The notes beneath the pieces were generated by a model, which made no database searches, was not told the DNA's origin, and was given only the letters and a program-made list of their open reading frames with translations. A stretch of 62,615 bases of DNA, counting the filler, from Choristocarpus tenellus KU-1152 (Eukaryota; Protista; Phaeophyceae): NCBI GenBank assembly GCA_964200185.2. It is 10 parts of 10 records of this genome, joined end to end, with 100 filler letters (N's around TTAATTAATTAA, not from the genome) between each part and the next. Parts side by side here need not be neighbours in the genome. Positions count along the whole stretch, not along the records: positions 35,713 to 39,286 come from CAXNAD020019169.1; 9 more parts are not named here. The stretch is one strand, 5' to 3'. Made by a program: the position numbers and the translations under genes. This document shows positions 1-62,615 of the stretch, one piece after another. How positions within the stretch are numbered: the first letter of the stretch is position 1; every line of letters starts with the position of its first letter.

Positions 1-106
1 CCCCCCAAAACCCAACAAACACAAAACAACACCAAAATTTAAAAGCAAAAAACCCCCCCCCCCCCCCCCCCCCCCTTCCCCTCCCTCACCTCAACCAAAC
101 ACTCAC

Positions 107-3100
107 CTTGACCTCATTGTCCAACTCCTTGAGAGTCTTTATCTCCTTCACCCCCCCTCCTTTCACAGCCCGTTCCCGAGCCTCCTTCATCCTCTTGATC
201 ACCGCCTTCGTGTCCACTCCAGATACATCAGGGTCTCTGCAAGGATAACAAGGATTACAATAATAATCATAATTAACACTCTCATCTGAAGGCTTAGCAG
301 GGATGGGGAGGGGGGAGGGGGAGGGGATGGATATACAGGACTTCATTAATAGTGAGCTTGTATCTCCTACAGATATACAGGACTTCATTAATAGTGAGCT
401 TGTATCTCCTACAGCCCATGACCCAACACCTCACCGCCTCCATAACTAATACCATTAATACTAGTGATACTATCAATAAGTAACATCATATCCAAGCAGT
501 CCAGAGCTGCCCAGGTAACTCATAAACTGTAGTTGTTGCTTCAGGTGGTTTCACAGGGGATAAATAATAAATTTCCTGGAACAAACTTCATGCCTGCGAG
601 CTAGAGACACAGATCAAGGTACTGATCTGGTCCACATGGATTTACACCAACCTCCCCTCTCCGTTGAAGTCGTTCAAAATTGACTTACCTGGGTTACTAC
701 TGGCTACCATATGACCTGAGAATCATCAAGAACATCACTGTTTTCATTTTTAATACCTCCAGTCCCTACTCTTGCTGTCAGTTAACTATATTCAGAACAT
801 CACACCACCTAAGAATATTAACCAGCTGATACTCATACAAATAACAAATGACAAGTAACAAAAAAAAAAAAAATGGGGGCAGTGGAAGAGAGGCACTGAA
901 AAGGTACACCTCAGAACCGCAACTGCTATTGCCCACATCTGCAGAAACCCCCCCCCCCGACACCCTTTAAAAACTAAGCTTTGATTGACCAATCAAAAAT
1001 CGGCATACCAAACTGTCTTATCCTGCTGCAAAAGCGGTAGCTCAATATTTCAGAACAACTGAGGTTATGGGTTCAAAGTCCAGCTGGACTGTCTATTCTT
1101 GACTTCCCACAGCAGGATGATAAAGATAATTTAAGAGTGAGAGTAACAGAGGGGTCTAGCAATGAACTCAAGAGGACAAAAAAAAAATCGAAATGACAAC
1201 TTGGGGAGAGAGAGAGAGAGCCCACAATTAGTGGGGCGATGAACAACAAAATATGCTGAGTTAACTTCCTAGTCACTGATTTCTTGTCTTAAAGTCTCAT
1301 ACAAAGTAATTTTTAAATATTTATATTTATATTTATATATATACGTATATGGCGGTTATCTATCAACACATATTTAACCAGCTATAGTCCTTACTTACAC
1401 TTAATGCTATTTTTATTTTTTCAACCCATCACTAAAATAAAAAAAGGACACTAACCGCAGCATGAAGAGCCAACCCCCATGCCCAACAGATAAGTCCCGG
1501 AGAGTGGAAGAAGCTGACATCAAACCAAACAGAGATATGTATTGACACAATTTGATTCAATGGAGAGTAGGAAATATGAGACAAAACAAGGCACATGCAT
1601 GAGATTAGGTGTAGGTGTAGGTGTATGATGGATACAATTTTCTTTGCATTTGTAAGGAACAAGCATTAAAACACATGGATAAATAGTAACCCTAACCCTT
1701 ATCTTGTACACAAACTGTGGTCCTACGTGTGATGATGTAATGTGATGCGATGTGATGTGATGAGGGCGAGTGCTAAAATACCCTACACAGTACAGTGGTA
1801 CACATCAGAGCATTCCTACTACTAGGAAAATAAAGACAGCGTAAACCAATTCACATTAGGGATGAATGTAAACCAGTTCACATGAGTTAGGGTTAGGGTT
1901 AGGGTTGAAAATCAGTTCGTACAAGGGACAGATGTTGGCAACAGCGGACTGTCCAGTCACATCAGCAAGCACAACAAGCAGGAACTTTGTTCCACAGACT
2001 CTGCCCAAGATTATGGGGGTAGGGCTCTGGGGCAGGCTCCAGGGCAAAGGCTCCAATTGGCACCGTGCAAAGCAGGTCACTCCATTGGTACAAATGTTGC
2101 TCTTTGTACAAGGACCACCATATCTCAAACCGTGACACTATCCCCTTGTCAATAATAAAGTAATCTACAATAAACAAGTATTGGTAGAGGGGTCAGGACT
2201 ACAAAATAAATCATGTTTACATTAAAATAGTTGAACAATGCTGCACAACTAAGAGATAAAATAAAAAACGAAAAAAAAAGTTGTTTCTGATTCCTTTTTT
2301 TTAAATGACAAGAATTGGGAATTTTTTGTTCTATTCAAGAAAATCACAAAATAAAAATAAGAGCTTTTTAGCTATGAGAAAAATAAAAAAGTTTACATTT
2401 AAGAAAGCTCCTGCAAAGGGTGGTTTAGCACTATCTGATGCATTCAACTATAGCATATGATACACTATGATACATACAGTAAGGAAAAGAAAAAAAGGAA
2501 CAAGCACAAAAATATATACAGTTACCAAAAGGAACACTAGATGAATATATTTTTGAAAACATACATGTTACACACTTCAACCAACCCCCATCATCAATAT
2601 CATCATCATTGACTAGATCTACTCATTCTTGTTGCCTACCAGATGAGGAGTATGTGTGTGGGAGTCTGGCCTCAGCTGCAATGTCCACAGCTTAACGCCT
2701 AGCAATAGCTACCAACACCAATACATATATATATATATATATATTATAGAAATGTTTCAGGTTTTAGACGGAGATATGGAGGATAAGTGTGTGTGTGGGG
2801 AGGGGGGGGAGTATATATTATCATGGACAAACACAAACACTAACCCTACAATGATATTTTCACAGATAAAAACTATACATACGGTGGGAATGGGGGGTAA
2901 AAACGGAACAGAATCTACTACTACAAAAAATGCACATTTATATGTATGTACTTGGTATATATATACCATACAGCAATTTTTCGTACCCTGAACTGGCTCT
3001 TCTGGTTCTGACTCCACCGCTACTCCCACACCCACCTCGCATCCCAGCTGATTTTTAAAAAAAGACACAAGGAGGGGGGGGAGGGGGATATATATATATA

Positions 3101-6100
3101 AGATTACAATGATACAAATAAGAGGAAGAGGTTAAAATGGTGATATCACTGGAGAAGCGATCTAGTAGATAATTGCAATATTAGAATAAGTCTTCTTAGA
3201 GTTAGGGATTAAAAAACATCCATCCATCCATCTGATTTGTTATTTCGTACCGCTATATTTTTTGATGTTGTACACGACAAGGCAAGGTCTAAAAATAATG
3301 AATAAAAAAAAAAACTACACACCATCGACAAATTCCAAAAAGAATAAAATAATGAGAAATTGATAAAAAAAGAATCATACATTTTTTTTAAATAAAAATA
3401 TTAAAACTATAAAAAACAGGTGGGAGCAAAGATACTATAGGGGTTGCTCACAATGCAACTATCAACACCAAAATAGAGTTTTCTATCGGTGTACATATCC
3501 CTAACCCTAACCCTAACCCTATATCCTCTACATCGGTCCTCAACCTTGACATAGATAGACGCCTTCCCATCTTCACTAGATGTGGATACAGAGATATGAA
3601 AAGAATCCGATGGTCTTTGAAAACTAAGGTTAGGGTTGGGTTTCACTGGACAATGAGGAAGGAACAAAGGCATCATCTTCTGGCACAACAGTCAACAGCA
3701 CAACAACTTTTCAAAAAAAGAAAATGGCACCCTTGCCTTCCTTTCCCACAGATTTTTTCTGTTCCTTTTGTACGTGAGGTAGGAAGGCTTTTTTCTCCTG
3801 GTAAACTCTTTTCAACTCACCCTATCCAACACTCAAGGTACGAGCTACATGCACTGCTGCTAAAAAAAAAAAGAATGTTCAATTTTTTTTTTTTTTATTA
3901 ACCAAAAGATCGATACGGTCTCTAAAATCAAAAAAGATAAAAAAAAATGTTTTCTAAACGGCTACAGAGCAGAGAGAGAGAGGTCATTCAGCAAGAGCAC
4001 AGAAAAAAAAAAGCCTGACGAACACGCCTTCCCACAATTTTGGGATTATTTACGTTGCGGCTTGGTCAACAGTTATATTTAGATCAGCAGGCAGACCACA
4101 GACAAAGAGTATATCCTCGGTGAGTGCAGAAAAGGGTTCAGTCAGAACCAAGGTGTGGTGTGTTCTGTCAAAAATAAAATAAAAAATGAATTCGTGTGGC
4201 ACCCTCTGCTCTTAGTCGCAAGTACACCAAAGGTTGCCACTGTGAAAAATAGAACAATTTCGTATGTGGACCCAATAGGAGTGAACAGCTCACAAGTCAA
4301 TTCTATTATGTACATATAGTACGATACTGATGATTAGCTTGATATTGTCTAAGAGGGGGTTGTCGTGTTTTGTTTTGAGCACTGGCGCTGCAGAGGACAC
4401 TCTCATCCAATAATATCTTCATCTCATTCAATAATATCTTCATCTCATCCAATAATATCTTCATCTCATTCAATAATATCATCACAGCTAATCTTCGGAT
4501 ACAATCACACCCTTCCTGGGGATTAAACTGCATTTCATTAAACTGCATTTGAGGCATGAGCATCGAGGACATTGCACAAAAAGGTGTCAAAACTAAGCCC
4601 CCCTATTTAGATGGTTTCACCCTTAACAGCAATAGTTACGCTGTTGCATTGCCATTTTTTTCAGTACTAAAACTATCTCCTTGTTCTTGATTGAAGTTGG
4701 CAGGATTGGTCACCAACTTCTAAAATTTCGCAACAGTGTCCGAAGGTGTATCTCATACAAATAAAAAAAAGTATCAACACTCTCAACTCCATCCCCAGGT
4801 GAGACAAAACGGAGAGGAGCAGAACAAACATAACTGCCAGTAATACAACTATGTGGACATACAAAAAGAGGGAGAACAGGTGGTTACTTGATCCCATGAT
4901 ACATAATACGAACATTACTATTGATTTGTGGTACTATTAATTTGTGGGATCAAGTAAGGCAAGTTTACTGGAGGTCATCATCCTTTGATATGCATAGATG
5001 TATATATTATTGTTATATTGTTACTTCTTTTTTTTAACTGACCCGATCACAGACCGCCTCGACAGTATCAGCAGGGTCAGCCTGAACACGCCTGACAGAA
5101 CCATCTGTCATCCTCACCCTAACAGTCAGCTGCACATAGTGAAAAACAATAACAGCGCCATTTCAAGAGGAAGAGGGAGATTGGGAAGATGATGAGCTTG
5201 AAAAACAACCATGCAAAAAAGGGCGTTTGGGGTGGGTGACGAACAACCTCAAGTGTCCCATTAGTGCCCTCATGTATGCTTGTCCTCTTGTATACTTGTA
5301 TACATCAGCATGTTGCTGATTGAAACATTGGATAGATTTTCTTCCTTCACTGTGGCACTCTGCATCACAACAAAATCCTCAGCTGTGCATTATCTTCATG
5401 TCAGAAGAGGTCGGGGGGAGGGGGAGGTCGCATTTCTTCATTAAAATCACGTGATGTTTAAACGAAAGATTGACGTATCCATTGAAGGGTTCACATCTCT
5501 TCACAACAAGGCATTAGATCAAATCTGAGTTATATTTTAAATCTGTCAAGCACATTACCACTTCATGGTGAATAGTGCCATACTTCAAAGTTCTCCTTGG
5601 TTTGCCTGCAGTTGCAGATCACTCAATGAGTTGTGTAGGGTATGTGACATACTCTCACGCAGCACAACACATCTTCAGATGGTTTGTACCATTAGGTAGG
5701 TCAGCACATGGATTGGAACCAATCGCCTCTATACCATCGCAGAGAAAATAAAAGTTTTCTGCAACTCGATCTATCAATTAACATCTCGATCTCTGTGTAA
5801 ACATACTTCTTAAAAACAAGTCATCATGCCATGAGTCGGAGGCATAGCCCAGCAAAAATCTGGTCCTACACAAAGAAGAACTTTAAGTCCATACCGCACC
5901 ATTAGCTTTTATTTTCCTCATCTGATGAGTTGCAGGTGCAGGTTCGTGGATACAGGAATTGTACAAGCGGGAAAAAACAAATAGATATAAGTGGGTCTTA
6001 AAAACCTGTAAGATAATGAAAATGGGTTCAGTGATTTGTACATAATCCATAACCACTGAATTGTGCGGCATACACGAGATAGCTCGCCAGAGGTTTGATT

Positions 6101-6550
6101 TGTGAAATACGGTTTCTCCTGACCTCATTTTCTGGTATATGGACAAGTTCCTTGCATTGTACGAGGTAACACGTGGCAGGGGTAGAGTGCACACAACCAC
6201 AAGCACACTGCCATATGTCATACGCTCATAAATGGCAAGCCCTAATGGCAAAAACAATCAAAATCTTCACGTGCAAAGAAATAATCAGGATCCATTCTCC
6301 TCGAGGGTTAATACTTGACCTAATGGTCGAGACACTTCGCCTAACCCTCTCGATTTGTCTCACGTTCCACCACCTATATACCAAGTCGACCACCCAAGCA
6401 TCTGCGTCACGTACAGAGAGGAGTGGGAAATGCTTTGCTAGTTTTACAATATACCAACAATACCTGTACCTCAGTTGTTCCCAAGGCATTTTCCACAGTC
6501 GAAGCCACGAATGCGAAGACCAGTAGAACGAGTCTCCAACTTCGTAACAT
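107..6550 (-). CDS. NPL4-like protein, 5' part (predicted signal peptide + N-terminal ubiquitin-like domain); truncated by contig edge
   Basis: Five GT-AG exons with consistent phases: 6550-6470, 5129-5043, 3047-2987, 1513-1456, 236-107. They give MLRSWRLVLLVFAFVASTVENALGTTE|LTVRVRMTDGSVRRVQADPADTVEAVCDR|LGCEVGVGVAVESEPEEPVQ|ASSTLRDLSVGHGGWLFMLR|DPDVSG...TLKELDNEVK. The motifs 'xRVRxxDG' and 'TLxxLxxxHGxxLF' resemble the NPL4 N-terminal UBL domain. Confidence 0.6.
330..413. repeat. ~43-bp direct duplication
   Basis: atatacaggacttcattaatagtgagcttgtatctcctacag occurs twice in tandem. Confidence 0.85.
1887..1904 (+). repeat. Interstitial telomeric repeat (TTAGGG)3
   Basis: Read directly; lies in an intron of the NPL4-like gene. 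Confidence 0.85.
3499..3520 (-). repeat. Interstitial telomeric repeat (CCCTAA)3+
   Basis: Read directly. Confidence 0.85.
4401..4482. repeat. 21-bp minisatellite x4
   Basis: tctcat(c/t)caataatatcttca repeated about 4 times. Confidence 0.85.
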
Positions 6551-7047
6551 GATGACCTTTGAACAAAAGTTAGAGCTCTAACCCTGGGTACGGCCAACCT
6601 TTAAAATTATCTGCCACAAGGAGGTGATACCTACTACAAGATATTAAATTCCTTCCTAGTGACACCCCTCTGGTCCTTTAAATATGACAAACGTTCAGGG
6701 GTCGAGCTTGATGTTTTCCTCTCTCTGGTTGAAGTATCGTGTGTCCCATAAATTCTTGAAATGTGTGAGGAAACCCTCCCACATATATAGCGCGCGAGCT
6801 CGATGACTTGCTTGCCTCGCGATTTTATGATCACGCGACAACGATACTATATCATAGTTCTTTGTTATGTTGTATTTGTAAATGTGTGAGGGAGAAAGCC
6901 AGACCAATAGGATATTTGCGCAAAATGTAATTCACTTTCTAAAAAGTCTAATATGTCATTATATGTCAACATGGTAGGTCTAATACTATATGTCTCGACG
7001 TGTCATGCGTTTTAAGCTGGAGTCACCAGGGAGATGGGCACGGGGGG

Positions 7048-7147
7048 NNNNNNNNNNNNNNNNNNNNNNNNNNNNNNNNNNNNNNNNNNNNTTAATTAAT
7101 TAANNNNNNNNNNNNNNNNNNNNNNNNNNNNNNNNNNNNNNNNNNNN
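7048..7147. other. Artificial contig linker (first of nine)
   Basis: Exactly 100 bp, N44-TTAATTAATTAA-N44, with stops in all six frames. Identical linkers at 14099-14198, 19834-19933, 23325-23424, 35613-35712, 39287-39386, 47528-47627, 53244-53343 and 57782-57881. Confidence 0.97.
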
Positions 7148-7595
7148 TACAACACCCCCTCAAGCTCTGAATGGACGACCTGGGCTAAACAACCCCCCCC
7201 CCCCCCCACCCCTCTAGGATACTGTGGGCCAGTTCTTAACAGCATTAACACTCCTTTAGAAAAGTGCAGGCTCTTGTCATTGATGCTTCATCAGAAGGGG
7301 CTAAGTAAACATCATTGGAGTGTAGCAGAAAAGGGGTTGTAGTGATGTGCCCATTTTGAGCAAGCAAGCATTGGCATGGAAGCAAGAGATCTCCCCTTCC
7401 ACGGCAACAGCATGTACCACCTCAATGAATGGAGCACTGCAACAAAGCCTAGGACCAGGAGTCAAGCCCTGCAGGAACTCAATCAAACAAACGTTCTGTA
7501 ACGGATACTCCATTCCCCTCTCTACAGAAAAATTCCGTGAAGGACTAACTCATAGCTACCACTAAAAAGAGGACGTAGCATATTGCAGGGTGCAC

Positions 7596-10570
7596 CTGCT
7601 GATAGTACTCCAGCTGAGTGTCCCCTCTAGGAAGAGGAGCCTCCCCCACGATTTCAGGACAAATCCAGCGCTGAGTTCCTGTGTCAAATATGATGACATC
7701 ATTCATGTACGTCCCCTGACGGTTTGAGTCTGAAATTTCACCGCCGACGCCTCCGAATAGAAAAATCTTCCAGTCAGGGACGGATGCTACGGAGCATGTC
7801 GCATGGTGCCAGCGTGGTACGTCCATAGCCCCAGTCTCCACCTGACTTGGCACCATTTTGACCAACCAGTTAGTTGATGGAGCACGCCTTGCTCATCATT
7901 GGTTAGAATGCCGGTATTTTGCTCAGGACTATTCTGTGCTGATGGGGTTCACACAGTGTGGGTAGATAAACGCTCAAATACATGGGGCCATTGAAGTTAA
8001 GAATAAATAGGTTACATAGACTCACAACCCCTTCAACGGCATAATTGTGAATGACATAGTAGTTATCACAGTGCGAAATGAAAACCACAACAATGTTAAT
8101 AACAAGAGAGATGACAGTCAATCAACAGTATTAAAGACAAAATGAAGTAACGATAACTACGATAATATAAAAATTATAGTGTAGATAACAATAAGGGTAT
8201 TAAAAAAAATAACAATGTAGAGAACAAAAATCATGGCAAGAAGCAATGATGTTGGCATCAATCAGTCTCACCTCGCTCCAAAGTGGAGGGTCCATTTCCG
8301 TATCCAGTTGGAACATGTCCTTGAATTCGTTGGTGCTGGAATGCCCTCCGATCACGAACATGAGATTTTCAACCGACACTGCACTGTGACCAGAGCGTTT
8401 TTTGGGTCCTTTTCCCTTGGGAGTCATCTGGTTCAAGCAGATATTCTTTGTTGATGAAAGATATCATAAACTGTTATTTTTCGAGAATGGAACTGATGCT
8501 AAGGGCAATGATCCTCAACCCATATGAGGAGGGATATGTGGAGTCCAGCATATGGTGAAACTAGCCTCTCCAATGGAAAGCATGGCTCCGTTTCGGAGGC
8601 ACCATGTATAGGCATTGCTATTTGTATACCAAGTATGTCTCAAGTCAGGTTTTCCAGTTATTTCCATGCACCTTTTGCACAACTTACTTGGGTAAGGAGT
8701 ATCTTTTTGAGTCAAAGTATCTTAGAGGGTAGAGCCATGTCTATTTGGGGGTCAAAATCCAATGTTGCGATTTTGATGTAATTTGGCTATTGTGTTTGTT
8801 AGGAAGTGTCAGTATCCTTGTTCCAGACACACCTCTTCATAATGTAAACAATTTACGTACTCTGAAATGTTTCAGAGTAGGTAAAATGTGATAAAATAAT
8901 CTGTGGGAAGCCAAGCCCCAAACGGACGAACAGGGAAAAACTCGTACCCTCTAAGATACTTTCACTCTCTAGGTAATACTCAGTTATTTAGTATGGTCAA
9001 TCTGAAGTTAATCTGCAGTCCATATAGGTTGTGCTCTACTGCACAAGGGCTTGTTCACTGCTATGTACTCGTGATACAAAGACAATCACCAGGGACCCAC
9101 CTTGATCCACTTCCAGGTCTTGATGTCAAGGACACAGGTATTGTCCAGGTCTTTCTGGCTATACATTGCTCCTCCGTATCCCCCAAATACCCATAGTCGA
9201 GAGGAAATTAAGCAGGCAGAGTGACCCCCTCTTGGAGTGGGAACATTTGGGCTCTGCTCTTGTGGGTTGCAATTTAGTTCCCATCGCCGAGACACGACTT
9301 GGTACACCCACACGTCATTTAACCTCTCACTTGAAGACCGGAAACCACCGAGCACCAGAATCCTGAAGAGTACGTCGAGCAACGATGTCATGGGACGGAA
9401 GGTGACATTAACGCAGTTGGTCATTGTCAGCAATGTTGAGTATGGCAGTCCTATCTTACCATTTCTCCGTCTATTGCATTGCATGCCAGACGAACAAAAT
9501 TATTTTTTTTGTTGGTCCTCAGATAGGGTTAGGGTGAAGGTACTAATCTTGCTAATTGTGGTGTGGGACGCCACCACATGTATCGTACGAATGTTTTCAC
9601 TTGGTTATGCTAGGACATCTTTTTTGGAGATAATAGCAGGCTTCTAGAGTATCGTATTGTGGGAGTCTCTATGTGTAACCCAGGCATTAGACCAATTCCG
9701 ACCACTAAAGGTGAATCAGAGGATAAGGATCATTGCCGGATATCTAATCCAAGCTTATTATGTTATTGGCAAAATTAGTACACCTGTTCTCCTCTATGTC
9801 TGTCGCAGTATGTCTCCATCTAGGGCATGGCCATGCCGTTCCGTCGTCAGAGTTAGCATCTCCACTAGTCCCTCCGCTTGGGTCAGATGTTTCGAAAGTC
9901 TTTGGTAGACTGAGCTGCATCATCGGGGTCAGATTTTGTGTTGACGAAGAGTGGGCTAAGGTAAGCGTGAGCTAAGGCGAGACTATGTATGCTCTTCGAA
10001 GAATAGTTTAGTGCGGAGCACTACTATTCAGGGCAAGTGCGATCAAAGCTGTACTAGCAGTGTTCAACTCTATAGTAGTTTTTGAAATGCGCTGAAATAT
10101 GGGTGATCTAAAACTAACGGATTATTTTTCATCCTCGTTGCATATTCTCACATATGACTCATGCTCCGCTCATCTGACTTGCGAACCTTTTTTGAACAGC
10201 GCCTCCATTCAGCACAGGTAGAACTCATCTTGAGCAGCCAAAGTTCATCTGTGGGACCAGCAGGTGATACCCCTTCTGCTAGTCCGCCGAACATGTACAC
10301 ATTCGGCCCCATGGAAGTCATACTATGCCCTGACCGACCCGAAGGCACCTCGATACAATGTAATAAGAACGGCAGGTAGCATGCAATGAGGACAGCATTC
10401 ATAGATGTTCGACCAGAAGAGATCCAAGAAGGTTGAGATAATCTTGACTTTGTCCATACACATTTTACCAAAGATGCGACCAATCTCACCCCATCCACTT
10501 GTTTTTCATTGGATTCAGTCTTACGACCAGGAGGAGCTGTAATTGGAACCCATGTGATTTTATGCCCCAT
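7596..10570 (-). CDS. Kelch-repeat N-terminus, probably of an outer-arm dynein alpha-type heavy chain (Chlamydomonas ODA11-like); partial
   Basis: Exons ~10570-10525, ~10349-10187, ~9915-9784, 9362-9101, 8427-8272, 7841-7596; the first three boundaries are approximate. They encode successive kelch blades (PSGRSGHS..YMFGG; CPRWRHTAT..ILVLGG; PRGGHSA..WVFGGYGG; RSGHSA..FVIGG; SVPDWKIFLFGG...DTGTQRW..P..GEAPLPRGDT). The last blade resembles the alpha-DHC kelch domain as I recall it. The motor domain is not in this contig. Confidence 0.75.
8709..8967 (+). mobile_element. MITE copy 1 (GAG...CTC family), in kelch/dynein intron
   Basis: TIRs GAGTCAAAGTATCTTAGAGGGTA / TACCCTCTAAGATACTTTCACTC; no clear TSD. 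Confidence 0.9.
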
Positions 10571-10829
10571 CCTATGCTCCTGACAGAGAAGATTCCTCTC
10601 AGTGCCTCCAGCATCAATCTGTTTTCATCGCCACTTATCACAATACCACTCTTTTCCGATCTAGGTATAAAATTCCAGTCGCGCAGCTTTGTCAAGATTA
10701 TCTTCAGTTAGTAGTACAGATCCAAAAAAGGATCAAACCGACGTTTCGTTTCTTTTCTTTTATTCTCTGCGTATATTAGAAGGACCACAAAAATTCGAAA
10801 ACAGAAGATAGTCTAGTAACACAAATCAA

Positions 10830-12780
10830 TACTTGAGTACCATCAATTCCCTCTATCCACCAGTCCCTTTCTTGCCACTTGGTGATGAACCTACCACTGG
10901 GGAAGTGAGGAGTGCCATACGTTCTGTGGCCAACCGAAATTATGTGGGCCCAGATGATCATACTGTGGAACTCTTGAACCAGGGACTTGACGAGAGGAAC
11001 CCCTTCCCCTGCAGGTCTTCCAGAAAATTAGTCTTGCCGTGTGGCGGTTAGAGGAGGTCCCTCAGCAGTGGAGGACGCTTTCATTAAACCCATCCATAAG
11101 AAGAAGGATCGGACTGATTGTGGCACTGCAGGTGCATTTCAATTGTATCTCATGCGGGTGAAGTATTCCTCAAAGTTGTTGCACGACGCCTAGGAACCTA
11201 CATTGAGCAGGACGGCATATCACTAGAGGAGCAATGCAGATTCCGACCTAGATGATCGATCATTGACATGTTGTACGTGGCGCGTGTCTTTCTGGAACTC
11301 GATTAATAAAAGAAGATCCCTTTGCATATGTGTTTCATCGACCAAAAGAAAGAATATGACTCTGTACATCGAGACCTTCCATGGACAGTACTGGGCAAAT
11401 TTGGCATGTCAGCCAAGTTCATTTCGATCAATCGTCAATTCCATGTCGTAACGCGGGCTTGTGAGCAAATGGATGATGGGGAACGCCCCGACTGGTTCAA
11501 TATTGAACAAGGCAACTGTGCAATCTGCAATATTTTGTCGCCCAGCTACTGCTTAATCCCTACTTTACCGGTGTACTGGAGAGGTTCAGTACCGAAGAGC
11601 ATATCTCTGAAGAAGATTTTGTCTGTGTGAGGAGAACTAAGTAGAAGCAGCAGACCTTTATAGTGGAGAGACGACAACAAGAGATACTTTCAAGGTTGCT
11701 GGAACCGTTTCGTACTTCAAAGTATATGGTGTTTGCTGATGATGCAGTGTTGTGTCCATGACCTGAGAAAGTTTGGTCAAAATGATGACTGTCATTGTCA
11801 CATGCCAGAGGCATTTGGATTGACTGTCTTAGAGAATAAGACGAAGATAATGTGTCTCCAGGTCCCGAGAAGAGGCCAACACAGGAATACAGATCGAGGT
11901 TGGAAGACAACGGTTTCAGCAGACTGACAGGTTTGTCTAGAAGGTTCACTCAGTGATAATGCCAATATCACCACCAAGATCCAACTCTATCCAGAGGGCA
12001 TGGGGGTGAATCAAGAAGTACAGTAAATTGTTATATTACCAAGCAGTAGTTATACTACTTGAGCTACGGAGTCGAATGCTCAAAGCCAAGTACTTGAGCC
12101 TCTGCTGTATGGATTCATGACTTGGACACTAAGAAGGATCACTACACCTAATTCCGTGCCCAAACACAGCAAATTCCTACAGGGTTAGAGCCAAATCTTC
12201 GTGGGTAGAGTCGGTCCATTTGGGGCCAAAACCCAAAGTTGCGATTTTGATGTAATCTTGGCTATCGTGTTTGCTAGGAAATGTCAATATCCATGTTCCG
12301 GACACACCTTTTCATAAGATATACATTTTACCCACTCCTAAACATTTTGGAGTAGGAAAATGTCAATAAAAACTCCTTGGAAGCCAAGCCCCAAATGGAC
12401 AAACAGGGCAAAACTCATACCCTCTAATATACTTTCAATCTTACATTTCGTTCCACACACGGAAACGTACAGGCCACCCTATGTCACACACAAGCCCCTC
12501 TGAGAAATGGATGTGAGGGCAATGAGGCCAGTACCCACAAAGAGAAAGCAGATATCTGCGGATTCATGTTTCAAATAGATGATGATCAGTTGCCCAAGGA
12601 CCTAATGATTGGAGAAGTCAACCCTTACAAACCAAAAGGAGAGAAGTGAGGCCACGAGAAAAACAGTGGTGGTGCAACCAAGGCGACCTCAACGCTTTCG
12701 AAATCATAGCCGATCAGTCGGTTTCCCTTGCAGAAGACTCAGACAGGTTGAACAGATGTGTGGGGGTTGAAGCAAAAGTA
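10830..12780 (+). mobile_element. Decayed RTE-clade LINE reverse transcriptase
   Basis: Frameshifted motifs GPD...[61 protein letters not shown] and FGLTV..KTKIM. Confidence 0.85.
12188..12440 (+). mobile_element. MITE copy 2, nested in the RTE LINE
   Basis: Matches the family consensus with degraded TIRs. Confidence 0.85.
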
Positions 12781-12789
12781 CTCATACTT

Positions 12790-14098
12790 CATCATGGATA
12801 CCCAGCATATTGTTGAGGTCAAAGCAGCCACAGCCCGTCACACAAAAGTGGCCTTGACCACCAACCGTGTGCGATAGTGCCTGTACCTCTGCGAAGGTGA
12901 CGTCCAGCAGAAGACCTTTGTACCTGTAGGGAGCTGTTCCGGCGTCCGCTAGTGCCCCTGCGTGGAACACCAGATCCATGCGGAGATTCCTGTCCTCTGT
13001 GAAAGAGCTACCGTCCTCTGTAGTGCAAGGGATGCCCATCTCCTTGCATAGTTGGTGCAGGCGTTTAACCATTGGAGTGTGCTATCGTACCTGTCCCCCT
13101 GCCCTGGGGCAGGTGCAGGCATGTCTGTTATCGATATTCTGCCTACTGCACCCTGCCACTGGGCACCTATTTTGTAGGGCCTCCTCTCTCCCTAGGGATC
13201 TGCTGACTGTGAGCTTGAATTCTAGAGGGGGGATCTGGCATGCTGGTTCCAGAGGTTGAGTTGAGGCTCACGCATTTGCCCCTTGTCCACACTGGCTCCA
13301 GTGGCGCGCTAGGGCTAATAAGGAGCTTTCTCTCCCTCTGTGTGCCTCATTTGGAAGGCCGACCAGTTGTGTCCTGGAGGAGTTAGAACGAATCCTGTTG
13401 AGGAGGCTTGTGATCTCGTGTTGAGCCCTCCTTGTGATCCTAGCGTCATGGGCAGCTAGGATATGCACCTCTGGGGCAGGTGCAGGTGGTGTTGTTCCCC
13501 CCGAGGTTACCCAGTCTTGGCCAATAATTTCCGCAAAGTCTTCTGAGGGGACACCTGTAGAAAGGAGGGTATGAATGGACAATCCTAAGGCCTGTATCGT
13601 AGGGCTCGTACAGATAGCTTGTGAGAAGGACTCACCATGAGGCCCTTGCTGCCTTGCTAGGAGGGTGGGAAAAGTAGCCACCAGTGATCCTACGAAAGCC
13701 GCATGTTGGCGGTGTTTCATAGAGGAGAGGCCCAAATGCCCCGCACTTGTAGGCATCTGTGCCTGTACTTTTTGGGGGGTTTCTAGGCGGAGAGACCCAT
13801 TGTTGCACCCTCCCTCGAAGAAATCCGTAGCCTTTGTCGAGTCGACTATCTCCATTATCCTCTCTAGTGTGCATAGGGGGGTGTTGTCTGCTTGCTCCAT
13901 GGTGGAGCGTGCCAGGAGGGGGGAGTGACCCTCCCAAGAAAGCCTAGCCGGGAGGAGAGGGACCAGGAGTTGAGGAGCCAGGCCACCTGCTTGTCCTCCA
14001 TCTCGCTGAGGTGTGTGGCTAAAAATCGTGTCCCAGAGCTCTATCACCTCTGCCATGTGAGCTCGAATGAAATCATCTGTTCCTACTGGAGCCCCTAG
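12790..14098 (-). mobile_element. Decayed non-LTR retrotransposon with restriction-like endonuclease (CRE/NeSL-like), 3' half
   Basis: ORFs 13268-14056 (QAQMPTSAGHLGLSS) and 12782-13072 (LRMDLVF...LLLDVT, PD-(D/E)xK-like), preceded by a Cys/His knuckle remnant (HACTC). Confidence 0.65.
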
Positions 14099-16949
14099 NN
14101 NNNNNNNNNNNNNNNNNNNNNNNNNNNNNNNNNNNNNNNNNNTTAATTAATTAANNNNNNNNNNNNNNNNNNNNNNNNNNNNNNNNNNNNNNNNNNNNCC
14201 CTTCTAAGTGCAAATACAGGCGAAAAAAAAACCTCAGGGTACTTTTTTAAGACCGTTTTCATAGTCCTGCACCATCCTCAATTTTGAGAAATCCCTGTTA
14301 TATATGTGTGTGTGTGCAATGTTTGGGGGGTGCCAAAAACGGAAAACACACACATCTTTCTGGTAACTGTAATTTGATTAGTAGTAGTAGATAGAGTTGT
14401 TGCTGACCAGAGTAAATCATGTGACTAAACCGTCAATAATGGGTGACAAGTTATTCTTCCAAATTTCTGGAGGTGTTTCTTATTTCGCCAAATCAGTTGC
14501 TACTCTCTGGGATATATATATATATATATATATTGGATGGATGGTTACACATGGTCTATAATTTTCCCATTTTCTGTGGTGGTCCTTGTTGTCCACTCTC
14601 AAGTAGTGTGTAATGTTTTAAAGTACTTCGACCTAACTTTTTGACCATGAATCTGAGGTCTGTTGGGGTAAAATAATTAATATTACGTGTTAGTACAAAA
14701 ACAAAGCGCATGTCACTACAGGTCTGGTTTGGGGAGGTGTTGGTTTTGCTTCGTTCTTTCACTGTAGCGCACGTAATGGAGTGCTATTTGGCTCGAAACG
14801 AAGTTAGGATGGAGTGATAGAGGGCAATGCAAGGGGATTGTGGTGCGAGCTTTGTTTCATAAGGTATGTTACATGGATTTCTGGGAGCTGGGACAATTGG
14901 GTGGGTCACCAAACCTTGATTGCCTATTTTGCCAAGCCATTGCGGTGAGGATTTCGAAAGCATAGAGACCGCTCAAATAACCTATATATGCCTTCATGAG
15001 TTGTTCAAGGCAATTTGAGAGCGTTTCCGTGGTGAAATAGTTGAGAACCGTGTACGACAGGGTTGTTATTGGTCTTACCCAGATTTGATTAGAAGATCAT
15101 TGTGATTTGCACCTTTCTCGGGCTGCGGTGCAGGAAATGGAGAGATCTTTGGCTCCGAACCAAGCGAACAAGGAGAGCAAACATTGTGTGCAAGGGGACT
15201 ATGATGTGATGAAGGGAGCTGTAGAGAGCAGTTAAGGAGCAAGTTTCGTTGGGATGAGTTTGGGCTGATTTTTGGTCGATGTGCGATGACTTCTTATATA
15301 CTGTAAGTGCAGCTTTGGAAGCTGGTGCGATATGTAGCTGAGGATTGTAGGAAATGTGAAAGCCATTGTGGGCATTTTTTCGACCTCTCCACGTTGAGAA
15401 AGGTGTTCGACGGCAAACGATTATGTTAAGAGTGCGTGGGAGGTGGAGTGTCACCTAGGAGATAGAATATCGTTTGAGGTATTTTGCTTCCCGTTGCAAA
15501 AAAGAGTGTGCAGCTCTTCTCCTTAGGTCAATAGGCTTCTATCAAGCATATAAAATCGCCTTAGGGTTGTCGGTTCATTGACAGGTTGGGTTGGATAGAG
15601 ACTATTGTGGCTTGCCCACATTTGCGCCACTGGTGGCAATTTTGACAATATTTCAGAAATAGAAGAATTGAGAATCGGACCCCATCAACGCCAGAGGGCC
15701 ATATTTTTTCTACCATCTCGACCCCTTGAATAAGGTCAACCTCTTGCCTCCTGAATACCTTCCTCCCTGAATAGGGAGGAGTAAACAGATAACTGAAGAT
15801 ATGGTGCTCGGCTCAGCACGATTTAAGTTTTCACTGATAACGATAATTCGTATGTAGGTCAGATTTCGACACAACACCTTGAGTTCAAGACATCCTCCCC
15901 ACTGCACAAAGACACAAGGATTCATACCACCCCCCCTCCTCTCCCCTGTCCCTCTCTCTGTTGTAGACGTGCAACCCCTGAAGGGTCCAGTCCCTCGCAG
16001 GGAGTCCATTTATGTACTATATAGAGTCATCTGTTCCTTTGGTCCATTGTCGCAGATCCCACAAATTTGACCACAGTTTGTTCTTAACCACATGAAGAGT
16101 CTTTCCCTACTCTGTTTAATGTTGTCATTGATATGGTTGAGTCTTTTTTTCCCAAGGGTGGCTAAGAGTGCCTTTCAGTCCCTTTGATGCACTCTCTCTT
16201 TTCTTGACATCTTCTGCCGACCTTGTTATGGGGTTCAACTTGACCTTTACTGGTCTGCAACTTTGCCAGTTGCACTTCAGTGGGTCTCCTCGTTCCCCAA
16301 ACTTTAGATGTATAACCTAGCTTTGTCATTCAGAGACGACGGGCAGTCTAGATCCATGCTGCTATGAGACATTCCTCTCACAAGAAGTTTGTTGTCACCA
16401 AACGACAAAGGCAGTTTACATATCTTTCTTCTGGGGGGCGAGAAGATCTGCCAAAAGTGCAGCTAGCACAAGTCACAAACCGTGAAAGGATGAGCTGAAC
16501 CCCTTATCACGGCCAGCAAAAGAAGTTGAGAAAAGAGAGAGTATGGCAAAGGGGCGGAAAGGCACTCTTTGCCACACCTGGGAAAAGCAGACGCAAGCAC
16601 ATCAACAAAAACATTGAACAGAGAGTGGAATGGAATGCTGCTGATTGTTTCGGGACTATTCAACTTTCGAAACTCTTCTAGGAGTGATGTTGAAGTTAAA
16701 ACAGGTACAGTAATGGGTAATATTTCCCCGGTTGATGTTACATTACCTAATGTTGCTCATGTTAGTGCTGTATCTGACACACCACCTCTTACTCTGACTG
16801 ATTGAGGCAATGCTGCACCTGAGCCATCGTTTGCTGAGACGTCTTCTAGTCCAAATTATTGTTACGTTTTTTGCTGAATCCGTCTGAATTGGGTACCTGC
16901 ACAGTGGCTGAAGCAGAGTTTCCACTGTAGGCTGGATGGAACTTGATCT

Positions 16950-18660
16950 GTTGTTTGAGCTCCTAATACTGATCTAACCCCCATATTAGGGGTGTTATGG
17001 ATGAGTGTGTTGTCAATTTGGGAACTATGATATTAATGAACAACTACCAAGCTCTTGGGGCTCACCTGTTTTTCACTGTGACCAAGAAAGTCGGCACTCC
17101 AAATTTCCGTGTGGATTACAGGGCCACTATTAACAAGAATCTTATACGCAAGACTTGGCCTATGCCATGTGCTGAGACACACTTGGGGCTGCAAAGTTCA
17201 TGACTGTAGCTGAAGTTCAATCTTCCATGACCGCCAGCTTCCAGTAGCTCCAGGTGGGATGAGAAGACATCATGTCTCACTCATAGGGGGAAATTGGTTC
17301 TCCAATGAATAGGCGCCTTGAATGAATCAACGAATGCTTTGGCGTCGCAAATGCCCCTTTATTGTTTCAGTGCATGATGTTTCTCTCCTTGTCTGATTTT
17401 GGCACCAATTCAGGACTTCTCTGTTATATGGGTGATCTCATAGCATGTTCTGCTTCCTGGGAATGCCATTTGCAACTTTGAGCATATGATTTCTGCACTT
17501 AAAAGCAGAAGCTTGAAAGAATTCAAAGTTGAATTTGGTTCAGGAAGTATTTAGTATGCAGACAATATAATTTTGGTGCAGGTATTTGGTGCAGGTATTC
17601 GAATTGGTGAAGCATGAATTGATGCTATTAGGGCACTTTCTCACCCTCACATTTTTTCAGAAGTTCATTCTATACTGGTCATAGTTCACTTTTTTGTAAT
17701 TACATATTGAACCTTTCCCATGTAATCGGGCCACTTTCAGAGTTTATTCATCAAGAGAGTTTATCAAGGAAGCATCTTCCAATATTCAGAAATCTTGGGA
17801 GGAAGATCAAGGTGCTGCTTTTGAGCAAAGTTAAGAGTTTACTTACCACAGCTCCTATTCTACACTTCCCTGGTTTTATCAGAGAGGATGTAGTATGTGG
17901 GTACAAGCGGTTTTGGGGTTGGTGCTATTCTTGCTCGGGAGTTTGTTGGCCTCGAGAATTCAAGTGCACAAATTGTAGCATATTTCAGTAAGATAATTGA
18001 GCATAATGCTTAGCAGTATTCTTCAGGTGCTTTTGAAAATGTTCAGCTGTTGTTTGCCCATTACTCAGTGGAGATCCTATCTTAGGGAAAACACTTCACG
18101 GTGATTACTGATCATGCAGCTCTTGCTACTTGTATTCGATGCAAGATACATCGAACGTGCTTTTTAAATTGGGATCTTTTCACAAGTGCATGTAGTGGAA
18201 TCTTTCTCCTCTCTTGATCACATTGAAATTCTTGATGCACAAGAAGCCCAATTTGTTTTTATTCGATATTTCAAATAACCTCTTTTTTGTGGGTTTTTTT
18301 CCACAAGACAGAATACGTCATAGCAAGCATGTCTCACATTTACATCGATCCAGGGACTAACTTGTTGTTCCGATCATATTTCAGTCATATTCGTAGTTTC
18401 TGTTGCCAATCCGTGGTAACAAGCCCCTCACAGCACTTTGTACTTCATGTATATATGTCATGATCCCTCATCAGTGGACATTTGGGAAATACCATACGCA
18501 TGACAAAGTATGAGATCGTTGTTGGTCTTCTAGTTCTATCAAAGACGTTCATGATTGGTATGAATGTTGCCACCTTTGTATGAAACGAAAAACTGTTCGT
18601 GTGTGACCCAAAATTCAAACCACTACTTTGTTGCGGACACAAATTTTTCTTCAAAAGAAA
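16950..18660 (+). mobile_element. Decayed Ty3/Gypsy pol (RT-RNaseH-integrase)
   Basis: Motifs KKVGTPNFRVDYRATINK..TWPMP, YMGDL (YxDD relic), VKSLLTTAPILHFP, FTVITDHAAL and SGHLG, with many stops and frameshifts. Confidence 0.8.
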
Positions 18661-19621
18661 ATTTGACTTTTATGAGTTCCATCAACAAGTCCTGAACAAA
18701 CAAGTATATCTAATTGCTTGGACTAAAACACAAAGAGGGATATGTGGAAAGATCTTGATCTTGTTGAGGCGAAGATTCATTGTGAAAAGAGGGAGTAAAC
18801 TGGATGGATGAGTCCAATTAGTTGTGTATTGGTTAGACTTTTTCTAGGCAGATCTACAAAAATTTCGGATGGGACAATAAAACAATAAAAAAATAGTTTC
18901 CCCAAAATTAAATACATTTTTTTTTTCTTCAAATAGCGATAAGAAAATCCACTACGAAAATTAGATTGTGCAAAATAAAATTCACTATCAAAAAGAAAAT
19001 ATACAAAAAACAAGAAATGCCACCAAAGGTGACGGGCAAATTCAAACCATCTTCAGCACCGTTAGTGGGCTCCCAGTGAAGAAAAAGAGCAGTCTGCCTT
19101 AGCACGTGTTAGCTTCCGTCTACTTCGACCCTTCCCTAGACATTCCCCAGTAGATTGAGTGATGGAGGTAGGTCTTTGTCCGAATAGTGTTGACTTCTAT
19201 CGCTCGCCCTGTCTGTATCTAAAGCAAATGGGGATCGAAGCACAGGCTGGGGAACGGATGTTGTTGAACTATCCCACACTGGACCCGCTGCTTTTATGGT
19301 GCTTTAATGAAGGGCAAAGAAAAGCTTGGTGTAGATGAACAATGTTAATATTACAAGGGGCTAGTGGTCTCTACTCCGATGACTGAGAAGGTGGGTAAGA
19401 CCAGTGCAGCCTACCATATAGGATTTGCAACGTCCACGTGGATAATCAGAAAATAAGCAAATCTACTTATCATACGTGCCATACATCATACATCAACCGA
19501 TGATCAAATATCAGGTCCGTACCATACATGAACTACCATACATANNNNNNNNNNATCTGTCTGCATTTCCTAATCTACTCCACCGATGGTGTCTATAGTG
19601 TACCAGCAGCACTATCTACGA

Positions 19622-19808
19622 ACAATAACACCTCCCTATGGACACTAGAGAGGATAGTGGAGATAGTCGACTTGACAGAGGCGACGGATTTCTTCGAAGG
19701 AGGATGCAACAATGGGTCTCTCCGCCTAGAGACCCACCAACAAGTACAGGCACAGATGCCTACAAGTGAGGAGTTCTCTTCTCTACGAAACACCGCCAAC
19801 ATGCGGCT
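19622..19808 (+). mobile_element. Short second copy of the RLE-type non-LTR element
   Basis: TLERIVEIVDLTEATDFFEGGCNNGSLRLETHQQVQAQMPTS is nearly identical to part of ORF 13268-14056. Confidence 0.8.
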
Positions 19809-20240
19809 TGGGTCAAAGTATCTGGGGGGGGAGNNNNNNNNNNNNNNNNNNNNNNNNNNNNNNNNNNNNNNNNNNNNTTAATTAATTAANNNNNNNNNNN
19901 NNNNNNNNNNNNNNNNNNNNNNNNNNNNNNNNNCCCGAGATTCAGACCGTGGTAGATCTTGCCCTCCTAGAATGGAGTGTACCGCCCCTGTGGCGTGGTG
20001 TGCATGCACTGTCTGTTCTGTGTTTTCCGCCTTGCCCTTGTGATTGATCCCGACCCTGGCTCTCACGGGAAGGGGTGGTTGTGTTACCTTGTGTTACCTT
20101 GTGTGAGCGACCTTGAGAACGCCTTCGAGCGGCGAGGTCCTGTCAAGTCAGGAGGGTCTCTGCTTGGTTTGTGAGGACTTTGCTCAGGGGATGCTGTAGG
20201 TCTTTTGAGAGCATCCTCTGAGGATCGCGAGGTGGGATGA

Positions 20241-20272
<32 letters not shown>

Positions 20273-20609
20273 CTAGGGCAAAAGGCTTGTAGATGGTAGG
20301 GTAGGGCACGGTTTCAATATCTTCCCAATGGTCGACACTGTGTAGATGTGAATATTCCTCCATGGAGTTGCTATTCTTGAGCTGGGTTGTTCTGGAATGC
20401 CCAGCTGTCCAGGGGAATGGATCCCCGCATTGCCAGCACCGGAATAGAAAATCTTTCCCCCTGGAAAATTTGTCGGTGAAACAGAGATGTATTGAGTTCC
20501 ATCCCTTGCGTTAGCCGCAGTATTCTGACTTGCGCACATACTGCTGTAATGCCTGCTGACGCCTTGGAATGCGTTTCTCGATGTTGGGTAATTGTTGGTT
20601 GTGTGTGAT

Positions 20610-20780
20610 TATTTTTATTATTATTACTATTGTTGTCATTATCAGAATTACTATTGTTAATGTTATTATTATTATTATTTTTGTCATTATCAGAATTACT
20701 ATTGTTGATGTTATTACTATTATTATTTTTGTCATTATCAGAATTACTATTGTTAATGTTGTTATTATTATTATTATTGT
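20610..20780. repeat. ~57-bp tandem repeat x3 built on (TTA)n
   Basis: gtcattatcagaattactattgtt recurs three times; this explains the Asn-, Ile- and Leu-rich ORFs. Confidence 0.85.
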
Positions 20781-21925
20781 TCTTATCGAGGGTTTCATCG
20801 ATTTGTTCCCTCGATAAGCAACGGGCGGGATGAAGCATAAGTGTCTATTGTGGAACGAAAGATTCAAATGGTCCACACTCTCGGAATTGTTCAAAGGGAG
20901 GCTTGTTTTCACCCATCAGTGCACCGCCAAAGAGAGACTCTGGAACATTGTCTCGCCCTCAAGGCACACACACACATGCTTTTCATTCTCGTTTTGAAGA
21001 GCATTGTTGTGTGCTCAGATTGTCCTGACTCATTCTCTCTCTCTCTCTCTCTGCTGACATTGGTCTCCACCAGGTAGTGTAGTCAGGTAGTGTAGTCGCT
21101 CTTGGAGAGACCTCAAGTTGAACAAAAAAACTGATTTTAAATTTCTGACTCGACAGTAGTATGGTTGACGAGTTGGTAAAGCTTGCCTTCCTGAATATCA
21201 TCCACATCCTAAGGCCCCCTTTCACTTCAGTTACAGGTGCCACTAACCCCTGTCAGTATAAGGCCGGCCCCCCTCCCTCTTTCTCACGACTTGCATGTCC
21301 CAACACTTTCATGCTCCTCCCCAAGTTCGATACACTTGAGACGCTTCGCCCTTGAAGGGTGCATTATCTGACCGTTGGGTGAATCTCAGCACCACAAGTG
21401 TATCCCTCTCTACATATATATATCAATCTACATATATATTATCTGTGCCATAGCTCTACTGCGCTGTACCTATCGAACAACGTTTAGGGACCAGAGATAG
21501 CTAGCTATTTATCATGTATGAGTGGAGAAGGGGGGGGGGGGTAGGGGGGAGGTCGTATTGCGCATTGATGCCTGTCCACTTCTTTCGTTATCCCTGTGTG
21601 CTTTCAGTTCTGCCCTAATAGGTATATTCCGATAGCTGAAAAGTAACTAGCTCAAGCCTTCGTCTGAGTCGCCGTTCCCAGAAAGAAACACACGCACACA
21701 ACCTGTGGCACTCTGGTGGGAGAGTATCGTGACTCTACCCACATCTCACAGCTTGCAAACTTGGTACACATTTGTGGCTTTGGATCTCTGCCTGAGGCTG
21801 GTGGAAGTTTTTGATCTGAAGAATGTCATGATCCATCAACTCCTATCACACAGGATTTCAACAAAGCTCTTAACGCCATAGCCTTCAAGAAATATATTGC
21901 ATGTCATAGGCAGACTTGTATTGAC

Positions 21926-21956
<31 letters not shown>

Positions 21957-22414
21957 TGATAGGGGAGTTACATGCAGGGATGACAGATCATACACACATA
22001 CATACATAAGAGCTTTGGAATTGGCTTTAACGGACTTCTTCTGCTTGAAAGCATTGATGCGCGCACGTGTCTTGTTTGATTGGTTGGTGAATCAACCAAT
22101 CAGAGTATTCTCGCTCCCTTTGAAAGTGTGAGGAGCCTAATTTTTCCACCCAAGGACTACTACTATTGTCACCTGTCCCAACCAGTGGATATTATTATTA
22201 TTATTTTGTAAAGAAATAAACACCGATTCCCCAGATATCCATCTGGTCGGGTTATATGAGTGAATTTACGCTGCAATGTCAAGCCTTTTGAAGTATATTT
22301 GTATTTGTTCATGACCTTTCAACTTGGTTGCTTGACCTCGTGACAGGTGCTCAAGCGATTCACATCCCCAACATCTGTGTTGAAACCGTTGGAGATAGAC
22401 TACCTTGGGCGTTA

Positions 22415-22905
22415 CCTGAAGGGACCGACCAATGAGATCCTGCTGTGTTGGGATGACATCGTCTTCCCAAAGTGCGTGAGAAGCCTCGCTTGGCGGTGTG
22501 TCACCCTTCTCGTGTAGCCTGCTGCTGCTGGTGTTCGTTAATGTTTTATTTGGGGGGGCATATCTAGATCTGTGTATCATTGTTTTGAGTGTTCTTGGCA
22601 TTGATTGCACTTGTGAATTTTGATTCTCTCCCAACTGAAAAATGAAATTTCCCAAACTGACAGTTATGCAATTGGTTGTTGCTTTTTTGAAGTAGTAGTA
22701 CATAGCGCAGCTAGTCAGATCGTTGGTCTTGGTGAAATCCACCGCTTTCTTCTACTTACGGCTGACTTCGTGGTGGGCACGTGTATGTATGTATGTATGT
22801 ATGTTTGTATGTATGTTTGTATGTATGTATATATGTATATATGTATGTATGTATATATGTATGTTTGTATGTATGTTTGTATGTATATATGTATATATAT
22901 GTATG

Positions 22906-22936
<31 letters not shown>

Positions 22937-23183
22937 TGGCTCCTACTATATTCATCGTCGCAGGGTGTCTGTCCTATCTCTTCCCCTACCTTACTTGCGT
23001 GTCCACCGCCGCTTTCTAGTCTGTGGATTAATGTTTCCTGCCGTCGACTGACAGTACGTATGATTTTATCAGATGACACCCTGAAGTTTGTAGTGTCGAT
23101 GCTTCTGATGTCCATAGTTCTGTCCGAAAATCTGACTTGCCATTCGACGATAATTCCCTTCCTCTCTTGCCAACCCGCCCAAA
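22415..23183 (-). CDS. Possible exons of an unidentified gene
   Basis: Exon-like blocks ~23183-22995 ([21 protein letters not shown]...GGGHA, followed by gtaag) and ~22520-22415 (LHEKGDTPP...GRSLQ, followed by gtaac). No recognisable domain. Confidence 0.3.
22782..22936. repeat. (GTAT)n / (ATAT) compound microsatellite
   Basis: Read directly. Confidence 0.95.
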
Positions 23184-23429
23184 CTGGCAACAAGCAAATA
23201 CTATGCCCCCTCCCCTCCCCTCCCTTAACTATTGTGTTAACCAGTCACAGCCCATGTCCACGTTGATTTTGTCGCTAGTCCTCTGCTTACCATCGTTTTT
23301 ATCATGACGAGTACTGCCCCCACGNNNNNNNNNNNNNNNNNNNNNNNNNNNNNNNNNNNNNNNNNNNNTTAATTAATTAANNNNNNNNNNNNNNNNNNNN
23401 NNNNNNNNNNNNNNNNNNNNNNNNCCATC

Positions 23430-24250
23430 CTCCATAGTATGCTCCATCCTCAATTTGGCTGAGAGGCTGTTCTCAGCGTCTGTTGGTTCTCTCAACAACG
23501 AGTCAAGTGAAAATTTTGGGATGGCCATGTTTCTCTTCTTCTCCATGCCCCGACATGAAGGCTGTTCGACTTAAGTCTAACTGAGGTAATGCTGCTACGT
23601 TAAGCTCACTGAATGTCACAATTCTGGATGATAATACGGTGCCAGTCTTTGGCCTCCATGTTCGGTAAGAGATAGACCCATCATATCCAACTAGCCTTCC
23701 TGTCCACGTCAGGTTTTCAAGTTTAGATATATAAACTTCGGCGTGAACAAACGCTTCCGTGCCAAAGTGACGCAGATTGTGGAGGTATGCAGCAACGCCA
23801 TTCCAAACGTAATAAGGTGTCTGACCATTCAGGACTGTGGAAGGAGATCTATTCTTCAGGTTTACAGCTTTACTCGAAGCTTCTGACCACAATATCTTCG
23901 GCAACGTCTTATCTGCCCAAAACACCTTATTACTACGTCGAATAAAACACGTCAATCTCTTTCCGCAACTCCATTCTGGTGGGAAGAATACGGAGAGGTG
24001 AATTCTTGCTCGATTTCTTGGCTTAAGCACACTTCTCAGAACGTAGATCTAGTGAATTCCCCTCCATTATCACTGCGTGGTCGTCCAATATTCAATCTGA
24101 ATGAGTTTGCGACAGCTGCGATAAAGTCCTTGTCAGCCCTCAGCGAATGGCACTGTAGTACAAAGGAAAGTTCTAAAATGCGTAAGTTATCATACTGGGT
24201 AACAAAAATAGCAGCAGTGAACAGCCTTACCTTACTACAGTTGGATGTCC
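23430..24250 (-). mobile_element. Decayed Ty1/Copia integrase fragment
   Basis: LPKILWSEA..AVNLKNRSPS..LNGQTPY..WNG...LHNLRHFG.EAFVH...KLE...GRLVGY...SRIVTF.E. Confidence 0.85.
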
Positions 24251-24344
24251 ATTATGCCTTTTAAGACCTTCACAATCCTAACACAAGACCACACCCAACT
24301 AATGTTCCCACCCAAGAAAGACTCTTACCCCGAACGGACGTGTT

Positions 24345-24907
24345 TGTTGGAAATATCTCGTAGATAGTCTGGACTCTTGGCGCTTTCGAGTCCTGAAGAG
24401 GAATCAAGAGTTGTTGGTTGGTGTTCTCAGTCTCTCTGTTATTAAGCTTGTAGTGGTTCTTATATAGGTTAGGATGGGATAAAGGTGTGAAGACAACTGA
24501 GAAAAGAGAAGGGAGCACCAAAACTGAAAGGGGGGCCTTTGCTAATCCAAAGATCAGGTGTGCAGATGCATTCAATAATCCATAACACTTCAAGTCCAGT
24601 TCAAACGGTCATATCAAACAGTAATGTTATGCAACAATGTATGCAATACATTGTATAATTATTGTCGTACTTCAACGTCCAGTCGAACAGTCATACAAAA
24701 CAATACAGTAGCATACAACAATATTGCATACATTGTATAAATATTGTTGTACTTCAATCTAACTGCTGTAAGCGCTAAGTAGTATCGTGCTGGTTCTATT
24801 AGCCTGTATAATGATACAGAATTAGCTCCGTGACTTCTCTGCCTTTGCGTTGCGCTCTGGACCTTGTACATGGACTTTCTTGACCTCTTGCACCTTGATT
24901 TCTGACA
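24345..24907. mobile_element. Solo LTR, family B
   Basis: TGTTGGAAAT...ATTTCTGACA termini; near-perfect 5-bp TSD gtgtt/gcgtt; a homologous copy lies at ~27472-28028. Confidence 0.8.
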
Positions 24908-25144
24908 GCGTTACGTTTCTTCCCTATAGAAACCAGTGTCAAAAGGTCGTGGAAGGATGAGAGAGGAAGAGACAGGTGGTGCACAGGTCCAGTTTTCGAC
25001 TTGAAGTTCCCCTACTGGAGGGTACGGTTGAAAGATAGAGATTAGGAGGAATTCAACAGGAGAGAGATGAGTGGCTTCTCCAGAAGGCCTCCTAGCAGGT
25101 AACAACTGTATGCCAAAGGACAAGGTGAGGATTAGCTGGTGCAC

Positions 25145-25401
25145 GAGTCAAAGTATCTCAGAGGGTGCGAGTTTGCCCTGTTTGTCCGATTGGGCCTCGA
25201 CTTCCAATGGGTTTTTTATGACACTTTCCTAATCGAAAATGTATCGGAGTAGGTAAAATAGATATGTTATGAAATGGTGTGTCTGGAATAAGGATATGGA
25301 CAATTCCAAACAAACACGATAGCCAAAATTACATCAAAATCGCAACATTGGATTGTGGCCCCCAAATGGACGCGGCTCTACCCTCCAAGATACTTTGCCT
25401 C
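25145..25401 (-). mobile_element. MITE copy 3
   Basis: Reverse orientation; flanks gcac/gcat (4-bp TSD with one mismatch). Confidence 0.88.
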
Positions 25402-26108
25402 GCATGCCAGAACAAAGGGAATAAGGCATCGATAGTCATAGTCACTGAAAGGAACGTAGGATAGCAGAAGTTGTACCCAAGAAGCTGCCCACATCAAACC
25501 ATACATTAAGGTATATATATATGTGGCTTGCATAACCCGTAGTCTATTTTTTAAATATATGTAAAAATGAAGGAATTTTTCCTCTTTCTATTTTTGCGTC
25601 TGGTTTCGGTGATGTCGTCATTTCTATCTTTTTCTTTCCCTTTTGAAGAATATGTCACAGGTCTGTTCTTTGAAGAGTTTTTATGTTTCTTGGTCCTGAT
25701 CCCACCATCCTTTTCCTCATGTCTTTTCTTTCTTTGCTATTTTTTATATTTTATTTTTATTTATTCTTTCCACTTTTGTTGATCTCATTATCCACCGACG
25801 TTTTTCTTTTTCTTTTTTCTTTTTATTTATTTTTCCACTTTTGTTGCCCTCCTTATCCACCGATTTTTTTCTTTCCTGTTTCTTTGTACTCTTTATTATT
25901 TTTTTCTCCTTTTATCTTCATTGCCTGTTTTATGCACTAGCAGCAGCCTTGAGTATGCTCTGTGGTTGGGGGGCATAGGATGTGCAATGATGATCAGATG
26001 TCGAGTAATGTAAGTCTGTTCCTTGATAGCACATGATTTGTAACTGGGAAGATTGGAACGGACGTCATATCAATCGTAGGCCTAATCAGAACTATATAGT
26101 TTGTAATT

Positions 26109-26400
26109 TTTGAAGGTCCAGTTCAGAAGGAACAAGTGTGTACTTGGATTAGGCCAGGCGCAAGTTGACTGAGATTGTATCCTGTGACCTTGTGGACGGA
26201 CACTTTCAAAGGGAACACGGACAAAAATGAATCACGTTTGTGATTAGGGAGATCGGAACTGGGGACCCATTTATTCTAGGCCCTGTCAGAGATGCATGAT
26301 TTGCAACCTTTGAAGGTATGGCTCAGAAGGAACAAGTGTATACTCAGATTAGGCCAGATGCAAACCGACTCTGACCATATTCTGTGACTCCTGGGACAGA
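26109..26400. repeat. Diverged direct duplication (200-bp spacing)
   Basis: tttgaagg..tcagaaggaacaagtgt.tact..gattaggccag at ~26109 and ~26309. Confidence 0.7.
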
Positions 26401-26745
26401 TCATCCCAAGAAAAAGAAGGATATTTGTTGATCTATTTTGGGCCTAGTTGGAGTTACATATATTTTTTAATGAGAGCGTATATATACTCTGATTGGGTCA
26501 GACATTGATTCTGATCGTGTCCTACGACCTTTGAGGATCCATTCTCAAAAGAAAGTAGGATATATGCTGATCATTGTTGGAAACAAGCGGCAAATTTGGA
26601 ATCGGAGCCCCTCTGTCACTAAATGGCAACCAACACATGCCGCCGCAGCACGATCTGGGGTGATGGATGACATTCATTGTCTTGACCCGTGACAATCGCC
26701 TGTGGTAAGCGTGAAACACGTGTACCTAGTTCACACTGGGGGGCA

Positions 26746-27202
26746 TGTTACGGGCGAATGGCGCGAGCATTTCTTCCCGCGCTCTAACAAGCGCGAGCAG
26801 TGTACATGCGTGGGGAACCTTATAAAGAGGAACTCCGATTTGCTAAGTGTTGAAGAGTAAGATCTGTAACTCGGGAATGTATACAATGGTTTTGAGATGT
26901 ATTCCAACGTCTGCAAAGCAGAACAAATAAACGGTAGATGACAATCAAAGAAATAAGAGAGTGGTACATGAAAAATGCCCCGCCTCTTTCACTTTTCTTG
27001 ACTTTGATACCATGAGATACTGATATTGATTGAAAAAAGTACCCTTGTTCTGTCTGCTGACCCAACGTTCGTTTAAGCGGGTTGGGCCTATTGACTGTCG
27101 GAGCATTCCTGGAAGGCTTGTACGAACATCAGCGTCATCTACAGGCCTGTGGATTGGAGCTATATTTCCCGTGGAGGTGAGGTTCTGGAGCGTGCTGTAA
27201 CA
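26746..27202 (-). mobile_element. LTR family A, with adjacent Gypsy-like internal relic extending to ~28430
   Basis: TGTTAC...GTAACA termini; PPT-like GGTGGGGACAAGG precedes it on the - strand. Homologous LTRs at 35540, 53889 and 56035. Confidence 0.8.
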
Positions 27203-27471
27203 CCTTGTCCCCACCTGGAAGTAAAGTACTGTGGCAGCACAAACGTGGGTGGAGGACCCTGTCTGCTATGCGTCTGCGTAAATACCACCCCCCACTTGTG
27301 CTGGTGTGCCCTCGTATGGGGTAATGAGAGCGGGCAGCGCATGTGACCTTCAATATATGTCGAGCCTTACCACAAGGTCCTTCTTCTGGGTTATCCGAAC
27401 CGCCTTCACATCTTGTCGTCCCAGTGCTCCATAATTGCAGCTACGCGTAAGTCTCCCGTAAAAGGTTGTCC

Positions 27472-28028
27472 TGCGTGGAAAACATCGTAGATGGTGTGGA
27501 CTCTTGGCGCTTGTGAGTCCTGAAGAGGAATCAAGAGAAGTTGGTTGGTGTTCTCAGTGTCTCTGTTATTACACTCTGAATAGTTCTTCTATCTGTGGAG
27601 ACAGGATAAGGGTGAGAAGACAACTGAGGAAAGAGAAGTGAACACCAATTCTGAAAAGGGGGGCTTTGGTAGACCCAAAGTTCAACAGTGCAAGTGCAGC
27701 GAAGAATCCGTAACACTTCAAGTCCAGTTCAAACAGTCGTATAAAACAATTGATGTTGTATGTATAACTTTGTTGTACTTGAGTGTTCAGTCAAACAATC
27801 ATCTAAAACGATACAGTTAAACAATAATGTACTGTACATTGCACACATTGTATGTATAATTATTCCTGTACTTCCATCTAACCGTTGTAAGCGCAAAGTA
27901 GTAATGTGATTGCTCTATTAGCCTGTATAATGGTACAGAAGTAGGTCCGTGGCTTCTCCGTCTTTGCCACGCGCTCTGGACCTTGTGTAGACGGATTTTC
28001 TTGATCTGTTGCACCTTGATTTCTGACG
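27472..28028. mobile_element. LTR family B, second copy, nested in the Gypsy-like relic
   Basis: Colinear with 24345-24907 (ggactcttggcgct..gagtcctgaagaggaatcaagag ... gcaccttgatttctgac). Confidence 0.75.
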
Positions 28029-28444
28029 CCCTAGAGGTGTTAGTATGTTCCCAGCACACAATACGATCCAGTTCTCCTCTCCCAAATTCCCTGCGCACCT
28101 GGTCGATAGACATTCTTCTTGGCCGTGTGCCCACTCTGGAGGTAGCCAGCTTGGGGTGGTTTGGGGGGGAGGTGGGGGGGGTCTGGAGTGCTTTGAGCAC
28201 TCCTGGCAGCTTGTGCGTAAGACCTACCTACCTACACATGCGTACGAACCTCCGCTTTGCGGATAGACTGATAGGAGGCATCGCCCCCATATCAATCTCC
28301 GTGGCGACCCCCAGGGACTGTGAGCTGAGCATTGCAGTACTGGGATCTATAGCTACCTTTTTGGTGGTCTAAGCCAGCGAGATAGAGGGGCTAGGTAGGC
28401 CTCCCACACCCCAGTACACTTCTCAGTGATGATTCTTGCACACC

Positions 28445-31400
28445 AACAGAGGGCCCAACTACCCACCACTTCCAGGCGAGTGTACATCGGTTGGGACTAA
28501 ACCTCCTATTGGGAGCCCAGTCCTGGTCTGTACACGAGCGCGTGGACATGGGTATGCATTTTTTTTGTTTTGTTTTATCCCCAATGTGGAAATGAGGTCA
28601 AAACCCCGTACTGATACTTATACATGACGAATCATGCCTTCGCATGCCAATTGAAGTGGCCACTCCAAGTCTCGTTGGGCATCGACTTGGAGCGCGGGGT
28701 AGGCACAAGGGTTGACAACACTGCTAACCCAGGTAGTGTGGGGAATGCATCTCTTGATTATTTAATTTTTTTGGTTCAGCAGGAGGAGGAGCAGGAGGAA
28801 GCAGAGGTGACTGTTGATTTATTTATTTTGTAGGTGATTGTTGTTTTGTTTGTTTTATCCCCAGTGCGGGAATGAGGTCAAAACCCCGTACCGGTACTTA
28901 TACATGACGAATCATGCTTTCGCATGCCAATTGTAGTGGCCACTCCAAGTCTCATTGGGCATGAACTTGGTAGGTACGAGGGTTGACAACACTGCTAACC
29001 CAGATAGTGCGGGGATTGCACCCACTAAAAAACCTCGCCAACTCTCCCACCCGGATTCAGTCCGCTCACGACCTGCCGTCGATAAACATGCTTGGGCCCT
29101 CAGCGATTGATGGGGTAAGGGCATGGCATGCCCCACTCCACAATCCCGACTTCCAAAGACGCCATCTCCCCAGAATGTCGGGACTCCCGGTATCGCACTC
29201 GGTAGCTCCCACTCACAGATGGCACCCCCCTTTCAGTCTAATAATGACTGTTCCCTTGTTAAGGGGTGGGTTTGCCGCTCGAGTAACCCCCCGGAGGCCA
29301 CGCCTTCGACCTTTGACCCGGGAGGCAATATTCCACACGCTACAACACCATGCACACCAGCATCATTTTTTTCGGACGGGCTTACAGGGGTTCTTCCTTA
29401 TTACGGGACCACTTCCCTTGCCATCCTCTCCCCGCCTTAGGAGGACTTGTAAGTTCTTCCTCCAACCTAAGGCTACACTCAATCCGAGTCACATGAAGCA
29501 AATCACCCAGCAAGCTATATTCTTAAGCATGAAAAAAATTGGAGGGAAGGGGAGGGAGGTATTCTGTTCAGTGGTTGCATCCGGGGGACCAATTCCAACC
29601 TAGTTATACCCTAATATATGGTGTTGTAAACCCCGCCATAATGACCATGTTCGGAGCGGTCACTGGGGTATTGTCACACCTGCCTCAAGAAGTTTTCGTG
29701 CGTACTTCTCCTTCAAATATTTCCCTGCCCCCATCCCACCTCATTAAGGAAAGCTGCATCGGGACGGGTATGTACATCTCTTGGTGATGAGGGTACGACA
29801 CCAATGGTGTCATACCTCAAAAGAGGGCTCCCCCACCACTTCCAGTTGGATGTACTTCGGAGGGGGGTAGGAGATTTTTTTCCATCCCCCAGTGTGGGAT
29901 TGAGGTCAAAATCCCTTACTGATACTTATACATGACGAATCATGCTTTCGTATGCCAATTCTAATGGCCACTCCAAGTCTCATTCGGCATAAACTTGGAG
30001 CGCAAGGTAGGTACCAGGGTTGACAACACTGCTAACCCAGGTAGTGTGGGGATTACACCCACTAAAAACCTCGCCAATTCTCCCACCCAGACTTGGTCTG
30101 TAAACAACCTGCCAAACATAAACACGCTTGGGACCTCGGCGATTGATGGGGTAAGGGTATGGCGTTCCCCGCTCCAAAATCTCGACTTCCGAAGACACCA
30201 TGTCCATAGAATGCCGGGACTCCGGGCATCACACTCGGTAGCTGAGTGAAAGTATCTTAGAGGGTACGAGTTTTTCCCTGTTTGTCCAATTGGGGCTTGG
30301 CTCCCCACGGGTTTTTAAGGACATTTTACCTTCTCAAGAATGTTTCGAGTAGGTGAAATGTAGACGTTATGAAAAGGTGTGCCCAGAGCAAGGATATTGA
30401 CAGTTCCTAACAAACATGATAGCCAAAATTACATCAAAATTGCAACGTTGGATTTTGCCCCCCAAATGGACGCGGCTCCAACCTCTAAGATATTTTGGCT
30501 CAGCTCCCACTTGCAGTCGACATCCCCCCTTCAGTCTAACCTAGACTGTTTCCCTGTTAAAGGGTGGGCTTGCCGCTCGAGTAACCTGTAGGCCGCGCCT
30601 ACGAACTTTATCCTCACGCTACACCACCTTCCATACCAGCACCATTTTTTTCGGACGGGCCTACAGGGGTTCTTCCTTGTTACAGGACCACTTCCCTTGC
30701 CGTCCTCTCCCTGCTTAAGGTGGAGTCCTATAATCTTCTTCCGCCCTACGGGTACCCTCAATCCAAGTCACATGAAGCAAATCACCCGGCAAGCTATATA
30801 TATTCTTAACATGGAAAAAATTTGTAGGAAAGGGTATGCACTGTACAGTGGTTGCATCTGGGGGACCAATTCAAACCTAAGCCCCCCTTTATGCAGCCTG
30901 TGCGGGATTTAAACCCTAATATATATGGTGTTGTAAACCCCACCGAAATGACCATGGAGATGGTGGACATGGGGTATTTATTGCCACACCTGTCTCTGGG
31001 AGTTTTTTCGCGTCTCTTTCCTTCAACTATATCCTTGCCCCCATCCCACCTCATTAAGGAAAGCTGCATTTTTTTTTTATCCCCAGTGATCAGGAAGGAA
31101 CCCGTGTCCTACGCTTATTTATTCGCATGGTCCTCTACCGTTTCCGGTGGACCCCATTTCTTCCACAACCTCAGACCTTAAGGTAAGGTCGTCATTATCG
31201 TGGCTTCCATGGAGGGTTAGGCTCCAGAACCAAGTCAACGACTCACATCTTGGTTCAGGCAGTGTTGGAGTTTCACTAACTAAACCTTCTACTGCGATCC
31301 CAGTCTCACCCTGTACACAAGCAACCCTACCCAATAGGGCTTTGGCCCTCAGCGGTTGATGGGGTTTGGGTCTTGACACCCAACGCCCTGATACCTGGGG

Positions 31401-32504
31401 CTCGTGCCCGGGTAATTCACGAGAGAAAGCTGGTCACGCAGAGGCAGCCAAACGTCTGAACCCGGGGGGGCAACACATTGAGGGTAAGTGGGGCATCTTT
31501 CACCTTCATCTTCTGGTCCCAGAATCTGAGTCGTTTCCTTCTCGTCCTCTGGATCCTTAAATGTTGGATCAAGTGCCCACCCCCCAATACGCTTCCCCTC
31601 TAACTCTCCGCCTAAGAGTAGGGTCACCCATTTACTTTGAGCACCAGGAATAGAGGGGTCAAAGTGAGATTTGACCACCCCTATCAGTTCGTCTACGAAG
31701 TGTTCCCTTGCAGCCCTCCACTGCACACACTCCAACATCATGTGTGGTAGATCCTCCGCCACATCCAGTTGGCACCAGGATCACATTTTTTTATATTTAT
31801 CGTTTTGGCGCAGGAGCCCTGCTTTGGCCATTTTGGAGACCGTTCAGAACTCACCTATCCTACATCTCACTATCATCACCATGCCCGAGGCCAAGTTGGG
31901 GAAGCACCCGATTCTTAAGTGTGTGAGGCGCTGTTTCTCATATTGTGCTTCGATGTACACATCCCCCGTTTTGGAACTAAGCATCCTTTCCTCTCTGAAC
32001 CAGACAGCTTTGCATAGAAGTCGGCCTAGAGGTTTTGGTGCCATGGTGATCCACCCTCCTGTTTCTCTTATCGCGTCTGGTGTGGAGTCAGGCATATAGT
32101 CGCCCAACCTATGCATGTTCCGGTTTATCCACCTGCGTGTGCCCGTTACCCAAGTCCAAGATCAATGCTTAAATGGTGTCTCCACCAGCGTGTTGATCCA
32201 GGTGCTCAGGGTGTAGCACTTGTTCAGTGCTCTAGCTCACTGCGCACACGGGTGGAGTCCCCATTTAACGCCACAGGACGACATTGGACACCAGGGAGGT
32301 GGCCCAAAGGCCGACACATATGCATAGACTCCGGTTAAGGAAATACTGCATTCGCTGCGTGATCGCCTTGTTCATTCCATAAATCTCGGAGCCCAAGAGC
32401 AACGTGGGGTATATTACTCCCCTTACCACTGTCACTTTCATAGGCAGAGGTATACTTCTGTTACTCAGGAACGAGTGAACCGCCCCAATGAGGTTTTCAG
32501 CACT
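28445..32504 (-). mobile_element. Stack of 5'-truncated LINE 3' ends; the largest piece (31070-32504) retains RT C-terminus and zf-RVT
   Basis: Related units start (plus strand) with T-rich tails + ccccagtg at ~28560, 28840, 29875 and 31070. ORFs contain KVTVVRGVIYPTLLLGSEIYG and EDLPHMMLECVQW (CCHC-type). Confidence 0.75.
30244..30501 (-). mobile_element. MITE copy 4, with an empty-site control
   Basis: Perfect TSD AGCT/AGCT; the sister LINE unit at ~29201 reads ggtagctcccac uninterrupted. Confidence 0.95.
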
Positions 32505-32763
32505 GAGCCAAAGTATCTTAGAGGGTAGAGCCGCGTCCATTTGGGACCCAAAATCCAATGTTGCGATTCTGATGTAATTTTGGCTATCGTGTTTGTTAGG
32601 AAGTGTCAGTATCCTTGTTCCAGACACACCTTTTCATAAGGTGTACATTTTACCCACTCCAGAATATTTTGGATTAGGAAAATATCATAAGAGGACCCAT
32701 TGGAAGCCAAGTCCCAAATGGACAAACATGGCAAAACTCGCACCCTCTAAGATACTTTCACTC
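32505..32763 (+). mobile_element. MITE copy 5
   Basis: Full-length TIRs; flanks do not match (cact/ttca), and the LINE is truncated here. Confidence 0.9.
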
Positions 32764-35539
32764 TTCAAGAAATGCTTGTCATACCGAAGACAAGTAAATG
32801 ATTCATAGAAAGTTAGTTTGGACGTTTGTAAACCCCACAGTATAGAGTAAGGGTGCCATCAACCCCCCTGTGTTCAATGGAATAGATACCATAGGCCCCT
32901 TTTAGCACTAATATTATACATCCACACCAAACCACATAGTGCCCTCTATCAAGGTACACAGTTGATAATCTTAGCCACGGGTCCATTGTAGAACACTTGA
33001 ACAACACCCCCCATTAGGAGTCTGTAGAGATATAGAAGAGGTCTCGAGGATGAAAAATTTGTCGTTGGATTGGACGGATGTAGTAAGGATATAAGTAGAA
33101 AAGATGCAAAATAACGCCAAGGAAAGTAGAGTACGATGGTTGGTCATACATCTGTACTACAACTAATACAGTTTTTTTTTAGCCCAGAGTCGATCGTTGA
33201 AGCCCAGAGGGAGATTTTCCACAAATAGATTTTTTTTGCCAATAGAGTTCTGTGAGACGGAACTGAAATTATATTTTGTCATACATACTGTGTTCTATCA
33301 CTGATGGGGAGCTAGACCAATCTCACACTGTGTCGTGCTTGTTCGTGTGCTCTGTTGGTATGTTGTAAGGCCAACAAATTCAACACAATGTTGTAAACGT
33401 GCCGTACCGCCACACTCTGCCATTGCTCTGACTGGTGCATCAGAAATACTTGTGATAAAAAATCTTGTAGATTCCAAATGGTCAACAAACATTGTTGGCA
33501 TTCTAAGGCCGATCTAAAGCACACACTATGATATTGGCCTACTGTATCTACCCACTTCATGGTTGGTCAATCATTAGCATCGCACATGGACAGGAGGTGG
33601 AGATGGCTTGGCTAAGCCCTAACGGGCAGGAGATGTGCTCCAAACTCATGCAGTACACATTCTCAATAGTTAGCCAATGGGCTGGCTCTACACTCCATAT
33701 TACGTGACGCTCACACCCCAGAAGAGTATAGAGAAGGAGGGGAGAAGAAATAAGATGGGTAGAAAAAAGAAAGCACCCAAACCACAAGAGCCCCTCACCC
33801 CCACCCCCCCTCCCCTTCCCTCCCACTTCTTGCCCTTGGATTTAGACTAGCCTGCTTTTAAGGGGGGGTTGACCTTGTCACGAGCTGGGAGTGGAGAGAA
33901 GGGGTGGCTGCAACTTGCAATAAAATCCGCAAACGGCTAAAACTGCCAGATATTTTGTAACTCTTCAACAACACATGGAAAACCAAGGAGAAGGGGAGTA
34001 TGCTCAGCTATCTCAAATTGTCTCTGTTGGACCTACCGCTACTTGAGCCACTACTGCTATCATTACTGCTAATACGACTGGAACGACGAAGATGGCGAAC
34101 TGTGAGTAATTGTTGAATGAATGAGGTCTTTGTGGTGGCATCCTGTACATGTTTATATTGATTTCCTACCTTTTTTCTTCGTATGTCCTTTCATCCTTCC
34201 ATACCTTATTTGTCGTGTACAACTATCCCTCATGTTGTACTCTTCCTGTGCTTACTGGTGCACGGGGTAAGTTAGCTCGAGCCACTGCTGCTACTATCAC
34301 CCCTGTGTTCACCTTGTTAATATTTTTTGTTTCGTTACTTGGAGTGTTCTGTTATTATTGTTTTTTAATTGTCTACCCCCTTGTACGGTTAACGTTTAAA
34401 GCACCATCGCGGCTTATGAACTTGTTCAGGAGGAAACTATACTTCAGACATCTTGGTAGAGACAACCAAGTGATGATGATGCGTGTGTCTTGTTCTTGTT
34501 CTTGTTTATTTTATCCCTATTGACCTCTCATATTCACAATCCATTTGTACTTGAGAGATTAGGACGACCCTCTCACTACAAAAAAGCACTGTTTCTACCC
34601 CTCCCCTCCCCCTCCCTTGGTGTCATAAACGGTGCTGTTCTATTACAATTAGGGGCGCTTTGCGTTCTGTAGTTTCTTCTCCTTCGTTGAATTACCCTCA
34701 GACTCTTGTTGTAGGTGTAGTAGGCAGATTTAGGTGAAGAAATATTGTTTGTTTTATGCCTTGTTGTTCTCGTTACTATGTGGTGAGTGCCTGTTGTTGT
34801 TGTTATCATGTTGTATCGACAAAGCCAACAGCAAGTGGTTTTTCCTTGTGTATCCCTTCAGCATTGCCACCACTCAGTAGTACTACTGCTACTGCTACTG
34901 CTACTGCTACTGCTACTACAACCAACCACTACTGCCCACATTCATTCGTTCATTTGTCTTGTGAGACATATGGTGATGATGATGATGAGGTGTAGAAAGC
35001 ATCGATCGATTATCAGTCTTTTTCATAGTGAGTGTGGTCCTGAATCCGATACCTCCTCCTCTCTCATTCCTCTAACACTAAATACTGTATTTGTTCTTTC
35101 TCTTTCCTTGCCCTTATTGTAGCAGCAGCAGCAGCAGTAAATTGTAATACTACTCGTGGTTAGAAATAGTGCGACTATCAATAGTAGTAGCAGTAGTACT
35201 GGTGTAGAAAACAACACAGTTTCACAAACAACAAATAATGGGGTTATGCCAAAAAATGCCAACAACAGGCGTCATCATTCTCACCGAGTGAGGGGCCTAT
35301 AACACGCATAAAATGCCAACAAATCTTGTACACAGGCACGACACTGCTCGAGATTAGGACTCATTTCAACAACCTCCTCATCATGGACAAACTGGAGCAT
35401 CCATGACAAGAATAATTTTGGTTTCGTCTCGCAGAATTCAACGACCAAAAATGCATTTTCTAGGAAATATCACTTTGGGTTTCAGTAACTCTTGTGTTTC
35501 TTGTGCTTCAACCTTTAACTCCAAATCCCAAACCTGTCG

Positions 35540-35612
35540 TGTTACAGGCGAGTAGCGCGAGTATTTCTTCCCGCGCTTTGACTGGCGCGAGCAGTATACG
35601 CGCGTGGGGAAC
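35540..35612 (-). mobile_element. LTR family A fragment at contig end
   Basis: tgttacaggcgagtagcgcgagtatttcttcccgcgc matches the copies at 26746 and 56035. Confidence 0.85.
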
Positions 35613-35720
35613 NNNNNNNNNNNNNNNNNNNNNNNNNNNNNNNNNNNNNNNNNNNNTTAATTAATTAANNNNNNNNNNNNNNNNNNNNNNNNNNNNNNNN
35701 NNNNNNNNNNNNGCACGTAC

Positions 35721-38700
35721 CCATCATCCAACATGCCCAACCATAGCACGTCCCAGGCAGCATCTAGTCTCAGGGTGGTCTCTTCTTCCCCCCCTGATCC
35801 CAATATATACAGTTCAACCCATCGGGAAACAAAATCTCCACTCAGGACAGCATCATCTGCGTTGCAAAGGTCATTAATAATATACGTACATTTTCATTGT
35901 TTTCGGGTTAATATGGGGCACAGTGTCTCATCAATGTGACCTACTTTAGTAGCTGTCTCCTGTGCTTATAGATCACAGTTGCACATTGGGAAAGGTGAAA
36001 CCTCACTGCCTTTCCCTTGCTCACCAATTGCCTCTCTTGTATGAATGTTACACAGGTTTGGTACAACAAAGGGACTATTTTCAATAAACTCTCTCGTGGG
36101 AGTACGACAAAATGTGTTCTTTCAAGAGGACCTCCTTTCCAAAACAGTAATAGATTGCACTAGAACATCTTTTCTTCATCGTCTCATTCAATCATATGTT
36201 TGACTAAATCCCCCCCAACTTATTTTGCCCATCTCTCGACACTGAATTATGTTTGACTTTTTTATTCTTTGTTCTTGAACTTTCTCAGCTGAAGCTTGAC
36301 TCAACTCCTTCATACATCAGTTATTCACCAAAGACCCATAGCATCTCAGGGGGGGGGGAAAGGTGTTCAGGCCAGGCTGTTCAATAGGGGCTCGATAGGG
36401 CGTTGTAAAATACTCCAGTTTGATACCTATTTTGCGGGTGGTTTCCTTCAGAATTGGTTCAGGCAAGGGGACGGAAATTGAAGGTGAGTTCAGATGAAGG
36501 AAAATATGACAGTTACCTCTACAACTCTCGAGGAAATTGTGGCCGTACCATAGTGCTATAACGCTGCATATATATATATATACACACACACTGCACTTCA
36601 TGGCAGCCAAAACAAAAAAATACTTTCTATGCCAGATTTTTCTTTTGATTTAGAGTCAAGGCTTTCCACACATTCTTCACCACCACTCTTCGAACAATGG
36701 TTACCATCCTACTCTACAAGAATCCTCTTCTTTTTCCTTTTGCTACGAGAATAAGCATACAGGAGTTACAAACGTTCTTTGGTCATGACCAACAAAAACG
36801 GGTAAGACAAACCCGATCGATTCTATTCCATCTCCGTCGTGGATGATCAATAAGCACTAGGGAATAGGGAGGCTGAAGTCAGAAAGACACACACATATAT
36901 ATAGTAGGTGTGCCAACCTAGAGGCTCTACAAGGCTCTCCTTTGCTCTACCTCTTCTTCTTCTTGTCCCACCTTCCTGAGGAAGGAATGAGTCAATGCTA
37001 CTTGCCTTCTAGAACCAGGAAGGTATCATGTAAGGCCAGGGACATATCTTGGGCAATAGATTCCCAAACTCGGACGTGGCTCATGGCAACGCCAATGACA
37101 CTCCTGGCATGGGACAAGCATGTGTGCACACAAGGAGTGTGTCAAAGAGTGTTGTCTTTCGTTGTTGTTGGGGTCAAAGGCGTTAAATCAACCTCGGCGG
37201 TAACAACATTATGCACTCACTGAATCCTTGTCATCTTTTACTTGAGTATGTATATACTTCAAAGTATCGAACATATGTTCCCCCACATCCTATATCTGCT
37301 GGGAAGACATTAATTTTTTCCGCGTCCTAGGACCTGTGGTATCACGTGGCCATGGTGTTTCGAAAATACGCCTCGTCAAAAACTGGTAAACAAGAGAAAG
37401 GGGATGCGGCTTTGAGAGGAGGCTGAACGGAATGAAAGGAGGGGTGGGGAAAGAAAGCGCAGGGCAATCGGGTGTTGAATATCTAGCAGTATTTAAGAGG
37501 AGCTGATGCCTCACCTGGTGTAGGCATGATTCTGGAAAGGATTAAGTGATCTCCCATATGTCCAGCTGGAAAGGTTAAAGAGTCTCTGGATCCAGGGCTG
37601 CGACATATCTAATGTTCGACCATCAGTGGCCTCCATGAACGACAGCTCATCCTCAGGGATTCCCTTCCAATTCAAGAAAAAAGACAAGGTTTCCATGTAT
37701 GTCTCATCAACGGTGTATATGGATGACATAGCATGGGTCAGAGGAAGAGCAAGAGGTCCTGCAAAGGACAAGCAAGGCTCCACTTACCAACTTAGCCATC
37801 TGTGCCAGCATTGACTCCTTACGATCCACCCGGCGCTCAAGATTGATGACAATAGTTTCTTTGATGCCCAAGATCGATGACGATTTTTTCCTCTCTGCCC
37901 CCAACTCCCTTACCCCACCAACCGTGCTCACCCTTTCCCCCGGGCCTCCATCCTCCACCTTGTGATATAATTTAACACGAGCAGTCGAATGCCTTCCCTC
38001 AATTGTCTTGCTGAGTTCTCCATCTCTCTCTGTGTTGAGCTCTCTTTGTGATAGGATATCTGTTGCTGCCTGTCTAACTTCCTTGCTCCCATCCCGATCT
38101 CCTCTTGTCATGGTGCTTGCTTCCGGCAAATCTCCAAACAGTATCTTACCTTCCTTGCCAGCCAATGCCCCCCCCCCTCCCCCTGTGACCTCTGACTTTG
38201 CTGTGGAAGCAAAGGCAGCGGCACCATCACTGGAAAAATGAACGGGAGGTTTCATGACCTGCACCACAATTCCATCCCCCAACAACTTTCCATTATCCTC
38301 CCTCCTCAAGGTTCCAGATCTGTCTGAACAGGCTAGGGAAATAAGAGACGCCAAGGTTGGCGGTGATGGGACGATGAGTAGCCCTGTTGAGGACAACACC
38401 TCTTCCGCACCAAATTTGTTGGGGAGGTCTGCTTGGTGTCTGCTAGACAGGAAGTAAGATTTCTGCTCGTGCGAGAAGGGGTGTATATGGGAGGATGGGA
38501 GTACATGAGTGAACGTGTCTTAGAGGGTACAAGTTTTTCCCTTTTTGTCCATTTGGGGCTTGGCTTCCCACTTTTTTTTTAATGACATTTTCCTGCTCCG
38601 AAATGTTTCGGAGTAGGTAAAATGTATACGTTATAAAAAGGTGTATCCAGAACAAGGATATTGACATCTCCTAACAAACATGAAAGCCAAAATTGCATCA

Positions 38701-39022
38701 AAATTGCAACATTGGACTTTGGCGCCCAAATGGACGCGGCTCTACCCTCTCAGATACTTTGACTTACATCCTCCTCGTTTGACACGCTGATTCTCTTTCC
38801 ATCTAGTGGTATTTCACCTACTCCCTCCTCACTTTGCCGCTCACTAGTCCTTCCTGCATGAAATCGTTCATCTGCTGAGATCAACTCGTTCCTTGTCCAC
38901 ACAGTGACAGTGCCCCCAGGAGGAAGGTGTTTCATCGCTAGCCTTTGATACCAAGTTGAGTTGAAGATCATGGGATAATAGTTGGATGGGGATGGGGGAG
39001 GGCATCGCAGTGGTTGGCAGTA
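35721..39022 (-). CDS. Glycosyltransferase family 25 domain protein (procollagen galactosyltransferase/LgtB-like); partial
   Basis: Exons ~39022-37788 (interrupted by MITE copy 6), 37663-37515, 37103-37006 and ~35856-35721. They give VINLERRVDRKESM..|GIPEDELSFMEATDG..|SVIGVAMSHVRVWESI...FLVLE|DDAVL...WDVLWLG, the canonical GT25 motifs in order. Confidence 0.85.
38507..38765 (-). mobile_element. MITE copy 6, inside a GT25 coding exon
   Basis: Perfect TSD ACAT/ACAT; removing the element and one TSD restores a continuous reading frame. Confidence 0.93.
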
Positions 39023-39414
39023 CTGGGTCCGAGTTCACATGCCTTCCACATACACAAATTGCATCTTCAGTACTAACAAAGGTATTGTTAGTCTGAAGTT
39101 TCCACACGTTGAACACCCATCACAACAATGAGCCATCTGAGTGATACCGTCTATGAGGGGGATGCCATTGAGCTCTAAGGACTCCTATGACTACCTTGTG
39201 GTAAACGTATTTTGAGCACCACTATGGAGGGCACTTTTGGCCAGCAACTTGCTCACAAGCAAATATCATCTTCTAGTCACACCCACNNNNNNNNNNNNNN
39301 NNNNNNNNNNNNNNNNNNNNNNNNNNNNNNTTAATTAATTAANNNNNNNNNNNNNNNNNNNNNNNNNNNNNNNNNNNNNNNNNNNNCCGCCACCCCCTCC
39401 CAGATACTTTCAGC

Positions 39415-39800
39415 CATTTCGCACCTCGCCATTCTCCCATTTGACCTCATAGGGGTAGCTGAGTCGCTCCTCTCCCCACTGGCTCGGTATGACGGGGCTG
39501 GTATTTGGTGACGATCCCTTGCATCCACTGCTCGTCCATCCGAAAGTATAGTCCCCTGTCCTTGGCTCCTCGGACAGTAACTCTCGCAGTGCCCTTGCCA
39601 ATGGCGCAAACTTCTTTTCCTCATCCAAAAACCAAGCGGCGAGGTCCTTCCAAGTGTATCTGTCTCCTTCTTCCTCGTTCTGCCCATATTGGTGGTCGAC
39701 AAACATGTAGTGGAATAGGTGGAGGATTTTATGTGTGTTGGACTTCTTCCATGACCGGAGAGTGCTGTTATTGGTTGGTCTCCCAACCCTCCATTTCCTG
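39415..39800 (-). mobile_element. Probable LINE 3' fragment loosely related to the 28.4-32.5 kb family
   Basis: acctcgcca.tctccca motif shared with 29031 and 30068; short ORFs without a recognisable domain. Confidence 0.35.
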
Positions 39801-39934
39801 AAAAGGGGGATAGAGAAGTGGAGAGAAGTAGGTAGTCACGGCGGGATGCCGGATGAGATATATTTGCAATTCAGAAGAGATGATCAATATGTCGTTGTTA
39901 TTGCCTCCAAAGCACGCGAACAATGTAGGGAAAT

Positions 39935-40990
39935 TTGTAATGTTATAAGCCTTACTTCTATGAAGCACTGATGCCATTATTATTTCCTGCAATTTCCTTT
40001 CCGAGGTTTTCACGGAAATCTCAATTTTTGCGAAATGCTCTTCTTGTAGTTTTGTGGTGGCTATATTTTTCTCTAGACCAACGTCGATCGACCTTGGATT
40101 AGAAATAATGCGAATCGGGTGCGTGTTTAGGAAGAGGGAAAAATGATAAATGCTGTCTTCATAAAATAAGATTTTTGTCAAGAGGTGTTTGAACTTTTCC
40201 ATTTTCGATATTCGCAATTCTTCCAAACGAAATGAAAAGTTTTGTCAAGAGGTGTTTGGACTTTTCCATTTTCGATATTCGCAATTCTTCCAAACGAAAT
40301 GAAAAGGTTATCGTACAAGCCTTACTCCTATGAAACACTGGTGCCATTATTTCCTGCAATTTCCTTTCCGAGGTTGTTTTTCACGGAATCTCAAATTTTG
40401 GAAATACTCTTTCCTCTGGTTTTGTGGTGGCTACATGTTTCTCTGGACCAGCGTCAATCGGCGTTGGATTAAAAACAATGCGAATCGGGTGCGCGTTTGA
40501 GGAAGAGGGAAAAATGATTAATGCTGTCTTCATAAAATAAGTTTTTTGTCAAGAGGTGTTTGGACTTTTCCATTTTCGATATTCGCAATTCTTCCAAACG
40601 AAATGAGAAGGTTATTGCACAAGCTTTACTCCTATGAAGCACTGGAGCCATTATTTCCTGCGATTTCCTTTCCGAGGTTGTTTTTCACGGAAATCTCAAA
40701 TTTTGGAAATATTCTTTCCTGTAGTTTTGTGGTGGCTAGATGTTTCTCTGGACTAGTGTCGATTGGCGTTGGATTAGAAACAATGCGAATCGGTTGCGCG
40801 TTTGAGGAGGAAGGCAATAGATTTATCCTTCCTTCATAAAACGACATTTTTGTCAAGAGGTATTTGGACTTTTCCATTTTCGATATTCGCAATTCTTCCC
40901 AACGAAATGAGGTTATTGTACAAGCCTTACTCCTATGAAGCACTGGTGCCATTATTTCCTGCGATTTCCTTTCCGAGGTTGTTTTTAGGG
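39935..40990. repeat. ~300-bp tandem repeat (~3.3 units, one with an internal ~70-bp duplication)
   Basis: aagccttactcctatgaagcactgg anchors at ~39947, 40317, 40621 and 40922. Confidence 0.92.
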
Positions 40991-41149
40991 AAATGTCCAT
41001 TTTTCAAAACCCTGCGGATTTTCCATACGGTGTGAGGCTGTGACGATGACGTCATAATCTGCGTCCATGAACTTATTTTTTTAATATTTCAGTTCGAAAT
41101 CGTATAATACGGTGCGGGAATTTGTATCTTGTTTGGTACGTATCAACTA

Positions 41150-44100
41150 TGAAGTATTCCAGTATTATATATGGTGGTGATGGAGGGTGAGTCATACCTT
41201 TTTGGGATTGGGGTATGTGTGCCTTGCGAATCCGCGACTGGAACCCATGCGTTGGTAAGGTCTCGTAACGGCCTTGGAGTGTCCATCCCGCGTTTTAGAA
41301 TCGATGGCTCTTGTCCCTCCCGTGTACGGAGGTGCAAAGGCTGGTTAGGTGTTCTGCCATGCTTGTGCCGCTGTTCATTCTGCCTGATCGAAACGGGTAA
41401 AGCAATAGATGTGGGTCAAGCTTGCTGGACGTTCATTCTTTGAAATAACAAAACTTTGTTTCTTCCTTTGTGCCGAAGAAATTCCTGATGTTGGGGTAGA
41501 TTATACGAGAGGAACGGGGGAACGTGTGTAGGCAGTTTGGGGCACGTTAACCATATTGTAATGATTCCATTTGGATATTTTATTGTTTCTTTATCGAATG
41601 AAAAGTTTGGAGAAAGTTTTCGCTATTCGAGAAAGTGCATCGAGGTTAAGTTCGAGTGTGTAATTGTTGATATGGCGAACGTGATTGGCTGGATACCTCG
41701 TTATTTGAGAACAGAACGATACTAATAAATGAATATTTTACTCGATACGCGATGTGGGATTCCAACATTTGTCCTACTACATCTGACGTTCGTTCAAAGT
41801 ACATTGTCGCATGAAGGAAGGATATATGGGAAACATTTGTCAAAGGCCATTATAATGAATCAATATGCCAAAGTAGACGAAGAATAAGTGGAATGAAAGA
41901 GCCAACGTAAACTCGCCTGAGAGACAGTCGTTTATACTCTTTTAACGGATGTGTGAACAATATATGTATGTATGGGTTCGATTTCTTGTATTGGAGGATA
42001 ACAGGAAGGTGCGATGAGGTCGTCGGCCCATGAATGCCTGGGTGGCATCAAATCATACCACAAGATGAGAGCCTCACTTATTCCCAACAAAGAGCTACCT
42101 GAGCATTTATCTTCCGAAAAACTGTGTGTGGCTGGGATGGGTATAGGATATGTTTGAAATAATATATAGATGTTCTGCCTCATCTAAAAATAAATACTGC
42201 AAAGGACAAACACGGAAAGGCGTCGCAATTGCTGAATTTGAGGATGTCAAAAGCATCAGGCAACAAGTGAGTTTGACGGCATGCACGTGCGCAGTCCTTC
42301 CAGATCATCCAACCCAATCGTGAACACGAAAATTTTCCTTCCCCGCTATCAGTAGACACTATCACGTATAATGAATGATTTGCCTGATCAACCTCCCTAT
42401 CATCCCTCCAATTCCAACACGCCGATTCGTGTGCAATTCGGAGCATTCATCCTCGATCCTTCGTATTCCCCCCCCTACACGGTTCCTCTTCTACACATGT
42501 ACACACTGTTTGAACACTGGCTGATTCCTCCTTGTCCGACCAACGTTTGGAGGCTAAGACTGTATGGCCTGTGCACTACTTACGATTTTACCACCTAGCC
42601 TTTACCCCAAGCCATTAAGCAAGACATTCACAACATGTTACGTGAAACATGTCGATCACCATACATGCCAATCTTCCGTGGCATTTCCGTAAGATTGAGC
42701 GATTGAATTTTCAGTAGTATTAGCTCTGACCGTGTCGTCCTACCCTCAATATCGGAATGCCGACATACTTTCCCAGAGGCTTAGTGAAAATCGTAATTTA
42801 CTCATCCCCTAAACACGGTAGGGTCTGTTTGCGGTGTTACGACATAACCACACCCCCATATTTCTTCTCCTAACCCTACTCTATACAACACCACCTTTGC
42901 CGTTGATACCCACCCGCAACAAACGCATGGCTCATTAAGCACAATAACGACTGCACGTGAAATCGTGGAGGCACCCGCCAGAGCACACACACACACACAC
43001 ACATCATTACACAACCTATTCTTGTGGAACACTCCATCGCACCAACAAACCCTACACATGACTCTAAGGTCGTGTACGTTACACCCTTTATTTCGAGAGC
43101 ATGCTCCTTTACACAACTTGTGAAAGAATCAGGCATACTCTTGTAGCCTAGCCCACACGTACACTCTCAAGAAGACCACGCATGTCAACGAAGTCATGAA
43201 GTCGCTATTGTTTCGAATGATTGGGACCAAATAATAGCCGTATCCCTGTTATTGTCGATGATGCCAGTCACCACATATGCACCACTCTACCCCCCCTTCT
43301 CCTCACTAATTCCGAAGTGGTTGTCAATATTGTCAAATTTTCCGAAAACAGTGTTTAATACATTCCTTCGTATATGTCCATCATGGCGTTGCGCATCTCT
43401 CATTAATTTCTTCGATCCCATGTCCCTGGCACATACATTGATCAACTTATCACAGTCTTGTTAGAAAATGCTTGTAGGTCTGCAAAGCTTACCAACCTCG
43501 TCTTTTGGCACAGGTCGGATGCTCCCTCTCAAACATAGTCCGTAATATCGTTGCCCTAACTCCCATGCCAGTTTTTACCTTGATCTACATAATTAGTCAC
43601 CCTCCACTGCAGCCAACTCTGATCCATAAATGCGGCACTTCACTAACTACGCAGTGAAGTGTTGTGGAGAGGAATAGGAACCCTATAAAATTTTTGCCCT
43701 TTCAATGAGTAACCGTTTCTTTCAGATATTGCCCCTCAACCACTCCGAGTTTTCGCCATCATTTCAAGAGTTCACCAACATAAGAGTCGACACTCCTCTT
43801 TAGGCAGTTCTTGTCAGTTACCGTAGCAGTTCACTGCCCGTTCTGTCATGTTGTTCAAGACACAGGGGAAATATCCCCTGCGGTTTTTACCATTCCAAAT
43901 TGCTATTTCTTTCAAGCAGTAGATGCCACCGATGCGAAATATACATCTTATTATACCTCTAGCCGCCGTAGCCAATCCACACATCCTGAAGCAGTTCGCC
44001 CCCCGTTAGGACATGTTGTTGAACAAGGAATAGGCATGACACCCCGTGTTTTTTTTCATTCAATAGTTGTTTCTTTCAAGCATAGCATCTTGCCCATTCG

Positions 44101-44200
44101 GGATTTCGAACTTCGTTTCAGTATTCACCAATAAAAAAGAAACCAATGTCTCCTGTTCCCAATCTTCGTCACTTCCCTGATCATTCATCTGTCCGTCTTA
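41150..44200 (-). pseudogene. Heavily decayed coding region, possibly a Plavaka/CACTA-like transposase
   Basis: Manual translation gives protein-like stretches broken by stops: QDCDKLINVC..., YVGIPIL...ILRKCH...WSDKEES..VCTC..EPCR, and ILWYDLMP. The order is reminiscent of Plavaka motifs (AYIP, RxLFH, ADYPE-CxxC, DLLH). Weak resemblance only. Confidence 0.35.
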
Positions 44201-44643
44201 ACGTGTTGTCCATGAAGAAATACACGATACCCTGTATATCGGCTTTGTCAGAACGTAACCATTTCTTGGAAGTATTGCACCACATCCATCCCTCACTTTC
44301 GACATTATATTGATATACAACAACAAAAACCGCCATCCATTGCTAGCCCCCATCACCCAGCACCTAACCACTCCTCCTCCACGCATTCTTTTTGGCACGA
44401 CCTTTCCCTCTTCTCCGACACGTTCAATATCCCCACCAACGATGTGCATTCCAAAGGAAGTACCTCAACGACGCTTTGCATCCCAAACATTTCTATTTCT
44501 CATATCACGTGGATGAAAACATTTATTTCTTGTCGATTTTCCTTTCACATTTCTCTTTTGTCGATTCTCCTTTCACGTTTTTCTTGTGATTGTTTTTTCG
44601 AGTAAAGGTTGATGGTCCATCAATAATCATTTGAATTTTTTGT

Positions 44644-44968
44644 TTCCTATCACGGATTGAGTACAAACTACCCCCTATTATTAACCATCGTCGTTCAGCA
44701 TTTGACTTCATTTGACTTCATTTGATAAGAAAAGCACATCAAACAGATGCATTCGGAAATCAAGAAACTTTCAATTTCGGAAGCTTAACGATTCATAATT
44801 TACAGGATTTTTTTTTTCCTATCACGGATCGACTATAAACTACCCCCTTTTTTTAACCAACGTCGTTCAGTATCCGACTTCATTTGATAAGAAAAACACA
44901 TCAAACAGATGCATTCGGAAATCAAGAAAATTTTAATTTCCGCGGCTGAACAATTCATAATTTTCAGT
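44644..44968. repeat. ~172-bp tandem duplication
   Basis: ttcctatcacggat..aaactacccc...catttgataagaaaa.cacatcaaacagatgcattcggaaatcaagaaa occurs twice. Confidence 0.9.
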
Positions 44969-45191
44969 TCCTGCCCATCGATTTTTTAGGACGAAATGCA
45001 ACACCCCTCAACTTCGCACCAAGCCCGTTCTCATATGCAATGCAGCATAGACATTACTTTCACGTTGCAAATCACTCCACCCCCAAACACGCATCATCCG
45101 TGGCTAACCACTCAAGTGCCTGCTCGTTCGCTGAACACCTGTAACATCGCTTATTTCATCATCCCTACCTCACCATGTTCAACACCCAATA

Positions 45192-46254
45192 GTGCGAAAC
45201 ATACCACCTGCACACTCGACTGAAATCCATTTCCCGCAAACTCCTCTCGTTCGATGCTATGTTTCCCGAAACCGTACATCACATGAAGGACTACGAGCAA
45301 ACCTGCCAGCAAAGAAACGAACCATCGGACTGCACAAATTTGCTACTTTGAACTATGTTCGGCCAAAGCAACTTACTTGGCCAACTCGAGATTCCTCTCC
45401 CAGGGCTATAAATGCAAATCTACTTAATGACGCCAGGGTTGCAGCTATGTTCAACAAAGTGACGAGGGATCCCAATAACACAGCAGAGGTGATATGGGGA
45501 ATCCTAGGTTCGCAGTCTTTCGACATGTGCTCACGCTGGAAGACCGAGGCCGAGATAAGGGAGTACATGTTGGAGCAAGGTCTTTCGGCAAATCTCTCCA
45601 ACAGTGGGTTCATCAAGATGTACATCGCTAAGGAACTCATGAGGAAGGACAAGATGGGGAAGAGGCACAACCCTTCGGACCCCGACAACATATTCTATTG
45701 CCTAAATGGGCAGCATCGGTTAATGCTGCTCAGGATTCTGAACAGCGTACGGCTCATGGGCAAATTACCGATAGCGATAAGCCTTCCCGACTTCGTTGAC
45801 CAAGCTTGGGCCGACACAGTAATGAAGAGTCTGCAAGCGCTCCCACATTGCATGGCACGTGTATCCATGTTGTGACAGGGAGAAGGCGGAGTCCATCTCC
45901 ATCCGATGTGGGGTGCAGTCGAGCAAGTCCCATGTCCCCAACGTGGTGGACGTCTTCCCCAGGATGGTGTCACGGTTACGGGCCATTAAGGACTTCCGGG
46001 CAGAATTCGGAAGGGTCCAGCCCCTTCCGAGCACGACGGCAGATGTGGCAAACGACAGTAACGAGAAGTGTAATAGGCGAAATGAACTGGTCAGGCTCTG
46101 TAAACAGTATTCCCTCAGAAAGCTAAACTTCTAGGACAGCGACGCCGCCTTCAAGGTTGCTGTTAAGAAAAATGTTGTGACGAAGATTATGGCATTCCTG
46201 AAGGAGGCATGGGTCGACACCAACCTCGAGAGTGGCCTGGACAATGCCAGCCAA
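45192..46254 (+). pseudogene. ParB/Srx-like (DGQHR-type) domain ORF, frameshifted
   Basis: 227-aa intronless ORF with SPRAIN....RVAAM and IFYCLNGQHRLMLL. It continues after a frameshift at ~45870 (REKAESISIRCG...) and an in-frame stop at 46132. Confidence 0.5.
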
Positions 46255-47627
46255 GGTACAGCCAATTAATTCTACAACGCCATCGCGTCTCTGGCCCAGA
46301 TATGTGCAGACAAAGGTAAGGCTACAAGCACTTATGATTTTGGTATTTGTATTATGGTCGACACGAACAACCCCAATATTTTCATCTAACCGTACGAATC
46401 CCTCATTCGCCGACCTCGTCACTCTGCCGCCAGGAACTGATGAATTCGAGAAAGTTTTGTGCGGTGTGTGGCAGGATCACAAGAGAAGGGAGACAAACGA
46501 TGTAAGTGCGGCACATATCCAAGCATGTCAGTAAGAACGTTCGAGTATGCTATTTTAACAACGCACCATCGATGAACCCACAACCGCACATGCCCAATGA
46601 AAAAAGGTACTCACGAATGGATCGCAACCTGTCAATATTTCAACCCAATTTGCCATCCACCCAACTGCGGCTAGCCATGTCAGATTCGCTTTCTGTTTAT
46701 GAGAGACAAACCATGATGGGTCGTTTATTTTTTTTATGGTATGTGGACTTCATACCTGCATACTAAAGTTTAGACAGACACGGTGCGAACCTATGATACG
46801 ACGAAATCCGTTTACACCCTGCGAAGAATGTGTGACATATCTGACCTTGACCTCTCTTCGAAAATGTCGCCTCAGTCGACACACAGAGTAAGTTCGATTT
46901 CAGGGCTGTACACACGTTCACTGTGCTCTGGGACGCGAACCGCGAGGCCGCTCTCGAATCCCTGAAGAACAGCGGCGGATTCAGCCACGGCTACAGGAAA
47001 ACGGTAGGCGCGAAGAGTATATTGATGTAGCATCAGGCGTAGGAGTGGTACACATTTTATATGTCGACTCTCGGTACCAACGACCGCCGTTGATCATTTT
47101 CAGTTTGATTCTTGCTAATTTTCCACGTTCTAATGCCTTCCTACAAACAGGTTGGTCGTACTTTGTTAGGGAGAAAATTCAACGTCACAAACTCATAAGG
47201 GTTCTTCATAAAGACGAAGTAAGGCAATCAATGTTTTATCGAACCATATTTTTGATTGCGGAAATTTATAGTCCCTGGGAATGCATTGCGCTTTCCCGCT
47301 TGAACACGTTTCATGTATCTCCCAGAGACCCCATCCTGGCAAAATTTGTTTCCGTAGCACGACCAGTCCCGATTATTAGGAAGATCTCTTTCTAATTATA
47401 GCCCAAGGTATTCTCGATGCAGACACGAGGAAATCAAAAACGTGTGGTCAATGACTCAGAAACTCTGTTGTGGACCTTTCTCCTTGCGAGTGGTACAAAT
47501 TCCCGTGTCCTGCTGATGTTGTATATTNNNNNNNNNNNNNNNNNNNNNNNNNNNNNNNNNNNNNNNNNNNNTTAATTAATTAANNNNNNNNNNNNNNNNN
47601 NNNNNNNNNNNNNNNNNNNNNNNNNNN

Positions 47628-48144
47628 CCCTGAACTTGGCGTAGACGGGGGAGATCTCTAACCGCCCCTCCCCTACAGGCCGTTCCGCTGCCACCTGAGA
47701 AGCTTGTTCGAGGTAGTTCACCACCTACGTTACAACAAAAAAAACAGTTACAGTTACAGTTACAGTTACAGTTGAGGTTGCAGCTACAGTGATGGCTACA
47801 GCTACGGCTACAGCTACATTTACATTTACAGATACAGTTACAGTTCAAATGAGAGGCAAGGTAGGGAATATTTAGATCAATATTTATATCAATATTTACA
47901 TCAAATATTTGTATCAATACTTACATCAATACTTATATCAATATTTACATCAATATTTACATCAATATATATAGATATCAATATTTATATCAATATTTAC
48001 CGTTTTTTACAACGGCTCCCAGAGTAAAGCCAGTTACAATGCCTCCAGGAGAGAGGTTCAAGTTCAACTCCTTTTGTGTAGCGTGTGTGTGCATGTCTGT
48101 GGGTGTCTGTGTGTGTATGTGTGTGTGTCTGTGTGTCTGTGTGT

Positions 48145-48186
<42 letters not shown>

Positions 48187-51100
48187 ATGTGAATGTCTTG
48201 CAAATTATGTGTATACTTGCTTCATACTATAGGTGAACAAAATTTCCTCCTTAGATCACTAATATATATATACACACATATACCACTTCTCATATGGGCT
48301 GAACATTGAATAATATAGCAGTTTATAATATATGGTTGGGATTTCTGCGATTGTAGGGACTGATGATTCAGGAGGAGATTCCGTGATATGATGCTGGTGG
48401 GAATGTGCCACTCCATACATGTACCAAAAGCAATTTCTAATCAAGAGTCAACATTGAAAAATGGCAACACATACAACACATTATACCACCTAGCATCCTA
48501 CTGAAAAAAATGAGAGGAAACTTGTTGATACATAAACGGATGGATGGATGGATGGATGGATTGATGGATGGATCGATGGATGGATGGGCAAGCAAACTGA
48601 TGTATGGATGAATGACAAGGTGTAGATTGACAACAGGAACAGATGGATAGATCAATAAACAGATGGATGATATTCTTGGTTGAGAAAGATGCTGTGATCC
48701 TTGGGATATGGATCAATGGATGGACAAATGGATTTTGAAAAAAGGTGTGCCAGAGATTACGATTACATTACATGGTATCCGTAGATCTAAGGCTAAAAAT
48801 AGACTACATTCTTATTACATAACCTTTATTACATAACATATATTACACAACATATATTACACTACGTATATTACAGAACATAAATTACAGAACATATATT
48901 ACATAACACATATTACGTAACATACATCACACAACACAAATTACAGTAAGTATATTACAGAACATATATTGTGCAACATATATTACATGTTATTACTGCT
49001 CATGAAAAAAAGTGGCAGTTGTACAGGGTAACGTCTGAACACATGTTGTCCTTGTTTTGTACTCTGTCAGCACGTTTCATAATTGGGGACAGCTTGAGAA
49101 AGTAGATACCCACACATACGGTCCTACACCTGGTTATTGATTATGGTACTACACCTGGTTATTGATTATGGTACTACACCTGGTTATTGATCATGGTATT
49201 ACACCTGGTTATTGATTATGGTACTACACCTGGTTATTGATTATGGTATTACACCTGGTTATTGACAATGGTACTACACCTGCTTCTTAACAATGGTACT
49301 ACACCTGCTTCTTGACAATGGTATTACACCTGCTTCTTGATGATGGTACTACACCTGCTTCTTGACGATGGTACTATACCTGCTTCTTGATGATGGTACT
49401 ACACCTGGTTCTTGACGAGAGCCAACGCCCTGGCCAGCAACTGTCCCAACTTCTCCAGATACAGAGCGCTGTCCTTAAGCTCAGGGTGCTGCGTGAGGTA
49501 TTCCATGCTCACCCGTACTTTTTCCAGGGCCTTTGACAACACCATTGAGACAAGAGGAGAAAGAAAAAAATATGTTAATCAAGAAAAAAATACTGGTAAA
49601 AAAATTAGTCAGCACAAAAATAAACAAAAAAGTAGTACAAAAAAGTAGAGTATAGAATAGACGATGACACCATCGCAAACACTAGGGTAGCTACAGACAC
49701 TCCTGAAGTAAAGTCTATGTCAATGTTGTACGGTAGTTGTGATCACTCGAACCTGCTCACAATATTGACGATATTCACAATATTGACGATATTCACAATA
49801 TTGACGATATTCACAACATTGACGATATTCACAAATTTCACGGTGACCAAAACATTACCATCGTACACACAGCACACACCCCACGGCATCCTAATCCTAC
49901 CCCTAAACCAAAACCTAGCCCTAAATCTGAGCCAATCACAGGCGAGGAGCTACTGCAGTCTAATTCCTGGTAAACGTTCCAGTAAGGTAGTTAAGTTAGT
50001 TCATGATGTTTGGTGTGTGTACACTACAGTTGTTGTATTCAGGAGGTGCATGTGGTGAACTGCTTCACAGTTTCAGAACCTCAACGGGTCATTTTTTTTT
50101 TAAGTGCACACGTTTTTTGGCGCTATCCTGAAAAAGAGAGCAGGCTTGGGTTAGCACGCCCGTAAGAGCAAATGGCAGTATCAAAAAGTCACCCGAAAAA
50201 AACGGGCAACAAAAAAAAATTAAGAAATCAAAAATAAGTATTCAATATTAGATCCTCAAGACTCAAGCACTGCAATACCCCATCTCTATAACCATAACTC
50301 TCCTCAACTCCTTGCAAGAAAAGCTGTCAACAACCCATCCCCAAAACCTCCATTAAAAAAAAATAACCTGAAATACTTCGGCATCCACTTGTACAACCCC
50401 AATAAACGAATCTCTCTGCTATAAAAACACCCCGCTTTGTGCCAACAGTAATCCTACCTCAGCAAATGCATCACTGCCTGGATGCAGGTGATGAACCTTA
50501 ACAGTTGTCGGAGGCAATGCCGGGGTCCCGCCAGAGGACCCAATCACTGTCCTGCCAATTAGGGGTAGCCCAAGTGCCGGCCCCAGCTCCTCCAGAGTGT
50601 TGAAGTGCTGCAGTGGTTTCGTCAAGGCTTCGACCCTCTGCTCCAGCTCTTGCTGCTCTTTCAGGAGACTCTCGCAGGTGGCGTGGAGAGATTGGGTTTT
50701 CGACGAAACCTTGATGATAAGTAGGTGGGTGCATTGGGGAGTAGGGAGAGGGTGAATAACACAAGGCTAGTGGTGTTTCCGTTCATGTTCACGTCCACCA
50801 GGGGAAACGACGGTGTGCCATGAAAGATTCCCTACAACCTCTTGAAGGGGGCTAGAGAAAGTGGTATAGATTTGGAAAAAGACGCACAGAAAAATAGGCT
50901 TTCCTAGATGCACTCTTCATCAGTTCAACATTCCCCAATACCTACCAGGATGAGGCTATGCCAGAACTCGACTACAGTCACCACCCAAAAGAAACGACCC
51001 AGCTGCACACCTGTTCCTGCTGAGATGCAATGGTATCCAGCAAATGCACTGCCCTCTCAATCTTGGCCACGAGAGCCTTACACGTTTCCTGGTACTCCCG

Positions 51101-51611
51101 CAAACTGCTACACCGCTCCCTTGCCTGCAAACCCAGGTCATCTCCTCCGAGAGAATTTGAGTCGTAGTAGTCTTTGTAGAGACCTGCTATCCCCGAGGGC
51201 TTAGCTGATTTATCCACCACCTTATTTTTTCGGTGTCGATCAAGGGGGAAGGTAGTTAGACAAATTGCAGCATAGCCTTAGCAAAAGGACCAACAAATTG
51301 CAAGTCACAGAACCAAAACCGTGTATCGATAGGGGTGGAAGAGGCGGTGATGGTAAAAGAGAGATCTATTGTTAAGAAAATAGGTTGGGGTTTGACTTAT
51401 GAAACACCCATGACTAGCTATGGTTCGAGACCTTCGTATTGTGAAGGACGCTGCTCCAGTGTACCTGTGTAGGCTGGGCTAAGGATGCTGTCCGCCTGGG
51501 AACCACTGCCTCCGCAACGTCCCCACCACATTCTAGCCGAACCCAAGACAGTCGTTCTAGTTGTGATTCAGAGGTTGGAGCGTACGCTTCCCATGACGTC
51601 TGAGACGCCAT
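47628..51611 (-). CDS. COG3: Conserved oligomeric Golgi complex subunit 3 (Sec34), 5' part
   Basis: Exons 51611-51465, 51220-51011, 50709-50458, 49530-49405 and 47724-edge, all phase 0. They give VSSKTQSLHATCESLLKEQQELE..LQHFNTLEEL; EYLTQHPELKDSALYLEKLGQLLARALALVK; VYAKFR, which match the COG3 Sec34 domain. Confidence 0.9.
47745..48000. repeat. (CAGTTA)n and 14-bp (atcaatatttacat-type) intronic repeats
   Basis: Read directly. Confidence 0.85.
48810..48990. repeat. Degenerate ~14-bp repeat (attacataacatat)
   Basis: Read directly. Confidence 0.8.
49124..49416. repeat. 25-bp minisatellite (~11.5 units) overlapping the COG3 exon 4 donor
   Basis: Unit acacctg(g/c)tt(a/c)ttga..atggta(c/t)t. Confidence 0.95.
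49758..49834. repeat. 18-bp minisatellite x4
   Basis: cacaatattgacgatatt. Confidence 0.9.
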
Positions 51612-53888
51612 CCGTCCTAAGAGGAGAAGAATGTTTCATAAATTTTTTAATGATCTTGTTTGGAATTGATAGTACATTGACAAGAAAAGGTATACCCTTC
51701 TCACTCAATACAAAATAGGGTATAGATACATTTTATTTGTAGGTTGTCGTAAGATTCTTGGTAAATGTCACTTAAAAGGTACGTACTATAAATTGCAAGG
51801 TCACCTAAGTCAGTAGGCCTCCAGACCTCTAATGGTAAATAGCTGTGAGAGACCAAAGACAGAAGGTTTTGACCACTACTACATCTACATGTTTGGTATC
51901 TACAAACACAATAGTACTAGTGATAGTATTACATCGTCAAATTGAAAATAAGGGAGGAATATCCCCTTCCTTGGATATAGTGCATGACTAGAGAATACCA
52001 CCTGGAACCACTACTACTATCAACAATAGTAATATTGTTACGGCATATAATATTTATAATATACTGAAGAAACTAGTACTTGAAGAGTAGTCAAAATCGA
52101 CCATCAAAAGTCCCATGTAGGACACACTAGCGATATGATGCTTCTTCCATTAACGACAAGGCCTTCCACATACATACATATACTTCAAGTTCCTTGCTCG
52201 CTGACCATGAACTGCTTTCGACGCACTTGCACCTATCTGTCTGTGTATATGGCATGGAGTTACATACTATACTAATACCTCGCACTAGGAGGGTTACTCT
52301 TCTAACATTTTTATGTCAACTCAAATCAGTATGTATGTGGTGGAGTAATTTTGTATATCCGTGAAAATAGAGGTACATTATCATATCAACTCGTTTCTCT
52401 CTTACTTCGTGGCAAGGAGGGGGGCTGTCAGATTCTTGGGATGCTTCCCTAGCTCCTCGCCCACTTATGTAGGGCTAAGCTAGGTTGGAGGCATAAAGCG
52501 GTATTGATTCCTTACCCCTTTGAAGTAATCTTGCTTTTTTTCGTTGTATTGTCACAAGAGTTATAAACCATATGCAATGTCAAATGTAAGCTTATGAGAA
52601 GATCTTTGGAAAGTGTGTATGCATGAATGTACAAACGTTGATGAACGGCAGTTATGCCTCGATCAAATAATGGCCATAACGCGGAGGAACATCTCTGGCG
52701 CAATTTTGATTATCGCAACCTCAAAAGGTATAAAAATGAAGTGGTTGGCTGAATTCCCCGCAAAAAGGGAAAGTTTATGAAGTAATCTGAGTTTTATGGG
52801 TGTGGGCGGAATAATTCTGGTTGGTTGGGGGCACAGGGGAAGGGAGGGGACAGGGAAGAAATATAAATTAGCAGGAAGGGAACGAAGGGTTAAATACTGA
52901 GTGTTTGAGAGAGGGAGAGGAGAAGTTAAGAAAATGGTTGGCAGGCGGATGCAGGAGTGGAGAAGGGAATGGACAGTATTGAATTGAAGAGGAAACCTTG
53001 GGCTGGGGTGGAAGAACGAGGAGGGCTAGATCAAGACGACCCCCGAGCAAACTTTCCCGCCCACCTGCCCTGTCACTTGCTCACAACCGACTTGGGTCTC
53101 AGGGTGGGAGGGGAGGTCGAGTTTGGGCAGGTAGATGCCTTCTAGCTCAAAGGCACGGTATGAAGGGGATGATGAAGGGGTGTTCTTGGATTATTGTGGA
53201 GGGGTGTTGAGTGGTGTGGGGTTGAGTGGTGTTCAATGGTGTGNNNNNNNNNNNNNNNNNNNNNNNNNNNNNNNNNNNNNNNNNNNNTTAATTAATTAAN
53301 NNNNNNNNNNNNNNNNNNNNNNNNNNNNNNNNNNNNNNNNNNNCACTACATATATATATATATATATGTTACGTTGGAGGGCGTTCGGCAGACCTTTGTG
53401 AGTTCAGGTGCCGCAGAGAACACGTCTGTCAGCTGTTGAAGTCATGAAATTCCCGACTGTGTTTCGTTTGTACTATATTTCTCGAGTCCTCCGTTACTCC
53501 CAACGGCACCACCTATACCCCCCATACAGTGAACATAGGCTCTCTTCTTCCACTATAAGTGATACTCTGTCCTCATGCAAAACCATATATATATACATAT
53601 ACTCCGAGTAGTTGTCTTTTCTCAGCAATGAATTAGAGAAAATTTCCATCCCATTCCAACAATCTTACAGTACCTGTAATAAGTCCATATATATCATGTG
53701 TTACCAATCGAAATCCAATGTTATGGTTACAGTACAACCACTAGATATCCCTTGCCCTCAGCTTTCACCTCATTTATCCCTCTTTATATCTGAATGATGA
53801 GCAAGAATTGCAGAGGTTCTGTTCCATATGCCTACTGATGAACTCACCCCACAGAACCACAGAACCCCAGGACAGTTAGAGCAGTACC

Positions 53889-54507
53889 TGTTACAGCACG
53901 CTCCAGAAGCTTGCCTCCACAGGATGTATAGCTCCAATCCACAAGCCTATAGAAGATGCTGATGCTCGTGCAAGCCTCTCAGGAAATTTCAGCAGCAGTC
54001 CAGGTAATCCAACGCGCCTCAGGTTAGCAGGACAGGGGTACTTCTCCAAAACCTAGTGTCGAGGGTTCGAATCCTTCAGAGCGTGTATAAATAAAATAAT
54101 ATTAATTAAGAAATTGAATATTATTTATCATTTTTACTTTTTTTACTTTTTTATTTTATTTTTTTAATTTCAAATTTCATAAAAAGCAAAATCTATGATA
54201 CAAAAAAAAGTAACTGGCTTTCTTTCAAGGTCAGTGTGTGAACGACAGCAAACAAAAGAAGTGTCTTAGGAGGGCTGTTTATTAAGCAGCGCTCTTTATT
54301 TCTTTTATTATCATCTGTGTTTTATTTGTTTTGGCTAACAGAAGTTGGAATACACATCTGAAAACCGTTGCAACATTCCCAGGTTACAGATCTTACTATA
54401 CAGCCCTTAACAAATCGGAGCTTCTCTTGAAAAGGTTCCCCGCACGTGTATACTGCTCGCGCTTGTTAGAACGCGGAAAGAAATATTCCCGCTATTCGTC
54501 TTTAACG
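53889..54507 (+). mobile_element. LTR family A copy carrying a foreign insert
   Basis: Starts tgttacagcacgctccaga. Colinear with the reverse complement of 26746-27202 but ~160 bp longer. Confidence 0.8.
54044..54085 (+). pseudogene. trnW: 3' half of an organellar-type tRNA-Trp(CCA) (NUPT/NUMT fragment)
   Basis: CTCCAAA anticodon loop, ACCTAG stem strand, T-arm GAGGG-TTCGAAT-CCTTC and acceptor strand AGAGCGTG, followed by a very AT-rich spacer. The D-arm and 5' acceptor strand are absent. Confidence 0.7.
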
Positions 54508-54899
54508 CACTAACTTCCCGCGACCGTGATTATCAGGACCGAGCTACAGTGGAAGAAGTATTTGGTTTGATATTCAGTGAGAGGAGTGGAGCGCAGGATA
54601 ATTTAACCCTTCAACGTAGGGCAATTGGTACTAAGGATGCACAATGGGAAAAAAAAAGAAGGTTGGAGAAGTACTACTGAGGATACCCCGCGCGTCTGGT
54701 AGATAAAGGTTTTCGTCAGATTTTACGAATTGGATCTCTATTACGCCCTTAACCTGACCCCTTCACCTGCGTTACCGAGAATGTTCTTGGCCTTACCAGA
54801 AGACGCAAGGATTAGGAAGAGATGTTATATTGGATGTAAATTTGGCAACTAAATTTGGCAACTGTTTGTTCAGGCTAATAGCCAGGACGATATGTATGC

Positions 54900-55260
54900 T
54901 TGTCTGTGTAATGGGTGTGGTCTGTGGTAGGGAAATGTTATTGTTTGCTCAGAACACTCTGTGTCGGATCAAGCACGCAAGCAGAGAGATCAACTCCGAA
55001 CATGCTTAGGAGAATCATGCTTGTGAACAATCAGTGTAGAGAGGATGCCCTGCGTTTTGCTTTACGTAGAAAGCGATGTAGTGTCTACAGTGAGAATGTG
55101 CGAGGACAATGCATCGACCATTCATTTGACTAACAAGCCCCTGAGTCCAGGCAGGACCAAGCATATGGATGCACGACACCCTTTTCTGAGGGACTTGGAT
55201 AGCAGATGGTCAGATTTTTATAGTCCATTTATAGCTTATTTATGTGAAGCACCCAAGAGC
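54900..55260 (+). mobile_element. Copia RNase H C-terminal relic
   Basis: CEDNASTIHLTNKP....RTKHMDARHPFLRDL. Confidence 0.8.
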
Positions 55261-55329
55261 TTTCTTGAACTTAGAGGGCTATGTGTAGTAGTTGTTTCTG
55301 TACACAATCAAGGAACGTGAACTGCACTC

Positions 55330-57350
55330 ATTGAGATGGTCTCACAAGGTCGAAGAGAGAGACACCCAGAAGTCATGATCTCGAGTGCAACCCATACCGA
55401 GGGGTCTGAATGGCCATCGAATGATCAAGGGAGCTCAATTTTCCATTCTGACCTCCATCTCGATGACCTTGCATCATTTGAAATACCAGGGGTTGACTCA
55501 TATGTGTCCCACCTAGGGAATTACAAAATCGGGAATTTTAGTTGCATGCACACTAAGGAAGGACGTCAGCTAGCTGTCCAATACCACAATCATTGCATAG
55601 GTGTAGATACGTATCAGTCATCCCAGCATCAAGTCAGATGATGAAATGAATAGCAAGGAAAGGTAGAGGTAAAGAAAGTCAGTTGTTCTTTACGGTTCGA
55701 AGAGGGACCAAGAAAGAGAACTGTTGCACGAGGTAGGCGACTAAGGGACGGGAGATGGGGCAGTGGAAATGAAAGTAGTACCAACGTTGATGTGACGGAC
55801 TACCCACAACTACCCCCAAGTGCACTATTTGGCAAGATGTTGAGATTTCCTCCAAGAGGTTTGGAGGGAAGTGGTGTCCATCCAATCAATGAAGCACTTT
55901 ATTAGCAAGATGCTGGAGTCAGTTGTCTGGAGGGAGAGAAAGGCTTAACAATACCATCCAGAACTTCGTGAGAAAAGGATAAGGCAGACCCACATCTCAG
56001 GTACACGATGAAAGGAGTCTCGATTAAATGTATCTGTTACAGGCGAATAGCGCAAGTATTTCTTCCTGCGCTTTAACCAGCGTGAGTAGTGTACGTGCGT
56101 GTGGAACCCCAAAAGGGGAAACTCCGATTTGCATAAGGTTGCACAGTAAGATCTGTACCTCGGGAATGTATGCGCAACGGTTCTCAGATGTATTTCAACG
56201 TCTGTAAATACTGACACAAAAATATAACGGTGGTAAACGATGACAAGAGGCACCAAACGGCTCAGACCCCAAACGGCTCACTCTTAACTGATACCAATTC
56301 TCATACACATGCTTATTGATTCACAAGAGTGCCCTTATCTGCTGACCTGATATTCATCATCCTCGTTGGGCCTTTTGACCGTTCGAGTATCCCAGGAGTC
56401 TTTTACAAGCATCAGCGGCATCTATAGGCCTGCGGGTTGGAGCTATGCAATTCCGCGGAGGTAAGCTCTGGAGTGTGCTGTAACATATCCTCTGTGTGTG
56501 TCTAGGGGAGAAATATCAGAGAAGACATGTATGATTTAAATTCAACCAAGGAAAGAGGTACGACGTAGTAGTAGAGTATTTTGGTTCCAGAAATCTCAAC
56601 GATTGAAAGGGGGGGGGATCAAGCTTTTTTTTGCGGAGTTGGTTTTCCTAAAATCAATTATGACGGGATGGATTTATCAGAGGAGATAAACATGATTGAA
56701 GAGATAGGAGGAGCAGTAGGAACTGTACATGCAATTGGTCAACGAAGTGGAAGTTATAATCCATGGGGAGAGAGACACAAGCCCATTGGCACAATTATTT
56801 GAGGGAGCTGTGTGCCACCATGCCCTAGTCCGAGTCAATGCAAGATCAATTTGACATGCATTGCAATGTGTGGGTTGGCACAACCCCAATCACTCGCACC
56901 CAACATAATATTTGTGGGAGAGGTCATTACCAAGTTCTCAAGTCACACTAGTTCGATATCACACTATATTGGTGTGACATTTGGATGGGGGAATTCGAAA
57001 TTGGAAATGTTGTTGTAGAGAAAAACCGTGATGGTCATCATCTTCCAACTAAAGTCATGCCTTTAAGGTGACCTTCCTTGAGAGGATGCACTTCAAGGTC
57101 TGTTGTTTCATATGACATCCGTATTTGCTTGTTGCAGTAAATATTGGGTGGTTTGAGTGGACCATAAGAGCTCCCCTCATTCACTTTTGTCTGTTCACTC
57201 TTTCCCGAGTGTCCTCCTGGGGGATTGCTCACCTTCCTACTTTCTCTCTCTCGAATTCCTTCCTCCTCCTGCGGGTCTTCCCAGTCCACTTCAGTCTGAA
57301 TAATCTGTCTGCCTGTTTCAATCTGTTTGACAAAAGGAGGCATTATACAT
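55330..57350 (-). mobile_element. Decayed retroelement, possibly DIRS/Ngaro-like
   Basis: Broken protein-like frames with a Cys/His-rich zinc-finger-like patch near 56810-56890. No decisive motif. Confidence 0.3.
56035..56485 (-). mobile_element. Solo LTR family A
   Basis: TGTTACAG...CTGTAACA termini with a perfect 4-bp TSD TATC/TATC. Confidence 0.92.
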
Positions 57351-58163
57351 TAAATAGTGAATTGAAATGGGGGAAAAACGTGGGAATTGTAAAGGAGAAG
57401 AATGATATTTTGTGTTAGAAATTTTGTTGTGTGTGGGCATTCCTCCTCTCTGGTATTTCTATGTGGATATGAAAAAAATGTATGTAGTAGATGGCAGAGA
57501 TGAACGTTAGTAGATGTACGGAAGGCGAAGTATTAAATATTTATAGTCAGCGGAAATTAGAAAAAACAAGGTGAGAATTGTAACGGAAGAATAAATGTTT
57601 TGTATTGGAAATCGTAGTGGGCGTGGGCGTGGGCGTTACGCTGTTCCTTGTGTGGGTACAGAATATAAATGAGGTAGATCACAGAGACAAATCTTAGTGG
57701 GTGTACACCTTAGTGGAGGTGTATGTTGGTGAGGGTATCATTCACACAAAACGGCATTTATAATTTTACAACTTCCTCGCGNNNNNNNNNNNNNNNNNNN
57801 NNNNNNNNNNNNNNNNNNNNNNNNNTTAATTAATTAANNNNNNNNNNNNNNNNNNNNNNNNNNNNNNNNNNNNNNNNNNNNCTGGTGTAGACCTCCCCCC
57901 ACCCCACCCCCAGATGCTTTGGGTCAATTATTTCGAAATATTTCAAGCAATAGACAGATAAACACTCTGAAGTGGATGCAGAGGACTTCTAAACTGACCT
58001 ACAAAAATATGCAGAATCCTACCTCATTGACTTGGGTTAGTGTTGGGGCCACAGCAGCACAACCCCTCTCACTGGCTGATACTCCTACTCTATTCTTGAA
58101 CACCCCCTTGCCCTGAGCACAACCTGAATCCATTTTTCCTCCTCAATGTTTCCAATCCACAAG

Positions 58164-61100
58164 GCCATGAGAGAGTGGCAGCTGGGGGTGAGGAGACAGA
58201 GGCGGGCAGAGGAAGCTGCTGCTGCCAGAACACTTCATAGATTTGGGCGCGGCTTCTTGGGACGCAGGTTATAACCCCAATACCAGAAACAACACTTAGA
58301 GTCTCATGACACTTAGAGTCTCATGAGTTACTGAGGATTGCAACTACCACCCAGGAACAGATTGATACACCTTGAGCAACATCATTTTTGACAACCTAGC
58401 CATTAACTCCTGCCTATGAGAGAAATGCATCCCTTCCTTGTTCCAATCCAAGCTACTATTTTGTGAGGGATAATCGTGCAGAAGAAAAATTGATTGCCAA
58501 GAACAATCCCTCACAATAAATGGTGTCGCTACTCTTTCATCATCCAGCCTATTCTCTCACTCTAGTACCCTATCTCACTCTTCTGGTCTGCAGCAGTCAT
58601 TAAACTTTGTTGAGCCCAAAAGCGTAATGATAAAGGAATGGATCTCAGCAGGTGGTATGAAGCCTTACCCCGTCAATATTCAGCATTGCATGACGTGTCC
58701 AACTTTGATATTCTCTGCTTTAATGCTCAGGAGAGTCCGTCACATGGTAGAGGTCAAGGCAGCAATAAAGATGCAGGCGCTGGGGCGGGGACGGAAGGGT
58801 CGAAGACAGGCACGACTTGTGCATCTGAGAAGGCGACAGAATGAAGCAGCAATCAAAATACAGAAAGAGGTGCATCACTGTGTAAACTGGCTTGGCTCTC
58901 TCTCTCTCTCTTAGTCCCCCCCCTGTAGAGATTGTTTCCTTGAAACAAAGTACTGGAGGAAATGAGGACACAATGGTGCATTCCTCCTTTATTGTAGTCA
59001 GGTTGGGATCAGGGTAAAGTATGTGGTTAGCACCACCAATGTGTTGTGATCTGACTACTTCTTTGACAGGCACTCATGCTCCAAAATATGGGCTGTATAC
59101 TCAGAACTTTAGCTTCAATACAGTACTACTTCGGAGTCACTGCTGCTGGAGCTAAGTTTAGTCTATCATGACGATATTTCTCTAGTACTTTCAGGTGGGA
59201 AAAGAGGTAATCTCCACATAGGACAGTTGTCCTAGATATGATCGATGGAACAGGATGAAATTTGTACTAGTACAATACTTTCACTAGGGCCTCTAGCACA
59301 AACAGGTGTCCCACTTTGAGGGTAGTTTCTGAAACCTCTTGTTTTGGTGATGCCCATTTGCTGATGTTGCATGTCTGTTTTGATTTGGTGTACAATTTCT
59401 TGTTCGTGTTTGCTTGTGATGAGAGAGGTGAAAAATGAGGAAATAATAGTGGTTATTGCTGGGAAGAATAGAAGACGTAGCTTACACATATTTGAGTCAA
59501 AAGCTCAGGAGCAATACCATGTAAGTAGGCACTGGATGAGAAAACTGAAGGGAAAGGTTGATGGGTTTCAACACAAAAGCCCAAAATATCTAACCTGATG
59601 AGAGATAGTAATATCAGCATCAAGCTACTACCACAACGCTCAAAGTAGAGCAAACAACATTCTACACACAAATTGTTACACCTGGAGATTTGTAACCCTT
59701 GCAGAAGTGCCTCAATTGTGTAATCATAGAAACCGCTCCCTTCTTGGTAGTGGGATATGATATAACAAACGGTATGCCCTTTCTATTCTTCTACATAGTC
59801 CTAGGTAGCAATGAAAATTGGAATACATTGTCTGTCGACTGCGCACCAAGCAGTAGCCTTAGCCTGTAAAATGATGAATAAAATCTGGCAGCCTACGCCT
59901 CCAACAGATGCCCGAAGTAGAACTGGACCTTCAGCTCTGACAGTCACTCTCCTGGTGCCTCCAAACCTCCTTACTTCCACAGATTCGAAAGAGGGGAAAG
60001 AGGAGGCGAGCCCAGCGTTTGGTCACTCTAAGGAGAGAACGTCGAGCAGCAACCGAGGTGAGACTAGGTCAAGAGGATAGAAGAATGTAGACACTCTTTG
60101 GCATTACCCCATAAGGACCAGCTCAGCTGTATCGCATTCTACATTTGATTAACCATTTGTACCAGGAACAAGGCATACATATATGCTCCCTATCAAATCA
60201 TGATATGTATCATTGGGAAGATTAACACTTAATTCAGCTATATGAAGACCTGCCAAGCTCTTAGTATGGTCGGCACTGAATCGAGAATCTTTTGACAGTA
60301 GAGATCTTCAGGATGCAAAATCATTCTGTTTATGGCGTTGCTTCCCTTGACGCCCTACATGTTTTAGGTTATAAATCATAGCATTGAATGCCTTAGAGAA
60401 TCAAGATTTTGCTGTTTATTGACCACAGGATACCCACTCCCTCTTCTCTTGCAAGGATGGCACCACCTGGACAGCTGTGGTATCATGCGATCTGTCTTAG
60501 CCTCCGCCAATCCGCAACACAGTACAAATTCCATACTGTTGTGGTTTCTAGCAAAAGGCTTTCATCAATAGCAGGGGTAGGGCAGCCACATAGCGGTTGC
60601 CTTATACCATAGGATCTACGCGGTTAGGGATTATATTTGATCTTTCCTCAGATGCAGCCCAGCTCTGGATTAAGTGCTTGCCACATTTGTACGCAATAGT
60701 CCTCAGCAGTATGTGAAAATGGTGTACCGAGTAGCTGGATTGTGCTCCAATTGAGGCGTAGCTGCAAGTGGTCTAAGATGCACGGTCCTTATCAAAACAA
60801 GATGCTTGTCCTCTTAGGGTGAGCCTCAAGCTCAAGAAATAAAGTCGGTTCATTCCTAAACTGTTAGAACTCCCCAGTAATCCCTGCCAGTAGTACCATG
60901 AGGTGTAAAAAATTGGAATATGACAACATGAACTCGCAGTTCTTGATATCCTGAAGCATTTTGAAGAGAAAAACGATTCATTGGAATGATACCACACAAT
61001 ACGGTATGTGTGAAACACAGTGAAGCACCCCCACTGCCCTTCCTCTACTTTCACATTTTGCACAGATCCAGCGAACAGTGAGGGGTTTCCTTGGAAAGAG

Positions 61101-61749
61101 GAAGGCCAACGTAAAGAGAGACAAGCTTCAGAGGGAGCACTGCGCTAGTGTACTGCAGGCATTGTGGAGAGGTGTGCTAGGGAGGCGAACAGCAGCGTTG
61201 ATGAAGGAAGAGGCAGCACGGGTGCTTGTGAGTAGCAGAAAGGGCAGAGGGGTCTCCTACACTTCACGGATACACATTGCTACATATATCTCTTAATATT
61301 ACTTCTTTCTATCCCTGCATCTTCCAGTCTGTCCTCCTTCTGCGCAATGCCAAGATTTAACAGGATCAGAGGTGTTGCAAGATGGAGAATTGAGGCTACT
61401 CTATTGATCTGAACAGCTTTCCATACAATCCACCTCCCCCTCAAACCGTGGTTCTATCTTGGCATGAGTTGGTCTTGTTCTTCCTCTTCATGCTTCTCCT
61501 TCCTGAATCCCCTGAAACACCTGTCAAAAGCTCTCCTATCCCCCACCACCCCAAATTCTGAAGGTGGTTCAGTCAGAAGCTGCCATTAAAATCCAATCCT
61601 CCAGGCGAGGAAGTGTTTCAAGGAAGAGGTCAAATGAGCTGAAGCAATTACAGTGCAGCAACTCAGAGGAGGCTGCAGCAACGTCAATACAGAGGTTGGC
61701 AAGAAGGAGAGCTTCATGGGAGGAGGTCAAGAGGAAAAAGACCAGAAAG
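58164..61749 (+). CDS. Multi-IQ-motif (calmodulin-binding) protein, internal exons
   Basis: Exons 58164-58267, 58731-58869, 59983-60057, 61066-61227 and 61564-61749 with consistent phases. Repeated IQ-like motifs: AAIKMQALGRG, AAIKIQKEIR, AATEIQRTVRGFLGKR, ASVLQALWRG, AATSIQRLARR. Confidence 0.8.
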
Positions 61750-61764
61750 GTGCTGGCGGTATAC

Positions 61765-62032
61765 GAGTCAAAGTATCTTAGGGTTAGGGTAGAGTCGTGT
61801 CCATTTGGGGGCCAAAACCCAATGTTGCAATTTTGATGTAATTTCGGCTATCGTGTTTGTTAGGAGATGTCAATCAATATCCTTTTTCCGAGACACGCCT
61901 TTTCATAACGTAAACACTTTGCCGGCTCCGAAATGTTTTGGAGTAGGCAAAACATCATTAAAAACCCATGGGAAGCCAAGTCCCAATTGGACAAACAGAG
62001 CAAAACTCGTACCCTCCAAGATACTTTCACTC
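61765..62032 (+). mobile_element. MITE copy 7
   Basis: Perfect TSD ATAC/ATAC; the left TIR carries extra bases forming TTAGGGTTAGGG. Confidence 0.93.
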
Positions 62033-62615
62033 ATACATTCAGGCTTTGTTATGCTTCCTTTTGCTAAAGAGGCAGCCCTCTCACCCTGGATGATCTGGTC
62101 AGGCAATTCTGCTGATACCAGGAGTACTTCAGCAGTATAGAATAGTTATATGAAAAGCTCCAAAGTATAGACAAAGAGTCAAAGTCTTTGATAGAGATAG
62201 AGTAGCTCCTGTACAATGCTTCTGGAATGAGTCATGGTCTGTGTGTGTACTCAGTGTATATATAGGGATACACTAGCACTCTGACATCCACATCAAAGTA
62301 ACTTTTGATGTCTTGTGAACGTCGCACATGCTGTTCCAACTCCACATTGACCTTGTCTGGACCCTGAGAGTTTCCCCCCCGAAATAAATTTTCGCAGTGG
62401 TCTACGTCATCTTGCTCCTTTCATCTTCTTCTGTAATCAAGCAAACAATATCAAAAAACGAAAAAATTGATAGCCTCATGAACAATTGCAGTATTACAGG
62501 ATTGCTGTGAGGACTACAACAAGTACATCATAAATTCCAAACTTCTTCTGAGGGGCTGATGACATATCAGACTTGGTTGTGGTCAAAGTATCTGGGGGGG
62601 GGGGGGTTGTGAGGG

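Follow-up and report, generated by a model that had tools for sequence, protein, structure and literature searches.

Does a short transposable element that lies within a glycosyltransferase-like gene of the brown alga Choristocarpus tenellus KU-1152 interrupt a coding exon, and if it does, how would it be kept out of the mRNA? The locus is part of record CAXNAD020019169.1 (GenBank assembly GCA_964200185.2), which supplies positions 35,713 to 39,286 of the window, i.e., the whole 62,615-nucleotide stretch of DNA that was analyzed, filler included. All coordinates below are those of the window. Birth from a transposon is a known way for introns to arise, and the present case is a plausible example of it.

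The host gene

The gene is read on the minus strand, and the parts recognized are listed here in transcript order.

38768..38937, minus strand: probable upstream coding exon; the frame is open from 39034, and a possible GC-AG intron (39042-38938) precedes the exon
37788..38462, minus strand: long exon comprising a low-complexity linker and then the start of a GT25-like domain (PF01755 positions 3-25, E 0.049; Atlas lead)
37515..37663, minus strand: GT25-like exon, following a 124-nt GT-AG intron
37006..37103, minus strand: GT25-like exon (SH...W motif, LVLE); the intron after it is GC-AG and 1149 nt long
35721..35856, minus strand: GT25-like exon that completes the EDD motif and carries WDVLWLG; next donor at 35720

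The downstream exons are joined in consistent phases by introns of 124 nt (GT-AG), 411 nt (GT-AG), and 1149 nt (GC-AG), and their motifs occur in the same order as in family-25 glycosyltransferases, namely, INLERR, SH...W, LEDD, and WDVLWLG. These motifs and phases bear out the description of the downstream GT25 exons as intact in an earlier note on this DNA. Searched exon by exon, PF01755 was matched over model positions 3-25 with 13.9 bits against a gathering cut-off of 24, and an Atlas search provided one lead toward a GT25-like protein; the libraries gave no other support.

The host gene retains about 430 intact codons and four intact splice phases. If the gene had been dead since the insertion, the chance of finding no stop, frameshift, or splice lesion would be 0.06 at 2% decay and 0.003 at 4%. 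Because the GT25-like part is intact despite 2 to 4% decay of the element, this part of the gene is, judging from its sequence, most likely functional, which means that the element would have to be absent from the coding mRNA.

The intron at 35857-37005 is clearly of the GC-AG type, and 38938-39042 may be another within this gene; the organism may commonly use GC donors. Inside the intron at 35857-37005 lies another repeat (36390-36550), diverged and of lower copy number than the element, with a summed depth of 130 to 540 versus 17. It overlaps a 97-codon ORF that has neither a Pfam match nor a TIR and TSD. Depth also rises slightly at 39073-39192 (65 versus 11), which suggests a short piece of a repeat upstream of the studied part of the gene.

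An abundant MITE with a 4-bp TSD

The element and its parts are as follows.

38507..38765, no strand assigned: MITE copy of a very high-copy family, located by TIR/TSD scan and contig alignment
38741..38765, minus strand: TIR on the transcript 5' side; the terminal base is A here and G in the family (loose-end consensus; contig 8 begins at 38735)
38507..38531, plus strand: TIR on the transcript 3' side; positions 38514 and 38517 deviate from the family TIR
38725..38735, minus strand: subterminal 11-bp inverted repeat, with its partner at 38547-38557
38766..38769, minus strand: TSD ATGT, first copy, the source of the GT of candidate donor A
38503..38506, minus strand: TSD ATGT, second copy

This 259-bp non-autonomous TIR element (MITE), which occupies 38507-38765 and is read from 38765 to 38507 on the minus strand, has a GC content of 40%, versus about 50% in its flanks. 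Its 25-bp TIRs match at 19 of 25 positions, and the minus-strand TSD, ATGT, is found at 38769-38766 and at 38506-38503. The piece holds one TIR and TSD pair of such quality, and 2 of 40 shuffles yield one. Further evidence comes from two publicly available contig sets of this organism (X1 and X2), in which loose ends leading into unrelated flanks form piles at 38507 (199 contigs in X1 and 120 in X2) and at 38764/38761 (318 plus 203 contigs, 521 in total, in X1 and 355 in X2). These piles fix the boundaries of the element and indicate at least hundreds of separate insertions. A chance inverted repeat was ruled out by the scan with its shuffles and by the piles.

ATGT flanks both ends as the loose-end piles independently fix them, the element is non-coding, with stops in all three sense frames, and hundreds of distinct flanks among the contigs attest to a dispersed, high-copy family. 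By every tested feature, the element is a MITE. The MITE with a 4-bp TSD reported previously is thereby confirmed; of the span given for it, 38462-38770, the element itself is real, but 44 nt are host sequence. Similarly, the GAGT termini ascribed to it hold for the family, whose terminus is G-A-G-T, but the terminal A at 38765 is a private change of the copy at this locus.

The empty site forms a perfect 8-bp hairpin (38767-38774 and 38490-38497) with a 6-nt loop over the target, which only 0.2% of shuffles have. This hairpin may reflect a preference for palindromic targets.

Family size and age of the copy

Contigs aligning on the element number 19,227 in X1 and 14,464 in X2. The summed depth there is about 69,000 times (X1) and 51,000 times (X2) the single-copy level, a figure that is not a true copy number. 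The family has at least hundreds of copies and probably tens of thousands. The consensus of the loose-end flanks is AT rich, with 35 to 43% agreement, which hints that family sites are mostly non-coding.

Most of the aligned family pieces are 90 to 95% or less than 90% alike, and at seven listed sites, 91 to 98% of the family differs from the locus copy. The family TIR is supplied by a nested copy in the contigs, from which the locus copy departs at 38514 and 38517, and the family terminal base at 38765 is G by the loose-end consensus, versus A at the locus. In all, about 10 of 259 positions depart from the family majority. These differences are consistent with a copy that has aged by some 2 to 4%, although some of them may be subfamily marks. 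The unique flanks of the locus show zero differences in X1 and X2, single contigs pass unbroken from unique flank into the element, and neither contig set shows any sign of an empty allele.

Copies arranged head to tail or nested also occur in the contigs, as do forms with internal deletions, and the terminus has at least two variants (GAGTC and GAGCC). In a third run from the same study, of another organism (X3, organism B), 1 diverged read of 12.8 million matches 38571-38640, which suggests either carry-over or an element distantly related to the family. The TIR patterns were absent from the metagenome and viral contigs searched, and Rfam gave no match.

Position of the insertion in the gene

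When the element and one ATGT are removed, a single open frame runs from 38971 to a stop at 37707; recomputation thus reproduced the stop-free join at the empty site reported earlier. The 68 codons contributed by the upstream side have 0 stops, the two remaining frames having 6 and 5; an open frame occurs in 2% of shuffles. With the possible GC-AG intron at 39042-38938, the exon would begin at 38937, in the phase required. On the downstream side, the coding nature of 38333-37788 is clear, but the 56 codons that directly follow the element, which are C rich and open in 18% of shuffles, are weak evidence of coding.

Word searches, exact look-up, Atlas, PDB, NCBIfam, and plasmids revealed no relatives of either protein flank, and the same protein searches found no ortholog. 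A search of 1.84 billion representatives returned two matches for the flanks, both due to repeat-inflated chance. A search of sequencing runs for the stretch yielded X1 and X2 and no RNA run.

Taken over all three ways of removing an exonic element considered below (routes A and B and precise removal), we consider that the insertion is probably exonic, as the earlier note had held. The open empty-site frame speaks for that claim, and older-intron models that are also in frame compete with it. By rough weighing, we infer that an exonic insertion is favored a few-fold over such models.

Two other kinds of intron were considered and discarded at this site. A preexisting 42-nt micro-intron, GTACTC...CAG, has a donor with neither G at -1 nor G at +5, and the native introns measure 124 to 1149 nt. 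A euglenid-type non-conventional intron was ruled out, as there is no CAG at +4 to +6.

A candidate donor made by the TSD

The candidate splice signals at and near the element are as follows (slashes mark exon-intron junctions).

38762..38767, minus strand: candidate donor A, GAT/GTAAGT, phase 0, 7/9 U1 matches
38752..38757, minus strand: candidate donor B, AAA/GTATCT, phase 1, 5/9, without G at -1 or +5
38519..38521, minus strand: TIR-internal TAG acceptor (resuming at 38518), in frame with donor B, a +14-nt frameshift with donor A, and predicted to be paired in the TIR stem
38505..38513, minus strand: putative branch-point-like TTCAC and CTCAT, 3' of the TIR acceptor and predicted to be mostly unpaired
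38463..38468, minus strand: tandem GAGCAG acceptors (resuming at 38465 or 38462), which are preceded by 50 nt without any AG and both keep the frame with donor A

Native donors in this gene carry G at -1 and +5 in four of four cases, and no donor of this pattern exists between 38937 and the element. Donor A, at 38767, is the strongest in the region, and its six intron bases are identical to those of intron 1; against it, the -1 G is missing and the site is predicted to be 0.77 paired. The interval from 38518 to 38467 is free of AG, and each of the two AGs that come next keeps the frame with donor A. Predicted pairing is 0.81 at the TIR acceptor and 0.19 at the branch-like motif (fold z, -4.4). 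The branch-like motifs lie 45 to 50 nt from the first AGs that follow them, and native introns carry similar ones at -42 to -55. Splicing from donor A to the host CAG reads without a stop, as had been claimed; the pyrimidine tract invoked before that CAG is present, but it is mostly C-rich host sequence rather than element. Route A is supported, at the level of sequence, as consistent with the gene's own splice signals, and we give about an even chance to the proposal that an exonic insertion was rescued by route A splicing and so became a new intron.

From the observed element, family, frames, signals, and intact exons, we infer the exonic position, the splicing, the choice of acceptor, and the role of the stem, and we propose the following course of events. 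An abundant non-autonomous DNA transposon with GAGT termini and a 4-bp TSD would have entered an ATGT in a coding exon of the GT25-like gene, within the low-complexity linker that precedes the catalytic domain. Together, the GT of the duplication and the first bases of the element would have made a consensus donor, GTGAGT, which today reads GTAAGT. The element's own out-of-frame TAG would be hidden by the TIR stem, and the branch-like motif at the 3' tip of the element would direct splicing to the first downstream AGs, the GAG and CAG at 38465/38462, both of which are in frame. The mRNA would lose the element along with 13 or 14 host codons, and the gene would stay in working order. The outcome would be an imprecise, one-off, transposon-born intron of 302 to 305 nt.

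Alternative explanations

The element might instead sit inside an older intron, running, for example, from the GC donor at 39042 or from weak GT donors at 38844/38832/38817 to 38332/38323, with the open frame arising by chance. Most genic copies of a MITE family with thousands of members are expected to lie in introns. Such models are in frame and stop free and give an intron of 447 or 222 to 249 nt without the element; 39042 is native-like (AAG/GCATGT), 38332 has the best pyrimidine tract (16/20), and 38502-38320 is 60% pyrimidine, as is intron 1. We nevertheless judge an older intron unlikely, if well worth keeping in view: the open frame that it requires has a chance of about 0.004 for 39042 (0.023 × 0.18), or of about 0.03 if one of the nearer donors is used, and the TSD would also have to carry GT on the sense strand (5% of sites), which creates a strong cryptic donor whose frame does not match 38332. 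Much less probable is a position in a 5' untranslated or other non-coding region, with the GT25-like protein beginning downstream or the upstream exons belonging elsewhere. The first in-frame ATG downstream of the element is at 38256, neither flank has a homolog by the protein searches, and 39034-38768 lacks codon-position bias, but the frames open on either side of the element share one register (2% and 4% of shuffles), which, together with the asymmetry of upstream stops between frames, argues against this reading.

Among accounts that accept an exonic insertion, route B would run from the donor at 38757 to the acceptor at 38518, both within the TIRs, and add 8 codons. Its frame is open and 24 nt are added without a stop, just as the earlier note had it, and Aureococcus introners that add 12 nt offer a precedent. 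Moreover, all three differences from the family TIR in the 20 retained bases (38765, 38517, and 38514) are synonymous third-position changes (P 0.01 to 0.02, or 0.03 to 0.07 if the C at TIR position 5, which is not silent, is also private). That test is post hoc, however, and its family reference was pieced together from a single printed end and the logic of contig breaks; nor would one expect selection to act strongly on a random insert of 8 residues. As an exit, route B stands on its open frame but falters as a splice model: its poor donor has neither the -1 G nor the +5 G found in four of four native donors, a perfect GTAAGT lies 10 nt upstream, and both sites fall within the predicted TIR stem. 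Nor is such an exit, described earlier as built into the family's TIRs, special to them, since 29% of random TIRs contain an in-frame GT/AG exit; in the flipped element, route B has stops in two of three phases. The silent changes at the TIR ends would raise route B without displacing route A, and we hold route B to be distinctly improbable. Precise removal, as a non-canonical GT...AT intron at 38767-38505, would restore the exact empty site and is the only GT-starting register to do so. TIR-bearing introns with non-canonical ends are known in Fritillaria, Amoebophrya, and euglenids (PMC11282704). Because all three complete introns of this gene end in AG and the locus gives no sign of a relaxed 3' site, this possibility seems slight indeed. 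Finally, the insertion might never have been rescued, leaving a null allele of a recently dead gene. Donor A with the nearest acceptor (38518) produces a frameshift, and the run search gave no RNA run for the stretch, but no lesion appeared in about 430 codons or in any splice phase while the copy aged, an objection that weakens if the differences are subfamily marks and the copy is young. We regard a null allele as very unlikely.

The family as a possible source of introns

The earlier note had proposed that any TSD ending in GT would yield a GTGAGT donor, but it left out that such a donor joined to the TIR acceptor leaves a +14-nt frameshift. The same is true of the locus copy, which has no precise GT-AG removal (donor A with the TIR AG gives +14); its frame-keeping exits are limited to route B (+24, weak donor) and donor A with a host acceptor (-39/-42). 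On paper, there are better exits: insertion at AGGT would yield a GT-AG intron that is removed precisely, and insertion at GT[AG]N would yield a donor with the element's first base as its +5 G and, with the TIR acceptor, +12 nt. These targets make up 0.5% (AGGT), 2% (GT[AG]N), and 5% (NNGT) of local coding positions, with AGGT and GT[AG]N together at about 2.5%.

It is doubtful, on present evidence, that the family acts as an unusually large, facultative generator of introns whose symmetrical GAGT ends would give target-dependent exits. The scheme of exits that it would entail is just as tentative: precise at AGGT, +12 nt at GT[AG]N, trimming of host codons at NNGT, and +24 nt by the TIR-internal sites. 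So, too, is the view that a mostly non-coding MITE with tens of thousands of copies would have seeded many introns in a lineage without close sequenced relatives.

Comparison with known systems

In maize Ds and dSpm alleles, exonic elements are spliced imprecisely, with one site at the element end and a cryptic site in the host exon, so that few codons are changed; these alleles are laboratory derived or recent. Route A, proposed here from sequence, would likewise combine a common non-autonomous element, a site at its end, and a cryptic host site. Unlike the maize alleles, the present copy looks fixed and aged.

Sola2-like elements have G-R-G termini. No transposase or autonomous partner was seen for the present element, and its link to Sola2 consists only of the 4-bp TSD and these termini. 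The 4-bp TSD is common to Sola2-like non-autonomous elements (PMC3627910) and to the element at this one locus.

The MITE-type introners of Polarella glacialis and Symbiodinium are precise introns in hundreds to thousands of genes, documented by annotation and RNA (bioRxiv 10.1101/2020.10.14.339549). They have in common with the present element a TIR structure, a 4-nt TSD, and a donor from the TSD or the TSD/element border (bioRxiv 10.1101/2020.10.14.339549). In their classes 13 and 14, both splice sites come from an AGGH TSD, and the ends of the present family would allow the same at AGGT. In contrast, the present element, known here from the DNA of one locus, has the TSD ATGT and no precise removal with AG. 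Introners of Aureococcus sp. have an 8-bp TSD, add 12 nt, and were verified against an empty ortholog (bioRxiv 10.1101/2022.06.06.494994 Fig. 2F). Route B would resemble them in having both splice sites inside the element and in leaving extra codons in the mRNA, but the present element differs in its 4-bp TSD, its +24 nt, and its weak candidate donor. By analogy, the element would resemble the imprecise end of the introner range and is at most a candidate introner.

Implications

Were the element merely intronic, the finding would be an ordinary one. Because the family is huge and its exits would be set by a 4-bp target, there is a sharp test: AGGT, GT[AG]N, and NNGT should be enriched in exonic copies and not in intergenic ones. 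If route A or route B is true, an ordinary MITE would here have given rise, imprecisely, to an intron that is now fixed, and the locus would represent the stage that lies between junk insertion and specialized introner.
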